A stretch of DNA of 64,000 nt, from contig JANJGN010000152.1 in assembly GCA_026770705.1 (NCBI GenBank), positions 744,001-808,000 of the forward strand. Reading direction: 5' to 3'. The translations under genes and the position numbers were made by a program. Of the stretch, positions 1-64,000 are shown piece after piece. A model generated the notes under the pieces. The model saw nothing but the letters and a program-made list of their open reading frames with translations. It was not told where the DNA came from and searched no databases. Each line of letters starts with the position of its first letter. Position 1 is the first letter of the stretch. The stretch is from Isurus oxyrinchus (Eukaryota).

Positions 1-2428
1 GCGTTCCACAAGGAGGTGAACAACCGTCTCCTCCTCGCCAGTCACCTCGAGGGCAGCGTGCAGATGGAATGAGACTCATGGAGTGTTGGAAGTATCTGAC
101 AGAGAGGGCCTTTTTCATCACCAGCCAAGCTACATCTTGCTGCTTGTTGGAAAGTTCTGGCGATGGGGCTTTGTTGGTCGCTGTTCAAAGACAAGACGGG
201 GCTGGTAATTGAAATTGAACTTAAGAAGACGGCATGGTTTTCACAGCTAAGCACTGTTGCAATTGATGTGAACTGATAGAGCACGTACTCTACAAGGCGA
301 GGGCAGTTTCATGACGGGGATGTTGCTGAGAGTCTCAGTGAGCACTTTCAATCTGTAATGTCGGTCAACTGCACACTCGGGATGGGCGAAGTGAACAATT
401 TCTCGAAGCTGTTGAGGTCTGCAGAAAAACATTTTCCCCTCAAAATCTGTTTTCTCTTCATAACCGCCAGTAAATTTCAACATGGTAAACTTGGGTTGGG
501 TTTCGGTTTGTGGCCGATACCAATGGAAACAATACCTGTTGACATAAACATTATTATGGGTACAAGCTGAAGCTACACCCGCTTCTTCCGTGTTAATCCT
601 TGAAGGCAGGGGCAGTATGAGCGAATCTCCATGACCCCGATCCCGAAATCAAGCTCAGAACGAGTAGATCAGATGCGCACGTGTTAAAAAAGTACATCAG
701 ATTCAAAACACATTGGGAAGGAGGGTGAGTAGGCAATGAGTTAGACGCACCACCATCAGCACCCGATTACAAACCATAATATCCACATTACTTCAGTCAG
801 TGGGAGAGTAGATTTCTATTCGGCAGCAAAACATAGTGAGAAGTGAAATAATAATGAAGACCGGCGTTGCACAGTTCTGCAGAATAATTCCTGACTCTGG
901 AATTCTCCAGGATGTCCTCGTTCGGTGAAGTGATGCATTTACCCGTCCCACTGGACTGCTCATCCAGACGATGCCAAAAAGGAACACCGGCAGAAATATT
1001 CCTGATATCAGAGCAGGCAATGCGGGACAGGCAGAGGGAACAAACAACAGAAGCTATTGCTGGGCCAAGACGAGTCAGATTTAATACATGTACAATTTGT
1101 AATGATTTCTTGCGACATGCTTGGCTGATATCAAAGCATTCGGATGCTGATTCATTTGAAAGGTCCAGACCCAGGGGACAGACCCTAGTCGTTGTGTCCT
1201 GCAACAGTCAGCTGAGCAAAATGCGAAGTGGTAGAATAGTGAGATTGCTGCTGTTGAGCGTAATACAGAGAACTAATACTCTGAAGATCAAAGCGAACTA
1301 AGGTCATGGGAGTATCACATTGTTGTAAAACCGCACCTGGTTCACTACTGCTTCAGAAAAGGATATCAGTCACTTTTACGTGGTCCGGCCCACATGTGAC
1401 TGCAAATTGACAATGATGAGATTGTTTCTTTACCGCACCCGGAAATTTCCTCGCACACCACTCATTTGAATCAAGGCTGTACAGAAGCATAGGACCGTGT
1501 GTGTATCCACAGCACAGACAAGGAGACTTACTATCACCGTCTCAATGACATTTCGCAATGCGAGTTTAGTCTTGGCCATGCCGGCTGTGTTCACTTCTGA
1601 AGAACGAATTAAAAATTGTTTCAATCACCATCACATCCCAGTGCCTCAATGCAGTCGTATCAGGCAGTGTCTGTGATAACATAGCCTAGAACATTATTCT
1701 AAATGGAAGTTTTGAAATAAAACTGGAGCACATTGATAAAACATATAAGAGCTCAAAATGCAATATCGAGATATCTTTCACACACACAGGGAATAATGAA
1801 CATGTTGTAATTATGGTCAGTGAGAGTGAGGGAGGAGTATCATCTGGGCATGTGTAAGGGAACTCTTGAGGAAGAAGAGAGAGGGAGCCCCGGAGAATTG
1901 AGTTAAAACATTTAACACTGACATGTAATAGATTTCACCATTTCAAAAAGAGAAGCAGTCCTTCATTTCCCCTATTCTTCTTGGCAAGGAGAATAACCTT
2001 TTCGAAATATGTTCCATTGTCTACCACTTTCGTGCAATGACACCCAACCACCCCACACCGTTTTCAACCTCATGATAGCTTAATGTCCAGCATAAATCTG
2101 CATCATCGGAAATCCTGGAAACATTATACTGTTCTATCTCCATCTTGATAACGTCCAGTGGACTCCAGCGGATCAGGAAGGATTGCTTCCCCAACACTGC
2201 TCTCGAAATCCGGATCCATTTCCTCTGTAAGGATAGTGAGTGTAATCCAGGTCAGGGCGCTTGAAGTTACTGTCTGCTCTCTCAAAGCCTGCCAGTCTCG
2301 CCGCACCACAGAGAACCCAGGAAGTGAGGTGTAAACATCCTGGGACACGACAACGGATAATTGAGGGCGGGGATTAGAAAGGGTGTCTTTAAATAACGAG
2401 CAGCCCATTGACAGGGCGGACTGCGATA

Positions 2429-2893
2429 ATGCGGCTATTCAGCATCTGGGTTGTGTGGGCAGCATTTCTGACAGGTAATCGTGAAGGGAATACATTTCAT
2501 ATTTATCTCATTTTCCAGGCATGGTTTCAATCAGATTTCAATCAGCTGTCGTCTTAACCTTTCTGTTTTCATAATTTTTTTTCCAGACGGGACTCATGGG
2601 GACTCTGTCACTCAGTCACTCTCGTCAGATGTCAAGACAGAAGGAGAAGAGGTGACTTTAAACTGTAACTATGATACTACATGGAGAAGCTAAATGTTAT
2701 ACTGGTACCGACAACACCCAGACACAGAGCCCCAGTTTGTACTGTTGAAGGATACCAATGACAATGAAAGAAAGGCAGAATTTGCGAGAAGTCGCTTCTC
2801 TGCAGGGCTCCTGACCGCCGCTAAATTCATCAGCTTAACCATCTCGGGTCTGCAGCTGACTGACGCTGCCGTCTATTACTGCGCTTTCAGACT
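2429..2893 (+). pseudogene. TCR alpha/delta-type V segment with a single in-frame stop (V1)
   Basis: Leader exon 2429-2474 (MRLFSIWVVWAAFLT, GT donor). V exon 2587-2893: DSVTQ..VTLNCNY..TWRS*MLYWYRQ..DAAVYYCAFR, with TAA at 2691-2693 in CDR1. Confidence 0.93.
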
Positions 2894-2932
2894 CACAGTG
2901 TTGAAAATCAATCTCACCCCTGTACAAAAACT
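2894..2932 (+). promoter_or_regulatory. 23-RSS of V1
   Basis: CACAGTG + 23 bp + ACAAAAACT. Confidence 0.95.
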
Positions 2933-3883
2933 GCCTCCGCACTGTTAGTGGGAGCTCCTGTCTGTTGGGGTTTGTGTAGAATCGCGGGTAGATGAAGCTA
3001 CAATGCGCAGCGGCGCTGTCAGCCGCCCAGACACACAGCGAGAGGAAACCACGTTAACCTCGGAACAAACTGTCACCCAACTGTTCCCGGGAGCGGCCAG
3101 GGAGTATACAACAAACTGCAGAATCCGATCTGCAGTGATGAGCAGTAGCAATATGACATGATGTCCCACTGTGTGCTCCACGAATTGGTTTCTCGCTAAG
3201 TCAAATATCAAGAAGATCACTTGCTACAGGCCGCGGAGTTTATCTGAAATGACTCAGAATTCTATCCGCAACCATGTCCACTTACTTAGTGAATTTCACT
3301 CAGCGGAGTGTCTCAGAGCAAACAAAGAGGTAAGAGATCAAGCGGAATTAAGTGCGGTAGAGCCAATATTACTCTTAAAAATTCTGAGAAGTTTTCAATG
3401 GGAAATTGTAAATTTATTTAACAAGAAACCGGCAATGAAGAAAGAAACCAATATGTCTCTGCTAGTGAAGTGGGATGAACAATTATGTTTAAGTTTCTTG
3501 CGGCGACGATTCACTTGAGTCCTTCTGATGCCGTATTAAAACATGCTACAATGAACGCTAAGCGCATCGAAACGGATCGCATTTGACATATTTTCAGTGC
3601 ACGATTGCAAGATGGCGACCTTCTTCGCCAAGAGACCGAATTTCCCTTTTTACACATATTTCCATTGCACTAGACAGACACTCGTGTGTTCGAGGGGGAT
3701 GATCTGGTGTAATATAAGCAGACACAGGGTCTAGTGTAATATTAATCTCCACACAGTACCTGACGAAATATAAATAATTACGTCATTTCGCAGTAAATCT
3801 GGCGCAGGGCCCAATGTAATATAAAAATATTCTAAAAAAAAAGGATATTCTTATACAATCAGCGATCACTCCTTGCTACTATC

Positions 3884-3979
3884 CGCTCTGTGGCACAACG
3901 GGCAGCGTGTCCGACTTCTAGCCTCTACCACTAAAGACACCTGCAAGTTGTGAGTTCGATTCGAATCCCACCAGAATCG
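3884..3979 (+). tRNA. tRNA-Arg(TCT), intron-containing, probable pseudogene
   Basis: GCTCTGTGGCACAACGGGCAGCG..GACTTCTA[intron]..GTTGTGAGTTCGATTCGAATCCCACCAGAATCG resembles vertebrate tRNA-Arg-TCT. Anticodon at 3917-3919, duplicated TTCGA in the T-loop, stem mismatches, T-run downstream. Confidence 0.75.
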
Positions 3980-4539
3980 AATTTTATGGCACAATTAAAG
4001 ACAAATTTGTCAATGATCTAAACAGAAAGATATTCTGCAGCAGAAATAACTCAGGCAGGATCTGGTGCCACCGGAAGCGAAACGAGTTCAATGCTGGAAT
4101 GATTGAGGCCAGCTCTTCTGTGATATAAACAAATGATTCATCCACTGCAGTAATAACGGAAGCCGTGCCTCGTGTTTTTTAAACTGAGAAAGAGGCCCGT
4201 GTTGTATAGAGAGAAACGCACAAATAACAGCGACTGAGAAACACGTATTACAAGAGGAGCTGGCCTTGTGCACCAGTAAGTGAGACAGAGTCTTGTGAAA
4301 TATAAACAGAAGAATGGTTTTAACCGTGCAGTGATAACAAATGGAGGGTCCAGGCCAGTATGAACTTAATTCTTATAGTAATCTAATAGCTAATCGGGAG
4401 CAGTAAGTATAATTCAGTACGTTCTCCTGTCTCATTTCTCCAGACTCTGGTCCGAGAAAAGAATTCCATTTACCTGACATATCGAACGGCCCCATTTATT
4501 AGCAATCTGCTAAAACACAATCATCTGAGGTGACATTGA

Positions 4540-5035
4540 TTACTTGAATTAGTGGCAACACTACCACCTCCACATTGCATTCAATGGTATGACCTACTGT
4601 GAATTCTCCACCGTTAACAACCTGAACTGAGCCTCCCACAATAGCACGCCACAGCTCGATGTTCTGCGTCGACTGGCTCACCTCCAAACTCCCAAGCGTG
4701 GCTTGAGTATGTGGAGTCCAGAGGATGGGCTGCAGGAACACACCAAGCCTTCTTTGAAAGTATCTTTCAAACCAATGATCTCAATCACTCAGAAGGGCAG
4801 CGGGTGCCAGGGTTAACAGCCGCTATCCCCTCCAAACCTTATCCTATTCCAACTTGTAAATATGTTGCCGGTCTTCCATTGACCCTGGGGTCTAATTTTG
4901 CAACACCCGTGCTAAAGACACTGTGGCTACACCTTTGGCATGCGGACTGCAGTGATTCATGAAGGCTGCTCACTATCACCTTATTAGTGGGAACGGGAAA
5001 TCTGCACTGAATGCCAGTCATCCGAGAATTAATGT
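4540..5035 (+). mobile_element. Degenerate CR1-type LINE 3' fragment
   Basis: Similar to the better preserved copies at 18985-19320 and 56600-57190. Confidence 0.6.
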
Positions 5036-5710
5036 GTCGTAATGTGAGAAACAGCAGGCACATAATGACAAACACCAGGCGTTATCTTGCTTAATTTCTG
5101 TCATTCGTTCTTTCGTTCACTTATACTCTATATTTGCACTCTTTCCTTTCGTTTTTCTTCTTTCCCTATGTCAGTCTTTATCTTTAATCTCCCACTTCCT
5201 CTGGTGCATTCTCATACATTAATTCTCTTTCTGTTTTTGCAATATGGAAAGCTTTCAACAGTTGCCTTGCATGTCACGAGTATTATAGTTTGAGAAAGTG
5301 GTGTGAGACAGTGATAGAGGGGTGAATCATCACACTCAAGCCCCGCCCAGCATAGTGGCAATCATCGGAAGAAAAGTGTTTTGCTGCGAGATAGGACCAA
5401 GTCAGTACGTTCCATCAGGAGCTCCACTTGATGTAGACGCAAAGGCCTGGTTTGTGGAGAGGGGGCACCGCAGAATTTGCAGCCAACAATTCACCCACTT
5501 GTATAATGGCATCATGCACCTTGCCAATGTTACGAATGGGAGGCATAAAACCGTGGGCTGATCTGTTTGTTTACTGAACTGCAACTAAGATGTATGTTGT
5601 AACTTAATTTTGCCTCTGGAGACGTCATTCGGAATAAGTGAGGGAGGCTTTGAATGCGTCGCAGAACTAAAGTGCACAGTTTCGGGAATCACTTTCTTTT
5701 CTGAGAGACG

Positions 5711-8132
5711 ATGCACGGGCCAGTAAAAGCCTCTTCTTTGGCATTTGCTATCCCATTCTCGCTGTTATTGGTGCCTCTGGTAAGTGCTGGATCACAGATA
5801 AGTTATTTATGATTTTTTTACAAATCCACAGAAAGTTTGTCTCGTCCCTTTCAGGGTTGGGATCATTTTTTTCTCTAATATTCAGTGCTATCAAAGTGTC
5901 AAGGTTCTCAACCAGGTTCCGATGCCTTATATGGGATTAAACTGTGTTATGGCGAATTATAGAGCATATGTTGTACTTGCATTGTGCAGCATTACAAGGT
6001 ACAATTCAATTGATTTTGTAGGAATACTGTTTACTGGATTGCTGAAAAATGAATTATAATGTGTGGCTTTGCATGAACATAAACCTGTTATATCGCTGAA
6101 CGCTTATTTTGAGGTCGTCAATTACAATCTAGTGTTTTAAGTGTTGTGTGGAATAATAGCATACCACAATGTAGTAACATATTTTCGTTCCTGTATCTTA
6201 CTACAGCATCAGAAAACGAATTAGAGTGAAATCATTATATTAGATGAATTGCAGTATAAACATAAGTTTAGTAATTACACTAATGTACTTTTCAACCTGT
6301 GAAAGAATATAATAGTTACAGTACAGTGAGTGCTTACTGGACAATCCCGACTGCTAATCTAGCCTTAGTAATTAATTATGGAAACGTTTGAAAGGTGTTA
6401 GTGGAGGTCAGAAATTGGTGGCCTATTATGTATTTTGCTTTTTGTTAGTTGGTTTTGCATATTTTGAATAATGAAATGTTTCAGTCATCCACGGAGTTTG
6501 GGTATAACCAGCAAGTTCAACGTTTATTGCTCATTTTTATTTCTCACGTGAAAGGTGGAGTTGTGCTTGTTTCTTCAGTCACTGCAGTGCGTATGGTGGG
6601 GATGCTTCACAGGAGCCTGAAAAAATACACTTAATACCGAACGCCAGGAAGAGATATTTAACCCAAAGTTTGACCAAAGACTTTGGTTGTAAGGAACGTC
6701 CAAAAGAAGGAATGAGAAAGGCAGCCGTTGAGAGAGGGAATTAAAGAGATGATGGCCTCAGCAGCTCCAGGCAGAACTGCTACTAATGGGAAGGTTAATT
6801 TCAGGGATACACGAGAGAACAGGATAGGACGTTCACTGAGATCTCAGATACTTGTAGTTGTACAGGGATTGGGAGAGGTGAGGAAACAGAGGGGTTCCAA
6901 AAATGGAAGGGATAGATTACGAAAACTGAGACATTGCCGCCTGATAGCTAATCTTTGTCAGCGAGCATAGGCTTAATGGGAATACGGGCATTGCTTTGAC
7001 TTAGGCCACCGGTAGCACATTTTTCGGATGATCTTAATTTGGATAGCGAGACCTTGGGATCGACTCAGTGACTAGAGAGCAGAATTTGTGGCGGGGGCCG
7101 ATTGAAATGCCGTCTGCATTGACAAGTTCCATGCAGCATTGGATACCGAACATTGACCAAAGGCTTTGAAACAGCTGCAGTCCGGAAATGGCAGAGGGCG
7201 GCCCGTGGGGGTACAGTAACTGATTGGACGAGAGAGTATTGGTGTTTGGATTCTGCACAGTAACATCTCTCTCTCCTGATCTCTCACAGCCAACCTGTTG
7301 GGGATCGTACCTGGTGGCGGTAGCAGTGAGTGACCTCCTGGTCATCATCACTGCCGCCATCCTCAGCCGGATCTGCCGCATCTACTTTCAGGATAGTGTC
7401 CTGTCCACCACTCCCGCATGCACACTCAGCAATCTGCTGGTCTATGTCACCCAGGATGGCTCAGCCTGGCTGACTGTGGCCTTCACCATCAACTGTTTCA
7501 TGGCCATCTGCTGTCAGACCCTGAAGGCCAGATACTGCACCGAGAAAACAGTGTTGCCGGTTATAGCACTGGTCAGTGCCCTGAGCTGCGTGAGGAACAT
7601 CCCATACTAGTTCAGCTACCAGCCCTTGTACATCCCGGACGGGGTGCCCTGGTTCTGCGCCCTCTAGTCCACCTATTATTCTTTGCCCATCTGGCAGGCC
7701 TATGACTGGCTGAACCATCTTAACTCCTTTCCTCCCATTCCTCCTCATTCTGCTGCTCTACGGCCTGACTGGGCACATCTTAGCGGCCAGCAGAGCCCGC
7801 AAAGGACTCCTGGGCATCAAGTGTCATAGAGACACGTCTTCACCAACCGCAAGAGGTCCATTGTCCTGCTTTTTGCCATCTCGCTCAGCTTCTTCCTCCT
7901 GTGGGCCATCTATCTCTTACATTTCCTCTACGTTCGGATCACAGGTGAGCGCTACATCACCAGCCTGGATTTCAATGATCCGCGGTACATCCTTCAGGAG
8001 ACAACCGATATGCTCCAGTTAGTGGCCCAGAGCAAGTTCTGGGAAGAGCTGAAGAAGGTGCTGATGTGTCCTTTCACCAAGGCCACTGGTTGTTTCAAAC
8101 AGTTGAAACACTTTAAAACATCCTCATACTAA
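5711..8132 (+). pseudogene. GPR139-like class A GPCR pseudogene (2 exons)
   Basis: Exon 1 5711-5779 is 69 nt, versus 70 nt in the intact paralog (frameshift). Exon 2 starts at 7290 with deletions and stops (e.g. 7608-7610) and keeps YLVAVAVSDLLV, WLTVAFT, LKARYCTEK and NRKRSIVLLFAIS motifs. Confidence 0.9.
6640..7250 (-). mobile_element. Old L2-like LINE fragment in the GPCR pseudogene intron
   Basis: Degenerate; same position and antisense orientation as 45800-46440 in the paralog. Confidence 0.5.
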
Positions 8133-8239
8133 TTCACTTCCAACACAGTGGTTCAGTATGTAGCAGCACTCTCTCTCTCTTTCTTTCTCTTTCACTCTTT
8201 CTCTTTCTCCCTCTCGTTCTCTCTCTCGCTTCCTCTCTC

Positions 8240-8480
8240 TCTATCTCCAGAACCAGAAAGTCCTGGGCTGTAACTCTCTTACTTGAGAGATGTCAGGCCC
8301 ACACTCCAGTGCCGGCAGTGTCCCTGTGGCCCTGAATGAATATTGAACTATTGCAGTTGCTGCCTTCCTGGTTGAGATACGAAACCACTGAGAGTATCTG
8401 CCCTCTCAGATGGAATCTCAATACTCCAATTTCAAAAATGAGCAGGAAGAGCTTTCCCCAGCTTCCTACAATAATTTTCC
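8240..8480 (+). mobile_element. Deu-domain (SacSINE1-like) SINE, degenerate
   Basis: Similar to 42950-43370 and 61970-62280. Confidence 0.5.
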
Positions 8481-8647
8481 CTCATTTAACACCATTGAAA
8501 ACAGCGACCTGATTATTTCTCCAATTACATTTGTGGAATCTTGCTCTGTGCGCATTTGCTGATGTGTTTCCCACATTACACTGGGGGAAGACTGGATTGG
8601 CAGGAAAGCACTTTGGGAAACCCCGAGGTCCCTTCTTTTCATCTTTG

Positions 8648-8670
8648 TTTCTTTCTTTCTTTTTTATTTT

Positions 8671-8722
<52 letters not shown>

Positions 8723-8725
8723 TCC
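8648..8725. repeat. (TTTC)n microsatellite
   Basis: Directly visible. Confidence 0.95.
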
Positions 8726-9189
8726 TTCAGTCTCTCTTTCTTGTTTTCTTCCTCCCACTTCACAGACACAATTTCCACTAAAGTTACTCTTAACATTTAA
8801 AACAAAGTATTTGATGGAATGGGAAGTGGTTTATGAAGCAGTGAATTGTGACCTGGATTCTGCTGCCTTTAAGGGAGCTGGACGCACATTGAATTGTGAA
8901 TTTCAAAAGTTGATTTAATAAAGACAAAGGCGACATTTTGTTAAGAACAAGTAACTATTACTAACAGAGATCCAGCATACACGCCATGACCAACTGATCT
9001 TCTCCTTTGCTTTCTGGTTATAATCAGCACTATTAGCGACCTCAGGCCACCCGCACCACCTTTCTCGGTGAATAAACTGTTTTATGAGAAACGCTGCAGC
9101 AGATTTGGGCAGCGACAGGTCCCTAATCTCATTCTTATCACTGAAAAGCATCCATCTGCTCTTCGCCATTTGTGGTTAGGGGCTTAACT

Positions 9190-9720
9190 TATCAAGAAGT
9201 CGTGAATAGTTTGAATCAATAACCATTGGATTTTGGAAGAATGAGAGGTGAACTTATTGAAAGCTATAAGGTCCTGAGGCGGAGGGTGGTGGGGGGTGGG
9301 AGTGGCGTGTGGGTGTGTGGGGTTGTGGGGAACTGTGGTGCGCCTTTACATTGTGGATACTGGGAGGATGTTTACACTTGTGGGAATGACCAGAACTAGG
9401 GGGAAGAGTTTAGGAATAAAAGGCTTACCTTTAAGACTAAGATGAGGAGATTTGTTCTTCTCTCAGAGGGTCGTTAATATGTCAAATTCTCCTCTCAAGA
9501 AAGCTGTGGAGGCTGAGCGATTAATGTATTCAAGGGGGAGTTATGTTCTGCTAATGCCATGAGTTAGACGGATTTTTGATAGACTAATGTCTAAAGGGGC
9601 AGATGGGAAAGTGATTTTGAGGCCACAAACAGATCATCTATGGAATGGATGGAATGGTGGATTAATCTCCAAGGGCTGAATGGCCTACTCCTGCTCCTAA
9701 GTCCCATGGTCGTATTTTCA
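9190..9720 (+). mobile_element. CR1 LINE 3' fragment
   Basis: Typical AGGATGTTT..CTTGTGGG..AGAACTAGGGG..GGGCTGAATGGCCTACTCCTGCTCCTA tail. Confidence 0.75.
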
Positions 9721-9779
9721 TATGCTTGGCGAGAGAGTATGGATGGCTTTGGGAGGTTTGAAACACAGAATGACAATGA

Positions 9780-10243
9780 CAAGGTCTAGTGTAATGTAAG
9801 CAGCGACATGGAGAGACCTAGTGTAATAGAAACTAAAAGGTTGTCCAGCGCAACATTAAATGAGCCAAATATGTCCTGACATAATGACAGGATAAGATCT
9901 AATCTCATCAAAGCTGATGTGGTTTAATGTAATAGGGACAAGATCTGATAAGTCAATAACAGAGATAGGAACTAATCAAATATAAAAGTGGACATCATGC
10001 ACTGAAAACTGAGAAAGGGACTTGCATTATATAAACAGAGACACACTCAAGTACAATAATAATTGAAAACGGATTGTGTGAATGGTAAACCAAGGCATTG
10101 CCATGCATAGTATGAAATAAGGCAGGGCCCAGTGTGATACTACAAGTTACATGCTTTTGCAAACATTCAGGATGATGTGTTTCGTACTTTGTACACACAT
10201 GTACTCTACATACAAAATAATCAAACATGCGTAATGGAACACA
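9780..10243. repeat. Degenerate ~30-bp minisatellite (CAGGGTCTAGTGTAATATAAAC-like)
   Basis: Recurring motif; related arrays at ~3700-3830 and ~4190-4370; runs into the N gap. Confidence 0.6.
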
Positions 10244-10424
10244 NNNNNNNNNNNNNNNNNNNNNNNNNNNNNNNNNNNNNNNNNNNNNNNNNNNNNNNNN
10301 NNNNNNNNNNNNNNNNNNNNNNNNNNNNNNNNNNNNNNNNNNNNNNNNNNNNNNNNNNNNNNNNNNNNNNNNNNNNNNNNNNNNNNNNNNNNNNNNNNNN
10401 NNNNNNNNNNNNNNNNNNNNNNNN
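10244..10424. other. Assembly gap (N)
   Basis: N run. Confidence 1.
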
Positions 10425-11272
10425 CACTCGGAGATTGTTAAAAGATTCACCCCAATTTTTCACCCAAACATTAAGTTCTCCGGATCTCAGAAAGCGCTAA
10501 GTCTCAAGAAAATCTCAAATACATTTGATATTGTAATGCAGGAAATGTTATTTAAACAGAAGAAGGCGGCAATGTACAATCACTTGTGATCAATAATAGA
10601 TTTGTGGTCAATAATAACAATTCATTATGCCACAAAATGATCAACATATTTCAACAATTTAGATTAAGAAATTGCTCGCCTTTTGCTTCTGACTACCCGG
10701 TGCCATTGGGCCAAAGTTCATTGCCTATTTCATCTTAGCCACAACACCTGCAACTTATGTACAAACTCTTGCCCTGAATTTTATGAAGTGAAGTGTCACG
10801 GAACAAGGTTGTTTCCTGTAATCTCCATCTGTGAGCTGTGACACCAGCAAACTGACAGTTCTGCAAGGTTTAGTCAAAGCTGAAGTGCTGTAGCGACATC
10901 CAGTGATAACCTACGGAAAACAATGATTCTTAATTTCTACTCGAATATTGCTACATGATTTTGCTGAAGTATTACTACGCAAGAATATTATGAATGCTGT
11001 TACTTTTATTTTATTACTAGCATAACTTACCTGTTTATTATTTTCCATTTTCAGCCGTTGGTCTTTAGCAGAAATTGTGAGATTATTTGGCTCAGTCTTC
11101 TTGTGTGTCCAATTGCTTGACACAGTACATGCTCATTTCCATTGATGTTAATAATTCCACTATTATAAGGTTGGATTGAAATTTCGTAAATACGGATCAG
11201 TCTTCCTACTTCCCTAATCATCAAAGGCGGACACAAATCACAATTGAACAGGTCCATGAATGAAGGGCGATG

Positions 11273-11430
11273 NNNNNNNNNNNNNNNNNNNNNNNNNNNN
11301 NNNNNNNNNNNNNNNNNNNNNNNNNNNNNNNNNNNNNNNNNNNNNNNNNNNNNNNNNNNNNNNNNNNNNNNNNNNNNNNNNNNNNNNNNNNNNNNNNNNN
11401 NNNNNNNNNNNNNNNNNNNNNNNNNNNNNN
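11273..11430. other. Assembly gap (N)
   Basis: N run. Confidence 1.
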
Positions 11431-11762
11431 AGAGTCTGACAGCTGAACCGTGTTAACAGTGAGAGTGGTGGAGACTTTCTCACGGTCCTCAGATACTTTA
11501 AATCTTCCCTCAATTCTTTTGTCTCTATATGTGAAGGTAAGACACTCGGGAGCTTGACTGAGGAATGGTCAGTACAAGAACCAAATTTCTGGCCTGAAAG
11601 CCCTCCGATATATCGATATCTGAAATATATCCGAGTGACAAAGAGCAACTGCCAAAACAACAATAAAATCAACTTAATGATATTGGAAGCAGAATTAAAT
11701 AAAGTGCCCGTGGATTTAGGCAATATAAACTGATCTATCTATCTATCTATCTATCTACATAG

Positions 11763-12700
11763 GGCAGCCTGGTGCTGCTCCTGGTATGTCCTCCCTCTTC
11801 ATTGAACCAGGGTTGATCCCTGGCTTGATGATACTGGTAGATTGGGGGATATACGGGGCCGTGGGGTTACAAATTGTTTTTGAGTACAATTCTGCTCCAG
11901 CTCATAGCCCACTTAGCCTCATGGATGCTCTGTCTTGAGTTGCAAGATCTGTTCACGGTGGTAGTGTTACACAACACGATGGATGGTATCCTCAATGTAA
12001 AGGCGGGACTTCGTCTCCACAATGACTGTGAGGTGGTCACTCTTACCAACACTGTCATGGACACATGCATCTGCAGCAGGCAGATTGGTGAGGATGAGGT
12101 CAAGAAAGTTTTTCCCTCCTGTTTGTTCCCTCACCACCTGCCGCAGACCCAGTCTAGATGCTACATCATTTAGGACTCGTCCAGCGCATTCAGTAGTAGT
12201 GCTACCGAGCCATTCTTGGTGATGGACATTGAAGTACTTCACCCAGAGTACATTCTGTGCCCTTGCCACTCTCCGGTGCTTCCTCCAATTGGTGTTCAAC
12301 ATGGAGGAGCACTGATTCATCAGCTGAGGGAGAGTGGTACATGGTAATCAACAGGATGTTTCCTTGGCCCATGATTAAACTGATGCCACGAGACTTCATG
12401 TGTCCTGGAGTCAATGCTAAGGGTTCCCAGGGTAACTCTCGACTGTATACAACTGTGCCCCCACCTCTGCTGGGCCTTCCCTGCCAGTAGTTTTGGTGTC
12501 TGGGACATTATCTGCAAGGTATGATTCCATGCAGATGATCAGCCTATGTCAGGTGATGCTTGACGAGACCTTGAGACAGCTCTCCCAATTTTGGCACGGA
12601 CCCGATATATCAATAAGGAGGATTTTGCAGGGTTGACAGGACCGAGTTTGTGTTGTTGTTTCCGGTGTTTAAGTCGATGCTGGGAGGTTCGTCTGGTTTC
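11763..12700 (-). mobile_element. CR1-type LINE, endonuclease region of ORF2, disrupted
   Basis: Minus-strand pieces VLWVKYFNVHHQEWLGS, NFLDLILTNLP and SVGKSDHLTV match APE-endonuclease motifs. Confidence 0.85.
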
Positions 12701-12739
12701 ATTCCTTTTATTGTGACTTTGTGACCTTGTTCATAACTA

Positions 12740-13005
12740 AATGGCTTGCTCGGCCATCTCAGGGGGCATTTGAGTCAACCACATGGCTGTGGGTCTGGAG
12801 TCACATGTAGGCCAGACCAGGTAAGAACGACAAATTTCCTTACCTAAAAGGCTTTAGTGGACCAGATGGGTTATTACAACAATCAACAAGTGATTCTTTG
12901 CCATCATCAGACTTTTAATTCCAGATTTTTATTGCATTAAAATTCCAACACCTGCCGTGGCGGGATTCGAACCCAAGGCATTACTCTGGGTCTCTGGATT
13001 ACAGT
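12740..13005 (-). mobile_element. tRNA-headed SINE-like segment abutting the LINE 5' end
   Basis: Box-B-like GGTTCGAATCCC on the minus strand; same body as 24630-24880 and 38195-38500. Confidence 0.75.
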
Positions 13006-13205
13006 GGATCAAAAATGACGAATGGGTCTCTAGTGATGATGTGAATCAAATTGCGCTTCAGTGGTTTCTGCAATTTGACTAAAATAGAAAAATGACAACC
13101 TCTTGTGTGGTGATCGACTGTGGCTATCTGCTTGTGTACACTTGTCTGCAAATGTCTGTTTATCTGTCTGCATCTGGGCAGATTTCCAGGTGAGGTTTGT
13201 GTTGT

Positions 13206-13219
13206 CCACCAGAGGGCGC
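13206..13219 (+). promoter_or_regulatory. CTCF motif
   Basis: CCACCAGAGGGCGC, consensus match. Confidence 0.75.
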
Positions 13220-14462
13220 GCTCTGATCACTTGTTAATGATGGTGATCATGAACTTCAGCTGCAGGAAGTGCTTGTTCAGAGAAATACAAATGGGGCAGA
13301 CATCCCAGCTGACCCGCTCGGATCTCCACGACGTTTTAGTTTCTATTCCCTAGCGATCAAAAGTTTTGATTCTTGAGTGCAGACTGGAACAATGGAGGTG
13401 AAACTTTGCCTGGCTTCAATCAAATTCCTCATCACCGGTCAGTGATATTGGGACCTTCCTACAATATCCTCCCATCGTTCTAAAATTTCCCAATTCCACC
13501 CCGGGTGTTGTTTCGCCAAACCCAGCGTGTGCTGCCTCTTTATTATCAGAGATGAGTAACGAGGATTCAGTGTCCCAGCCAAAACCAGGAGTGGGATCAA
13601 AAGAGTGCCCGGGAATTTACATAGAAAGTAAAGGGGGAAATACATCCTGACCCGAACGGGGTTCTCCATCTGTAATCACTGCTTTCAGTCTCAGGAAAAA
13701 TGAAATTTCTCAATCATTTTACGTAACGGTCAAATTCGGCTATTTCAAGCCGCAGTGTTAGCAGAGACCTACAGATTTCTGAATGAATGTCACAGTCAAT
13801 TTCTGTACGAGTGAATTTTTGGATGAGATGTATAGAATTCAGTCGATGTTTTAAAGACTGAGTGAGGCGGAGATGAAAGGAGAAACATTGGAAGAAATAT
13901 ACCATGAGAGAAGGAGAGAGAAAGGAATCTGGTGAGACAAAGGGAGTGACAGCACACCAGAAACACAGAGACAGGGAGTGAGAGAAAACGGGAGACCGGT
14001 AGAGACAAACAGAAAGCCCGTAGAGAGACAAAGAGAGAGACCGGGTGTGTGTGTGTGTGGTGGGGGTGGGGGGAGGGGGGTGGGTGGCGTGTGGAACGGA
14101 AGGAAGGGAGAGAGAGAGAGAGCTGCAAGTATAAAGTCAAAGAAAGACAGAGGCAAAGTTAAAGAGATGGACTGATGTCGAACCATCGATAGAGACAGAC
14201 AGAGGGAAAGTCAAACGGGCAGTCAGAGAGTCTCACTCACACAGCTAGACAAGAAAATGGTTGGACTAGAGGCAGCAATAATTGGCCAGCAACTAGCAGC
14301 GGTTGGCATTCATTTGTAGGCAGCTCTAAGAGACTAGCCAATCCTATGAATCAGAAAAGCCCCACATTCTCAGAATGAGCGGAATAAACACCTTCTCTGA
14401 ATTTACTCTTTGATATCAGGTCGGAAGAGTCAACATACTGAACAATCTGTTATTCTCTAGCA

Positions 14463-14931
14463 TTGTTTAAACCGTATCTCCTGCTTTTAAGAATAGTCGT
14501 GCTGCCTGGTGAGTCTATGTTTAAACGACGAGTTTGTGTTCCAATAGTTATATTTACTCGCAGAATTCTGACACTTTTTGTTACAGGAACAAGAGACCGA
14601 GGTTTAATGCCTAAGGAACCGCCTAAATTAACGGTTCAAGAAGCACAGACTCTGATATTAAGTTCAGGAACTCCACGTCCTGTAGCTACTCCTATCTCTA
14701 CTGGTACATTCAATATCCCTGGGGAGATCCGCGATGTTTACTGAAGAGATTCGGCAAGGGTCAGGGGGTGAAGGCTCTAGATTTCCTCGACTGGTTCTCC
14801 GCTGTTTTGGATAAAGTAAAAGAAAACATGCTCTCTCAACAGTTCCCTGATCTCTAGTCCCTGACTGCCGTGCATTGCCGTGCACTCACTGCCTCACTGT
14901 TACAGAGGCGCTGTCAGGCCGAACAAAAACC
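14463..14931 (+). pseudogene. TCR V pseudogene (V2) with degenerate 23-RSS
   Basis: 46-nt leader 14463-14508 starting with TTG. Exon from 14587 is frameshifted (YSYLYWYIQYP..WFSAVLDK). RSS CTCACTG(14893)-23 bp-ACAAAAACC. Confidence 0.8.
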
Positions 14932-15484
14932 GGCAAAGGACTCTCACTTCCTCTCACTGAATCAATTTTGGGAACTGAATTGTTAGCTGGTAGCTGAACA
15001 GAAACCAAACTAAAGACTAGTTTGGCGAAATGGCACATGTCTCTGTTGCAGACTCGATTATTGTCATTCTGTTTAGTATTCCTCTTAATATCAGATGTGC
15101 GCGGTTCCTACGGTCAATGAGCAACTCTTTTAATACGAGCCTCCGGCATTGGTGGACAACATTAAGGACATCATTAACTATTCTCCCTCACTATCACCAC
15201 GTCACACACTGACTCTGCTGGAGACCCAACATTCAGTTGAATCCTTGGTTCAGCCCCCTTGGAGGCGAAAACGGCTTCGCTGATTTGCTGCATCATTATT
15301 TGCTGACGCAATCCGTTGGAGAACAAAATATCGTGGGGCTGATTGGATGTCACTTGTGGAGACTTTCAGGAATTAACCAATGGCTGAAGAGACTGGATAT
15401 AAATGAAAATTTTCCCAAGCCTTCACTGAAGCATTGACAGATTCAACCCGTTCTGTTTCAATCCGCCATCAGCTCGCTGGAAAT

Positions 15485-15986
15485 ATGTTGGGTTTTACCT
15501 ACTATTCTTTTCTCACAGCTGCAGCTCTCTTACCCGGTAAGTCCGCACGTTACACAATCTTCCTATTGCAGGTATCATTGTTTTAATTCAGTTTTATTTC
15601 TATTCAGAATCCCTCACTCAACATGATAAACTGGGCTGAAGTAATAAACCTTAAAGCTCTTTATTTTTAATTGCTGCAGTTGTTAGTGGTGCAGACTCGG
15701 TCTCACAGGAACCAGATACAGCGATGCAATTTGAAGGAGACTCGGTGACCATTCATTACAGCTATTCGACCACTGCTAATACACCTTACTTACAGCTGTA
15801 CCGTCATGACCGGGGTAAGGCCCCTACATTCTTGATCTACATCCCGAAATACGGAAATATTTTCAGAGCAGAGGGCGTGGGGGCTCGATTTTCTGCATCT
15901 CTCGACACTTCCAAAAGTGAGGGGAATTTCACCATCCGTGACCTGCGGCTGTCTGACAGCGCGGTGTATTACTGCGGGCTGAGAGA
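15485..15986 (+). CDS. TCR V segment, open frame, non-canonical (no Cys23, no Trp41) (V3)
   Basis: Leader 15485-15536 (MLGFTYYSFLTAAALLP). Exon 15680-15986: ADSVSQEPD..VTIHYSYSTTANTPYLQLYRH..DSAVYYCGLR, no stops, GT-AG sites intact. Confidence 0.9.
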
Positions 15987-16025
15987 CACAGTGACAGGAA
16001 CCAGGGGAAGACACCTACAAAAACA
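15987..16025 (+). promoter_or_regulatory. 23-RSS of V3
   Basis: CACAGTG + 23 bp + ACAAAAACA. Confidence 0.95.
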
Positions 16026-16785
16026 CTGCCGCAATATTTCTAAGTGAATTGAGTAGCAGACTGTTTGGTGATATATAGGGAATGCAAGTTCTTCTCCAAG
16101 TAAAGCCAACAGACAATGTGGCCTCAAGACAACTCCCATAAACTCTGAGTAGGAGAGTCGGATAAGCATTTATTCACTCTATTAATTCAGCAGGAAAAAC
16201 CTTGTGCAGGTTTTTTGGTAACCTGGCCCGATAATGTCTGATACATAGGAAGTTTATCCTATTCATTGTCCGGGAATTTTCACCCTCTCTTCAGTGTGCC
16301 ACTAACACAGAATTACAAATTAAGATCTACTCGTTGTGTGAACACAGTAGAATGTCGATCAAATCCGACTTCATCAGAGTCAACAGGCTCAATCTAAGTT
16401 GTGATAACGAGTGAAATAACTGAAAATCTCCATCGACGTTCACACCCTGTATTTCTTTCTTTGAGAAGACCTGCATACCAGTTCATTGAAGTTCACACTA
16501 TCTCTCAGATCAATTAGAGATCAAGCTGTGTATACTCATCCATCTTTCTCTCTGATCAGCCGAATGCGACGTTAATGCCTCAGTTCTCTGTAATAAGAAC
16601 TTTCCCAATGTGGTTACCGAAATGACATCAGGCCAATCAGATCCAGTGATCTCATCTTCATCATCGTATGTTCTGCAGGATGTGACATCAGACCAGTCTC
16701 AGCCAATGCTGTCAGATTATTCTGGTTCCATACTCTGCAGGATTCTGAGACACAAAAAGTCCCTTGAATTCCGGGAGCAGCAGCA

Positions 16786-17570
16786 ATGCGGGTCTTCGTT
16801 CTCGCTGTCACCTGGTTGACATTCACTATCTGTAAGGAGTTTAGCACTTTTAAAAGGGCTTAATTTTCTGAGGAATGAATTTACAAATAAGACTGTTCAT
16901 GTTAAAAATGCAGCAGGTCTTGGTTAGAGCACACATGACCTATTGTGAGCAATTCTGGCCTCTTCCTTACAAGAGGAATATAAAGCGGCATAGACACAAT
17001 GCAACAAGGCATTACAGCGATGATGCCAGATTTGAGAGGTAAAGAAAACGCTGCACAGACTGGCCTTCTTTCCCATGGTAAAGAGAAGAAAGAGGGGTAA
17101 CCAAACAGAGTTCTTTTAATGATGATGAAGGGGCAGACATGGAAATGTTTCCACTTGTACTTAATTCAAAACTGTGGGATATATTTATGAATGATTAAAA
17201 GATCCGACATGGAGCTCATGAGAAATTTATTTATCCAGAGATGGGATGGAATATGTAAATCACTATCACCAGCAGGGGATAAGGCGAACTGATGCATTTA
17301 AAGGGACAAGGAAGGTGAATGGAATAGGAGGATATGCTGAGTGAGTGAGATAAAGAGGGATAGGGTCGTTGGAAGTGTAAACACCGAAGTATTAAGTAAG
17401 GTGTAATTTTCGGTGTTGTAGATTGTATAACATTTTATGTAGCATTGTTTGCGAAATTTCACTGTTAGTTCATTTCAGTTGAGTTTTTAATCGCTAAATT
17501 CTGCTTCCTTTAACCGTGTGTTCCAGATCTGAGCGATGGAGATTCTGTTACTCAGCAGAAATCCTCAATC
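16786..17570 (+). pseudogene. 3'-truncated TCR V (V4), paralog of V10
   Basis: Leader 16786-16831 (MRVFVLAVTWLTFTI). Exon from 17527 gives LSDGDSVTQQKSS, then breaks off. Promoter and intron are homologous to 32040-33030. Confidence 0.85.
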
Positions 17571-17755
17571 TGCAGTTTGTTCTCTCGGTCACTGCTGGAA
17601 ACTGTTGGGTGACAGTTTGATGCGAGGTGAATGTGGTTTCCTTTCGATGTGTGCTTGAGCGGCTGACAGCATCGCTGAACATTGTGGTTGCATCTGCCCG
17701 AGATTCTACACATAAACCCAAATAGACAGGAGCTCTGAGTCACAATTCAAAGCGA

Positions 17756-18249
17756 GTTTTATACACAGGTGTGAGATTGTTTTTCATCGCTATGAGTCTG
17801 AGAGAGCAGCAATACAAGGCAGAGTCAGGCAGCTGCAGAGCCGAGATCGTTAAACTAGTGAATTTCGTGGAGGTCTGGAGTTTCACTGAGACACGGATTT
17901 GGGCAAAATCTGTTTTTTCTTAAGAGATTCACAGTTCGTAGATTTCAGCAATAAAAACTGGAGCTGGGCGCCTAGATGTTGCCTGTACCAGTGTAGCCAA
18001 TAGCTGCTTTGTGTCGTAGGATAGCTGCAGGTTAAAGTCACCGCTTCTCCTTCTGCCCTGGCACCTGAGGACAGCGGCTCGTGCAGAATTTCCATGAATT
18101 TGATCTGAACAACATACTGAAACAGAAAACAAAAATCAGACCATTTAAAAGGTGTGTGGGAAATGAGAAAAATAAAGATGAAATACGTGTCATCCACAAA
18201 TACCTGTCAGAAATGTTCCCCACACAACCCAGGTGCTGAGCAGCCGCAT
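17756..18249 (-). pseudogene. TCR V pseudogene (V5), paralog of V1
   Basis: Leader 18249-18204 (MRLLSTWVVWGTFLT). Exon 18104-17795 has two frameshifts (VTLTCSY..WLHWYRQ..DSALYCC). RSS CATAGCG-23 bp-GTATAAAAC. Confidence 0.9.
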
Positions 18250-18379
18250 TGTCGCTGTCCGTTCTGTGAAAGGGGAGTTGGATATTTGACGACAGCCGTT
18301 TTAAACCCAAACCTCAATAAACTGCTTTCGTGTCTCAGGATGTTCTCATCTCACTTCCTTCGGTCCACAGTCGTTCTGT

Positions 18380-18760
18380 GAGAGTGGTAGGTGGCGAGTT
18401 GGTCCTCACTGAATGTAAAGACACCGACCTGGTCTATGGTAAGAGTCTTTATGGGGGGAATTGCTCAGCTTTAGGGACCAAGGGTGGTGTTCTGGTTGTC
18501 AGAGATTATAAACACCCAGAGCTTGAATACGGTCAGCGTCCCTATAGGGGGAATGATTCAGCTTTAGAGACCAAGGGAGATGCTCTGGCTGTCAGTGAAT
18601 GTAAACACCCTGAGGTGGACCACGGTCAGTGTGTTTATAGGGGAAATGGCTCAGCTTTAGAGACCGAGGGTGGTGTTCTGCGTGCCAGTGAATTTAAATA
18701 CCCAGAGCTGGGTGATATTTAGTGTCCTTTTGGGGGATAGGTTCAGCTTTAGATACCGGC
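18380..18760. repeat. 93-bp minisatellite, ~4 units
   Basis: CAGCTTTAG at 18466, 18559, 18652 and 18744. Confidence 0.9.
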
Positions 18761-18984
18761 GAACCGTGGCTTATTATTGTAACCAGGAAACAGAAAGCTG
18801 ACCTGACCAGAAGGACAGTCAGAACAGTGACTCCGCTGAGATTTCCCTCAAGCATCAGTTAACTATTGAGCTAAGGACGATTCTGTGTTTTGCCTCAGCG
18901 CTTTTGAGATCTGTGATATTATAAGGGTGACATTTATTGTTACTGAACAAGTAATTGAACAAAGCTAGAGATACAAATCTAGAG

Positions 18985-19320
18985 GAATTCACCAAGGCTC
19001 TTTCGATAGCAACTTCCAAACCCACGACCACTACCATCTAGAAGGACTAGGACATCAAATACATGGGAACACCACCACCTGGAAGTTCCCCTCCCAGTCA
19101 CTTACCATCCAGAATTGGAAATATATCGCCGTTCCTTCACCTGTCGCTGGGTCAAAATTCTGGAAATCCTTCCTAACAGCACTGTGGGTGTGCCTACACC
19201 ACGTGGACTGCAGCAGTTCAAGAAGGCAACTTAGCACTACCTTCTCAAGGGCAACTAGGGGTGGATAATAAATGCTGACCCAGCCAGCGAAGCCCACATC
19301 CCGTGAATAAATAAAAAAAA
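18985..19320 (+). mobile_element. CR1-type LINE 3' end
   Basis: Ends GGGCAACTAGGG..AATAAATGCTG..CCCACATCCCGTGAATAAATAAAA. Confidence 0.85.
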
Positions 19321-20684
19321 CAGCTCTACCTCTAATTTAAACAACATTTCGAACACTGACCCCTGCTGTAGTTTATTTAAAATTTTGTTTGAAACTCAGT
19401 GGTGGATTCTGCCCATCCTTGTGCAAGTAAGGATATATTTAAACAGCCATAACTTTCAGACTTCGGGTTTGCAAATAGAGAGAAAAGAGATTGTGTCACA
19501 TCGACTCTGTGCAGCCAGTTACAGAGGACAGAAAGCTCCAGGCGGGTCAAAGCTCCCAGGGTGAGGTGCAGGGGGAATACTCATTAACAAGAACTTAACA
19601 CACACAGTGCATGAAAAACTGTCCTTACAATTCTCAATCAGGTTAGAAAAAGATGTGGTGCAGAGAGAAGCAAAATAAATGGGGTTTGAATTGTCCTTCA
19701 CTCCTTTATCATCGATCCCCACCCTCGATATAGTGAATGGCTTCAGAAATCACATCTCATCACATCTTTCCTTCATATTTTCATATCCCTTTCTCCGTCT
19801 TCAGGAATATCATCTCAGGTTGTATTCATCCTTTTTTTTAAATATCCATTTCCTCCTCTTCAGAAATCCGAACTCAGTTGTATCTTTCCTTCATATTTTA
19901 ACATTCTTTTCACCATCTTCCACACCTTTCACCCACTTGCCTTGCCCAGTGAATAGTGTCAGATTTTAATCCATCGATATGACTTTCTGAGGATCATTAA
20001 GGAAGAGCTGCTGTTGAAGTAGAAACAGAGATAGACTGCTGACTGTGATTGATGTACTTTGAAAATACATTGAGAATTCAACTCGGGGTATCCGGCCCTC
20101 ACCATGGACCTGTCTTAATGCAAGGAAAACATGCAAAATTTTCAATGGCTTTATTTGCCAACCCAGTCTTCTTAAGCCAGAATAGTCACATAAAGATAAC
20201 AAGTGAATTTCCCAGTTGGATACGTCATACATCAAGATCGTGGTTAGAATCATAAAATGATGGAGAAGAAGACCATTCGTCCCATCTTATCTGTGCCGAC
20301 CCACTGTGAGAGCAGCTAAGCCAGAATCACTGCCTTTCCCCCGTCGCCCTGCAAATCGGTACCAAAATTCCAGCAAGAACAGTTGTCTGGAAAATCTTTT
20401 TTATTATCGTTGATCAATTCACTTTTTTATGTTTTTATTTTGCAGAGATCGGCTAATGTGGCAGCCTCCTATCTATTTACTCTCCGGCATCTAACCAGGT
20501 GGCTGACATGTTTCTCTCCGACACGTCCGATATTTGGGCTGGTTGCAGTTTGCAAAGTCAAAAGCGATTGGTGACAATTTAGTTTGCTGGCGTGGTCAGG
20601 TCCTTGCGATCTGCCCGAAATCAGCCTTCACCCACTGTGCCTCTGTGTTGAAATCTGGGCAGACAAAGTGGATCCACAGAGATA

Positions 20685-20820
20685 AAAACAAAACAAAACT
20701 GCGGATGCTGGAAATCCAAAACAAAAACAGAATTACCTGGAAAAACTCAGCAGGTCTGGCAGCATCGGCGGAGAAGAAAAGAGTTGACGTTTCGACTCCT
20801 CATGACCCTTCGACAGAACT
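20685..20820 (-). mobile_element. Solo terminal fragment of a Penelope-like element
   Basis: Reverse complement of 23550-23650; contains a hammerhead-like motif at 20782-20820. Confidence 0.85.
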
Positions 20821-21255
20821 ACGCCTAACATTTTAGAGGAAGGTGACTGGTCTGAGCAGTCAGTCAGAAAGTTAATCTTTTAAGGCACTCAGGACTACCG
20901 AATTCAAGGGAGACGCCAGTGTTATTGCTGCCAATGAATGGATCTACCCAGCCGAGAGGGCCGGGGTGGGGGATGCTGGTGGGATTGGGGGTGGGGGGGG
21001 TGGGGGTAGGAAACAAACAATTGATATGGCTGGAACAAAATGTAAAATTGCCTTAATAATTGAACAGTAAGAAGGTAGAATGGAAAACATGCAGACCTGC
21101 TGGTGTTGAGATAATAACTGCAGATGAATTTGAAAGAGATCCGAGAGTCGGTTTCGAACTGGAGGGAATGCAATCGAGAATGTCTTGGATACTGGCAGTA
21201 AGGGATATCTTTTCATGATACCTTGACATTGGCAGGGTCAAAGGGTATCATATCT

Positions 21256-23652
21256 CAAGTGAGTTGTCTCAATTTCTCTGCTCCTCTCACCCATTCTAAT
21301 CTGTCCCTCTCTGAACTTACTGCATTCCGTTCTCTCAGATCCAACCCCAACATTGTCATCAAACCCGCTAACAAGGGTGGTGTTGCTGTTGTCTGGCGCA
21401 CTGACCTCCATCTCGCGGAGGCTGAGCGTCAACTCGCAAACACTTCCTCGTACCTCTCCCTGAGCCATGACCTCACCACTGAACATCAAGCCATTGTTTC
21501 CAGGACTGTCACTGACCTCATCTCCGCTAGAGATCTTCCTCCCACGGATTCCAACCTGATCGTCGCCCAACCTCGGATGGCCCGCTTCTACCTCCTACCC
21601 AAAATCCACAACCAGAACTGTCCCGGTGGACTGATCGCTTTTGCCTGCTCCTGGCCCTCAGAACTCATTTCTCATTATCTTGACTTCCTTCTCTCTCCCC
21701 TTGTCCAGTCCCTTCCCACCTACATCCGTGATTCCTCTGACATCTTACGCGACATCAACAATTTCCAGTTCCCTGGCCCCACCGCTTCTTCTTCACCATG
21801 GACGTCCAATCCCTCTACACCTCCATCCCCCACCAGGATGGTCTGAGGGCCCTTAGCTTCTTCCTCGAACAGATGCCCGAACAATCCCCATCCACCACTG
21901 CGCTCCTCCGTCTGGCTGAACTTGTTCTCACACTGAACAATTTCTCCTTTAACTCCTCTCACTTCCTCCAAATAAAAGGTGTGGCTATGGGTACCCGCAT
22001 GGGCCCCAGCTATGCCTGTCTCTTTATTGGGTTTGTGGAACATTCCTTGTTCCAGTCCTACTATGGCCCCCTTCACAACTCTTTCTCTGGTACATCGATG
22101 ATTATTTCGGTGCTGCTTCATGCTCTCGTCGGGACTTGGAAAAAATTATTAATTTTGCTTCCAATCTCCACGCCTCCATCATTTTCACATGGTCCATCTC
22201 TGACACTTCCCTTCCCTTCCTTGACCTCTCGGTCTCAATCTCTCGTGATAGACTGTCCACCAATATCCATTACAAGCCTAACGACTCCCACAGCTACCTC
22301 GACTACAGCTCCTCACACCCCGCTTCCTGTAAGGAATACACCCCATTCTCTCAGTTCCTTCGCCTCCGTCGCATTTGTTCTGATGATGCTACCTTCAAAA
22401 ACAGTTCCTCTGAAATGTCCTCCTTCTTCCTTAACTGAGATTTTCCACCCATGGTCGTTGACAAGGCCCTCAACCATGTCTGGCCCATCTCCCGCGCATC
22501 CGCCCTCACGCCTTCTCCTCCCTGCCAGAAACATGATAGGGTCCTCCTTTATCCTCACTTATCACCCCATCAGTCTCTGCATTCAAGGGATCATCCTCCG
22601 CCATTTCCGCCAACTCCAGCATGATTCCACCACCAAACACATCTTCCCTTCACACGCCCCGGCGGCATTCCATAGGGATCGTTCCTTCCGCACACCCTGG
22701 CCCACTCCTCCATCACCTCCTACTCCTCAGCCCACACCTATGGCACCTCCCCATGCCCATGCAAAAGATGCAACACTTGCCGCTTCACATCCTCTCTCCT
22801 CACCGTCCTAGGACCCAAACACTCACTTCAAGTGAAGCAGCATTTCACTTGCATTCCCCCAAATTAGTCTACTGCATTCGTTGCTCCCAATGTGGTCTCC
22901 TTTACATTGGAGAGACCAAACATAAACTGGGCGACCGCTTTGCAGAACACCTGTGGTCTGTCCGCAAGAATGACCCAAACCTCCCTGTCGCTTGCCATTT
23001 TAACACTCCACCCTGCTCCCTTGTTCACAAGTCTGTCCTTGGCTTGCTGCATTGTTCCAGTGAAGCCTAACGCAAACTGGAGGAATAGCACCTCATCTTT
23101 GACTAGGCACTTTACAGCCTTCCGGACTGAATATTGAATTCAGCAACTTTAGATCTTGACCTCCCTCCTCCAACCCCAGCCCCTTTCTGTTTCTTCCCCC
23201 TTCTTTTTGTTTTTCCAATAATTTATATTGATTTTTCTTTTCCCACCCATTTCCATTATTTTTAAATATTTTATGCCCTGCTACTCTTTCCACCCCACCC
23301 CCACTAGAGCTGTACCTTGAGTGCCCTACCATCCATTCTTAATTAGCACATTCGTTTACATAATATCACCACCTTCAACACCTCTGTGCTGTTTTGTTCT
23401 TTTGTCTGTGGCATCTTTTGATTATCTGCTCCTATCACTGCTTGCTTGTCCCTACAACCACACCACCACCCCCCCACCCCCACTTCTCACCCCCCCCCCC
23501 CCACCCACCTTAAACCAGCTTATATTTCACCCCTCTCCTTATATTCACCCAGTTCTGTGTAAGCGTCATGAGGACTCGAAACATCAACTTTTTTCTTCTC
23601 CGCCGATGCTGCCAGACCTGCTGAGTTTTTCCAGGTAATTCTGTTTTTGTTC
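21256..23652 (+). mobile_element. Penelope-like retroelement (RT + GIY-YIG), 5'-truncated and frameshifted
   Basis: RT motifs MDVQSLYTSIPH, GVAMGT, YIDD, LPFLD; GIY-YIG LVYCIRCSQCGLLYIGET; 14-bp TSD AGGGTATCATATCT at 21242-21255 and 23653-23666. Confidence 0.93.
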
Positions 23653-24150
23653 AGGGTATCATATCTGTCGTCGCTGTTTAATTGCAGCATTTACCTGTGC
23701 AGCACATGGTCAAAACAGGCGTGAGGGAGTTGCTTCAATATTAAGATGCCCATTGAAAATGATATAACTCCACCTCTCTATGAGAACCATGTTAGTCCCA
23801 GGTTCGCGAAATGAATTCCAATGCTATTATTTAGCTGCAAATGCCTTCACCATTGAGCTCCGGTTGAAGTGTGCGGGTGAAAGCAAATTTTGGATGACAG
23901 AAAAATCCCAACCCAATCCGAATTCTAATCCAATGTAGTGGCAAACGTATTTAATTTCAAACTGTCAACTTCAGGTAACTAGCTTATTAGTAATCAAGGA
24001 AGGTATGAAATTTTTAACATTAACAAAGATAGAATATTATGAATTCAAATCGAAGGGCTGAAAATAATATTTGTTTGTGAATTTAGATCGAAGCAAATGC
24101 CAGTCAGCATTTTTTGGGACAATATGACCTGTGGTAGACACAGCGACCCG

Positions 24151-24169
24151 GCAGCGCCACCTGCTGGCC
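24151..24169 (-). promoter_or_regulatory. CTCF motif
   Basis: Reverse complement GGCCAGCAGGTGGCGCTGC. Confidence 0.75.
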
Positions 24170-24629
24170 TGGTTTAAATGATCAAATTTGAAAGGATCAC
24201 GGAGATCATTGCTCACGATTTGTGTTCTCTCTGTTTCCATTATTCGGTTTGATTCAGGATAACGAACGGAACGCTCCACCCAACTTCCACCAAAGCTGAA
24301 CGAGAACCTCCCTCATATTTCACTCTGTGAGGTGAAGTCCCAGAAGCCTGTTTCTAGCGGGTACAGCGTTCTGATGCTCGTTAAGATTCATGCGCAACAG
24401 CACTGAATTCAGAAGCAGCTACCCTGACCTGGATCTCCCGAAAATTAATTTACCGAAGTTGATAGGACACGACATGAAGCTAAGCTTCATTTTATTGATG
24501 GCCTTTCTGGATTTCGCACTCTATCCTCCACGTGATTGCAGCACACATCATTAGATACAATATGAGTATAATATCGTATATAGTGCAATTTATATTACCA
24601 CAGTATAACATATATTATTCGTTTATAGT

Positions 24630-24880
24630 GTGTGGGCGTCGCCGGCTGGGCCACCATTTATTACCCATCCCTCTCTAGCTGACCTTGTTCACAGGGTAAT
24701 TTAAGAGTCAACTACGTTGCTATGGGACTGGAGTCACATGTTGGCCAGGCCAAGTAAGGATGGTAGATTTCCTGCCCTATAGAGCATAAATGAACCACAT
24801 GGGTTTTTACGACAACCGACAGTGGTTTCATCGTCATATTCCCAGATTTGTATTGAATTCAAATTTCACGATTTGCTGGG
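24630..24880 (-). mobile_element. Shark SINE (CR1-like tail)
   Basis: Same family as 38195-38500. Confidence 0.8.
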
Positions 24881-25059
24881 GTTCTAAATATATTTATGTA
24901 TATATATGTACATATATATAAAATATGATTATGCTATATTCTGTTGGATTGCATTTTCCTGTATTCCATCAACTTGTATTTTGTTATTTTATATTTTATT
25001 GTTGTATGTTATAAGGAGTTGCGTTATATTTTACTAATTATGCGACATTATATCTAATG

Positions 25060-25356
25060 CAACTGGCAGTGATGGAACATGACAGTCAGCGGCTGTTGCA
25101 GAAGGGGTCATTGTATCATTGGCCTGTATTATCACTGTAGCAAGGCGGATCCAACAATGGTACAGACAATATCCAAACTGAACAGTGCAGCACCTGGCGA
25201 CAAGTACTAGCGATGGGAAAAGGATCAAAGCTTCGCCCAATTTAGCATAGTGAAGTGTTCTGAATGTTAGCGACACTTCAGTGACAGACAGTGCCACCAA
25301 TTCCTGTTCGTTGGAGACACAAGGTGTTACCTCGCAATAAGGATCATAGAAAAGCC
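25060..25356 (+). pseudogene. Degenerate TCR V pseudogene (V6)
   Basis: AVAEGVIVSLAC..QWYRQYPN*..LNVSDTSVTDSATNSC with several stops; RSS CACAAGG(25318)-23 bp-AGAAAAGCC; possible leader at 24474-24531. Confidence 0.75.
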
Positions 25357-25480
25357 TTCTGAGGGAGAGGGTGACAATTTGTAGTCTCTGCCATCATCAA
25401 AGAACTGGGAGCTTGATAACAATCTCCCTGGAAGAGGGCTCTGAGTCCCCTAATAAGTGAGTGAGAGCAGGATGGACATG

Positions 25481-26167
25481 CATTTCAACACACCACCCTG
25501 CTGTCATGCCCACATGTCCATTCTTGGCCTGCTGCAATGTTCCAGTGAATCTCAATGCAAACTGGAGGAACAGCACCTCATCTACGGATAACACACTTTA
25601 CAGCCTTCTGGACTGAATATTGAGTTCAACAAGTTTAGATCATGAACTCTCTCCTCCATCCCCACTCCCTTGCCGATCCCCGTTTTTTCCAATAATTAAT
25701 ATAGATTTTTCTTTTCCCAGCTACTTCCATTATTTTTAAATGTATTTCCAACCATTGCTTTATCTCTACCTTTTAGCTTATTTCGATCCCTGCTCCCCAC
25801 CCCACCCCCACTAGGGCTATCTGTACCTTGCTCGTCCTGATTTCTACCCTTAATGTCACCTATTAGCACATTTCATAGATAATATCACCACCGTCAACAT
25901 CTCTTTGTCCTTTTGGCTGTGACATCTTTTGGTTATCTTTTGGCGCTCTATCCAGCCCTACTTGTCCCACCCCAGGCGCGCCCCCTTAAACCAGCTTATA
26001 TTTCACATTTCTTCTATTTTTCCTTAGTTCTGAAGAAGAGTCATACGGACTCGAAACGTTAACTGTGTTCCTCTCAGCAGGTGCTGTCAGACCTGCTAAG
26101 TTTTTCCAGGTATTTGTATTTTTATTTTTGTTTTGGATTTCCAGCATCCGCAGATTTTTGCTTTTTT
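25481..26167 (+). mobile_element. Penelope-like element 3' fragment (second subfamily)
   Basis: Homologous to 22995-23650. Confidence 0.85.
26026..26064 (+). ncRNA. Minimal type-I hammerhead ribozyme motif
   Basis: AGTT-CTGAAGA-A-GAGTC/ATACG/GACTC-GAAA-CGTT-AACT: both core boxes, stem I, stem II and palindromic ACGT helix III. Confidence 0.75.
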
Positions 26168-26449
26168 CACATCTGAAACAGTTGGTGTCAGCGGAGAGTG
26201 AGTTACTGGATCTGTAAATAGTCCGACTCTGGAGGTAGATAAACAAAAGAGCACGAGCTTAACTCTAAACTTGTGTCTATCTATGTATGTGCAAATCCCC
26301 ACCTACAAAGCTGTCTATAATATGCATGTACCCGATCGCTAGCCGCAATAAATCCTCATGCAAACCTGCTAACCAGCGTTGATGAACATAATTCAGTACT
26401 TACTGTCCAACAGCGCAGCCAGTATTATCAGAAACATGTCTGACTGAAT
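26168..26449 (-). pseudogene. Truncated TCR V (V7), paralog of V12
   Basis: Leader 26449-26404 (ATG>ATT; IQSDMFLIILAALLD, GTAAGT donor). Exon from 26226 (GLFTDPVTHSP) is cut by the Penelope fragment. Promoter is homologous to 37310-37430. Confidence 0.8.
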
Positions 26450-27688
26450 CTCTCTCAGTAAATGTGAATGCAATGGGCCAGAGAGTGAGAAGGAGAGAGG
26501 GAACCCAGGCTCTGATCAGCTCATTGTTCCAACCTCACACTGCAGGGGGCCAGGCCCGTTGTGACTACACTCAGGCTACCATCCTTATAGGCCCCGGTGT
26601 TGGTCACACGTGACTTTCTAATCAACATGAATGAACTTAGTGCGCTCTTCAGGGAGCTCTGTTCGATTTCTTTTAGAATGGGGCCTTTCAGTGGGTGGAG
26701 GGTTCATTGGTATACATATTAAAAGATGCATGTCAGACATTGTTTCCCAGATATTTAATTTGGAGCTGATCAGACCTAGGCTTTTTTTTATGTTTATGCC
26801 AGAAAGTAATGCAATTCTTTCCATGATACTGTTTAAAAATCAGGGGACCAATATTCATACAAAATGACAAGATATCAGGTATTAGACATTAGAAGTAATA
26901 CACCAGGCAGGTACCAAGTGTGACGCCCTTAACTGTCAACAGACGAGGGAAACGGGCGTTATTCCTTTCTCAACTATTTAAAGAAGATAATTAATTGAAG
27001 TACTCAAAATGATAAAAGGTCTGATGTAATAAATCACGCATTATTGTGTCTAGTAGCAGAAAATTCGATAACCCATGAGCCCCATTTTCAGAGAAAAAAA
27101 AAGATGAGAAAAAGATGAAATTCACTTAATACACCGTGTCAAAATCTTAACTGCACGACCCAAAGGATGGAAGAAGAATATTCAATCGTAACCTTCAGAA
27201 GGAAATGTTTTGTACGTTGAAAATGGGAAAACTTGCCCCTCATGCGGAAATTGCAAGAGTTGAAAGACGATTTGATAACTCTTCCAAACAGACAGGGATG
27301 GTATGGCAAATGGTCTAATTCAATAGTTTAAAATTCTATGATCAAGTTTATTCATGCCTCTTCTGCTCGATTTGTTCTCTGTCACTTAAACAGTGAGCAG
27401 GTGCAGGATTGTCACAAGGTTGTGAAATTTCATCCGTCGCTATTTCCGCTCCCTCAGTTCAGAGAGCAGCTGAGAGTCACCGTGCACTTCACTTAATATC
27501 GAGTCTGCGGTATCCCCGCCCGCAGCTTTCGTTTCCTGCTCCCACTCTGAACCGATTGTAATTGGAGAGTTTACTGACGCTGATTCATTCTTTTCATTGT
27601 TCGGGTCAGCAGTGCAGTGGGACGGAGATCTATCTTTCTGCTTTGACAGAAGAGTTTTGGCACGTAGGTTGCAGACTGAGGACGTATT

Positions 27689-28183
27689 ATGGGGGACAAT
27701 TTCACTCCGCTCCTCATTGATATATCATTTCTCAGTAAGCATCTCCTTCCCGGTAAAATCCATTGTCCTCCTGATTGCTGTGACCCAGATGTCATTGCTG
27801 TTCAAATAATGGTGACGGCGATCATGACGATTATGTTGACTGACTATTGTTTTTACTTTTCTTTAATGTTAGAATGGAACTACCAGGACACAATGGAACA
27901 GCCGGCTCATGAAATAATGGATGAAGAGAAAATTAATTTCGCACAAACTTGCACTTTGAAAGCAAGAAATCACAGCTTTTATGTGTACTGGCACAGTGAG
28001 CATCCCAGGCAGCCTCCAGAGTGGGTGTTTCATCATATTGGAGAGAATGTGCACAGGAGCAGCGAGATCACTGATCGGTTTTCTTCTATGCTTAATAAAA
28101 CTGCCAGGATCACTGATCTAACGATCGGCAACATGCTGATTTCCAACTCCACCTTGTATTGATGTGCCATGAGCCCGACACTG
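27689..28183 (+). pseudogene. TCR V pseudogene (V8), paralog of V9
   Basis: Leader 27689-27734; exon from 27873; TGA within the YYC motif (LY*C); heptamer GACACTG, nonamer lost. Confidence 0.88.
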
Positions 28184-29031
28184 CTGCAGAGAGATAGCGG
28201 GTCCCAAACTGCAACTCACAGAGTTTTTCAGTTTGCGCTGAGCAGAGGGAGCACTCACACCGTCAAAACAGAAGGAATGATTCAAATCCCACTGTGAGAT
28301 CAGGTGAAACTTGTTAAAAGATCATTAAACATTTAACATTCATCAAGAACAGCTGTTTCGATTAGTTTGCCGTTGAAATTTGAATTTATAATTAAAGCGA
28401 GCTTTACAAATGGCAATGTAATGCCTCAATTCCACTTTTCTTTATCGACGCATTTCCCTGCTGACGTGTTTCCTATCAACGCGTCTCCATTCGGTAAACA
28501 GAATTGTGCACAGTTTCTTCTTTTAGTCTTTAATTTCAGTAGATGGTCCTTTGCTACTTCTCTGTCCAGTAATTCAGAATCAGTCCAACCCCGATGCCTG
28601 TAGATTTAGCCCTGGATTCAAGAGAGGTTATTCATTAAACATTTACGTATTACTGAATAATATTACAATCCTGATACTCCTGTCCCGAACTTACATGTAT
28701 CCAGTATGGAATGAATATGAATTACCACAACCGTCCTAGAGAGTCAGAGTTACATCCTTTTCGAAGGAGACATTACTCCTGAGTTCACCTGTTTGCAGAT
28801 GAATCCGACTGTGTGATATCACTACCAGCTATAACCCCGCCCACAGCATCGGTTTGCTGTCGTCAGCATCACCCCCTTCCTTGCCCTTTATTATTGGAGA
28901 ATTTGCTGCCTTTGTTCTCTGCTTGGAATTGATTGGATGAGCAATTCAGTGGGGACTCGGGGTAGGATTCTGTACTTCTGCTCCGACAGAGGGTTTCCCT
29001 TGACTTCACAGTTACAGACACAGCGAACATC

Positions 29032-29496
29032 ATGCAGAACCGTCTCACACTGCTCCTCATCGTTGTATCCCTTCTCAGTAAGTGTTCACGCCCACGAAAA
29101 ATTCATTATTCCCAGAAACACCCTCATCCAGATGTCACTGTTTTGTGAAATGATGATGATGTTAATAATATCAATGTCTCTTATTCTTATTTTATGTTAG
29201 AATTGAGCCGCCAAGACAAAGTGGAACAGTCGGTTCTTGAAAAGGTTGCTGAAGAGGAAGGCAATCTCACCCTAAACTGCACCTTAAAAACAAACGTTGG
29301 TAATCCTACTGTGCTCTGGTACAGTCAGCATCCCGGGGAGCCTCCACAGAAAATGTTTTATATTATTGGAGGCATAATAAACCGCAACCCAGGTTTGGCT
29401 GCCCGCACCAATTCTGCGTTCGATAAAACAGCCAAGATCACCGATCGGTAAGGTCGTGATCTCTGACACCACCGTGTATTTCTGTGCCATGAGATC
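29032..29496 (+). pseudogene. TCR V pseudogene (V9), 8-nt frameshift in FR3
   Basis: Leader 29032-29077 (MQNRLTLLLIVVSLL). Exon from 29201: DKVEQ..LTLNC..LWYSQHP..ITD / DTTVYFCAMR. Confidence 0.9.
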
Positions 29497-29535
29497 CACA
29501 CTGCTGCAGAGAAAAGCGGGCTCCACACAAAAACC
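29497..29535 (+). promoter_or_regulatory. 23-RSS of V9
   Basis: CACACTG + 23 bp + ACAAAAACC. Confidence 0.92.
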
Positions 29536-29559
29536 AACACTGGAGTTTGCAGTTGGATC

Positions 29560-29575
29560 TCGCCAGAGGGCGCTG
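29560..29575 (+). promoter_or_regulatory. RSS-proximal CTCF motif
   Basis: TCGCCAGAGGGCGCTG, ~25 bp after the nonamer. Confidence 0.65.
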
Positions 29576-32099
29576 TCACACCGACAAAACAAAGCTCCCA
29601 AACAGCCTCCACAGTGGGAATATCTGGGATATCCCCCACCACAACCCGCCCACCGCCCCCCCTCCCCACCCCCCCTCCCTCTATCCCCACCACCACCACC
29701 AAAATAGTAACAAAACCACAGTTAGCAAAATCAAGCAAGTCTCACTTGTGCAATTGCATTTTTATATTTTGCTGATTTCAACTGGTAACTCAGCGATCAA
29801 TTTAAAGTGGTAGGAGTTTAAAGTGGAAAGTGGGATTAGACTGGGTGACTCGTTTTTCAGCCGGCGCAGACAACGATGCGCCAAGTAACCTCTTTCAGCT
29901 CCGCTATCTTTCTATGATTCTCTGAGAACCTGTCTGAAAATTCCTGAGACGTATCTCCCGCGCTGTGTATCTTCAATAAATATCCCGGAGCATCCCGGGA
30001 TACTTGATGCACCAGGAGAGAGTTCGAGCACCAATTGTCGATTAATTGCGGTTCAGTATTATGGTCTGCCCTTCCAGAGCTGTTAATTCAGAGGGGCCCT
30101 GAGACAATTCATCTTCGCCAATAGTTTCTGTAATACATTACAGAACTTACTAAATATCTGACGGTGAATATAATCCATGGAAGAGACATTGATCATTAAA
30201 AACAAACTCACCGGGCAGCAAGACCAATATTAGGAATATAGGGGTCACATGGTGCCTGGTTTAGACTAACAGAATGACTTCTATTCCGACATGAAAGAGT
30301 AAACGGATATCCGGGAGAGGCTTCACTTACCCTGCATTTGGAAACTCGGGGGCGATTCACAGGTACAGGATTGGCTGGTCTCTCAGTACTGACGACAGTT
30401 GTGCACCAATTAATGTTAATTGTATATCAACGACTTGATCTGGCTGTCTTCCTGTATCGCTATGTTTTTCCATGTCAATGGCTCTGTCTTCGTACCTATG
30501 TCTGCCTTTCAATCTCTTTTCTCTCCCGTTCTCAGTCGTTCCGTCTCTCTGAGCCTCTTTCGCTCCTGTCTCTCTGCGCCCCTTCCCCTCTTTCAATTAT
30601 TATCTCTCTGTCTCCTTCTGTCGTGTTCCTGGGAGTGCAGAACGTAGAAAGTCCAATATCTCCCAATCTACCATTCAAAGAGTTCTCCAAACAACGCGCT
30701 CAAGTGTTAGGGGAAGATATAATAGACAATATATAAAAACCACAGAGCAGAAACATGTTTAAAATGGAAGCAGCTGCACTTAAATCCCATACTATATAGG
30801 TTAGGTGTGTATCAGGAGTCAAACTGACATAATTTCTTTGCGTGGACATTTAAATGTCGGAATCTTACCGGGGCCTCTGTCATTTCATTATGCTTAAAAC
30901 GAGCATGAATTAACAGGTATGCCTGGCATTTTGAAAATAAACAAAGACAATCACTAGAATTTGAACTGGAGTTGGTACTGGTTCCATGCATAGGTTCACC
31001 TGTATTAAAGAATATTATAATATGGGTAAGAAGAACAAGAAGAACGCGGCATAATCAAGCAAGAACATCATTCAGTAATATGCGAATTTAGTGAATTGTC
31101 GGGAAAACGCTATTTGCCACACATCAGCACAAGACGGAGCGCACACATCGTGTTTGTGCACTGGAGCAGCTACGGGCCCGCGCATTCTGTGGTTATGTTA
31201 CCATACTGGCAATCTGAGGTAACTGGTTTAATAATCCGACTACTTGATTTGCATTCAGACCACGGCACTTGAGGAATTTAATTTCTGCTGATAAAATAAA
31301 CGCCTGGAGTTAAAGCTAGTACTGGTGGTGGCACGACACTGTTGGATGGTCATAAGTCCCAGCTGGCTCGATAATGTCTTTGATGGAAAGCAATCCAGGG
31401 TCTTTGCCCGTTCCGCTTACCAATAGAAATATGGGCGACTTTTAACCACCCGGTATAATACCCGTTTCATGAAAACTGCTATGAAAACCATAAGCCAAAT
31501 ATAGATTGCGGATGTTTAATCGTGATTCAACTCTGTCTCTCCCTCAGTTTTTTTCCCTGAGCCTCAATCTGTTTCTCCCCCAAACCTTCCTCACAGACGG
31601 GTTTAAAAACAGGTATTTAGGCGAATGGGGAGCCAGGTGTTGCTCTGGTCCATAATATGCAGCCAATGTAAACAGCACAAGTCGTTCATATCTGGGCCCA
31701 ACCACAAAAACGGCTTCTAACACCCCACAAAATACTAAGGTCTTCGTTTCCAAAACCCGAAGTGGACTTTATTCATTTTATGAGCTCGATTTAAGTACAG
31801 GAGAAATAGGAACATTAAACCCACTGATGTGATTCGTGCCCATCACAAATAATAATTGTCCTAACCACTGGTTTCGAACCCAATTCATCGAGAGGGAAAG
31901 GTCAGTGTTTGATCCGCTGCCACACCCTGTAACCAATCACAAGTTGGAGACCATCACCCTCTCCCTGGCCTGGATTTGACCCAGGTCCCACATGGATGAA
32001 AGTCAGAGTCTGACTCGCTGCCAGTTCATCAGGTCACAGAGCGAGAATACACCCTTAATGTCCCAGTTCTCTGTAATAAACACCGACTCGTGACTGCTG

Positions 32100-32190
32100 G
32101 AGTCACGTCAGGCCAATCAGATCCAGTGATTTCAGCTCTTTCGATCCCATATACTCAGGAAGTGACGTCAGATCCGCCTCAGCCAATTGA
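32100..32190 (+). promoter_or_regulatory. V10 promoter: CRE/decamer and CCAAT boxes
   Basis: AGTGACGTCA at 32161-32170, TCACGTCA-GGCCAATC at ~32103, CCAAT at ~32183; similar layout at 16620-16710. Confidence 0.7.
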
Positions 32191-32255
32191 CTCAGCTTTT
32201 CTTGTCCGGTCTTCTGCCGACTTCTGAGACACAAAACTTCTCCGGAGCAGCAGCA

Positions 32256-33296
32256 ATGCGGCTCTCCGTTCTCGCTGTGGTCTGGGTCATATTCATTGTC
32301 GGTAAGAAGTTTAAAATTTGAAAAAGGGGCTTAATTTCTGGGAGAATCAATTTAAAAAGCGGAAAATTCATGTTAACCATGTTTCGGATCTTGATCGGAC
32401 CACACTTGGATTTATGGGGAAATGTTCTGGTCTTTAATCAGACGAACACAGACCACAAAAGAAAATGAAAAGAAACCCAATTACAATTATGGTACTGGAA
32501 TTCAGCAAGAACTGTACAGACTGGGGTTCTACCCTCTGGTAAAGAGAAACTGAGGCGGAACCGAATAGAGGTCTTCAAAATGATGAAGGAGTTCGACGGA
32601 AAATATAATTCCACTTGTGGAGGATTTCTAAAGTATGGGTTATAAATATCAGAGTCACGGAAAAGACTCAATAGGGGATTCATGACAATTATCTTTACTT
32701 TTTAGAATAAGGAATTCAATGCTACAAGGAGCAGTTGAGACAAAGACTCTAGTTTTAATGAAGGGAAACGAGATAAGTGGAAGAGGAAGAAAAGGTTGGA
32801 AGGATTTGCTAAGAGAGTGAGGATGCTCTTCGGGGATGGAAACATGGAGATGGACCATTTAGGCCGAATGAACTGTTGTATGCTCGAAATTACATTTAAT
32901 TTATGTAACACTGGCTGTGAATTTTCACCCTCAGTTCTGTTCCGTGAAAGTTTTAATCGCTGATTTGCTCTTTCTTTAACCGTCTGTTCCAGGTCTGAGC
33001 GATGGAGATTCTGTTACTCAGCGGGAATCCTCAGTCACACAGACAGAGGAAGGAGATGTCACTTTAACCTGCACCTATACCGGCGATGCTTATTACTTAT
33101 TCTGGTACCGGCAGTACCCAGGCAGACAGCCCGAGTTTGCAGTCCGGAGGCTCCCGGGAGGCGGTTCAGAATTTAAGGCGGATTTCGCTCAGAGCCGGTT
33201 TTCTGATACAGTCCAGCAGACGGACAAGTCGTACCGATTGACAATCTCGGAGTTGCGGCTGTCTGACGCCGCGGTCTATTACTGTGCACAGAGTCT
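32256..33296 (+). CDS. Functional TCR alpha/delta-type V segment (V10)
   Basis: Leader 32256-32301 (MRLSVLAVVWVIFIV). Exon 32993-33296: DSVTQRESSVTQTEEGDVTLTCTYTGDAYYLFWYRQYPGRQPEF..DAAVYYCAQS, with C23, W41 and C104 present. Confidence 0.95.
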
Positions 33297-33335
33297 CACA
33301 GTGATGGGAACGAGAGAAAGCCTCGCACAATAACT
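33297..33335 (+). promoter_or_regulatory. 23-RSS of V10
   Basis: CACAGTG + 23 bp + ACAATAACT. Confidence 0.92.
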
Positions 33336-34394
33336 GCTGCAGTTATCTGGGGCACAGCTGGTGTCTGTTGAGGGATGTTTATAACAGCGGGTCAGACACT
33401 GACACGTCAGTCCATCATGTACGGACACAATCCACATAAGCACCATCTAAAATCGCTCACATTGAATATTGATTCAGTCTGATTACTGTATTAAATGTGT
33501 GGGGCAGAATCCTGTTGTTTATTTGGGAATGTCTCAGTGGTCGCCATATCCATTGAGAATACAAACACATGAAGGTGGCCGGGATCCATTTATATCGGTG
33601 CACTGCTGTTTATGAAAGAACTCACGGCAAAGGAACAAATGTTTCTCTTTTAAGTTGAAATAACCAGTTGTGGGACATAAGGCCACCAGGTGAGGAGAAT
33701 CCGAATAAAGATAATGGTCTCATTAAATATCTCTCAATGTTAGTTGCTTCCATATATTGAAATTAAGAATCTATAATATAAACAGGCACAAAGAGGTTAT
33801 TTTCAAGACATGATTAGAAGCTGATGAACAATGATTAATAGATTGCATAATCGACAAGGACAGGCTGCTGTGTCTTAGGCACCGGAACAGATGTTCAGAC
33901 AACCGACTGAATACTAAAGCTTTTTTTTTAACAGTGTCAGAAAGTTTGAGCACTGGATGCGCTTTGGGAAATATGAACACACCAGATAAGGCTTCATGAA
34001 AATGCAAAGCCTTTGTTCTTCTTTGCTGCGCGTCCCTTCAGTGATATATAACTGATGCTGCATTTGTGTTGTATGTACCCCCTGTACCGGCTGGAACATA
34101 AGGTCAACTACTTTGCTCAGCATTTCTGCCGTTGTACCTTTCATTTACAAAATGGGATGAATTTTCTGAACACATTTTACATGATGTTCAGAATGCATTC
34201 AATGTAAATGGAAAATTTCGAAATGCCGCACCTGCTGCTAGCCGGTTGTTACTTATTTGGATTTACTTTCAATGAGCACATTCCGGTTATATGCTTTGAA
34301 AGTCTTTGTTCCTCCCCACTCTACCCGCCATTCCGTTCAACGGGTCACGGTTCTGCAGTGTTCCTCTACGAGGAAGGCTCCGTCTGGTTCCTGT

Positions 34395-34902
34395 CACTGT
34401 GTCTCTCAGCCCGCAGTAATACACCGCACTGTCAGGCAGCCGCAGGTCACGGATGGCGAAATTCTCCTCACTTCTGGAAGTGTCGAGAGATGTAGATAAT
34501 CGAGCCCTCGCGCCCTCTGCAGTGAAAACAACACCAGCGGAAGGGATACAGGTCAATATTGTGTGGGCTTTCTCGCCTTCCTGACGGTACAGTTGCAAGA
34601 AGCAGAAACCAATCGTCGTCGAATAGCTGAAATTAATGGTCAGCGAGTCTCCTTCAAACTGTGCCCCTGCAACCGGCTCCTGTAACACCGAGTCTGCAGA
34701 AAATTCAAAGTACAGAACTTCAACTTTTTATTATCACTGTTACAATCAGGGTTATCATGTTAACGGAGCCCTTTACAAATAAAGGGAAAACATAGTTAAA
34801 AGGAAGATCACTGTGCCAGTATAGCCTGCAAAATGAAAATTGCGTAACTTGGCTATTTACCAGTTAAGAGAATCACAGCTGTGAAGAATGAACAGACAAC
34901 AT
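34395..34902 (-). pseudogene. TCR V pseudogene (V11), V3 family
   Basis: Leader 34902-34861 is 42 nt versus 52 nt (frameshift). V exon 34693-34402 is open (LTINFSY..LQLYRQ..YYCGLR). Heptamer CACAGTG intact, nonamer destroyed. Confidence 0.88.
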
Positions 34903-36077
34903 GTTTGCCGAGCCGATGGTGGATTTGAATAGATTGATTCCAGAATTGTTTTAGTGAAGAGTTAAGAAGATGTTGAATAATATCCAGTCCTGCGCCCGAT
35001 TGGTTTATTCCTGACTGAGCTCACAGCTCTTTGTCCTTCACTTCACCCAATCAGCTCACAGTTCCTTCAATCCGTGACGCCAGAGAGCTCCAAATAAGGA
35101 GAGAGAGCATAAGAACATATGAAACAAGAGCTGGAGTCGGGCATTCGGTCTCTCGACCCTGCAGCACCAGCTATCTCTAATCTAGCTATCTAACTCTCAT
35201 CTACCTTCCTGCACTGTCCCCAGGTCCCTTGTTTCCCTTCATACCCATAGATCTAGCAACCTCAGTCTAACATCAGCTCAGCGACTACGTTCTGAAGTAG
35301 AGAATAATGAAAACTGCATTGAAGCCGATATAGTTTCTTTAAGGGGGTCAATCTTTGATGCGGAACGATAATGGGTAATATTTAAAGTTGTTCTATGACC
35401 AGTGTTCGAGTCTGCCGTTAAAAAAGCTTCTCAATGACCATGAAAAATACTCACAGCCGGTAGAAAGAGGGATTTCACATAGAATGCCGCACATTCTGCA
35501 CCCCGCCAACATCACCCCATATTTCTCCCCCACAGCACCCCCCCTCCCCCCAATACCACTTGTTTCTCCTTCTCTCTTCCTCTTTCTCCTCCAGCTTTGT
35601 CTACTTGTTTCCCTCTGGGTTACTCTTTTTCTCTCACTATCACTTTCTGCCTATTTTACTCTCTCTTTTCTCTCTGTGCGACTATTCACTCCTGTTTTTT
35701 ATTAAGTTGAAACGTGAATTCTTGGAGGTAATGTGGTCCAATAATCACATGTCCAGAATTAGCACAAAAGTATGGAAGTTACTGACCTAATTCAACTGTA
35801 TTTGGGTTGAAAATTCTTCATCAAATGTCCCAGTAGAGCCCTGCTGTGTCCAGGCGAAGCCTCTCACACGGCATTGGAAAAACTATGGCGGCACAGACCC
35901 ACACAACGGACACACGCAGAGATAAGCACACAGAGAAATACATAAAAGCACTTGCAGGTGCACACACAGACATGTAAAATCAAACACGTACTCTGAAGTG
36001 CATCAACTCAAGCACGCACGCACAGGCACACGAGGCCAAGGAGAACCATACATACACAGAGAGACATATGTCTATAG

Positions 36078-36330
36078 AGAGATCAATTAAAGATCAAACT
36101 GTCTCTCAGATGAATTAGAGAGAAAACTGTCTCCCATGATCGATTAGAGATTAAACTATCTCTCAGATCCATTAAAGATTAAACTCTTTTCCGCCTTTTT
36201 GTGCTAATTCTAGACATACGATTAATGGGCCACATGGCCTCCAGGAAGTACCTCACTTTTCAACTTTAGTATCTCAGATCGATTAACGAACAAACTGTCA
36301 AATCAATTAAGGATCAAACTGTCTCTGACA
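36078..36330. repeat. ~28-bp tandem repeat (AGATCAATTAAAGATCAAACTGTCTCTC)
   Basis: About 6 units, interrupted at 36189-36266; related units at ~16480-16530. Confidence 0.8.
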
Positions 36331-37432
36331 AATTCGGGTCTGAGGAGAGGAACAAACGGAAGCTGTGGCCAGAGATGCAGCAGATTGAAAACTGATACAA
36401 GTGCGCGGCGATGAACAGCTGCAACCGGAAGTGTTGGAGCGGAAATAGCGACGGTTGAAGCTCCAGGAGACCGTGAGCATGCTGCACCTGTTCACTCATC
36501 AAGTGACTGAGAATAAATAGTGTGGGAGTGGCAGGAAGGGAGCAGAAGCATTGTAAGTTAGGGGGTGGAATGAGGACTCCACTTAGCGTATTTGTGTCTA
36601 TTTGAAAGACCGATCCCAATCGCCTTTCAGAGCCCGCATTTTCCACGTTGTTTTCCTTTTCCAAATTATGACAATTCCGCATTGAAATTTATGATTGAAT
36701 CCTCTTTCTCCATTATTTCAAGCATCGTATTCAAGATGGTAACATATACAATGTAATAAATAAAACAAATCTTTCCCTATTATCTTTTCATGAAATCTAA
36801 GTGATTCGGTTATTGAATCTTCTGACAATGGAAGAAATTGCGTTCTACTCTGAGTAAAGGACAATTTTTGGCACATCAATTGAATCTCTCTTCTACCTTC
36901 TTTGTTGCGAGGATAAGAATCCAGGTTTGCCTAGTCTGTTCGCATAAATGTCCAGATGTCTGGTGCCATTCTGATGTGAAGCGACGGCACTTTCTCCAAA
37001 CTCTTGACATTCCTTCTACTTCGTAGTGCTCAGGATTTGGACAGAGAACTCCAGCAATCATTTCTACAGATTTAACATCAAGCCCAACCTAAACATCAGC
37101 AGCCGCAAAGACTGTCTGAACAGCTCCAATTCAGATTCCTGGGGAGCATTCGTTTGCTGACATGCATTTCAATAAACCCTGAATCCATTCAACGGCCGCA
37201 TCCGAACGCTGGTTTAACCGAAATCACCAGCGGAGGGTGCCAAATTCAAGCAGGGGCGTCAATAAGTCACGTGGTGGAAACGCCAAAACCAATAGGGATG
37301 GTTTCCTGAGTGAGGTCACAATGGGCCTTGCCCCCTGCAGTGTGCGGGTGGAACAATGAGCTGGGCAGAGCCCGGGTTCCCTCTCTCCTTCTCCGTCTCT
37401 CGCTCATTCCATTCACATTCGTTGAGGGAGAG

Positions 37433-37973
37433 ATGCAGTCTGACATGTTGCTGATAATACTGACGGCGCTGTTCGACAGTAAGTACTGGATTTAGTTAAT
37501 CAAGGCAGATCGGTAGATTAGTGTATAGAGATGGCGATAGTATTTAATAGAATTCACGATCAGAAATATCCATAATATGGACAGCTAGGTAGATAGGAGG
37601 TTCTGCAAACCCAAACAGCTACAAACAAATTGAGATCAACACTGTTTAACCGCTTGATATTTCATTCCTCTACCTCACAGGCGGACGATGCGCAGATCCA
37701 GTAACTCAGTCCCCGGTCGCAATAACGGCGTCGGAAGGGGGTTCGGTGCAATTAGACTGTGAATATACAGATCGGAATCTAAACTACATGCAATGGTATC
37801 GGCAGCAGACGGCACAGCCACTAACATGGATTATTACCAATGCCTTAGCACTGAAGAAAAATGAAATTTCAGGACGGTATCTGGCAGCTGCTGATATGTC
37901 TCAAAAGAACGGTTACCTCAACATAAGCGAACTGAGTGTGGCGGACGGTGCGGTGTATTATTGTGCAATGAGT
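37433..37973 (+). CDS. Functional TCR alpha/delta-type V segment (V12)
   Basis: Leader 37433-37478 (MQSDMLLIILTALFD). Exon 37681-37973: DPVTQSP..VQLDCEY..MQWYRQ..DGAVYYCAMS. Confidence 0.95.
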
Positions 37974-38012
37974 CACAGCGTTAGATCACAGCTAGAACCC
38001 CGTACAAAAACC
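37974..38012 (+). promoter_or_regulatory. 23-RSS of V12
   Basis: CACAGCG + 23 bp + ACAAAAACC. Confidence 0.93.
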
Positions 38013-38194
38013 TCAGTGAGCACTTACAGCTTCGATAAGCTTTCTTATGTGCTTTTGTGGATGGGAAGGGTTTCATCCTAGGTTCCTGGAAAGCAAAATA
38101 GACAGGTCTATTTACCGCGGTTTTATTGCTCTTTTTGTCCTTGTCTAAATCCACAGACAGTTTTGGGGGGGGGCGGTGGGGAAATGTTTGTTCG

Positions 38195-38500
38195 TTCATG
38201 GGATGTGGGCGTCACTGGCTAGGCCAGCATTTGTTGCCCACCCCCAAATTGCCCTCGTTCAGTGGACATTTTAGAGTCAACCACATTGCTGTGGGCCTGG
38301 AGCCACATGTAGGCCAGGCCAGGTAAGGACGACAGATTTCCTTCCCTAAAGGACAACAGTGAACCAAATGCGTTTTTACAACAACAGTTTTATGGTCATC
38401 ATTATACATTTAAATTGAGTTTAAATTCTACTTAGCAGGACTCGAACCGGAGCCCCCAAAGGGTGAGCCCGGATTCTTAAAGCACTATTGCAGGAATAAT
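38195..38500 (-). mobile_element. Shark tRNA-derived SINE with CR1-like tail
   Basis: Box-B-like head near 38440-38450; tail matches 19250-19310. Confidence 0.85.
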
Positions 38501-38789
38501 ACCAGTACACCATCGCGTCCAACGGTATTTCCATACAGTTATTTGTAGCGTAACTGGTTTCGAACTTACTCGGAATATTGATTTGCCAACAGAGGTAATG
38601 AAATCTCTCAGAAGTGGAGTTCCTATAGCTAATAATTATGGGCTATTCTTACAGCACTGTTAACTCAGCCGGACCCAGGGTGGATAGTTGGAGGGTGGAC
38701 TGATCAGTTTATTGTACCTTTTTCCACACGGACTACATTTAGTTTTCCTTGTATATATCATTATGTTAATTTCATTCTTGTTTTGGCAG

Positions 38790-39109
38790 CTACTCCTTGT
38801 CACTGGGAAACAAATTCTGATATTGGTTTATCGGGAACGCAAGGACAATCATTTTGCTTCACCATAACTCTACTTTCGCTGCATATGAACTTATATTCTT
38901 GCACCGTCAATTCTCTAATTGCGACCCCAGAGCATCTCTTCTCCATATTCAGTGATGAAAGAGTTGAAGGAAGATTTAAAGTATCTGTGGACCATATGAA
39001 AGGCTCTACCACTCTTACCATTCACTCGGTTCAGTTCTCAGTTGCTACGGTGTAGAACAGTGCAGTGAAACACGTGGAGTTACGGAGGGGAGGAGACTGC
39101 ACTAGAACT
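38790..39109 (+). pseudogene. Degenerate TCR V pseudogene (V13)
   Basis: PEHLFSIFSDERVEGRFKVSVD..TTLTIHSVQFS; frameshifts and a stop; RSS CACGTGG(39071)-23 bp-ACTAGAACT. Confidence 0.75.
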
Positions 39110-39275
39110 CATTCGACATGCGGACTGGGGAGACAATCAGGACATGGGCTTTAGAAGCAGGAGCGATTCTGCAAAAAAACCTGTTCATCATTCGAGTAAC
39201 TGAATAAAAATATTTTTAATTATTTCATAATAATACAGCATACAGATTAACGACCTCTATAAAAATAAATCACGC

Positions 39276-39560
39276 ATGGAAAGGATCTTTCCTCTTGTGG
39301 GAAAACCTAGAACTAGGGGTCACTATTTAAAAATAAAGGGTCTCCTATTTAAATCAGAGATGAGAAGAAGATTTTCTCTCAGAAAGAGTATGTCTTTGGA
39401 AACCCCTGCCTCAAAGGGCAGGGGAAACAGGGTCTTTGAATGTTTTCAAGGAGAGGGTGATCGATTTTTGATAAACAAGGGAGTGGAAGGTAACCGACGT
39501 TAGGTGGAGGTTACAGTCAAATCAGACATGACCTTATTGGATGGCGGCGTATTTGTATGC
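39276..39560 (+). mobile_element. CR1 LINE 3' fragment
   Basis: ERIFPLVGKPRTRGHYLKIKG motif. Confidence 0.8.
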
Positions 39561-39946
39561 TCGTATGCATCTGGCATCCTGAAATTTGATTGACATCGTT
39601 ATTTGATGATTAAGGTGTTCGCAAGCATTACATTCTTCCGAAATGAACAATCACAAGCTCATCAGTTGCGGATTTATGAATTTATGAACAAGATGCCCAC
39701 CTATTTATGCAAATGAACAGGCACTGTCCTACTGACGTAGGCACGTCAGAAAACTGAGTCAAATAGTCTAGGAATTAATATTAAATAGTAACGGTAGCAT
39801 AAGCAAAACAATGAAAAGATAGAACTTCCAGTAATAATAAAACTAAAGCTACAAAAACCATAACCACATGGCAGAATAGTGATGCAGCAATATCATGCAG
39901 CAATATTCGAGAATAAATTGAGAGTCGTTGTTTTACAGGCAGGATC

Positions 39947-39961
39947 CCACTAGATGGCACT
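39947..39961 (+). promoter_or_regulatory. CTCF motif
   Basis: CCACTAGATGGCACT; conserved in the duplicate at 60549. Confidence 0.65.
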
Positions 39962-40197
39962 CCGGGACTTATCTTTGTAGAAAACGTACCAAGCCATCAG
40001 TTCACGGCTCTGACACGTGACAGTTGGGGAATACAGGAAATATTTTGACGTTGTGAGACGTTACTGTAAACAATAGTGTATATAGGTTAAGAATCGATAG
40101 GTGAATTATAGAGGATACTTATTGGTTGAGGCCTATAAATCATCACATTTCTTGGTCCAATGTCACTGCATAGTCCGAATTAAAAGGTTATCGCATT

Positions 40198-40292
40198 GAG
40201 AGCGAGAGAGAGAGAGAGTGAGAAAAAGAGAGAGATAGAGCGGGACAGAGAGACAGAGACAAAGAGACAGAGAGAGAGAGATAGGCAGGGAG
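40198..40292. repeat. Imperfect (AG)n tract
   Basis: Directly visible. Confidence 0.9.
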
Positions 40293-41219
40293 AGACCAGT
40301 CCATCTGCTCGTGACCGAATATTTTGGTCACTATTGGCCACAACTTCAAAGTATCAGGAAAATACCTGGACAATCAAATCCCTTCACTCCACTATAAGTG
40401 TCAGGGTGACAACCCTTTCTGGCAGAGAATCAAACATTCCCACTGCCCACTGTGTAAATAATATTACTAACATCAGAACAGCGGCTACACTGGAAAGGTA
40501 CTTCGTGCGGTTGGGAAATGCTTACTGACATCCTCCTTCTGTAAGAGGCTATTTCTCTTTTCGTATGATATTTGATTCCAGGGTTAAAATGTAATGGCTC
40601 CCTGCTTCCAGGAGGCCGGTAAAGTTTATTTCTTTAAATTTCCTTCTCTTTATTTCAATCCTTTTTCCTGGGTTATGCTGTTCAGGGGTCCCCATGTCCT
40701 GGGATTACCAGAATTCTGTCTCCAGTCTGTTCACAGATTCTGTCCGCATGTGTAATCTGTCGGAAACAACAATCCGAGAATTTACTGAGGAGACGCTGAC
40801 GGAACCTGACTTCCCGTTCCGGATGGCCGGTGATCGAGTCGCCGAGAGGTCACTGCACCCCGTATGTTAGTCATCAGCCTGATCACCACTATAAAAGATT
40901 TGTATTCATTTCCTTGAAAGTGTGTATATAACCTATATACATTTGCAAAAAGGTGCACGTGCATAACAATACAAAGGCCCTTCCGCCAAAACTACTTATC
41001 AGCCGAGAGTCAGTTACCCGCCCTATCGCCTCTGAACAAGAAGCTTCAGGAGACTTGTCCCCCAGGATCTTTAACGACTCATCACTTCAGTCCTCAGGGA
41101 AATATGCACCGTCAGAGGGGCCGGCTTTCGGATGAGTGGATCACATGACCACTATTCTGAAGCAGAGAAGGAAAATTGGCCTGGACAATATTTCTCCACC
41201 AATCACCGTCACTGAAAGG

Positions 41220-41780
41220 GTTGTGGTTGTTGAAGGTCAGTCATCTCAGTTCAAGGACATCACTGCAAGAGTTCCTGAGTAGTGTCCTAGGCCCAACCAC
41301 CTTCAGTGATTTCATCAGTGACCTTCCTTCCATCATAAGGCCAGAAGTGGGGACAATGTTCAGCACCATTCACAACTCCTCAGATACTGAAGCAGCCCAT
41401 GTGCAAATTCAGCATGATCTAAAGCTTGGGATGAGAAGGGGCAGATAACATTCAAGCCACACAAGTGCCAGGCAATAAATATCTTCAACAAGAGAGAATC
41501 TAACCATGGCCGTTTGACATTCAATTGCACTACCATCACTAAATCCCCTGATAATCTTTGACTCTTTGTCAGACAATATCTATTTAACACAGCTTTACTA
41601 ATATTCAATAACCCTGTCTCCACCACTCGCTGGGGAAGAGGCTACCCAGACTCTCGAACTTCAGAGCGACAAACATTCTCCTCATCTTAAATTGGAGATC
41701 CCTTATTTTTAAACTCTGTCCCCTAGTTCTCGTCTCCCTCATAAGGGGGAACACATTTTCCACATCCACCCTGTGGATAT
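41220..41780. mobile_element. Two CR1 fragments (RT on + strand, 41220-41550; 3' region on - strand, 41575-41780)
   Basis: SSVLGPTTFSDFISDLP and NVFPLMRETRTRGQSLKI motifs. Confidence 0.75.
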
Positions 41781-42949
41781 AAGACATAGATTGCACGTCT
41801 GTGGGAAGCCCATCATTATTAATGTTTACTAATGCATGCCCCTAATTATATTGAACTAAACGCTATCTCATTTATTACTACAGACGGATATACCTTTGTT
41901 TAATTTACACACGATCATGCTTCCATTGCTATTGTCCTTGAGCACGGTTCCATTTCCATAACGGAAGTCCGGGCCTCAGTTATCAATGCAGTGCACCGGG
42001 CCTTTGTTCATATTACAGTATTAATCAACTACACATTGCCTCCATCGCATTAAAGCACATCTCCTTTTATCAAATTAAATACTACCCCAGTGATTACGTC
42101 ATGACACCTTTTATCTTTATTCATATTACGTTTGAAACTGTTTTACTTTCTATCACACCAGACCTTCCCTGTCGCTTCTTATATTACACTGGACCATGCT
42201 AACATACACACTAGAAGCAGGGATAGGCCACTCGGCCCCTCGAGTTCGTTCCACCATTCAATAAGGTCACGACTGATTTTATTGTAAGCTCGGCCTGAGA
42301 TTCCCGCCAATCCCCGATAACCTCTCGCCCCCTGAGCCACTGTGAAGCACTTTTCGGTTGGCCTGAGGTCGCGAAAAGCGCAGTTTCCACCCACAAAGCA
42401 TCGGGTGAAGCCAATCGACAACTGCGTTTTGCCGGGTTTCTGAAAGAACTATTCATTTAGCAGGAGATGCGCCTCCACTCGGCGAACTAGGCGATGGCCT
42501 CGGACTACAATGTTTGGAGGGACGGGAGCGGGAGCGAAAAAAAACTGCCGGATATTTAAAAAGGAGCTGGAAGCCGACCGTGTTTGTGTTGATGAGTAAA
42601 TTGCAAATTTGTTTCTACTTTCCAACAGATGACGTTATTCATACTGAAAGGAAGGGATTGTGTCCATTACTCTAGCTGTATTTTCCTTTAGAAATAGTAG
42701 ATAACTGGCAGTTCGTTACACTCCCCCGTTTTTTCACTATGTCCTCCTTTCCAACATTTATCCAATTCCCATTTGGAATTTATTGTTTAATCTGAATCCA
42801 GCTTCCTTTCGGGTAGCACATTCAGGATCAAAACTCAAAAATGAATTCTCATGTTATCAAATACTTTATTTTGAGTGTAAGGACTAAACGTGGAGATCGA
42901 GTCTCTGCGGTGTGGAGTTGTTGCTGAGAAAGAATGAATGAAAGAAAGA

Positions 42950-43370
42950 AAAAGAATCAGGTATTTCCATAGAGCCGTTCCCGGCCTCCGGGCGCCCAAA
43001 GGGCTTTACAGCCAATTAGAAACTTTCCTGTTGTAATGCAGGAAACGCGGCAGCAAAAGGTGGGCAGAGCAAGATTCCACAAAAAGTAATGAGATAAATG
43101 AGCACAAAACCGTCTTCAATGGTGTTAAAAGAAGGATAAATAATGGTCAAGCACACTGGGGAGAATGTTTTGCTGTTTTGTTAAATTTTTGAATAGAGAC
43201 AGTGAGATATTTTGCAATCCACCTGAAAGCTTAGCCAGAGGCCGTCGTTCAGCGTCTCATCCAGAAAGTCAGCACATTCAATCGCTCAGGATTCCTTCAG
43301 TGTAGACAGCTGCAGACTGTTGGCGCTGCACCATGAGTTTCATATACCTCGAATGTGGGAGCCTGAGCGG
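42950..43370 (-). mobile_element. Deu-domain (SacSINE1-like) SINE
   Basis: CCCAAAGGGCTTTACAGCCAAT..GGAAACGCGGCAGC..CGTCTCATCCAGAAAG pattern; other copies at 52270-52430 and 61970-62280. Confidence 0.7.
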
Positions 43371-43436
43371 ACGATTTATGGGTAAAGTGACAGAAAGGTC
43401 TATACACTGAGACAGTCTGGTGGAAGAGAAACACCA

Positions 43437-44559
43437 TGAAGGGGTTTTATTATTTTTCACCAGTTAAGGATATGAACTTATCTGTCTGTCCGGCGCATTT
43501 TTCGGGCAGAGACGGAGGAGAACAAGCACAGAATTCCCTGGGAGTTTCAGCGCAACCTTGGAATGTCACAGTTTGCGTATAAACAGCCCAGTGATCGGCA
43601 GTTGGGAGCATTGCAGTCATCACCAAGGCGCCTGAGTGGTAGTGGTGACTCACAAACACGGCCACGGGACCTGGGCATGGGTATAGGTGGTGGGGAAAAG
43701 AACCCCAGGTGACTGTGTGGGCCTAGCAGCAAGGAAGAGGCACCAGGCAGCAAACAGTTTGCTGTTAGATGGCTCTGTATAGATGGGGCTCAGGAGAAGT
43801 TACAGGTCCCATAGTCGTGTTTGTGAGTCACCACCAGCACGCAGGCGCCTTGGTGAATTCAAGGGAATTCAGACGCGTGCACTTAGGGTTCAGAAGCCAC
43901 GTGGACCAGAGAAAGGCAGAAGGTGGCAGTCTCCATGCTGCTGACAGGGTTCGGGCTCCGCGGAAGCTGTTAGAGTCACTGATAGCTTGGTGCAGCTGGG
44001 GAGATTGGAGATCAGTAAAATGCCTGGGCAGCGGTAGCAGTGAAGCTAGCTGTCCGTTAAAGAGCTGAAATTGTGCCAATGATTAGAGATTGATGTGTTA
44101 TGTCGGGATACAAGGTTAAACCACTGGGAGGTGAACCGCCCTGAGACAAGCCAAGTCAGAGCAATTTTCAAGGGAATTCAGACACTTGTTCTTTGAAACT
44201 GAAGAGAGGAACGCCTCGTGAGGGAGGCAGAAACTATGTGACTCACTGTGCTCACGGACTTCTAGGTGGGTTGCTGAGAAATCCGTGGGGTCTGTCTTGG
44301 TCGCTTCTGCCTTTTAATATGCAAAGTAGTGTGTTCGACCACAGTTGCTCGCTATTTAATATTTACTTCATGTTAGTTCTAAATGTTAGCGTATCAGATT
44401 GGTAATGCAAATTGTTCTACTTTGCTACCTGTACATGGTAACGTTTATTTCGCTTGTTCAAAACCGTGAAATATTGTGACTGTATTTTTTAAGCAACTGG
44501 GCTTTCAAACTTTGTCTACTTTAAACAAAACATCACTGGCCCCTAACTGCTTGATAACA
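43437..44559. mobile_element. Solo LTR (1123 bp)
   Basis: Starts TG (TGAAGGGG) and ends CA (GATAACA); 5-bp TSD CACCA at 43432-43436 and 44560-44564. Confidence 0.8.
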
Positions 44560-47274
44560 CACCATTCGAAGCAAAAGGCGAGGGTCGCAAAGGGGCAATT
44601 CAGCACCTTCTTCAGCTCATCCCTGAACTTAGTCTGGGCTACTGCGTAGATGAAGATGTTATTGCAGGAAGTGAATAACTGCAGCATGTTGGTTGTCTCT
44701 TGAAGTATGAAGTGTGGGTCATTGAAATCCAGACCAGTGAAGTAGGCGTCACCCGTAATCCGCACGAAGAGGAAATGTCCGACATAGGTGACCCACAGGA
44801 GGAGGAAGCTGAGGGAGATAGTGAAGAGCAGGACAATGGACCTCTTGCGGTTGGCGATCTCTGGGTCTCCGTGACTCTCGGCGCCCCGGAGCCTCCTGCG
44901 GGCTCTGCTGGCTGCTAAGATGTGCCTTACGGTCAGGGCATTGAGCAGCAGAATGAGGATGAAAGGGAGGAAAGGAGTCAAGATGTGATCTAGCCAGTCG
45001 TAGGCCTGCCAGGCGGGCAATAGGTAGTAGCTGGACTTAATGTCGCAGAACCAGGACACTCCATCCAGACTATACAAGGGCTGATAGGTGAAGTAGAAAG
45101 GGACGTTCTTGGCGCAGCTCAGGACACTGACCAATCCTATAACCAGCACCGCACTTTTCTCAGTGCAGTATCTGGCCTTCAGGCTCTGACAGCAGATGGC
45201 CACAAAACGGTCGAAGGTGAAGGCGACAGTCAGCCAGACTGAGCCATCCCGGGTGGCATAGACAAACACAGTGCTGACAGCGCACCCCGGGGTGGTAGCT
45301 AGGACACTATACTTAAAGTAAATGCCACCAATCCGGTTGAGGATAACGGCAGCGATCATGACAAGGAAATCAGTCACTGCTATCGCCACCAGGTAGTAGG
45401 TGATGCATCTGGAGAGTCCGCACCATCCTCGGGACAGGATTATGATCGCCACCAAGTTGGCTGCAAGAAATAGAAAGAGAGAGATGTAACCGAGTGAACT
45501 CCAGACACGAGCTACTGCCTCATCGAATCTGGTTCTAAAACTCTCTTGATCAGCCCCTTCACCACCTCCAGACTCCAATTATTCCAACTCAGTTGCTAAC
45601 TGTTCGACATCTAATGTTGGATTGAACATTTGTCAACATAAAGGACATTAAAATCAGTTCTCGCCACAAAGTCCGCCCTCTGGCCACTGATCCCATTCCC
45701 GTGGCTCACTATCTTATGAGGTTCGACGGTCTTTACAACGGTTATCTCTTGTTTGACCGTGAGATAAATTTCCAAACGCCCACATCCCCATGTCTATCAT
45801 AAACACCGACACTGCATCCTTCAACCTTTCTAATACAGCCCATAATATCGCCTGTCTCTAACCCTGCCTTAGCTTAACCGCTGTTAAAACCGTATCCAAG
45901 CCTTTCTTTTAACTAGGCTCATGACCATTGGAAGTCTTTTGAGCGGTATATAACTTCGCATCGTTATTGAACTTCAACTCATTCAAAAAAGAAATTGCTC
46001 CCCATACCCTTACCCACACCAAGTCCCGTTGATCAATCACCACTTTGCTCACTAAGCTACACTGGACCCTTGTCCGCTAAAGCCTCAATTTCAATATTCT
46101 TGTTCTGATTTTCAAACCGATCTTTAGCGTCGCCACTCCAGATCCCGGTAAAATCCTGCAGCCTTAAAACAATCTGAGATCACAGCGTACATCCAACTCT
46201 GCTCCCATGAGCATTCCTGATATTAACCGCTCCATCACTAAAATTTATTCTTTCATCTTCTGAGATAAAGAATTCCGAACCCACCCTCCGTCTCTCTTTA
46301 CTTATTTTTCAATTGTTTTTAAAAACGTACTTCGTTGATCAAACGTTTTGACATCTGATTCATATATCTTTGTGCGATTCCTTATCAAATTTGTTTGTCA
46401 AGAATTCTGTGAAACATTTACACCATTCGTCCTGCAGAGACTCAAGAAAAAAAGTGCAACTCAAATTCCTCAAATGGAAAGGAGGGATGGGCAATAAATG
46501 CTGACCCTCCCAGTGCCAGCCACGTGTCATTATTCAATAAAAAACATAATTATCCAAAATAAAGTCCAAATGCACAAAACCTAACCCCACCCAACAAAAT
46601 AGACAACTGGTTAAAAATCTTGCACCCCAATTCACCTCAGCCAAAAGTTTCCATTATTCATTCCTATGGCCACATTTACAAAAGGAATTGCCAAGTGGGA
46701 ACACACAACGTTGTAACTAGAACATGCTTCCAGGCGCCGCCTTGGGGATTAGTGGAATCATTGAATGAATTGTAACATCACGATCCATCTTGAATAATGA
46801 TTGCGCTTCAGATTAATTTTCAGTAATTTTATAAAATCAGTGCCCGGGAATGCATTTTATGGCTCTAAGATACGCTATTGTTCCATCTAATACGAAAAAC
46901 ATCAGAATGCATTTTACTACATTAGAATATTTTCTATTGTTCAACAATATAAAGTGCATAAAATGCCATGCATTATAATTAACATTTCTGCAATCTAATA
47001 GACGGTTGTTCGCTAAGTTCGCCGCATAATTTATTGAACAATGCAAATGCAAGTAATGCACTATAATACACCATAATCCAGTAAGTCCTCTATACTTACA
47101 CAGTGCCGAATATTACGAAAGTTCAGCGCGATCCAGAAAGAGAAGGGACAGCATTTTGGGGATTTACAAAAAAATAAATAATTTATTTGGGATTCTTAAC
47201 TCACCCGGGACACCAATAAAAGCGAGAACGGGGTAGTAAACGGCATAGAATGCTCCATTCTCTGGCCCGTGCAT
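44505..47274 (-). CDS. GPR139-like class A orphan GPCR, 341 aa, 2 exons
   Basis: Exon 1 47274-47205 (MHGPENGAFYAVYYPVLAFIGVP, GTGAGT donor); exon 2 45460-44505 after TTGCAG. Seven TM segments, FDRF motif, DPEIANRKRSIVLLF, SCNNIFIY. Confidence 0.92.
45800..46440 (+). mobile_element. Old L2-like LINE 3' fragment in the GPCR intron
   Basis: KLQLIQ..KLHW-type remnants. Confidence 0.6.
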
Positions 47275-48084
47275 CGTCTTTCAGAAACCAAAGAGATTCT
47301 GAATGATGCACATCTTAAATCTGCGACGCTTTCAAAGGGTCCCTCATTTATACCAGTTGACAGTCTCCAGAGGGGTAATTAAGCTACAACATACACTTTA
47401 GTTCCAGGTCGGTGAACAAACAGCTGAAGCGATAGATTCATGACTTTTATTTCTAACATTGGTAAGGTAGATAAATCCATTGCAGCTCCATGTTTAATCC
47501 GAAAGACCAAGTGAGATCCCAGTAGATAAATATGAGTACTATGCTTTTTTGGAGAAAAATATACTTTATTCATAAAATACCTGAAAGAACATTCCATAAC
47601 ATTTCAAAGTGATCATCACAAAAGTTGCAATCATATTCAACTTTTCCACATAGGACATGAGGACCTTCAATACAATCAATGAACATTACAGGCATTTCAA
47701 CATGGTCATTACAGACAGTCAGAAAGTGCAACGCTATTCAAGTTAACGACATAGATCATGTTGCACTCTGAGCAGCTTCAATACAATTGTGATACATTTA
47801 GTGAGCACAATGCGTGTTGATACAGAGAGAGTCCAGCAAAGTTGTCTCACTGCATTTACAGTGACCCTCGCGGACTTGAGCTCTGAGCACACATCCTGGT
47901 TCAAGTGGGAGTTATGGAGGAATGGAAATCAATGCAGAAATAAAACCGGAAAACCACTGTCTTCGAAGCTGGAAGCTGTATAAGAGCTGTGATTCGTTTA
48001 ATACATGGCAAAGTGTGCGGGAGATCTCTTGATCTTCGGGAGTGTCATCAGTCCGATCTCTGGAAGACAATGCTTCAGAAAATA

Positions 48085-50400
48085 AAAAACAGAATGACCT
48101 GGAAAAACTCAGCAGGTCTGGCAGCATCGGCGGAGAAGAAAAGAGTTGACATTTCGAATCCTCATGAATCTTCCACACAACTGAGTGCATATAAGGAGAG
48201 GATTGAAATATAAGCTGGTTTAAGGTGGGGCAGGGGGGTGTGTTGGGGCGGGGTGCAGGGAGATAAGTGGTGGGGTGGTGGTGTGGTTGTAGGGACAAGC
48301 AAGCAGAAATAGGAGCAGATAATCAAAAGATGTCACCGACAAAAGAACAAAAGAACACAAAGGTGTGGAAGGTAGTGATATTATCTAAACGAATGTGCTC
48401 ACTAAGAATGGATGGTAGGGCACTCAAGGTACAGCTCTAATGGGGGTGGGGTGGAAAGAGTAGCAGGGCATAAAAGATTTAAAAATAATGGAAATAGGTG
48501 GGAAAAGAAAAATCCACATAAATTATTGGAAAAAACAGAAGGAAGTGGGAAGAAACTGAAAGGAGGTGGGGATGGAAGAGGGAGTTCAAGATCTAAAGTT
48601 GTTGAATTCAATATTCAGTCCAGAAGGGTGTAAAGTGCCTCGTCGGAAGATGATGTGCTGTTCCTCCTATTTGCATTGGGCTTCACTGGAACAATGCAGC
48701 AAGCCAAGGACAGACATCTGGGCAAGAGAACAGGGTGGAGTGTTAAAATGACAAGTGACAGGGAGGTTTGGGTAATTCTTCCAGACAGACCGCAGGTGTC
48801 CTGCAAAGCGGTCGCCCAGTTTACGCTTGGTCTCTCCAATGTAGAAGAGACCACATTGGGAGTAACGAATGCAGTAGACTAAGTTGGGCGAAATGCAAGT
48901 GAAATGCTGCTTCACTTGAAAGGAATGCTTGGGCCCTTGGACGGTGAGGAGAGAGGAAGTGATTCCTCTGACACCTTACATCACATCAACAATTTCCAGT
49001 TCCCTGGCCACAACCGCTTCCTCTTCACCATGGACGTCCATTCCCTCGACACCTCATCCCCCACCAGGATGTTCTCAGGGCCCTTAGCTTCTTCCTCGAA
49101 CAGTGGCCCGAACAATCCTCATCCACAACTACTCTCCTCCGTCTGGCTGAACTTGTTCTCACACTGAACAATTTCTCCTTTAACTCCTCTCACTTCCTCC
49201 AAATAAATGGTGTGGCTATGGGTACCCGCTTGGGCCCCAGCTATGTCTGTCTCTTTATGGGGTATGTGGAACATTCCTTGTTCCAGTCCTACTCCAGCCC
49301 CGTTCCACAACTCTTTCTCCAGTACATCGATGATTACTTCGGTGCTGCTTCATGCTCTCTTCGGGACTTGGAAAAATTTATTAATTTTGCTTTCAATCTC
49401 CACCCCTCTATCATTTTCACATGGTCCATCTCTGAAAATACCCTTCCCTTCCTTGACCTCTCTGTCTCAATCTCTGGTGATATACTGTCCACCAATATCC
49501 ATTACAAGCCTACAGACTCCAAAAGCAACCTCGACTACAGCTCCTCGCACCCCACTTCCTGTAAGGACTCCATCCCATTCTCTCAGTTCCTTCGCCTCTG
49601 TCGCATCTGTTCTCATGATGTTACCTGCAAAAACAGTTCCTCTGACATGTCCTCCTTCCTCCTTAGCCGAGATTTTTCACCCACGGTCGTTGACAGGGCC
49701 CTCAACCTTGTCTGGCCTATCTCCTGCGCATCTGCCCTCATGCCTTCTCCTCCCTCCCAGAAAAATGATAGGTTTTCCCTTGTCCTCACTTATCATCCCA
49801 CCAGCCTCTGCATTCAAAGCATCATCCACCACCATTTCTGCCAACTTCAGCATGATGCCACCACCAAACACATTTCCCCTTTACACCCCCCCCCCCCACC
49901 CCCCGCCGGCGGCATTCCGTAGGAATCGTTCCCTCCGGGACACCCTTGTCCACTCCTCCATCAACCCCTACTCCTCAACCCCTACCTATGGCACCTCTCC
50001 ATGCCCACGCAAAAGATGCAACACCTGCCCCTTCACTTCCTCTCATCCCTACCATCCATTCATAATTAGCACATTCGTTTAGATAATATCACTACCTTCA
50101 ACACCTTTGTGTTCTTTTGTTCTTTTGTCTGTGACATCTTTTGATTATCTGCTCCTATCACAGCGTGCTTGTCCCTACAACCACACTGCCGCCCCCCCAA
50201 CCACTTCTCCCCCTCCCCCCCCCACCTTAAACCAGCTTATATTTCACCCCTCTGCTTATATTCACTCAGTTGTGTGGAAGGGTTATGAGGACTTGAAACA
50301 TCAACACTTTTCTTCTCCGTCGATGCTGCCAGACCTGCTGAGCTTTTCCAGGTAATTCTGTTTTTGTTTTCAATTTCCAGCATCCACAGTTTATTGTTTT
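48085..50400. mobile_element. Rearranged Penelope-like element with inverted termini
   Basis: Minus arm 48960-48085 (GIY-YIG + tail), plus arm 48959-50044 (RT), plus-strand tail 50047-50400. Confidence 0.9.
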
Positions 50401-53309
50401 AATTGTAAATCTAACCAATTTGGAACTGTATAGAAGTGGCTCAGAGTGCCACACGCACACTGCACTGAAGGAGAGTGAACTGCACTGCACTTTATGTCCT
50501 GCAATCAATGCATTTTCAAATATTCCATGAATAAAGTGTATTCTTTGGGAAACTAACTGCACAGTTTCCAGCCTTGTTGCCGCATGGTACAGGAGTTGAT
50601 GTTTATCTCAATGTGTGCGTTTGTGTACAGCCCAAAGGACACAGAGTCCTGCATCATGCAGCCCACTCGGGCTGAAAGAAAGGAGCCACTGCATGTCTGT
50701 CCAGATCAGCCTCGCTAAGGCACCAAGCAGCATTTCACCTGTCCCCATTTTCCATCAGATCGCAGACCAAACGCACTTTAATTCTTTCCCTCCCCCTCCC
50801 TCACCTTCATGTGCTAAAGGATTTCAATATCTCTGAACGTTTTAAACGCCTGGACCATTGACTGCTCAGCACTAAGTTCACTGCCATGAACCAGGCAGCC
50901 TGGCCCCGGTGTCATTGGCACCGGTAAGGTCTGAAGCGCAAAGAGCTGGACTGAGTCATAGTTTTCCAGTGGACTCAAGAGATGGTCCTGTAAAGCTGAA
51001 TGGAAATAGTCAATGCAGTGAGCAACAGACACAGCGGGGAGAAAGTGTTGAAGTTTGAACTTGATGGAATGTTAGTATAAAGCAGCAGATGATGGAACAG
51101 TCTACCTACTTCAGTCCGGCATAAAATGAGCTACAGAATGAATGTCTGATCCCCAACTGCTCCCTCCTTTAGTTCCAAGTTGCAGATTCTCAGCTCCATA
51201 GTTCCTGAGGTGTGAGACTGATGTGGAGGGTGGGGGAAGAGAGAGAGAGTGGTGGGAGACAACCCTGCACTGAATCATTTACCTGCTGTTTTCCAACCCC
51301 CAAGTCAAACAAAAATTTCGGTTGTTCTGTGCCACACCTGGGGTAGGTGTGCCTCAGGTGGAGGTAGCTGAAAGCTGGTTGGATGGCGGTAGGGGGGGAC
51401 GGGGGGGGGGGGTATAATTTTGGAGATGCGGAAAGCTTCACTGACAGGCATGGGAGGTATAAGAGGTTTGGAGAATCAATGTGTCTTTCGCTAGGCCACG
51501 CGGCTTTGGGCGAGCATCAATGCCTGAATCTGGTTTCTCTGTCTGTCTTTGTGTGTGTGTATGCGTGTGTGTGTGTGTGTGTGTCTGTGTTCCAGCTCTG
51601 ATATTTTAAACCACCCCCCACCCAGCCCAAACCCGTTGCCCAGGGTCTCTCTCCTCGCCATGGGAAGGGAGGCAGAAGGAGTGTGAGGGTCCGTCAAGGG
51701 AATACAGAACATACCTATGGAATGGTGAGTATGAAACTCGCTAATTTCTCTCCTAATCTTTCTTTGCCTAACTTTCTGTGTCTGATTTTCCATATCCTCC
51801 TTCTCTGTGCCCAGCTCTCTCACTCTCTTTTCTACACCCTTTTCCCCTCTCTCTCTGATTCTCCATACTCTTCTCTCTTTCTCTCTCTTTGTGTATGATT
51901 CCCTATATCGGCCCTCTCTTATCATCTCATTCTTTTCTCTTTGTGTCTCCATCCCTGCCCCCACCCCGACCTCTCTATCGCCTTAAATTTGTATGTTTCC
52001 TGCCGTCTCTTTCTCTTCCCCCTTTTTCTCCTCTCTTTCGAATTTCCTCACCGTGACTGTATGAGCCTCTATCTAGTTTTCTCTTTATCTCGCTCTTTTT
52101 CTCTTTCACTCTTTCTCGATCTTGCATTCTCTCTATATATGCCTTTCGCTTTTTTCTCTATCTCTCCTTTACTCTCTTTTTTTTACCCGTTTCTCTTTCT
52201 CTCTTTCTTTCTGACATTTCCCTCTGGCTCCCTCTAGCTCTCTATCTTATCTATCTTTCTCCTTCGTGTATTTATAGCGCATTTCAGAAGGACACAATAT
52301 CCCAAAGATCCTCACAGCCAATCAACTGTTGTAATATATGATACTTGGCGGTGAATACACAAACAACAAGATTCCACACACAGCAAAGTCATAACGGCCA
52401 GGTGATTTCTTCTTAGGCGTGTTGCAAAAGAACTTAAGAATTAAGAAGATAAGTAATAGGAGCACGAGCAGCCATTTGGCGCTTAAGTCTGCTCGGCCAG
52501 TCAGTTAGATGGTTGATCTGACTGTGTTTTAACTCCACTCTCCTACATGTCAGCCATAACAGGAGATTATCTGGTGGATCAAAAATCTGTCTCACCCAGC
52601 CTTGAACATATTTACATGAAGCCTTATCCAATGTATTCGGGTTTCCCAAAACAATTCTGGTGATTGGGCAATTTAGTGATTGGGTAAGACATTTGAACTA
52701 ACTTGTGAAGAAACCACTTATTGGATTCAGATGCATTTCGTAACTTGCCTTACTCCTGTTTCTAGCACCGTTCGTTATATGCACTTAATTCTTGTTTAAA
52801 TCTCTAATTTCCAGGATGCAGAGAAATGCACTTTTTAATTTTAATTTAGCGTTTTCTTGAGGAGAATCTGCCACAGAGCGCTGTGTGCAATGTCCGGATC
52901 ACGCAACAGACTCCATCCATTCCCGAGAGTGGAACCCGCCCCTCCATGAGGGAATCACCTACATGTGTTGCATTGAACCATTGATGTTAATTGATTTAAA
53001 ACGAATCTGTTCCCTGCTGGGAATTCCTGTAATGGAAAACAGGCGTGTTTTCATTGTGAAACTGAACATTTGAAGTGAAATTGTCGACCACACAAAGAGC
53101 TCATCAAGTCACCAAAACTGGACTAAAGTGTTTTAGACATAAAGAAGATGAACTAGAGAATTTTCCATAACTTTAATTAAAGGTAGTAGACTGAGAAGGA
53201 AGGGGAGAGGATGCAATGATGATTTTGAGATGTAATAATCATGTGTTGTAATGGCTCAGGAAGTTTTCTTCATCCTCCGGATGTGGGCGTTACTGGCCAG
53301 CCGACTTGA

Positions 53310-53690
53310 TTTCCAATTTTATTTCTATTTTCCTCGCCAGTTGGTTTTGTTTTGCGTTTCTGATGTGCCCTTATTCCATTTTCTTTGCTTTTTGAATCCT
53401 ACTTTTCAGAAACCTGCCATTCACACATCCTGTGGACACATTTTCTGTTTCTTTACATGTCCAGTTACTGCACGTTTGGTCCTGAACCATGAACATTTTT
53501 CTTATTTAATCTCTTCTCCCTGCACCCCATCACAGTTCGTTCGTCCCTTCTGTTCTTCTCTCCCTGCCCTTCATTTCCAAGTAAAAGCGTCCTAGTTCTG
53601 ATGAAAGGTCACTGTCCCAGAACATTAAATATATTGTTGTTATTCTCAGATTCTGCCCGACCTACTGAGTATTTCCTTCCCCTTTTCTTT
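53310..53690 (+). mobile_element. Degenerate Penelope-type terminal fragment
   Basis: TTCTGATGAAAGGTCA..CTGCCCGACCTACTGAGTATTTCC. Confidence 0.55.
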
Positions 53691-53919
53691 ATATTTGTGT
53701 CCCATCTCTGTTTGCCCTGCCACAACGCACAACTTTCTCTCATTTGTCAAAGCTTTAAAGAGCCAATCACATTTCTCTGGGATTGGAGTCGTAATTCGAG
53801 GACAAATAATGAGGACAAATAATGACACCTCATCACCGAGTCCTGCAGAATGAATTAATATCCACTTCCATTTATCCCATCAGGCTGGGATTATGTCTCA
53901 GTGCCAAATCTGCCCAATT

Positions 53920-54217
53920 TCAGTACTTAATTGTCACCTCATCTCCTACAAATCACATTGATGTAACCGGCTCTTGTGAGATGGAGTCTGCACCCTGAAT
54001 TTCTGCAGATATTTAGGTATAAAGAAAGTTAATATCTTATTTTATTGTCATTTTATGATAACTAGCAGCATAATGTAACAGATCACAATGAAGGTAGAGG
54101 GAAACATCATTAAATTAATGTCAACGAGTCCTGCAAGAGGAGGATTGTCTAACTTATAGATTTACCGGGTAAGAGAGCTGCAGCTGTGAGAAATGAATAA
54201 AAAGCAAAAGCCAACAT
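53920..54217 (-). pseudogene. Truncated TCR V (V14), V3 family
   Basis: Leader 54217-54166 (MLAFAFYSFLTAAALLP). Exon from 54002: IQGADSISQEPVTSM*FVGDEVTIKY*, then lost. Confidence 0.85.
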
Positions 54218-54781
54218 CTTTGCCCCGAATTGGTAGTGGGTTGAAACAGAACGGACTGAATCTGTAATTGAGCACTTAAAGATATTCATTTATATCCGGT
54301 CTCCCCAGCGATTCGTCCATTCCTTAAAGAGTCATCAAGTGACGTCCAATCAGCTCCACGAGCCTTTGTCCTCCAATTCATCCAATCAGCTCACAGGTCC
54401 ATTGCTCTCCAGTTAGTTGCGTCAGAGAGGAGTGCAACGGATCAGTGAAGTTATTATTCCTCCAGCGGGGATCGAGATGAGGATTCAACTAAACGTTGGC
54501 CCTTTCATAGGGCTCAGTGTGTGAGGAGTTGGCAATGAAGGGAAATGATTAATGTTGTCCTTGTATGAATGCCGCAGGCTGCATTAAAGGTGCTGCTTAC
54601 TGACCATGGGAAACATCCACAGCTGATATTAAGATGAAGGCTCCAGAGAATGACAGAGGGCCTGCAACGTAGCAATGTGCCATTCAGCCATACTAGTCTT
54701 TAATTTGGTTTCGGTTCTATTACCAGTTAACAATCCAGGCCACAGAATTGATTCTGAGACGGTAGATGAGGGCGCCTTCTC

Positions 54782-55103
54782 GCGTTTTTTACACTTTGAC
54801 TGTGGCTCTGTAACAGCATGGGGCTCTGTGCTCAGTGATACGCGGCACAGTCAGGGACAAGGGTTAAATGGGCAGGTTTCTTCTTTTTATCCAAATCAGG
54901 AGAAAACCTTTCTGAGAAAACTGGAGAATTATGTCCTTACCCATTACCAAAACTCTTCAGTAAAAATCTCGGAACACCACCGGGATATTTGATATATCAG
55001 TCGAGTTTGCTGGTGGATGTGGCGTAACTACAGATCGGCGTCTGTCTTCCTTGAACCATTAATTCAGGAGGATCCTGAGACACTGAATCTTGGGCACTCG
55101 TTC
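54782..55103 (-). pseudogene. TCR V pseudogene (V15), paralog of V2
   Basis: TSAQDSVSQDPPELMVQGRQTPICSY..*YIKYPGGVPRFLLK..ERFS; degenerate RSS, heptamer CATGCTG at 54820-54814. Confidence 0.8.
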
Positions 55104-56599
55104 CTGTAACAAAAACACAAAGTTTGTCGAAATTCTGGGAGTAAATAAGCTCATGAATAATAGCTCGAATGCTATTATCAGAAAGAGACATGGGAGCACG
55201 TAATATCTGGTTTTGAATATGATAGAGAATCGCAGAATGTTTTAAATTTACTGACCATTCTTTCTGATATTAAAGACAGAAGGGATTCCACTTATTGTGT
55301 GAATGCGGGATTTTGGTTTGGCTTGTCTCTCTATCCCTCTGACTTTCTTTCTTTCATTTGTTCTTTCTTTCTTTCTTTCTGTCTTTCTTTCTGTCTTTCT
55401 CTCTCACGCTTTCACCACCCCCCTCTCTGTTTCTCTCTCTCTGTCTGTCTCCCTCCTCCACCCCCAATCCCCCCTGTAACACGTGAAGTGGAAAATAATC
55501 AAAATCATTCCACAGACAATGGGTTGCATGACTAATCTTAGCCGAAAGTGAATGAGGGACATAATTAAGCGATCATGACTCTGCAATGGTGAGGGGTCTT
55601 TTCAAAATTTGACCTGAAGTGTCAAGCCAGGAGATGGGGGCTCTGGTATTCATTCAGAAATCTACATATTTTTACTAAAACCGGGGGCGGGAATATCTGA
55701 ACTTGACCCTAACTTAAAATGATCGAGAAATTTAAATTTTCTTAAGACTGACAGCGATGATTCAAACTGGACAAACCTGCTTGGATCAGGATGTATTTTC
55801 TCATTCATTTCCTTTATAATTTCCTGGGGAAGCATCTGATTTGATTTCTTGATTCGACTGGGGCACTGAATGCCCGTTACTTTTCTCTGAAAATGAAAAG
55901 TGGCCACACAATGTGTTAGGCGAAGTAACGGAAACAGGGTGGTCATCAGAGATAGATCTGGGAAATTATACAAAATGGTGGAATATTGTAGCAATGTCCC
56001 AATCTCACTGACCAGACATCAGGACAATAACTAAAGCCAAAATCCCACTTCCATCGTCCTAGCCTGAGCTGCAGAATGATATATTTTGATCAATGGTACA
56101 TAATGGTTGTGGGCGTGGGGTGGGGTGGGGTGTGTATGCAGGGGGCAGTGGGTCGTGTGGCGAGGAGAGGGGCGGTGGGTTGCAGAAATTAAAAACAGCA
56201 GCGAGGCTACAGAAGGCCGGTGGGAATCTCTTCAACATTTAGATCTCTCTGAAAAAGCATATCATGTTGCAGGGGAATCAGGAAGCGCCCTCAGCTGCGC
56301 AGTACAAACCTCACCTAGAACACTGGACATCCGCACAGTCACATACCGATGAACACACAGCTGTACACACACACCCCCGAACCCCACAACCCCCCCAACC
56401 CCCTCACACACACACACACAACACACTTGCATGCTTACAGATAGCCACAGTAGATCACCACACAAGATGCTGCTCATTTTTTATTAGATAAATTGCGGAA
56501 ATTGTCAGAGTACAATATATTCCATGCCACCTCGAGGGATTCAATTATTGTGTTGGTGTTTTCACTGCAGCAGATCAATCTCAAAGTCAGAAGGTGCAT

Positions 56600-57190
56600 T
56601 TTTTATTATTCATTGACATGATGTGGGCTTCGCTGGCTGGGCCAGCATTTATTGCCCTTCCCTAGTTGCCTTTGAGAAGGAGGTGTGGAGCTGCCTTCTT
56701 CAACTGCTGCATTCCATCTGGCGTAGATACAACCACAGTCCTGTTAGGAAGGAAGTTCCAACATTTTACCCCAGCGGCAGTGAAGAAACGGAGATTTAAT
56801 TCCAAATCAGGATGATGATTGAGAGCAACTTGGAGGGCAACATCCAGGTGGTGGTGTTCCCGAATATTTGCTGGCCTTGTCCTTCTAGGTGGTAGTAGTC
56901 GTGGCTTTGGAAGGTGCTGTCGAAGGACCCTAGGTGAATTCCTGCAGTGCATCTTTAGATGATACGCACCGCTGCTACTGTGTGTCTGTGGTGGAAGGAG
57001 TGAATTTTTGTGGATGTGGTGCCAAGCAAGTGGGCTGTTTTGTCCTGGATGGTGAAAAGCTCATTGAGTGTTGTGGGAGCTGCACTCATCCAGGCCAGTG
57101 GGGAGTATTCCATCACATTCCTGACTTGTGCCTTGTAGATCATGGACCGGCTTTGGGGAGTCAGGAGGTGAGCTGCTTGTCGCCCGATTC
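56600..57190 (-). mobile_element. CR1-type LINE 3' end
   Basis: IYKAQVRNVMEYSPLAW motif; tail as at 18985-19320. Confidence 0.88.
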
Positions 57191-59695
57191 TGGCGTATAC
57201 TGACGGATGAGAAAGCGTTCGGCCCAACTAAATTCTCGTTACCCTTACTCTCTGCCCCTAATTTCCATCTGATCATCCATTATCAGGTTAAAAGATTACC
57301 TCCAATTTAATTCGTCTTTATAGAAAACACCAAACCCCTACAATGCCCTCTAGCTATACAGAGGTAATTCCATATTTGTGGACTCTGTCACTCTGTGTGA
57401 AAACTGGTCCAATTGTCGTTCACTCTTTGTGCGATAACAGTCCAAAAAGACTATTTAGGTTTTTTCTCCCGACTCACAGACTTCAAGCTGAAGCACTAAA
57501 CTCCTGGGTCACCTCTGCACTACCGCCAAACTTCAATGATATCATTCTTACTTGGCTGATATAACTAAAGACGTTTCATTAAGGAATTCCTCTGACGTGT
57601 GCCCTTGTTGGCTCGATGTTAAACACCCAAAATGTTGTTCACTTCTCCAATGCATTATTTGCCCATGTGGGGCACGAGTTCAAACGAATGCACCAAACAT
57701 GCTGGGCCACATTATTAAAGTTGGGAGATCCAGACGTTGAAAGGTCCGCTTATGGATGGACAGCCAGCAGGTGAATTGCCAGCGATGCCCAAACCCTAGA
57801 GCGCATGCTTTATCTTTTGTTAATAATACTTCATTTTTATGGTTTAGTGTCACTTCAAATAAAATACATAAAAATACAACGTCCACAATCTTTACCATTA
57901 TGTAGAAAATGTCCCTTCCACGCTAAAATAAATTTTTTAAAAATTCATGGGCTAAATACCGGGTTTGATGATAAAAGCAAAATACTGCGGATGCTGGAAA
58001 TCTGAAACAAAACAGGTGGTGGAAACAGAGTCTTTGGATATTTTTAAGGCTCTTGCTAAGCAAGGGGTTGAAAGGTTATGGGGTACGAAGAAGAAACATT
58101 TACTTTAATGGGCAAAGGAGGAGAAAAAATTCAGAACCCAGATGCAGAAAGTGTGGAACAAGCTGCAGATAAAGAGTTAAAGAATCACATTAATCAACAG
58201 GGGCATGGATTGTTAAACTCAGAATCAAGAATAAAGCTGGACAGATCATTGCTGAGGACGCAGTTCAAACTCTTGGGTCAGTTTTGTGACTCTTCTTTCG
58301 TTTGGTGTCAACCTGAAATACAATGTGTGGGATGAACTGTGCACGATGTTGCCGGATGAGAGACGATCATCCTGAGCAGAAACTTGAGCAGCTGGAGATC
58401 TTTTCACCAGAACACAGAAGGTTAAGAAGTAGAATGACAGAACTGTACCCAATCAGGAAAGGTTTGGAAAAGGTTAAAAAGAGAGAGTGAACGGGTGGGT
58501 AACTCGATGGCATCATTGAAGTTTACCATTATTCTAGTGGAGGAGAGAGTAGACCGTTTTCGTATTTTGAGAAGTGGAATGTTAGAGGATGTGATGGTTC
58601 ATGAGAAACAGCGATGAAAACAAAATGTACAAGTAATTTAGAAGACAAATAGGTCAACATTTGACCAGTAAAAATATTTTTCTTAAAGGCACAATATACG
58701 GGCAGCAGACACATGATTCACAGTAAGTGTATAACACTACGTGACAGCCAGCACACATGGATAGTGAACTTCCTCTCCTTCTGTTGTAAGATGACTAATG
58801 CCTCTTCTCATTTGTAAAGACAACAGAGCACAGGCATTATGAAACACTATAACCTGGTGCAACATGCAGGAAGCAGAGAGGTTCGGAAGCAGTGGCTTTT
58901 CAAGTGGCCTACGTTTTGAGAAACTGCCAATCGCTGGGTGGCACCAGGAATAACGTCATATAGCGACATCCCATAATTGTCCAACCGGTGAGAATATCGC
59001 CCATCAGTCTCACATTCAAAAAGAGAATGTAATGCTCTCCCCTCTCCACCTCCCCACCCCCCCCTCCCCCCATTGAGAGTCCTGGATTCGGCAACAAGTC
59101 GCAGTCTGGAAATCAGACCCTGATTGAATCTGCCCTTTGTCCATCTTCATCGTCATGAACAGAAACTCCTGCAAAGACCTGATTCCAGTTGGAGCCCTAT
59201 TGCTGTTGATATTGTGTGAGTTTATTTATCTCATCAGAGGTATTGTTTTTAACCAATCTGTCGGTACCCCGTGGTGGTTCAGTGGTTTTTCTTTTGTTCA
59301 CAGCCGTTTGGTGTGAGGATCAGAGCTCCCACCCTGAGTAGGTGGAGTCATGGGAAGATCAAAGGGTTGAACTGGACTGGCGGCTCTACGTTGGCTCAGA
59401 TGAAGAGCATCAAAAATATTAAATTGAATTTCCGATATTTGTTTGTTCAAAGTAAAGAGATAAACAGTGAAATAACTCTGCCTCTCTGAGACCAAGATAG
59501 TAGATATCCGTGAGAAAGATTCATAAACGATGAGATACATAGATATGCAAATAGATAGATAGATCGGAATGTAGAGATGCAGATAAATAAATAGATAGAG
59601 AGAGATCAATAGACAGACTAGTAGATTCTGCCAACATCCGCAAGTGCTTTATCCACTCTTGTGTCATTAAGCTAATGTTATTCATGCCTTCGCAG

Positions 59696-60013
59696 TTGTT
59701 CCTAGTCACTGGAAGACATTTCAGATATCGATGTTTTGGGAAACTGTTGGACAAACCATTTTGCTTCATCACAATGTTACATTCACGAAAAATGATATTG
59801 TATTCTGGTAATGGCAATTCTCCAATCAAGCTCCCGAGTATCTCGTTTCCACTTACAGCAATGAAAGAGTTGAGGGAAAGTTTAAAATAGGGGTGGACCG
59901 TGAGAAAAGCTCCATCACTCTCACTGTTGACACGGTTCAGCTGTCAGACGCTGCGTGTATTACAGTACAGAGAGGCATGGTGAAATAAGGGGAGGAGGAG
60001 CTGTACAATAATT
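59696..60013 (+). pseudogene. Degenerate TCR V pseudogene (V16), paralog of V13
   Basis: GQTILLHHN..VFW*WQFSNQAPEYL..RVEGKFKIGVD..ITLTVDTVQLSDAA/YYS; RSS CATGGTG(59976)-22 bp-ACAATAATT. Confidence 0.8.
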
Positions 60014-60548
60014 CACTCAACATGGGGACTGAGGAGAAAACAAGCCCATGGGCTTTAGAAGTAAGTGTGATGGAAGTGAAATCGGTAAACGGAAAATGCA
60101 AAGTTGATCATACGAAGAAATTACTGCCGTAAAATTTCACTTTTTCATTCCTAATCGTAGAAAAATACTCTGATACATTCGCTTATTGAAATTTGGTTGA
60201 CATTCCTGTTTTATGATTAGGGGGCTTAGAAGCATTCCATTCTTTAGAAATTTACAATCCAACCTCATAACTTGTGGGTTTATGAATTTATTAATGAGAA
60301 CCTCATCTATGTGTGCAAATGACATGCACTGTACTAATGACGTAGGCATGTTAGAAAACAGACAAATAATCTTGCAACTAATATGAAATAGCACATATAG
60401 CAAAAGCAAAAGAATGAATAAAGGCATCAGGTGCAGTAATAATAAAATCTGAGCAAAAAAAATAATAAGATGCCATAATAATTATCCACCAATATCATGC
60501 AGCAATATTCGAGAATAAGTTGAGAATCGTTGTTTCAAAGACAGGGTT

Positions 60549-60563
60549 CCACTAGATGGCGCT
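60549..60563 (+). promoter_or_regulatory. CTCF motif
   Basis: CCACTAGATGGCGCT. Confidence 0.7.
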
Positions 60564-61969
60564 TCAAATCCTTTTATCTGTCCAAAAGTGACAGAGCCGT
60601 CAGTTCACCGCTGTCACAGGTGACCGCTGGGCATTACAGGAAATATATTGATGACACTTCACCGCAAACGATAGTGTATTTAGGGCAAGAGCCTATGTAT
60701 GAATTACGCATGGAAGAAGGTCTTCGTGAGCACTGGCAGCGTCCATACTTTTGGGTCAGAAGCTTCAGGTTCAAGTCTCAATTCAGGACATTATGGCCAC
60801 AGAAAGTCAGTTCCTAACGTGGTCAAAAAGGTTGCTTATCAGTCTGTAAATGCTTCCAATATGCTTGATGGTAGGTGACAAGAGAGGAGAGATTTTTGGT
60901 CAGTAATACTGCAGAAAGCAACGACAAACAACTGCAGTACCTTGCAAACATAATCATAGCCCAATTCAATGTAAGTCCATGGTCATCAACGGCCTCCTAA
61001 GGTATGGCAGTTGAAGGAGGAGGGGGATGGCACAGAGGACTTAGAGGATGAACACTATGAATCATTGTATTCCAATGTCACTGGGTTGTCTGAATAAGCA
61101 GGTTGGCACAATGCTTAGCAGGTTTGCTCAATGCGCCTTAGAGTAAGAGGTGTCCATCAGCTCGTTACCAAATGTTCTGGTTACTATTTTCTGCAATTTG
61201 AAATGATCTGGAAAACACCTGGCCTCACAAATTCCTTTGCTCCCGGATCAGAGTGACAACCTATCCTGGCAGAGAATTAAACATTCCCGTTTACCTTTGT
61301 GGAAATAATGTTTCCAATATCGCAACAGTGAGTGCACTGGAAACGTACTTCCTGAGGTTGGAAAGGCTTCTGGAAATCCTGAGTTGGAAAAGCGTGACAT
61401 CAGGAAAAGTCTTTCTTTCTCTTGTTGAGTGACATTTGGTTCCAGGGGTTAAGCTTATCGTTTCCTGTTTCCATGGGGACCAGTAAAGTTTATTTTTCAG
61501 TTTTCTTTTCTTTATTTCAATCCGTTTTTCCTGGATTGAGTTGATGAACAGTCACCACCTCCTGCAGTTTCCCAGATTCTGAGGCCGATTTGTTCAGAGA
61601 TACTTTCTGCTCAATTGGACATCGGCAGCCTGTCAGTAAGGACAACCCGGGAACTTACCGAGGAGGCCCCCATGGAAACTGACCTCCTGTTCTGGGAGAA
61701 AAGGTGACCGAGGCGCCAATTGACGGCTGCCCAGCTGCCTGCCATTAGGTCACTCACATCTAGGAAAGCTTTGCACTCATCTATTGTCCATTTTATATGT
61801 ATTATTAAAAGATACAGATGTCTAAGAATTAACCATACAGGGGTTAACCTGAGAGCTCTACTTGTCAGGCGAAGTTCTGTTCTCATCATTATTGCCCCTG
61901 AAACAAAAGTTTCAGTCTTCCATTCCCATCCCCCACCGACACCTTCCCTCCTCCCCCACCAAGGTCTTG

Positions 61970-62280
61970 AGCCCCAGGATCAATGCTGTTACCCCAGTGC
62001 CGCCCTCAGGGAATGGTGCAGTCAGAGGTACCGGGTTTCAAATGAGATGTTCAATCGATGGCACTGTTCGCCCTCTCAGCATCATAGATCGCACAGCCAC
62101 TTTCTCGAGGACAGGAGAGGAATTGCCCCGGTCAGTCATCATTACTGAAAGAGGTCGGCCATTTATTGAAGTCTTTTACTGGGCAAGAATTGGCTGCTGC
62201 CTTCTCTACATTATGTTATAACAGTGACTGTGAAACATTTTGGAACATGAAGAAAAGAATCATATAAATATTGTATTATC
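61970..62280 (+). mobile_element. Deu-domain SINE, degenerate
   Basis: Similar to the reverse complement of 42950-43370. Confidence 0.6.
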
Positions 62281-62448
62281 TTTTGCTAATATGCCCGCAT
62301 TAAGATTGTTTCATGATAACATTATTAAGAATAAAACTATAAATTAGAAATAAATATATAAATGTCACTACGATTTAAGTAAGTAGTTCAGACTCACCTC
62401 GATCACAATGCTTGTGCCTTGCTCCGTAATGTTGAGTGTCGTTCTGAC

Positions 62449-62899
62449 AGTTTTCGTATAGGTTCAGCCCTGCTCTGTGTGTCTGTGGGGTACAGCGTGC
62501 AGTGATACACCGCAGAGCCTGACAATTCTGTTTTAGACACTTTCATTGAGCTCCGCTGAAAAACGGTCTCCGGGGAATCTCTCTGTGTTAGCCATGTATC
62601 TGCTTCTCTTCAGTAGATACTCTGGGAATCCGCTGGGATACTGACGATACCAGAATAGATAAGGATTGATGCTGCTTGTAGCTGTATAATTACAGAGCAG
62701 CTGAACATCGTCTCCTTCACTCACTGTGACTGCAGCCGGTGTCTGTGAAACAGAGCCTCCTCCACAATGTCCTATAAGAGCCAAGAGCGATATTCAATTA
62801 AACGATGTCACTTCACTATGTCTATGCCCCAAAATCGGCCTGTCACCCGGAACCTGAGAAATAAATCATGGCAGCTAAATAGAAATATATTTCCTGCAG
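62449..62899 (-). pseudogene. TCR V pseudogene (V17)
   Basis: Leader 62899-62854 with CTG start. Exon 62771-62488: SVSQTP..VQLLCNY..YLFWYRQYP, FR3 deletion/frameshift, SAVYHC. RSS CACAGAC-23 bp-ACGAAAACT. Confidence 0.9.
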
Positions 62900-63318
62900 C
62901 TCAGGTGCTGTAAAGGGAAGGTGCTTGGATCGATTCAATAAAACGTTCCTGAGTGAACATTGAGATCAGTTCCTCAACGTCATCTCCGGTGATTTGAAGG
63001 GAAAACTGGGAACAGTCGGAGGGTTTCGTTCGAACTCTTGTATCTGCCAAAGTCTCTCAAGCGCACAAGTGGAGTCTAGGATCCCAGCCCAACTCCTCTG
63101 CTCTCAATCACTCCGGGAATTTCGCCTACTTCTCCCAAGACAGTGTTCCGTGTTGGTACGAGGTGGATCGGGGCGATTTTTCACATTTTGGATCAATCTA
63201 TTCCCCGCCCCACCCCCACCCCCCCGCCCCCCCCCCCCCTGTGTAGACTGAACTACCCAATTAAATGTAATGGTAGGACGGGATGTAAAACGCAGAGTTT
63301 CGCAATTTGTGAACCTAT

Positions 63319-63370
63319 CAACTAAAAGAGCTGCCGCTGTGAAGAATAAGTTCAAAGCAACGGGCGACAT
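63319..63370 (-). pseudogene. Orphan V leader exon of the V3 family (V18)
   Basis: MSPVALNLFFTAAALLV, 52 nt, donor GT>AT; upstream resembles the V11/V14 promoters; no V exon found. Confidence 0.7.
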
Positions 63371-64000
63371 GTTTGCAGAGAGCTTGCGGTGGATATGACT
63401 AGAATCGGCTGAAGCTGAAATTATTTTCGCCAAGAATTGGTGAGAAGTTGAGTGACATCCGCATCGCTGCTGATTGGATCATTGCTGACAGCGTCATCAG
63501 GTTATATCCATTCAGCTGAAAACGCCTTTGTTTTCAATTCAATCAATTAGCTCACAGCTCCTTTGATCTCCGATTCATACAACAGGGAATGAGGCAGGGT
63601 TTATACCCAATGTTGGCCCTATAACGATTCAATCAGTCAGGCGGAGGAAGAGAAGGAAAGCAGTGAATGCTGTTCTACTTTCAGAACCGGAGCCCCAATT
63701 GCTGCTGTCTGACTATGAAGACTCCCCATAGATGATACACGCGGCCACTGGCTCCTGAGGAATTTGAATACAACAAAGCGGCAAATAGAAAAATACCACA
63801 TTTGAAATGAATTCAACGATGGAAGAGGAGTGATTGACTGTTTGACGGATCCAGGGTGTACGAACACCTCATGCGCTCAGTAGTCATGGCTGAATTGATC
63901 ATTAGAAATATTTACAGCTTGCCTATTTTAGCAATTACCATGTTTGCAGAAATTCATTAGTTAACTAGGGCAACCATTGGATTCCACTGGAAATTATTGC

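Follow-up and report, generated by a model that had tools for sequence, protein, structure and literature searches.

A solo LTR located where a GPR139-like receptor gene of the shark Isurus oxyrinchus once had its stop codon probably represents one old insertion that adds 18 predicted residues to the receptor, a tolerated and near-neutral extension that was later duplicated together with its locus. The gene lies in a window of 64,000 nucleotides (the whole stretch of DNA that was analysed; contig JANJGN010000152.1, positions 744,001 to 808,000), which contains immunoglobulin-superfamily V segments, LINE fragments and two GPCR genes; a domain search gave a V-set match in each of the three window ORFs tested.

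According to the mechanism that we propose, a full Gypsy element would have entered the gene in antisense orientation, and LTR-LTR recombination would have left the solo LTR. The element ends and a 4-bp duplication of GGTG establish TGG TGA as the empty site; there the first base of the LTR turns TGA into TGT, and the frame continues for 17 codons to a TGA already carried by the LTR family. Within this genome the insertion has a single origin, after which segmental duplication raised the number of copies to at least 15, of which 9 are now broken. The tail presumably has no selected function, and the 3' end of the mRNA was probably changed, either by use of an AATAAA in the LTR or by read-through to the host signal.

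The receptor gene, the insertion and the empty site

The receptor gene is encoded on the minus strand and its 7tm_1 domain was recognised with an E-value of 2.6e-19. It is intact, with two exons, GT/AG splice sites and a predicted protein of 341 aa (Table 1). In a protein homolog search the closest named relatives were shark “probable GPR139” proteins (a label that is an automatic database annotation), the top one being P0001 of Cetorhinus, the basking shark, at 92%. Given the intact ORF, the 7tm_1 domain and the best matches within the group, the predicted product is a class A GPCR of the elasmobranch GPR139-like group. The LTR sits at the coding end and leaves all seven TM segments untouched; in this, and in recognising a solo LTR that supplies the present C-terminus of the receptor, the first-pass annotation was right. 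An AlphaFold model of exon 2 was set aside (mean pLDDT 51, tail 41-53).

Table 1. Features of the receptor gene and of the inserted LTR (positions in the window)
Feature	Position	Strand	Basis or remark
Coding exon 1	47205..47274	-	70 nt, ATG to GT donor; missed by the first-pass annotation
Coding exon 2, GPR139-like class A GPCR	44505..45460	-	AG acceptor, 7tm_1
Proximal target-site duplication CACC	44560..44563	+	Extends over the Trp codon and bases 1-2 of the former stop codon
Added tail	44505..44561	-	Junction Cys (TG of old stop + T of LTR), 17 LTR-coded residues, TGA of the LTR
Solo LTR, 1098 bp	43462..44559	+ (own sense; antisense to receptor)	Ends from dispersed copies
AATAAA in LTR, candidate new poly(A) signal	44444..44449	-	55 nt past the new stop
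Distal target-site duplication CACC (gene strand GGTG)	43458..43461	+	Dispersed-copy ends
Host 3' UTR, earlier counted as LTR	43437..43457	-	Alignment with insert-free paralogs
Host AATAAA	43446..43451	-	Follows the old stop by 5 nt; present distance to the new stop 1.1 kb
Host 3' flank, holding the second CACCA and the 51-codon frame of the first-pass annotation	43278..43436	-	Not ancestral coding sequence

The ends of the element were placed by its dispersed copies, which occur on many large contigs with flanks unrelated to one another. They start at the base equivalent to 44559 (TGTTA on the gene strand), which confirms this boundary as it had been drawn before, and finish at TTCTTAACA, equivalent to 43462. 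The family termini are TGTTA...TAACA, i.e., TG...CA with short inverted ends. On the gene strand the LTR of the window starts with TGTTA and finishes with TTAACT where the family has TTAACA, and this altered terminal base (A to T) is present in all 15 LTR-bearing paralogs. Both ends could be placed in 21 of 41 dispersed loci (one of them the probe copy and two near-duplicates); a target duplication of 4 bp was perfect in 6 of these and within one mismatch in 13, and no flanks matched at 5 bp or at 6 bp. A LINE-type duplication of 10-14 bp was also considered and rejected, as the dispersed copies place TTCTTAAC within the element.

Keeping a single GGTG gives an empty site of TGG TGA (Trp, stop), and on the distal side CACC and the next base still preserve the old TGA (43459-43457). 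A set of 22 insert-free paralogs (L039-L060), taken from 117 matches, documents the state before the insertion: 19 of the 22 stop at exactly the TGA codon of the empty site, and the other three run on for 9-12 residues, short tails that arose separately. TGGTGA stands at the site in all six sister paralogs without the insert. Given the 4-bp duplication, the empty site is a stop, and the insertion took away no residues. The intact insert-free paralog L166 has 323 aa and the window gene 341, i.e., 323 + 18.

The ORF as it stands finishes with FEWCVIKQLGASDVLFKVDKV before its stop codon. The first base of the LTR converts the stop TGA to TGT (Cys), after which the frame reads 17 LTR codons. In this phase, 14 of 31 dispersed LTRs would likewise lengthen the protein by exactly 18 residues, and the closing TGA is therefore the element's own. 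Measured from an anchor in TM7, the tails of homologs have a median length of 30 residues (49 have exactly 30, and the longest has 64) in the 96 of 120 homologous proteins that could be anchored, the other 24 being dropped; the tail of the window gene measures 48 residues.

Copies of the locus and selection on the tail

A genome search with 43437-44559 gave at least 15 full-length matches (40 of 2732 candidates were scored). All 15 have the GPCR upstream and the same downstream flank, and because both flanks are common to all, they are duplicates of the GPR139-like locus; independent insertions are ruled out. The remaining partial matches, of 70-75% and on many contigs, represent the true dispersed family. 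The 15 LTR-bearing copies form one clade (support 100/99), the sister group of which is made up of six insert-free paralogs (98/95; midpoint root). Five of the copies are intact (341 residues), one has a 14-residue in-frame deletion, and nine are broken, the defects being frameshifts, stops, loss of the acceptor or the lack of exon 1 in the fetched stretch. In six of the nine broken copies a TAG at the Trp codon precedes the tail, so that the clade has no intact member without the long tail. Haplotypes may account for some of the copies that lie on unplaced contigs. A further seven loci retain only the distal part of the LTR and the flank, and in the three of them that were extended no receptor gene was present within about 9 kb upstream.

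Outside this genome, the tail was found in the Cetorhinus P0001 protein (16 of 18 residues), the only protein recovered by a tail-directed search (one of one candidate) and the only one with the 18-residue extension among 120 listed homologs. Contigs under a second species label span the 44559 junction (X19 records 22 and 23), and by the 31-letter rule no contig bridged the 43462 junction. An empty allele was not seen, as none of the 15 joints listed (the best 15 of 27) skips the whole LTR, in contigs that drop rare variants. Most likely, as judged from sequence comparison, the insertion is old and happened only once, and the locus was duplicated afterwards.

Selection on the tail was addressed by a rate test on non-CpG columns of five paralogs. 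The tail showed 12 events in 51 columns and the rest of the LTR 230 in 865 (Fisher p = 0.74), so that no purifying selection on the TE-derived tail was detected, by a test of low power (51 columns; comparison paralogs that were pseudogenes for part of their history). The rates of the tail and of the host UTR were alike (p = 1.0). Compared with nine older paralogs, the tail has 1-6 nonsynonymous and 0-1 synonymous differences, and the dN/dS of the receptor body is 0.37-0.53.

The 3' end of the transcript, with its 3' UTR, plausibly changed as well. The AATAAA of the LTR is retained in 8 of the 15 LTR-bearing paralogs, namely in all six intact or near-intact copies and in two of the nine broken ones (six of the nine are near-copies of each other, and their loss of the signal thus counts as one event). 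The host AATAAA is retained in 15 of 15. Among runs recorded as RNA, none was listed as containing the locus; one presumed-RNA run (X20) gave seven short pieces at the locus and none across a junction.

Three observations sit less easily with a neutral extension: the tail is without any difference in the six intact or near-intact copies, it was kept in the basking shark, and the same six copies kept the AATAAA of the LTR. They are also what could be said for co-option, an unlikely reading in which the same insertion and 18-residue extension acquired a use, the tail, or a 3' UTR, a poly(A) signal or an antisense promoter supplied by the LTR, having altered trafficking, signalling or expression, with selection maintaining it; the features proposed are the new Cys, one Ser and the new C-terminal end. 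The receptor body, moreover, has been under purifying selection since the insertion (the dN/dS range above). However, the six copies are recent duplicates (dS 0.009-0.019), in which identity of the tail is expected, and the rate test gave no excess conservation of the tail. With 89% identity to Cetorhinus, the tail does not exceed the body (92-93%), only a single Ser was added, and the terminal D-K-V becomes A-K-V in Cetorhinus. We take D-K-V to resemble a class III PDZ-binding end. The more specific proposition that selection has kept the new C-terminus and 3' end in one shark receptor clade among T-cell-receptor V segments since before the basking shark split is improbable. If it were true, the paralogs of 323 and 341 residues would be a natural experiment on how a GPCR with almost no tail comes under control of its trafficking or by arrestin, and a functional extension would be the more important because the receptor family is almost without a cytoplasmic tail. 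We retain the tolerated, near-neutral extension as the preferred reading.

The family of the element

Going by the sequence behind its relatives, the LTR is a predicted member of the SCAN-gag (Gmr1-like Gypsy) family. Genome matches to the 44559-type end plus an adjoining TGG numbered 33, and about 10 of the 20 that were fetched enter a shared TGG/G-rich, PBS-like stretch, with internal sequence common to several copies beyond it; the opposite LTR end gave two matches with a stricter pattern, so that the two counts cannot be compared strictly. At locus L143 an ORF (one of two ORFs scanned) that lies about 0.6 kb beyond a family LTR matched PF02023 (SCAN) with an E-value of 2.7e-07 and 30.7 bits, at a cut-off of 27. 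As the PBS-like stretch and the SCAN ORF lie downstream of the 44559-type end, the sense of the LTR is the + strand, antisense to the receptor. Paired direct LTR copies around internal sequence, 73% identical, were present at one of five extended loci (L145), at which no outer ends, polypurine tract or flanking duplication could be resolved.

In Gmr1-like Ty3/Gypsy elements the integrase precedes the reverse transcriptase in pol, and no pol ORF was identified in the five extended loci. The PBS-like stretch did not match tRNAs of the types Cys, Lys, Val and Ile (best 10-13 of 18), and a pattern search of the genome gave no match for a primer tRNA; the stretch may resemble a proline-tRNA site. 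A full-length parent with pol, a polypurine tract or a flanking duplication was likewise not found in the five extended loci, an observation that weighs against a Gypsy origin.

The effect on the receptor would have been the same if the inserted repeat, with its short inverted ends and 4-bp duplication, were a non-autonomous DNA transposon or the LTR of an endogenous retrovirus. Such an identity could appeal to the lack of a reverse transcriptase or integrase beside the copies, to the four tRNA types without a match and to the ends of L145, but it is highly unlikely, given that the inverted ends are just 5 bp long, that copies run into the shared G-rich, PBS-like stretch and internal sequence with a SCAN match above the cut-off, and that two direct copies flank the internal sequence of L145. 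The accessible part of PMC4592553 describes SCAN as a homolog of the gag capsid found in Gmr1-like Gypsy elements, and the elements treated there resemble ours in their TG...CA ends, their 4-bp duplication and, in related copies of ours, a PBS-like stretch followed by a SCAN ORF. Unlike them, the insertion studied here is a solo LTR only, with a family assigned without pol and with old copies that are about 70-80% alike.

The distal boundary and known cases

The first-pass annotation had extended the LTR to 43437, with a TG there, a CA at 44559 and CACCA at 43432-43436 and 44560-44564. These letters are present, but 43437 is not an end of the element: the dispersed copies share the 44559 end and stop at the equivalent of 43462, the second CACC lies at 43458-43461, and the duplication of the family is 4 bp, with no case of 5 bp among 21. 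The 25 letters 43437-43461 agree with the 3' flanks of dispersed copies at no more than 4-13 positions (24 copies compared); in an alignment with the insert-free paralogs L056 and L057 they fall on the stop codon and the 3' UTR. By chance the window contains 710 TG..CA pairs that have a 5-bp flank repeat (spacing 300-2000 bp), and such a pattern alone therefore proves nothing.

Cutting at the points of that annotation does give an open frame of 51 residues to 43278, with 10 Ser/Thr against one Ser in the 18 residues added. It had been taken for a lost ancestral tail, which does not hold, as the empty site is TGG TGA and 19 of 22 insert-free paralogs stop there; the frame is, on comparison with these relatives, translated 3' UTR, and it would give the receptor 81 residues from the TM7 anchor. 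No such tail occurs in the 22 insert-free paralogs or in the 96 anchored homologs. The proposed loss of phosphorylation or arrestin sites falls with it, since no Ser/Thr-rich tail was lost, and the locus does not demonstrate the loss of regulatory phosphorylation sites. The model in which an LTR of 1123 bp, with a duplication of 5 bp (CACCA), replaced a 51-residue, Ser/Thr-rich tail, and for which the letters and the open codons could be cited, is almost certainly wrong in view of the family end and duplication, the host origin of the extra 25 bp and the lack of the tail in relatives. The distal TGGTG also speaks against it, since insert-free L056 has a gap of 12 bp at that place and nothing that corresponds to it. 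An overlap of the distal frame with a SINE was not borne out, in that 22 of 23 genome matches to 43180-43400 are paralogs of the locus; the search skips very common words, and a missing SINE match is thus no disproof. The case advises caution, because chance often produces TG..CA with a 5-bp repeat, and a boundary error of 25 bp was sufficient to invent a nonexistent tail.

The insertion is a new, well-resolved case of a known class, in which an LTR lies across the coding end and the 3' UTR. In human, according to the portion of PMC2008291 available, 71 of 571 associations of LTRs with last CDS exons cover the coding end and the 3' UTR, and TE insertions into last exons are known in non-mammalian vertebrates (PMC2911107, in part). 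The human cases, as far as that portion describes them, agree with ours in that the end of the coding sequence with its stop and the first part of the 3' UTR come from the LTR, whereas theirs are ERV/MaLR and ours is Gypsy-type, in a shark, inside the stop codon, with the empty state seen in paralogs and with a predicted protein. In a literature search of titles and abstract openings we found no mention of the insertion or of receptors of this kind among TCR V segments, which does not imply absence from print; the terms “GPR”, “G protein” and “GPCR” do not occur in the main text of PMC12227049 as far as it was available.

With its before-state in sister paralogs, the locus offers a clean, datable case in which a host protein gained residues from a transposon, and the insertion is useful as a marker for the duplication history of the receptor clade and for shark phylogeny. 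The window gene resembles the expanded elasmobranch “probable GPR139”-like receptors as a two-exon class A GPCR with a short helix-8 tail and 92% identity to the Cetorhinus protein, and differs from them in its 18-residue, LTR-derived extension.

Receptor genes and their C-terminal ends

In the window, T-cell-receptor-like V segments are found with GPR139-like genes mixed in between (see the table), an arrangement that we did not find described in a literature search. Genome-wide, the search returned more than 100 matches to related receptors, and more than half of the best receptor matches lie on a single contig (C26) together with its likely satellite contigs; V cassettes and receptors seem to duplicate together. 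The second receptor gene of the window, which carries no LTR, has a C-terminal end reading ...CFKQLKHFKTSSY*. Tail length is labile in this receptor family: other members (the loci L043, L050 and L055 and the homologous proteins P0012, P0014, P0023 and P0057) have run-on extensions of their C-terminus, 9-34 residues long, that arose independently.

Features of the window discussed in this part
Feature	Position	Strand	Remarks
Second GPR139-like gene	about 5711-8132	+	frameshifts in both exons
T-cell-receptor-like V-segment ORFs	15655-16047, 32980-33333, 37650-38081		further ORFs present
GPCR genes amid V segments	5700-8132 and 44505-47274
Decayed reverse-transcriptase retrotransposon fragments (two)	21202-23070 and 48667-50082
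54-bp inverted repeat	43620-43673 and 43803-43856		89%; within the LTR

Rearranged copies of the LTR locus

The inverted repeat inside the window LTR is accompanied by an extra 40-65 bp that is present in the window copy and in two of its LTR-bearing paralogs (L149 and L150) and absent from the other 12; since the extra sequence is confined to these three, the repeat is a recent local inverted duplication. Seven further loci (L016-L022) lack the receptor gene and all of the LTR except its distal 270 bp, while the host flank is present; L163-L165 are extended versions of three of these loci. This state probably goes back to a single deletion that was then spread by duplication.

Retrotransposon sequences

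The two reverse-transcriptase fragments look Penelope/LINE-like by eye, and a Pfam search with one of them gave zero matches. Among 13 dispersed LTR copies compared (from L023-L117), most carry clusters of AATAAA/ATTAAA hexamers on the LTR antisense strand; measured from the U5 end, the clusters lie at about 75 and 110 bp. There are almost no such hexamers on the sense strand. Four loci (L027, L030, L083 and L087) represent a second LTR subfamily, which has the PBS-side 650 bp of the LTR in common with the other copies but differs at the far end. Tandem repeats with units of about 30 bp, composed of the LTR end and the adjoining G-rich, PBS-like stretch, were observed at L125, L128, L130, L132, L139, L140 and L145; at L145, which has two direct LTR copies, such units occur behind the second LTR too.
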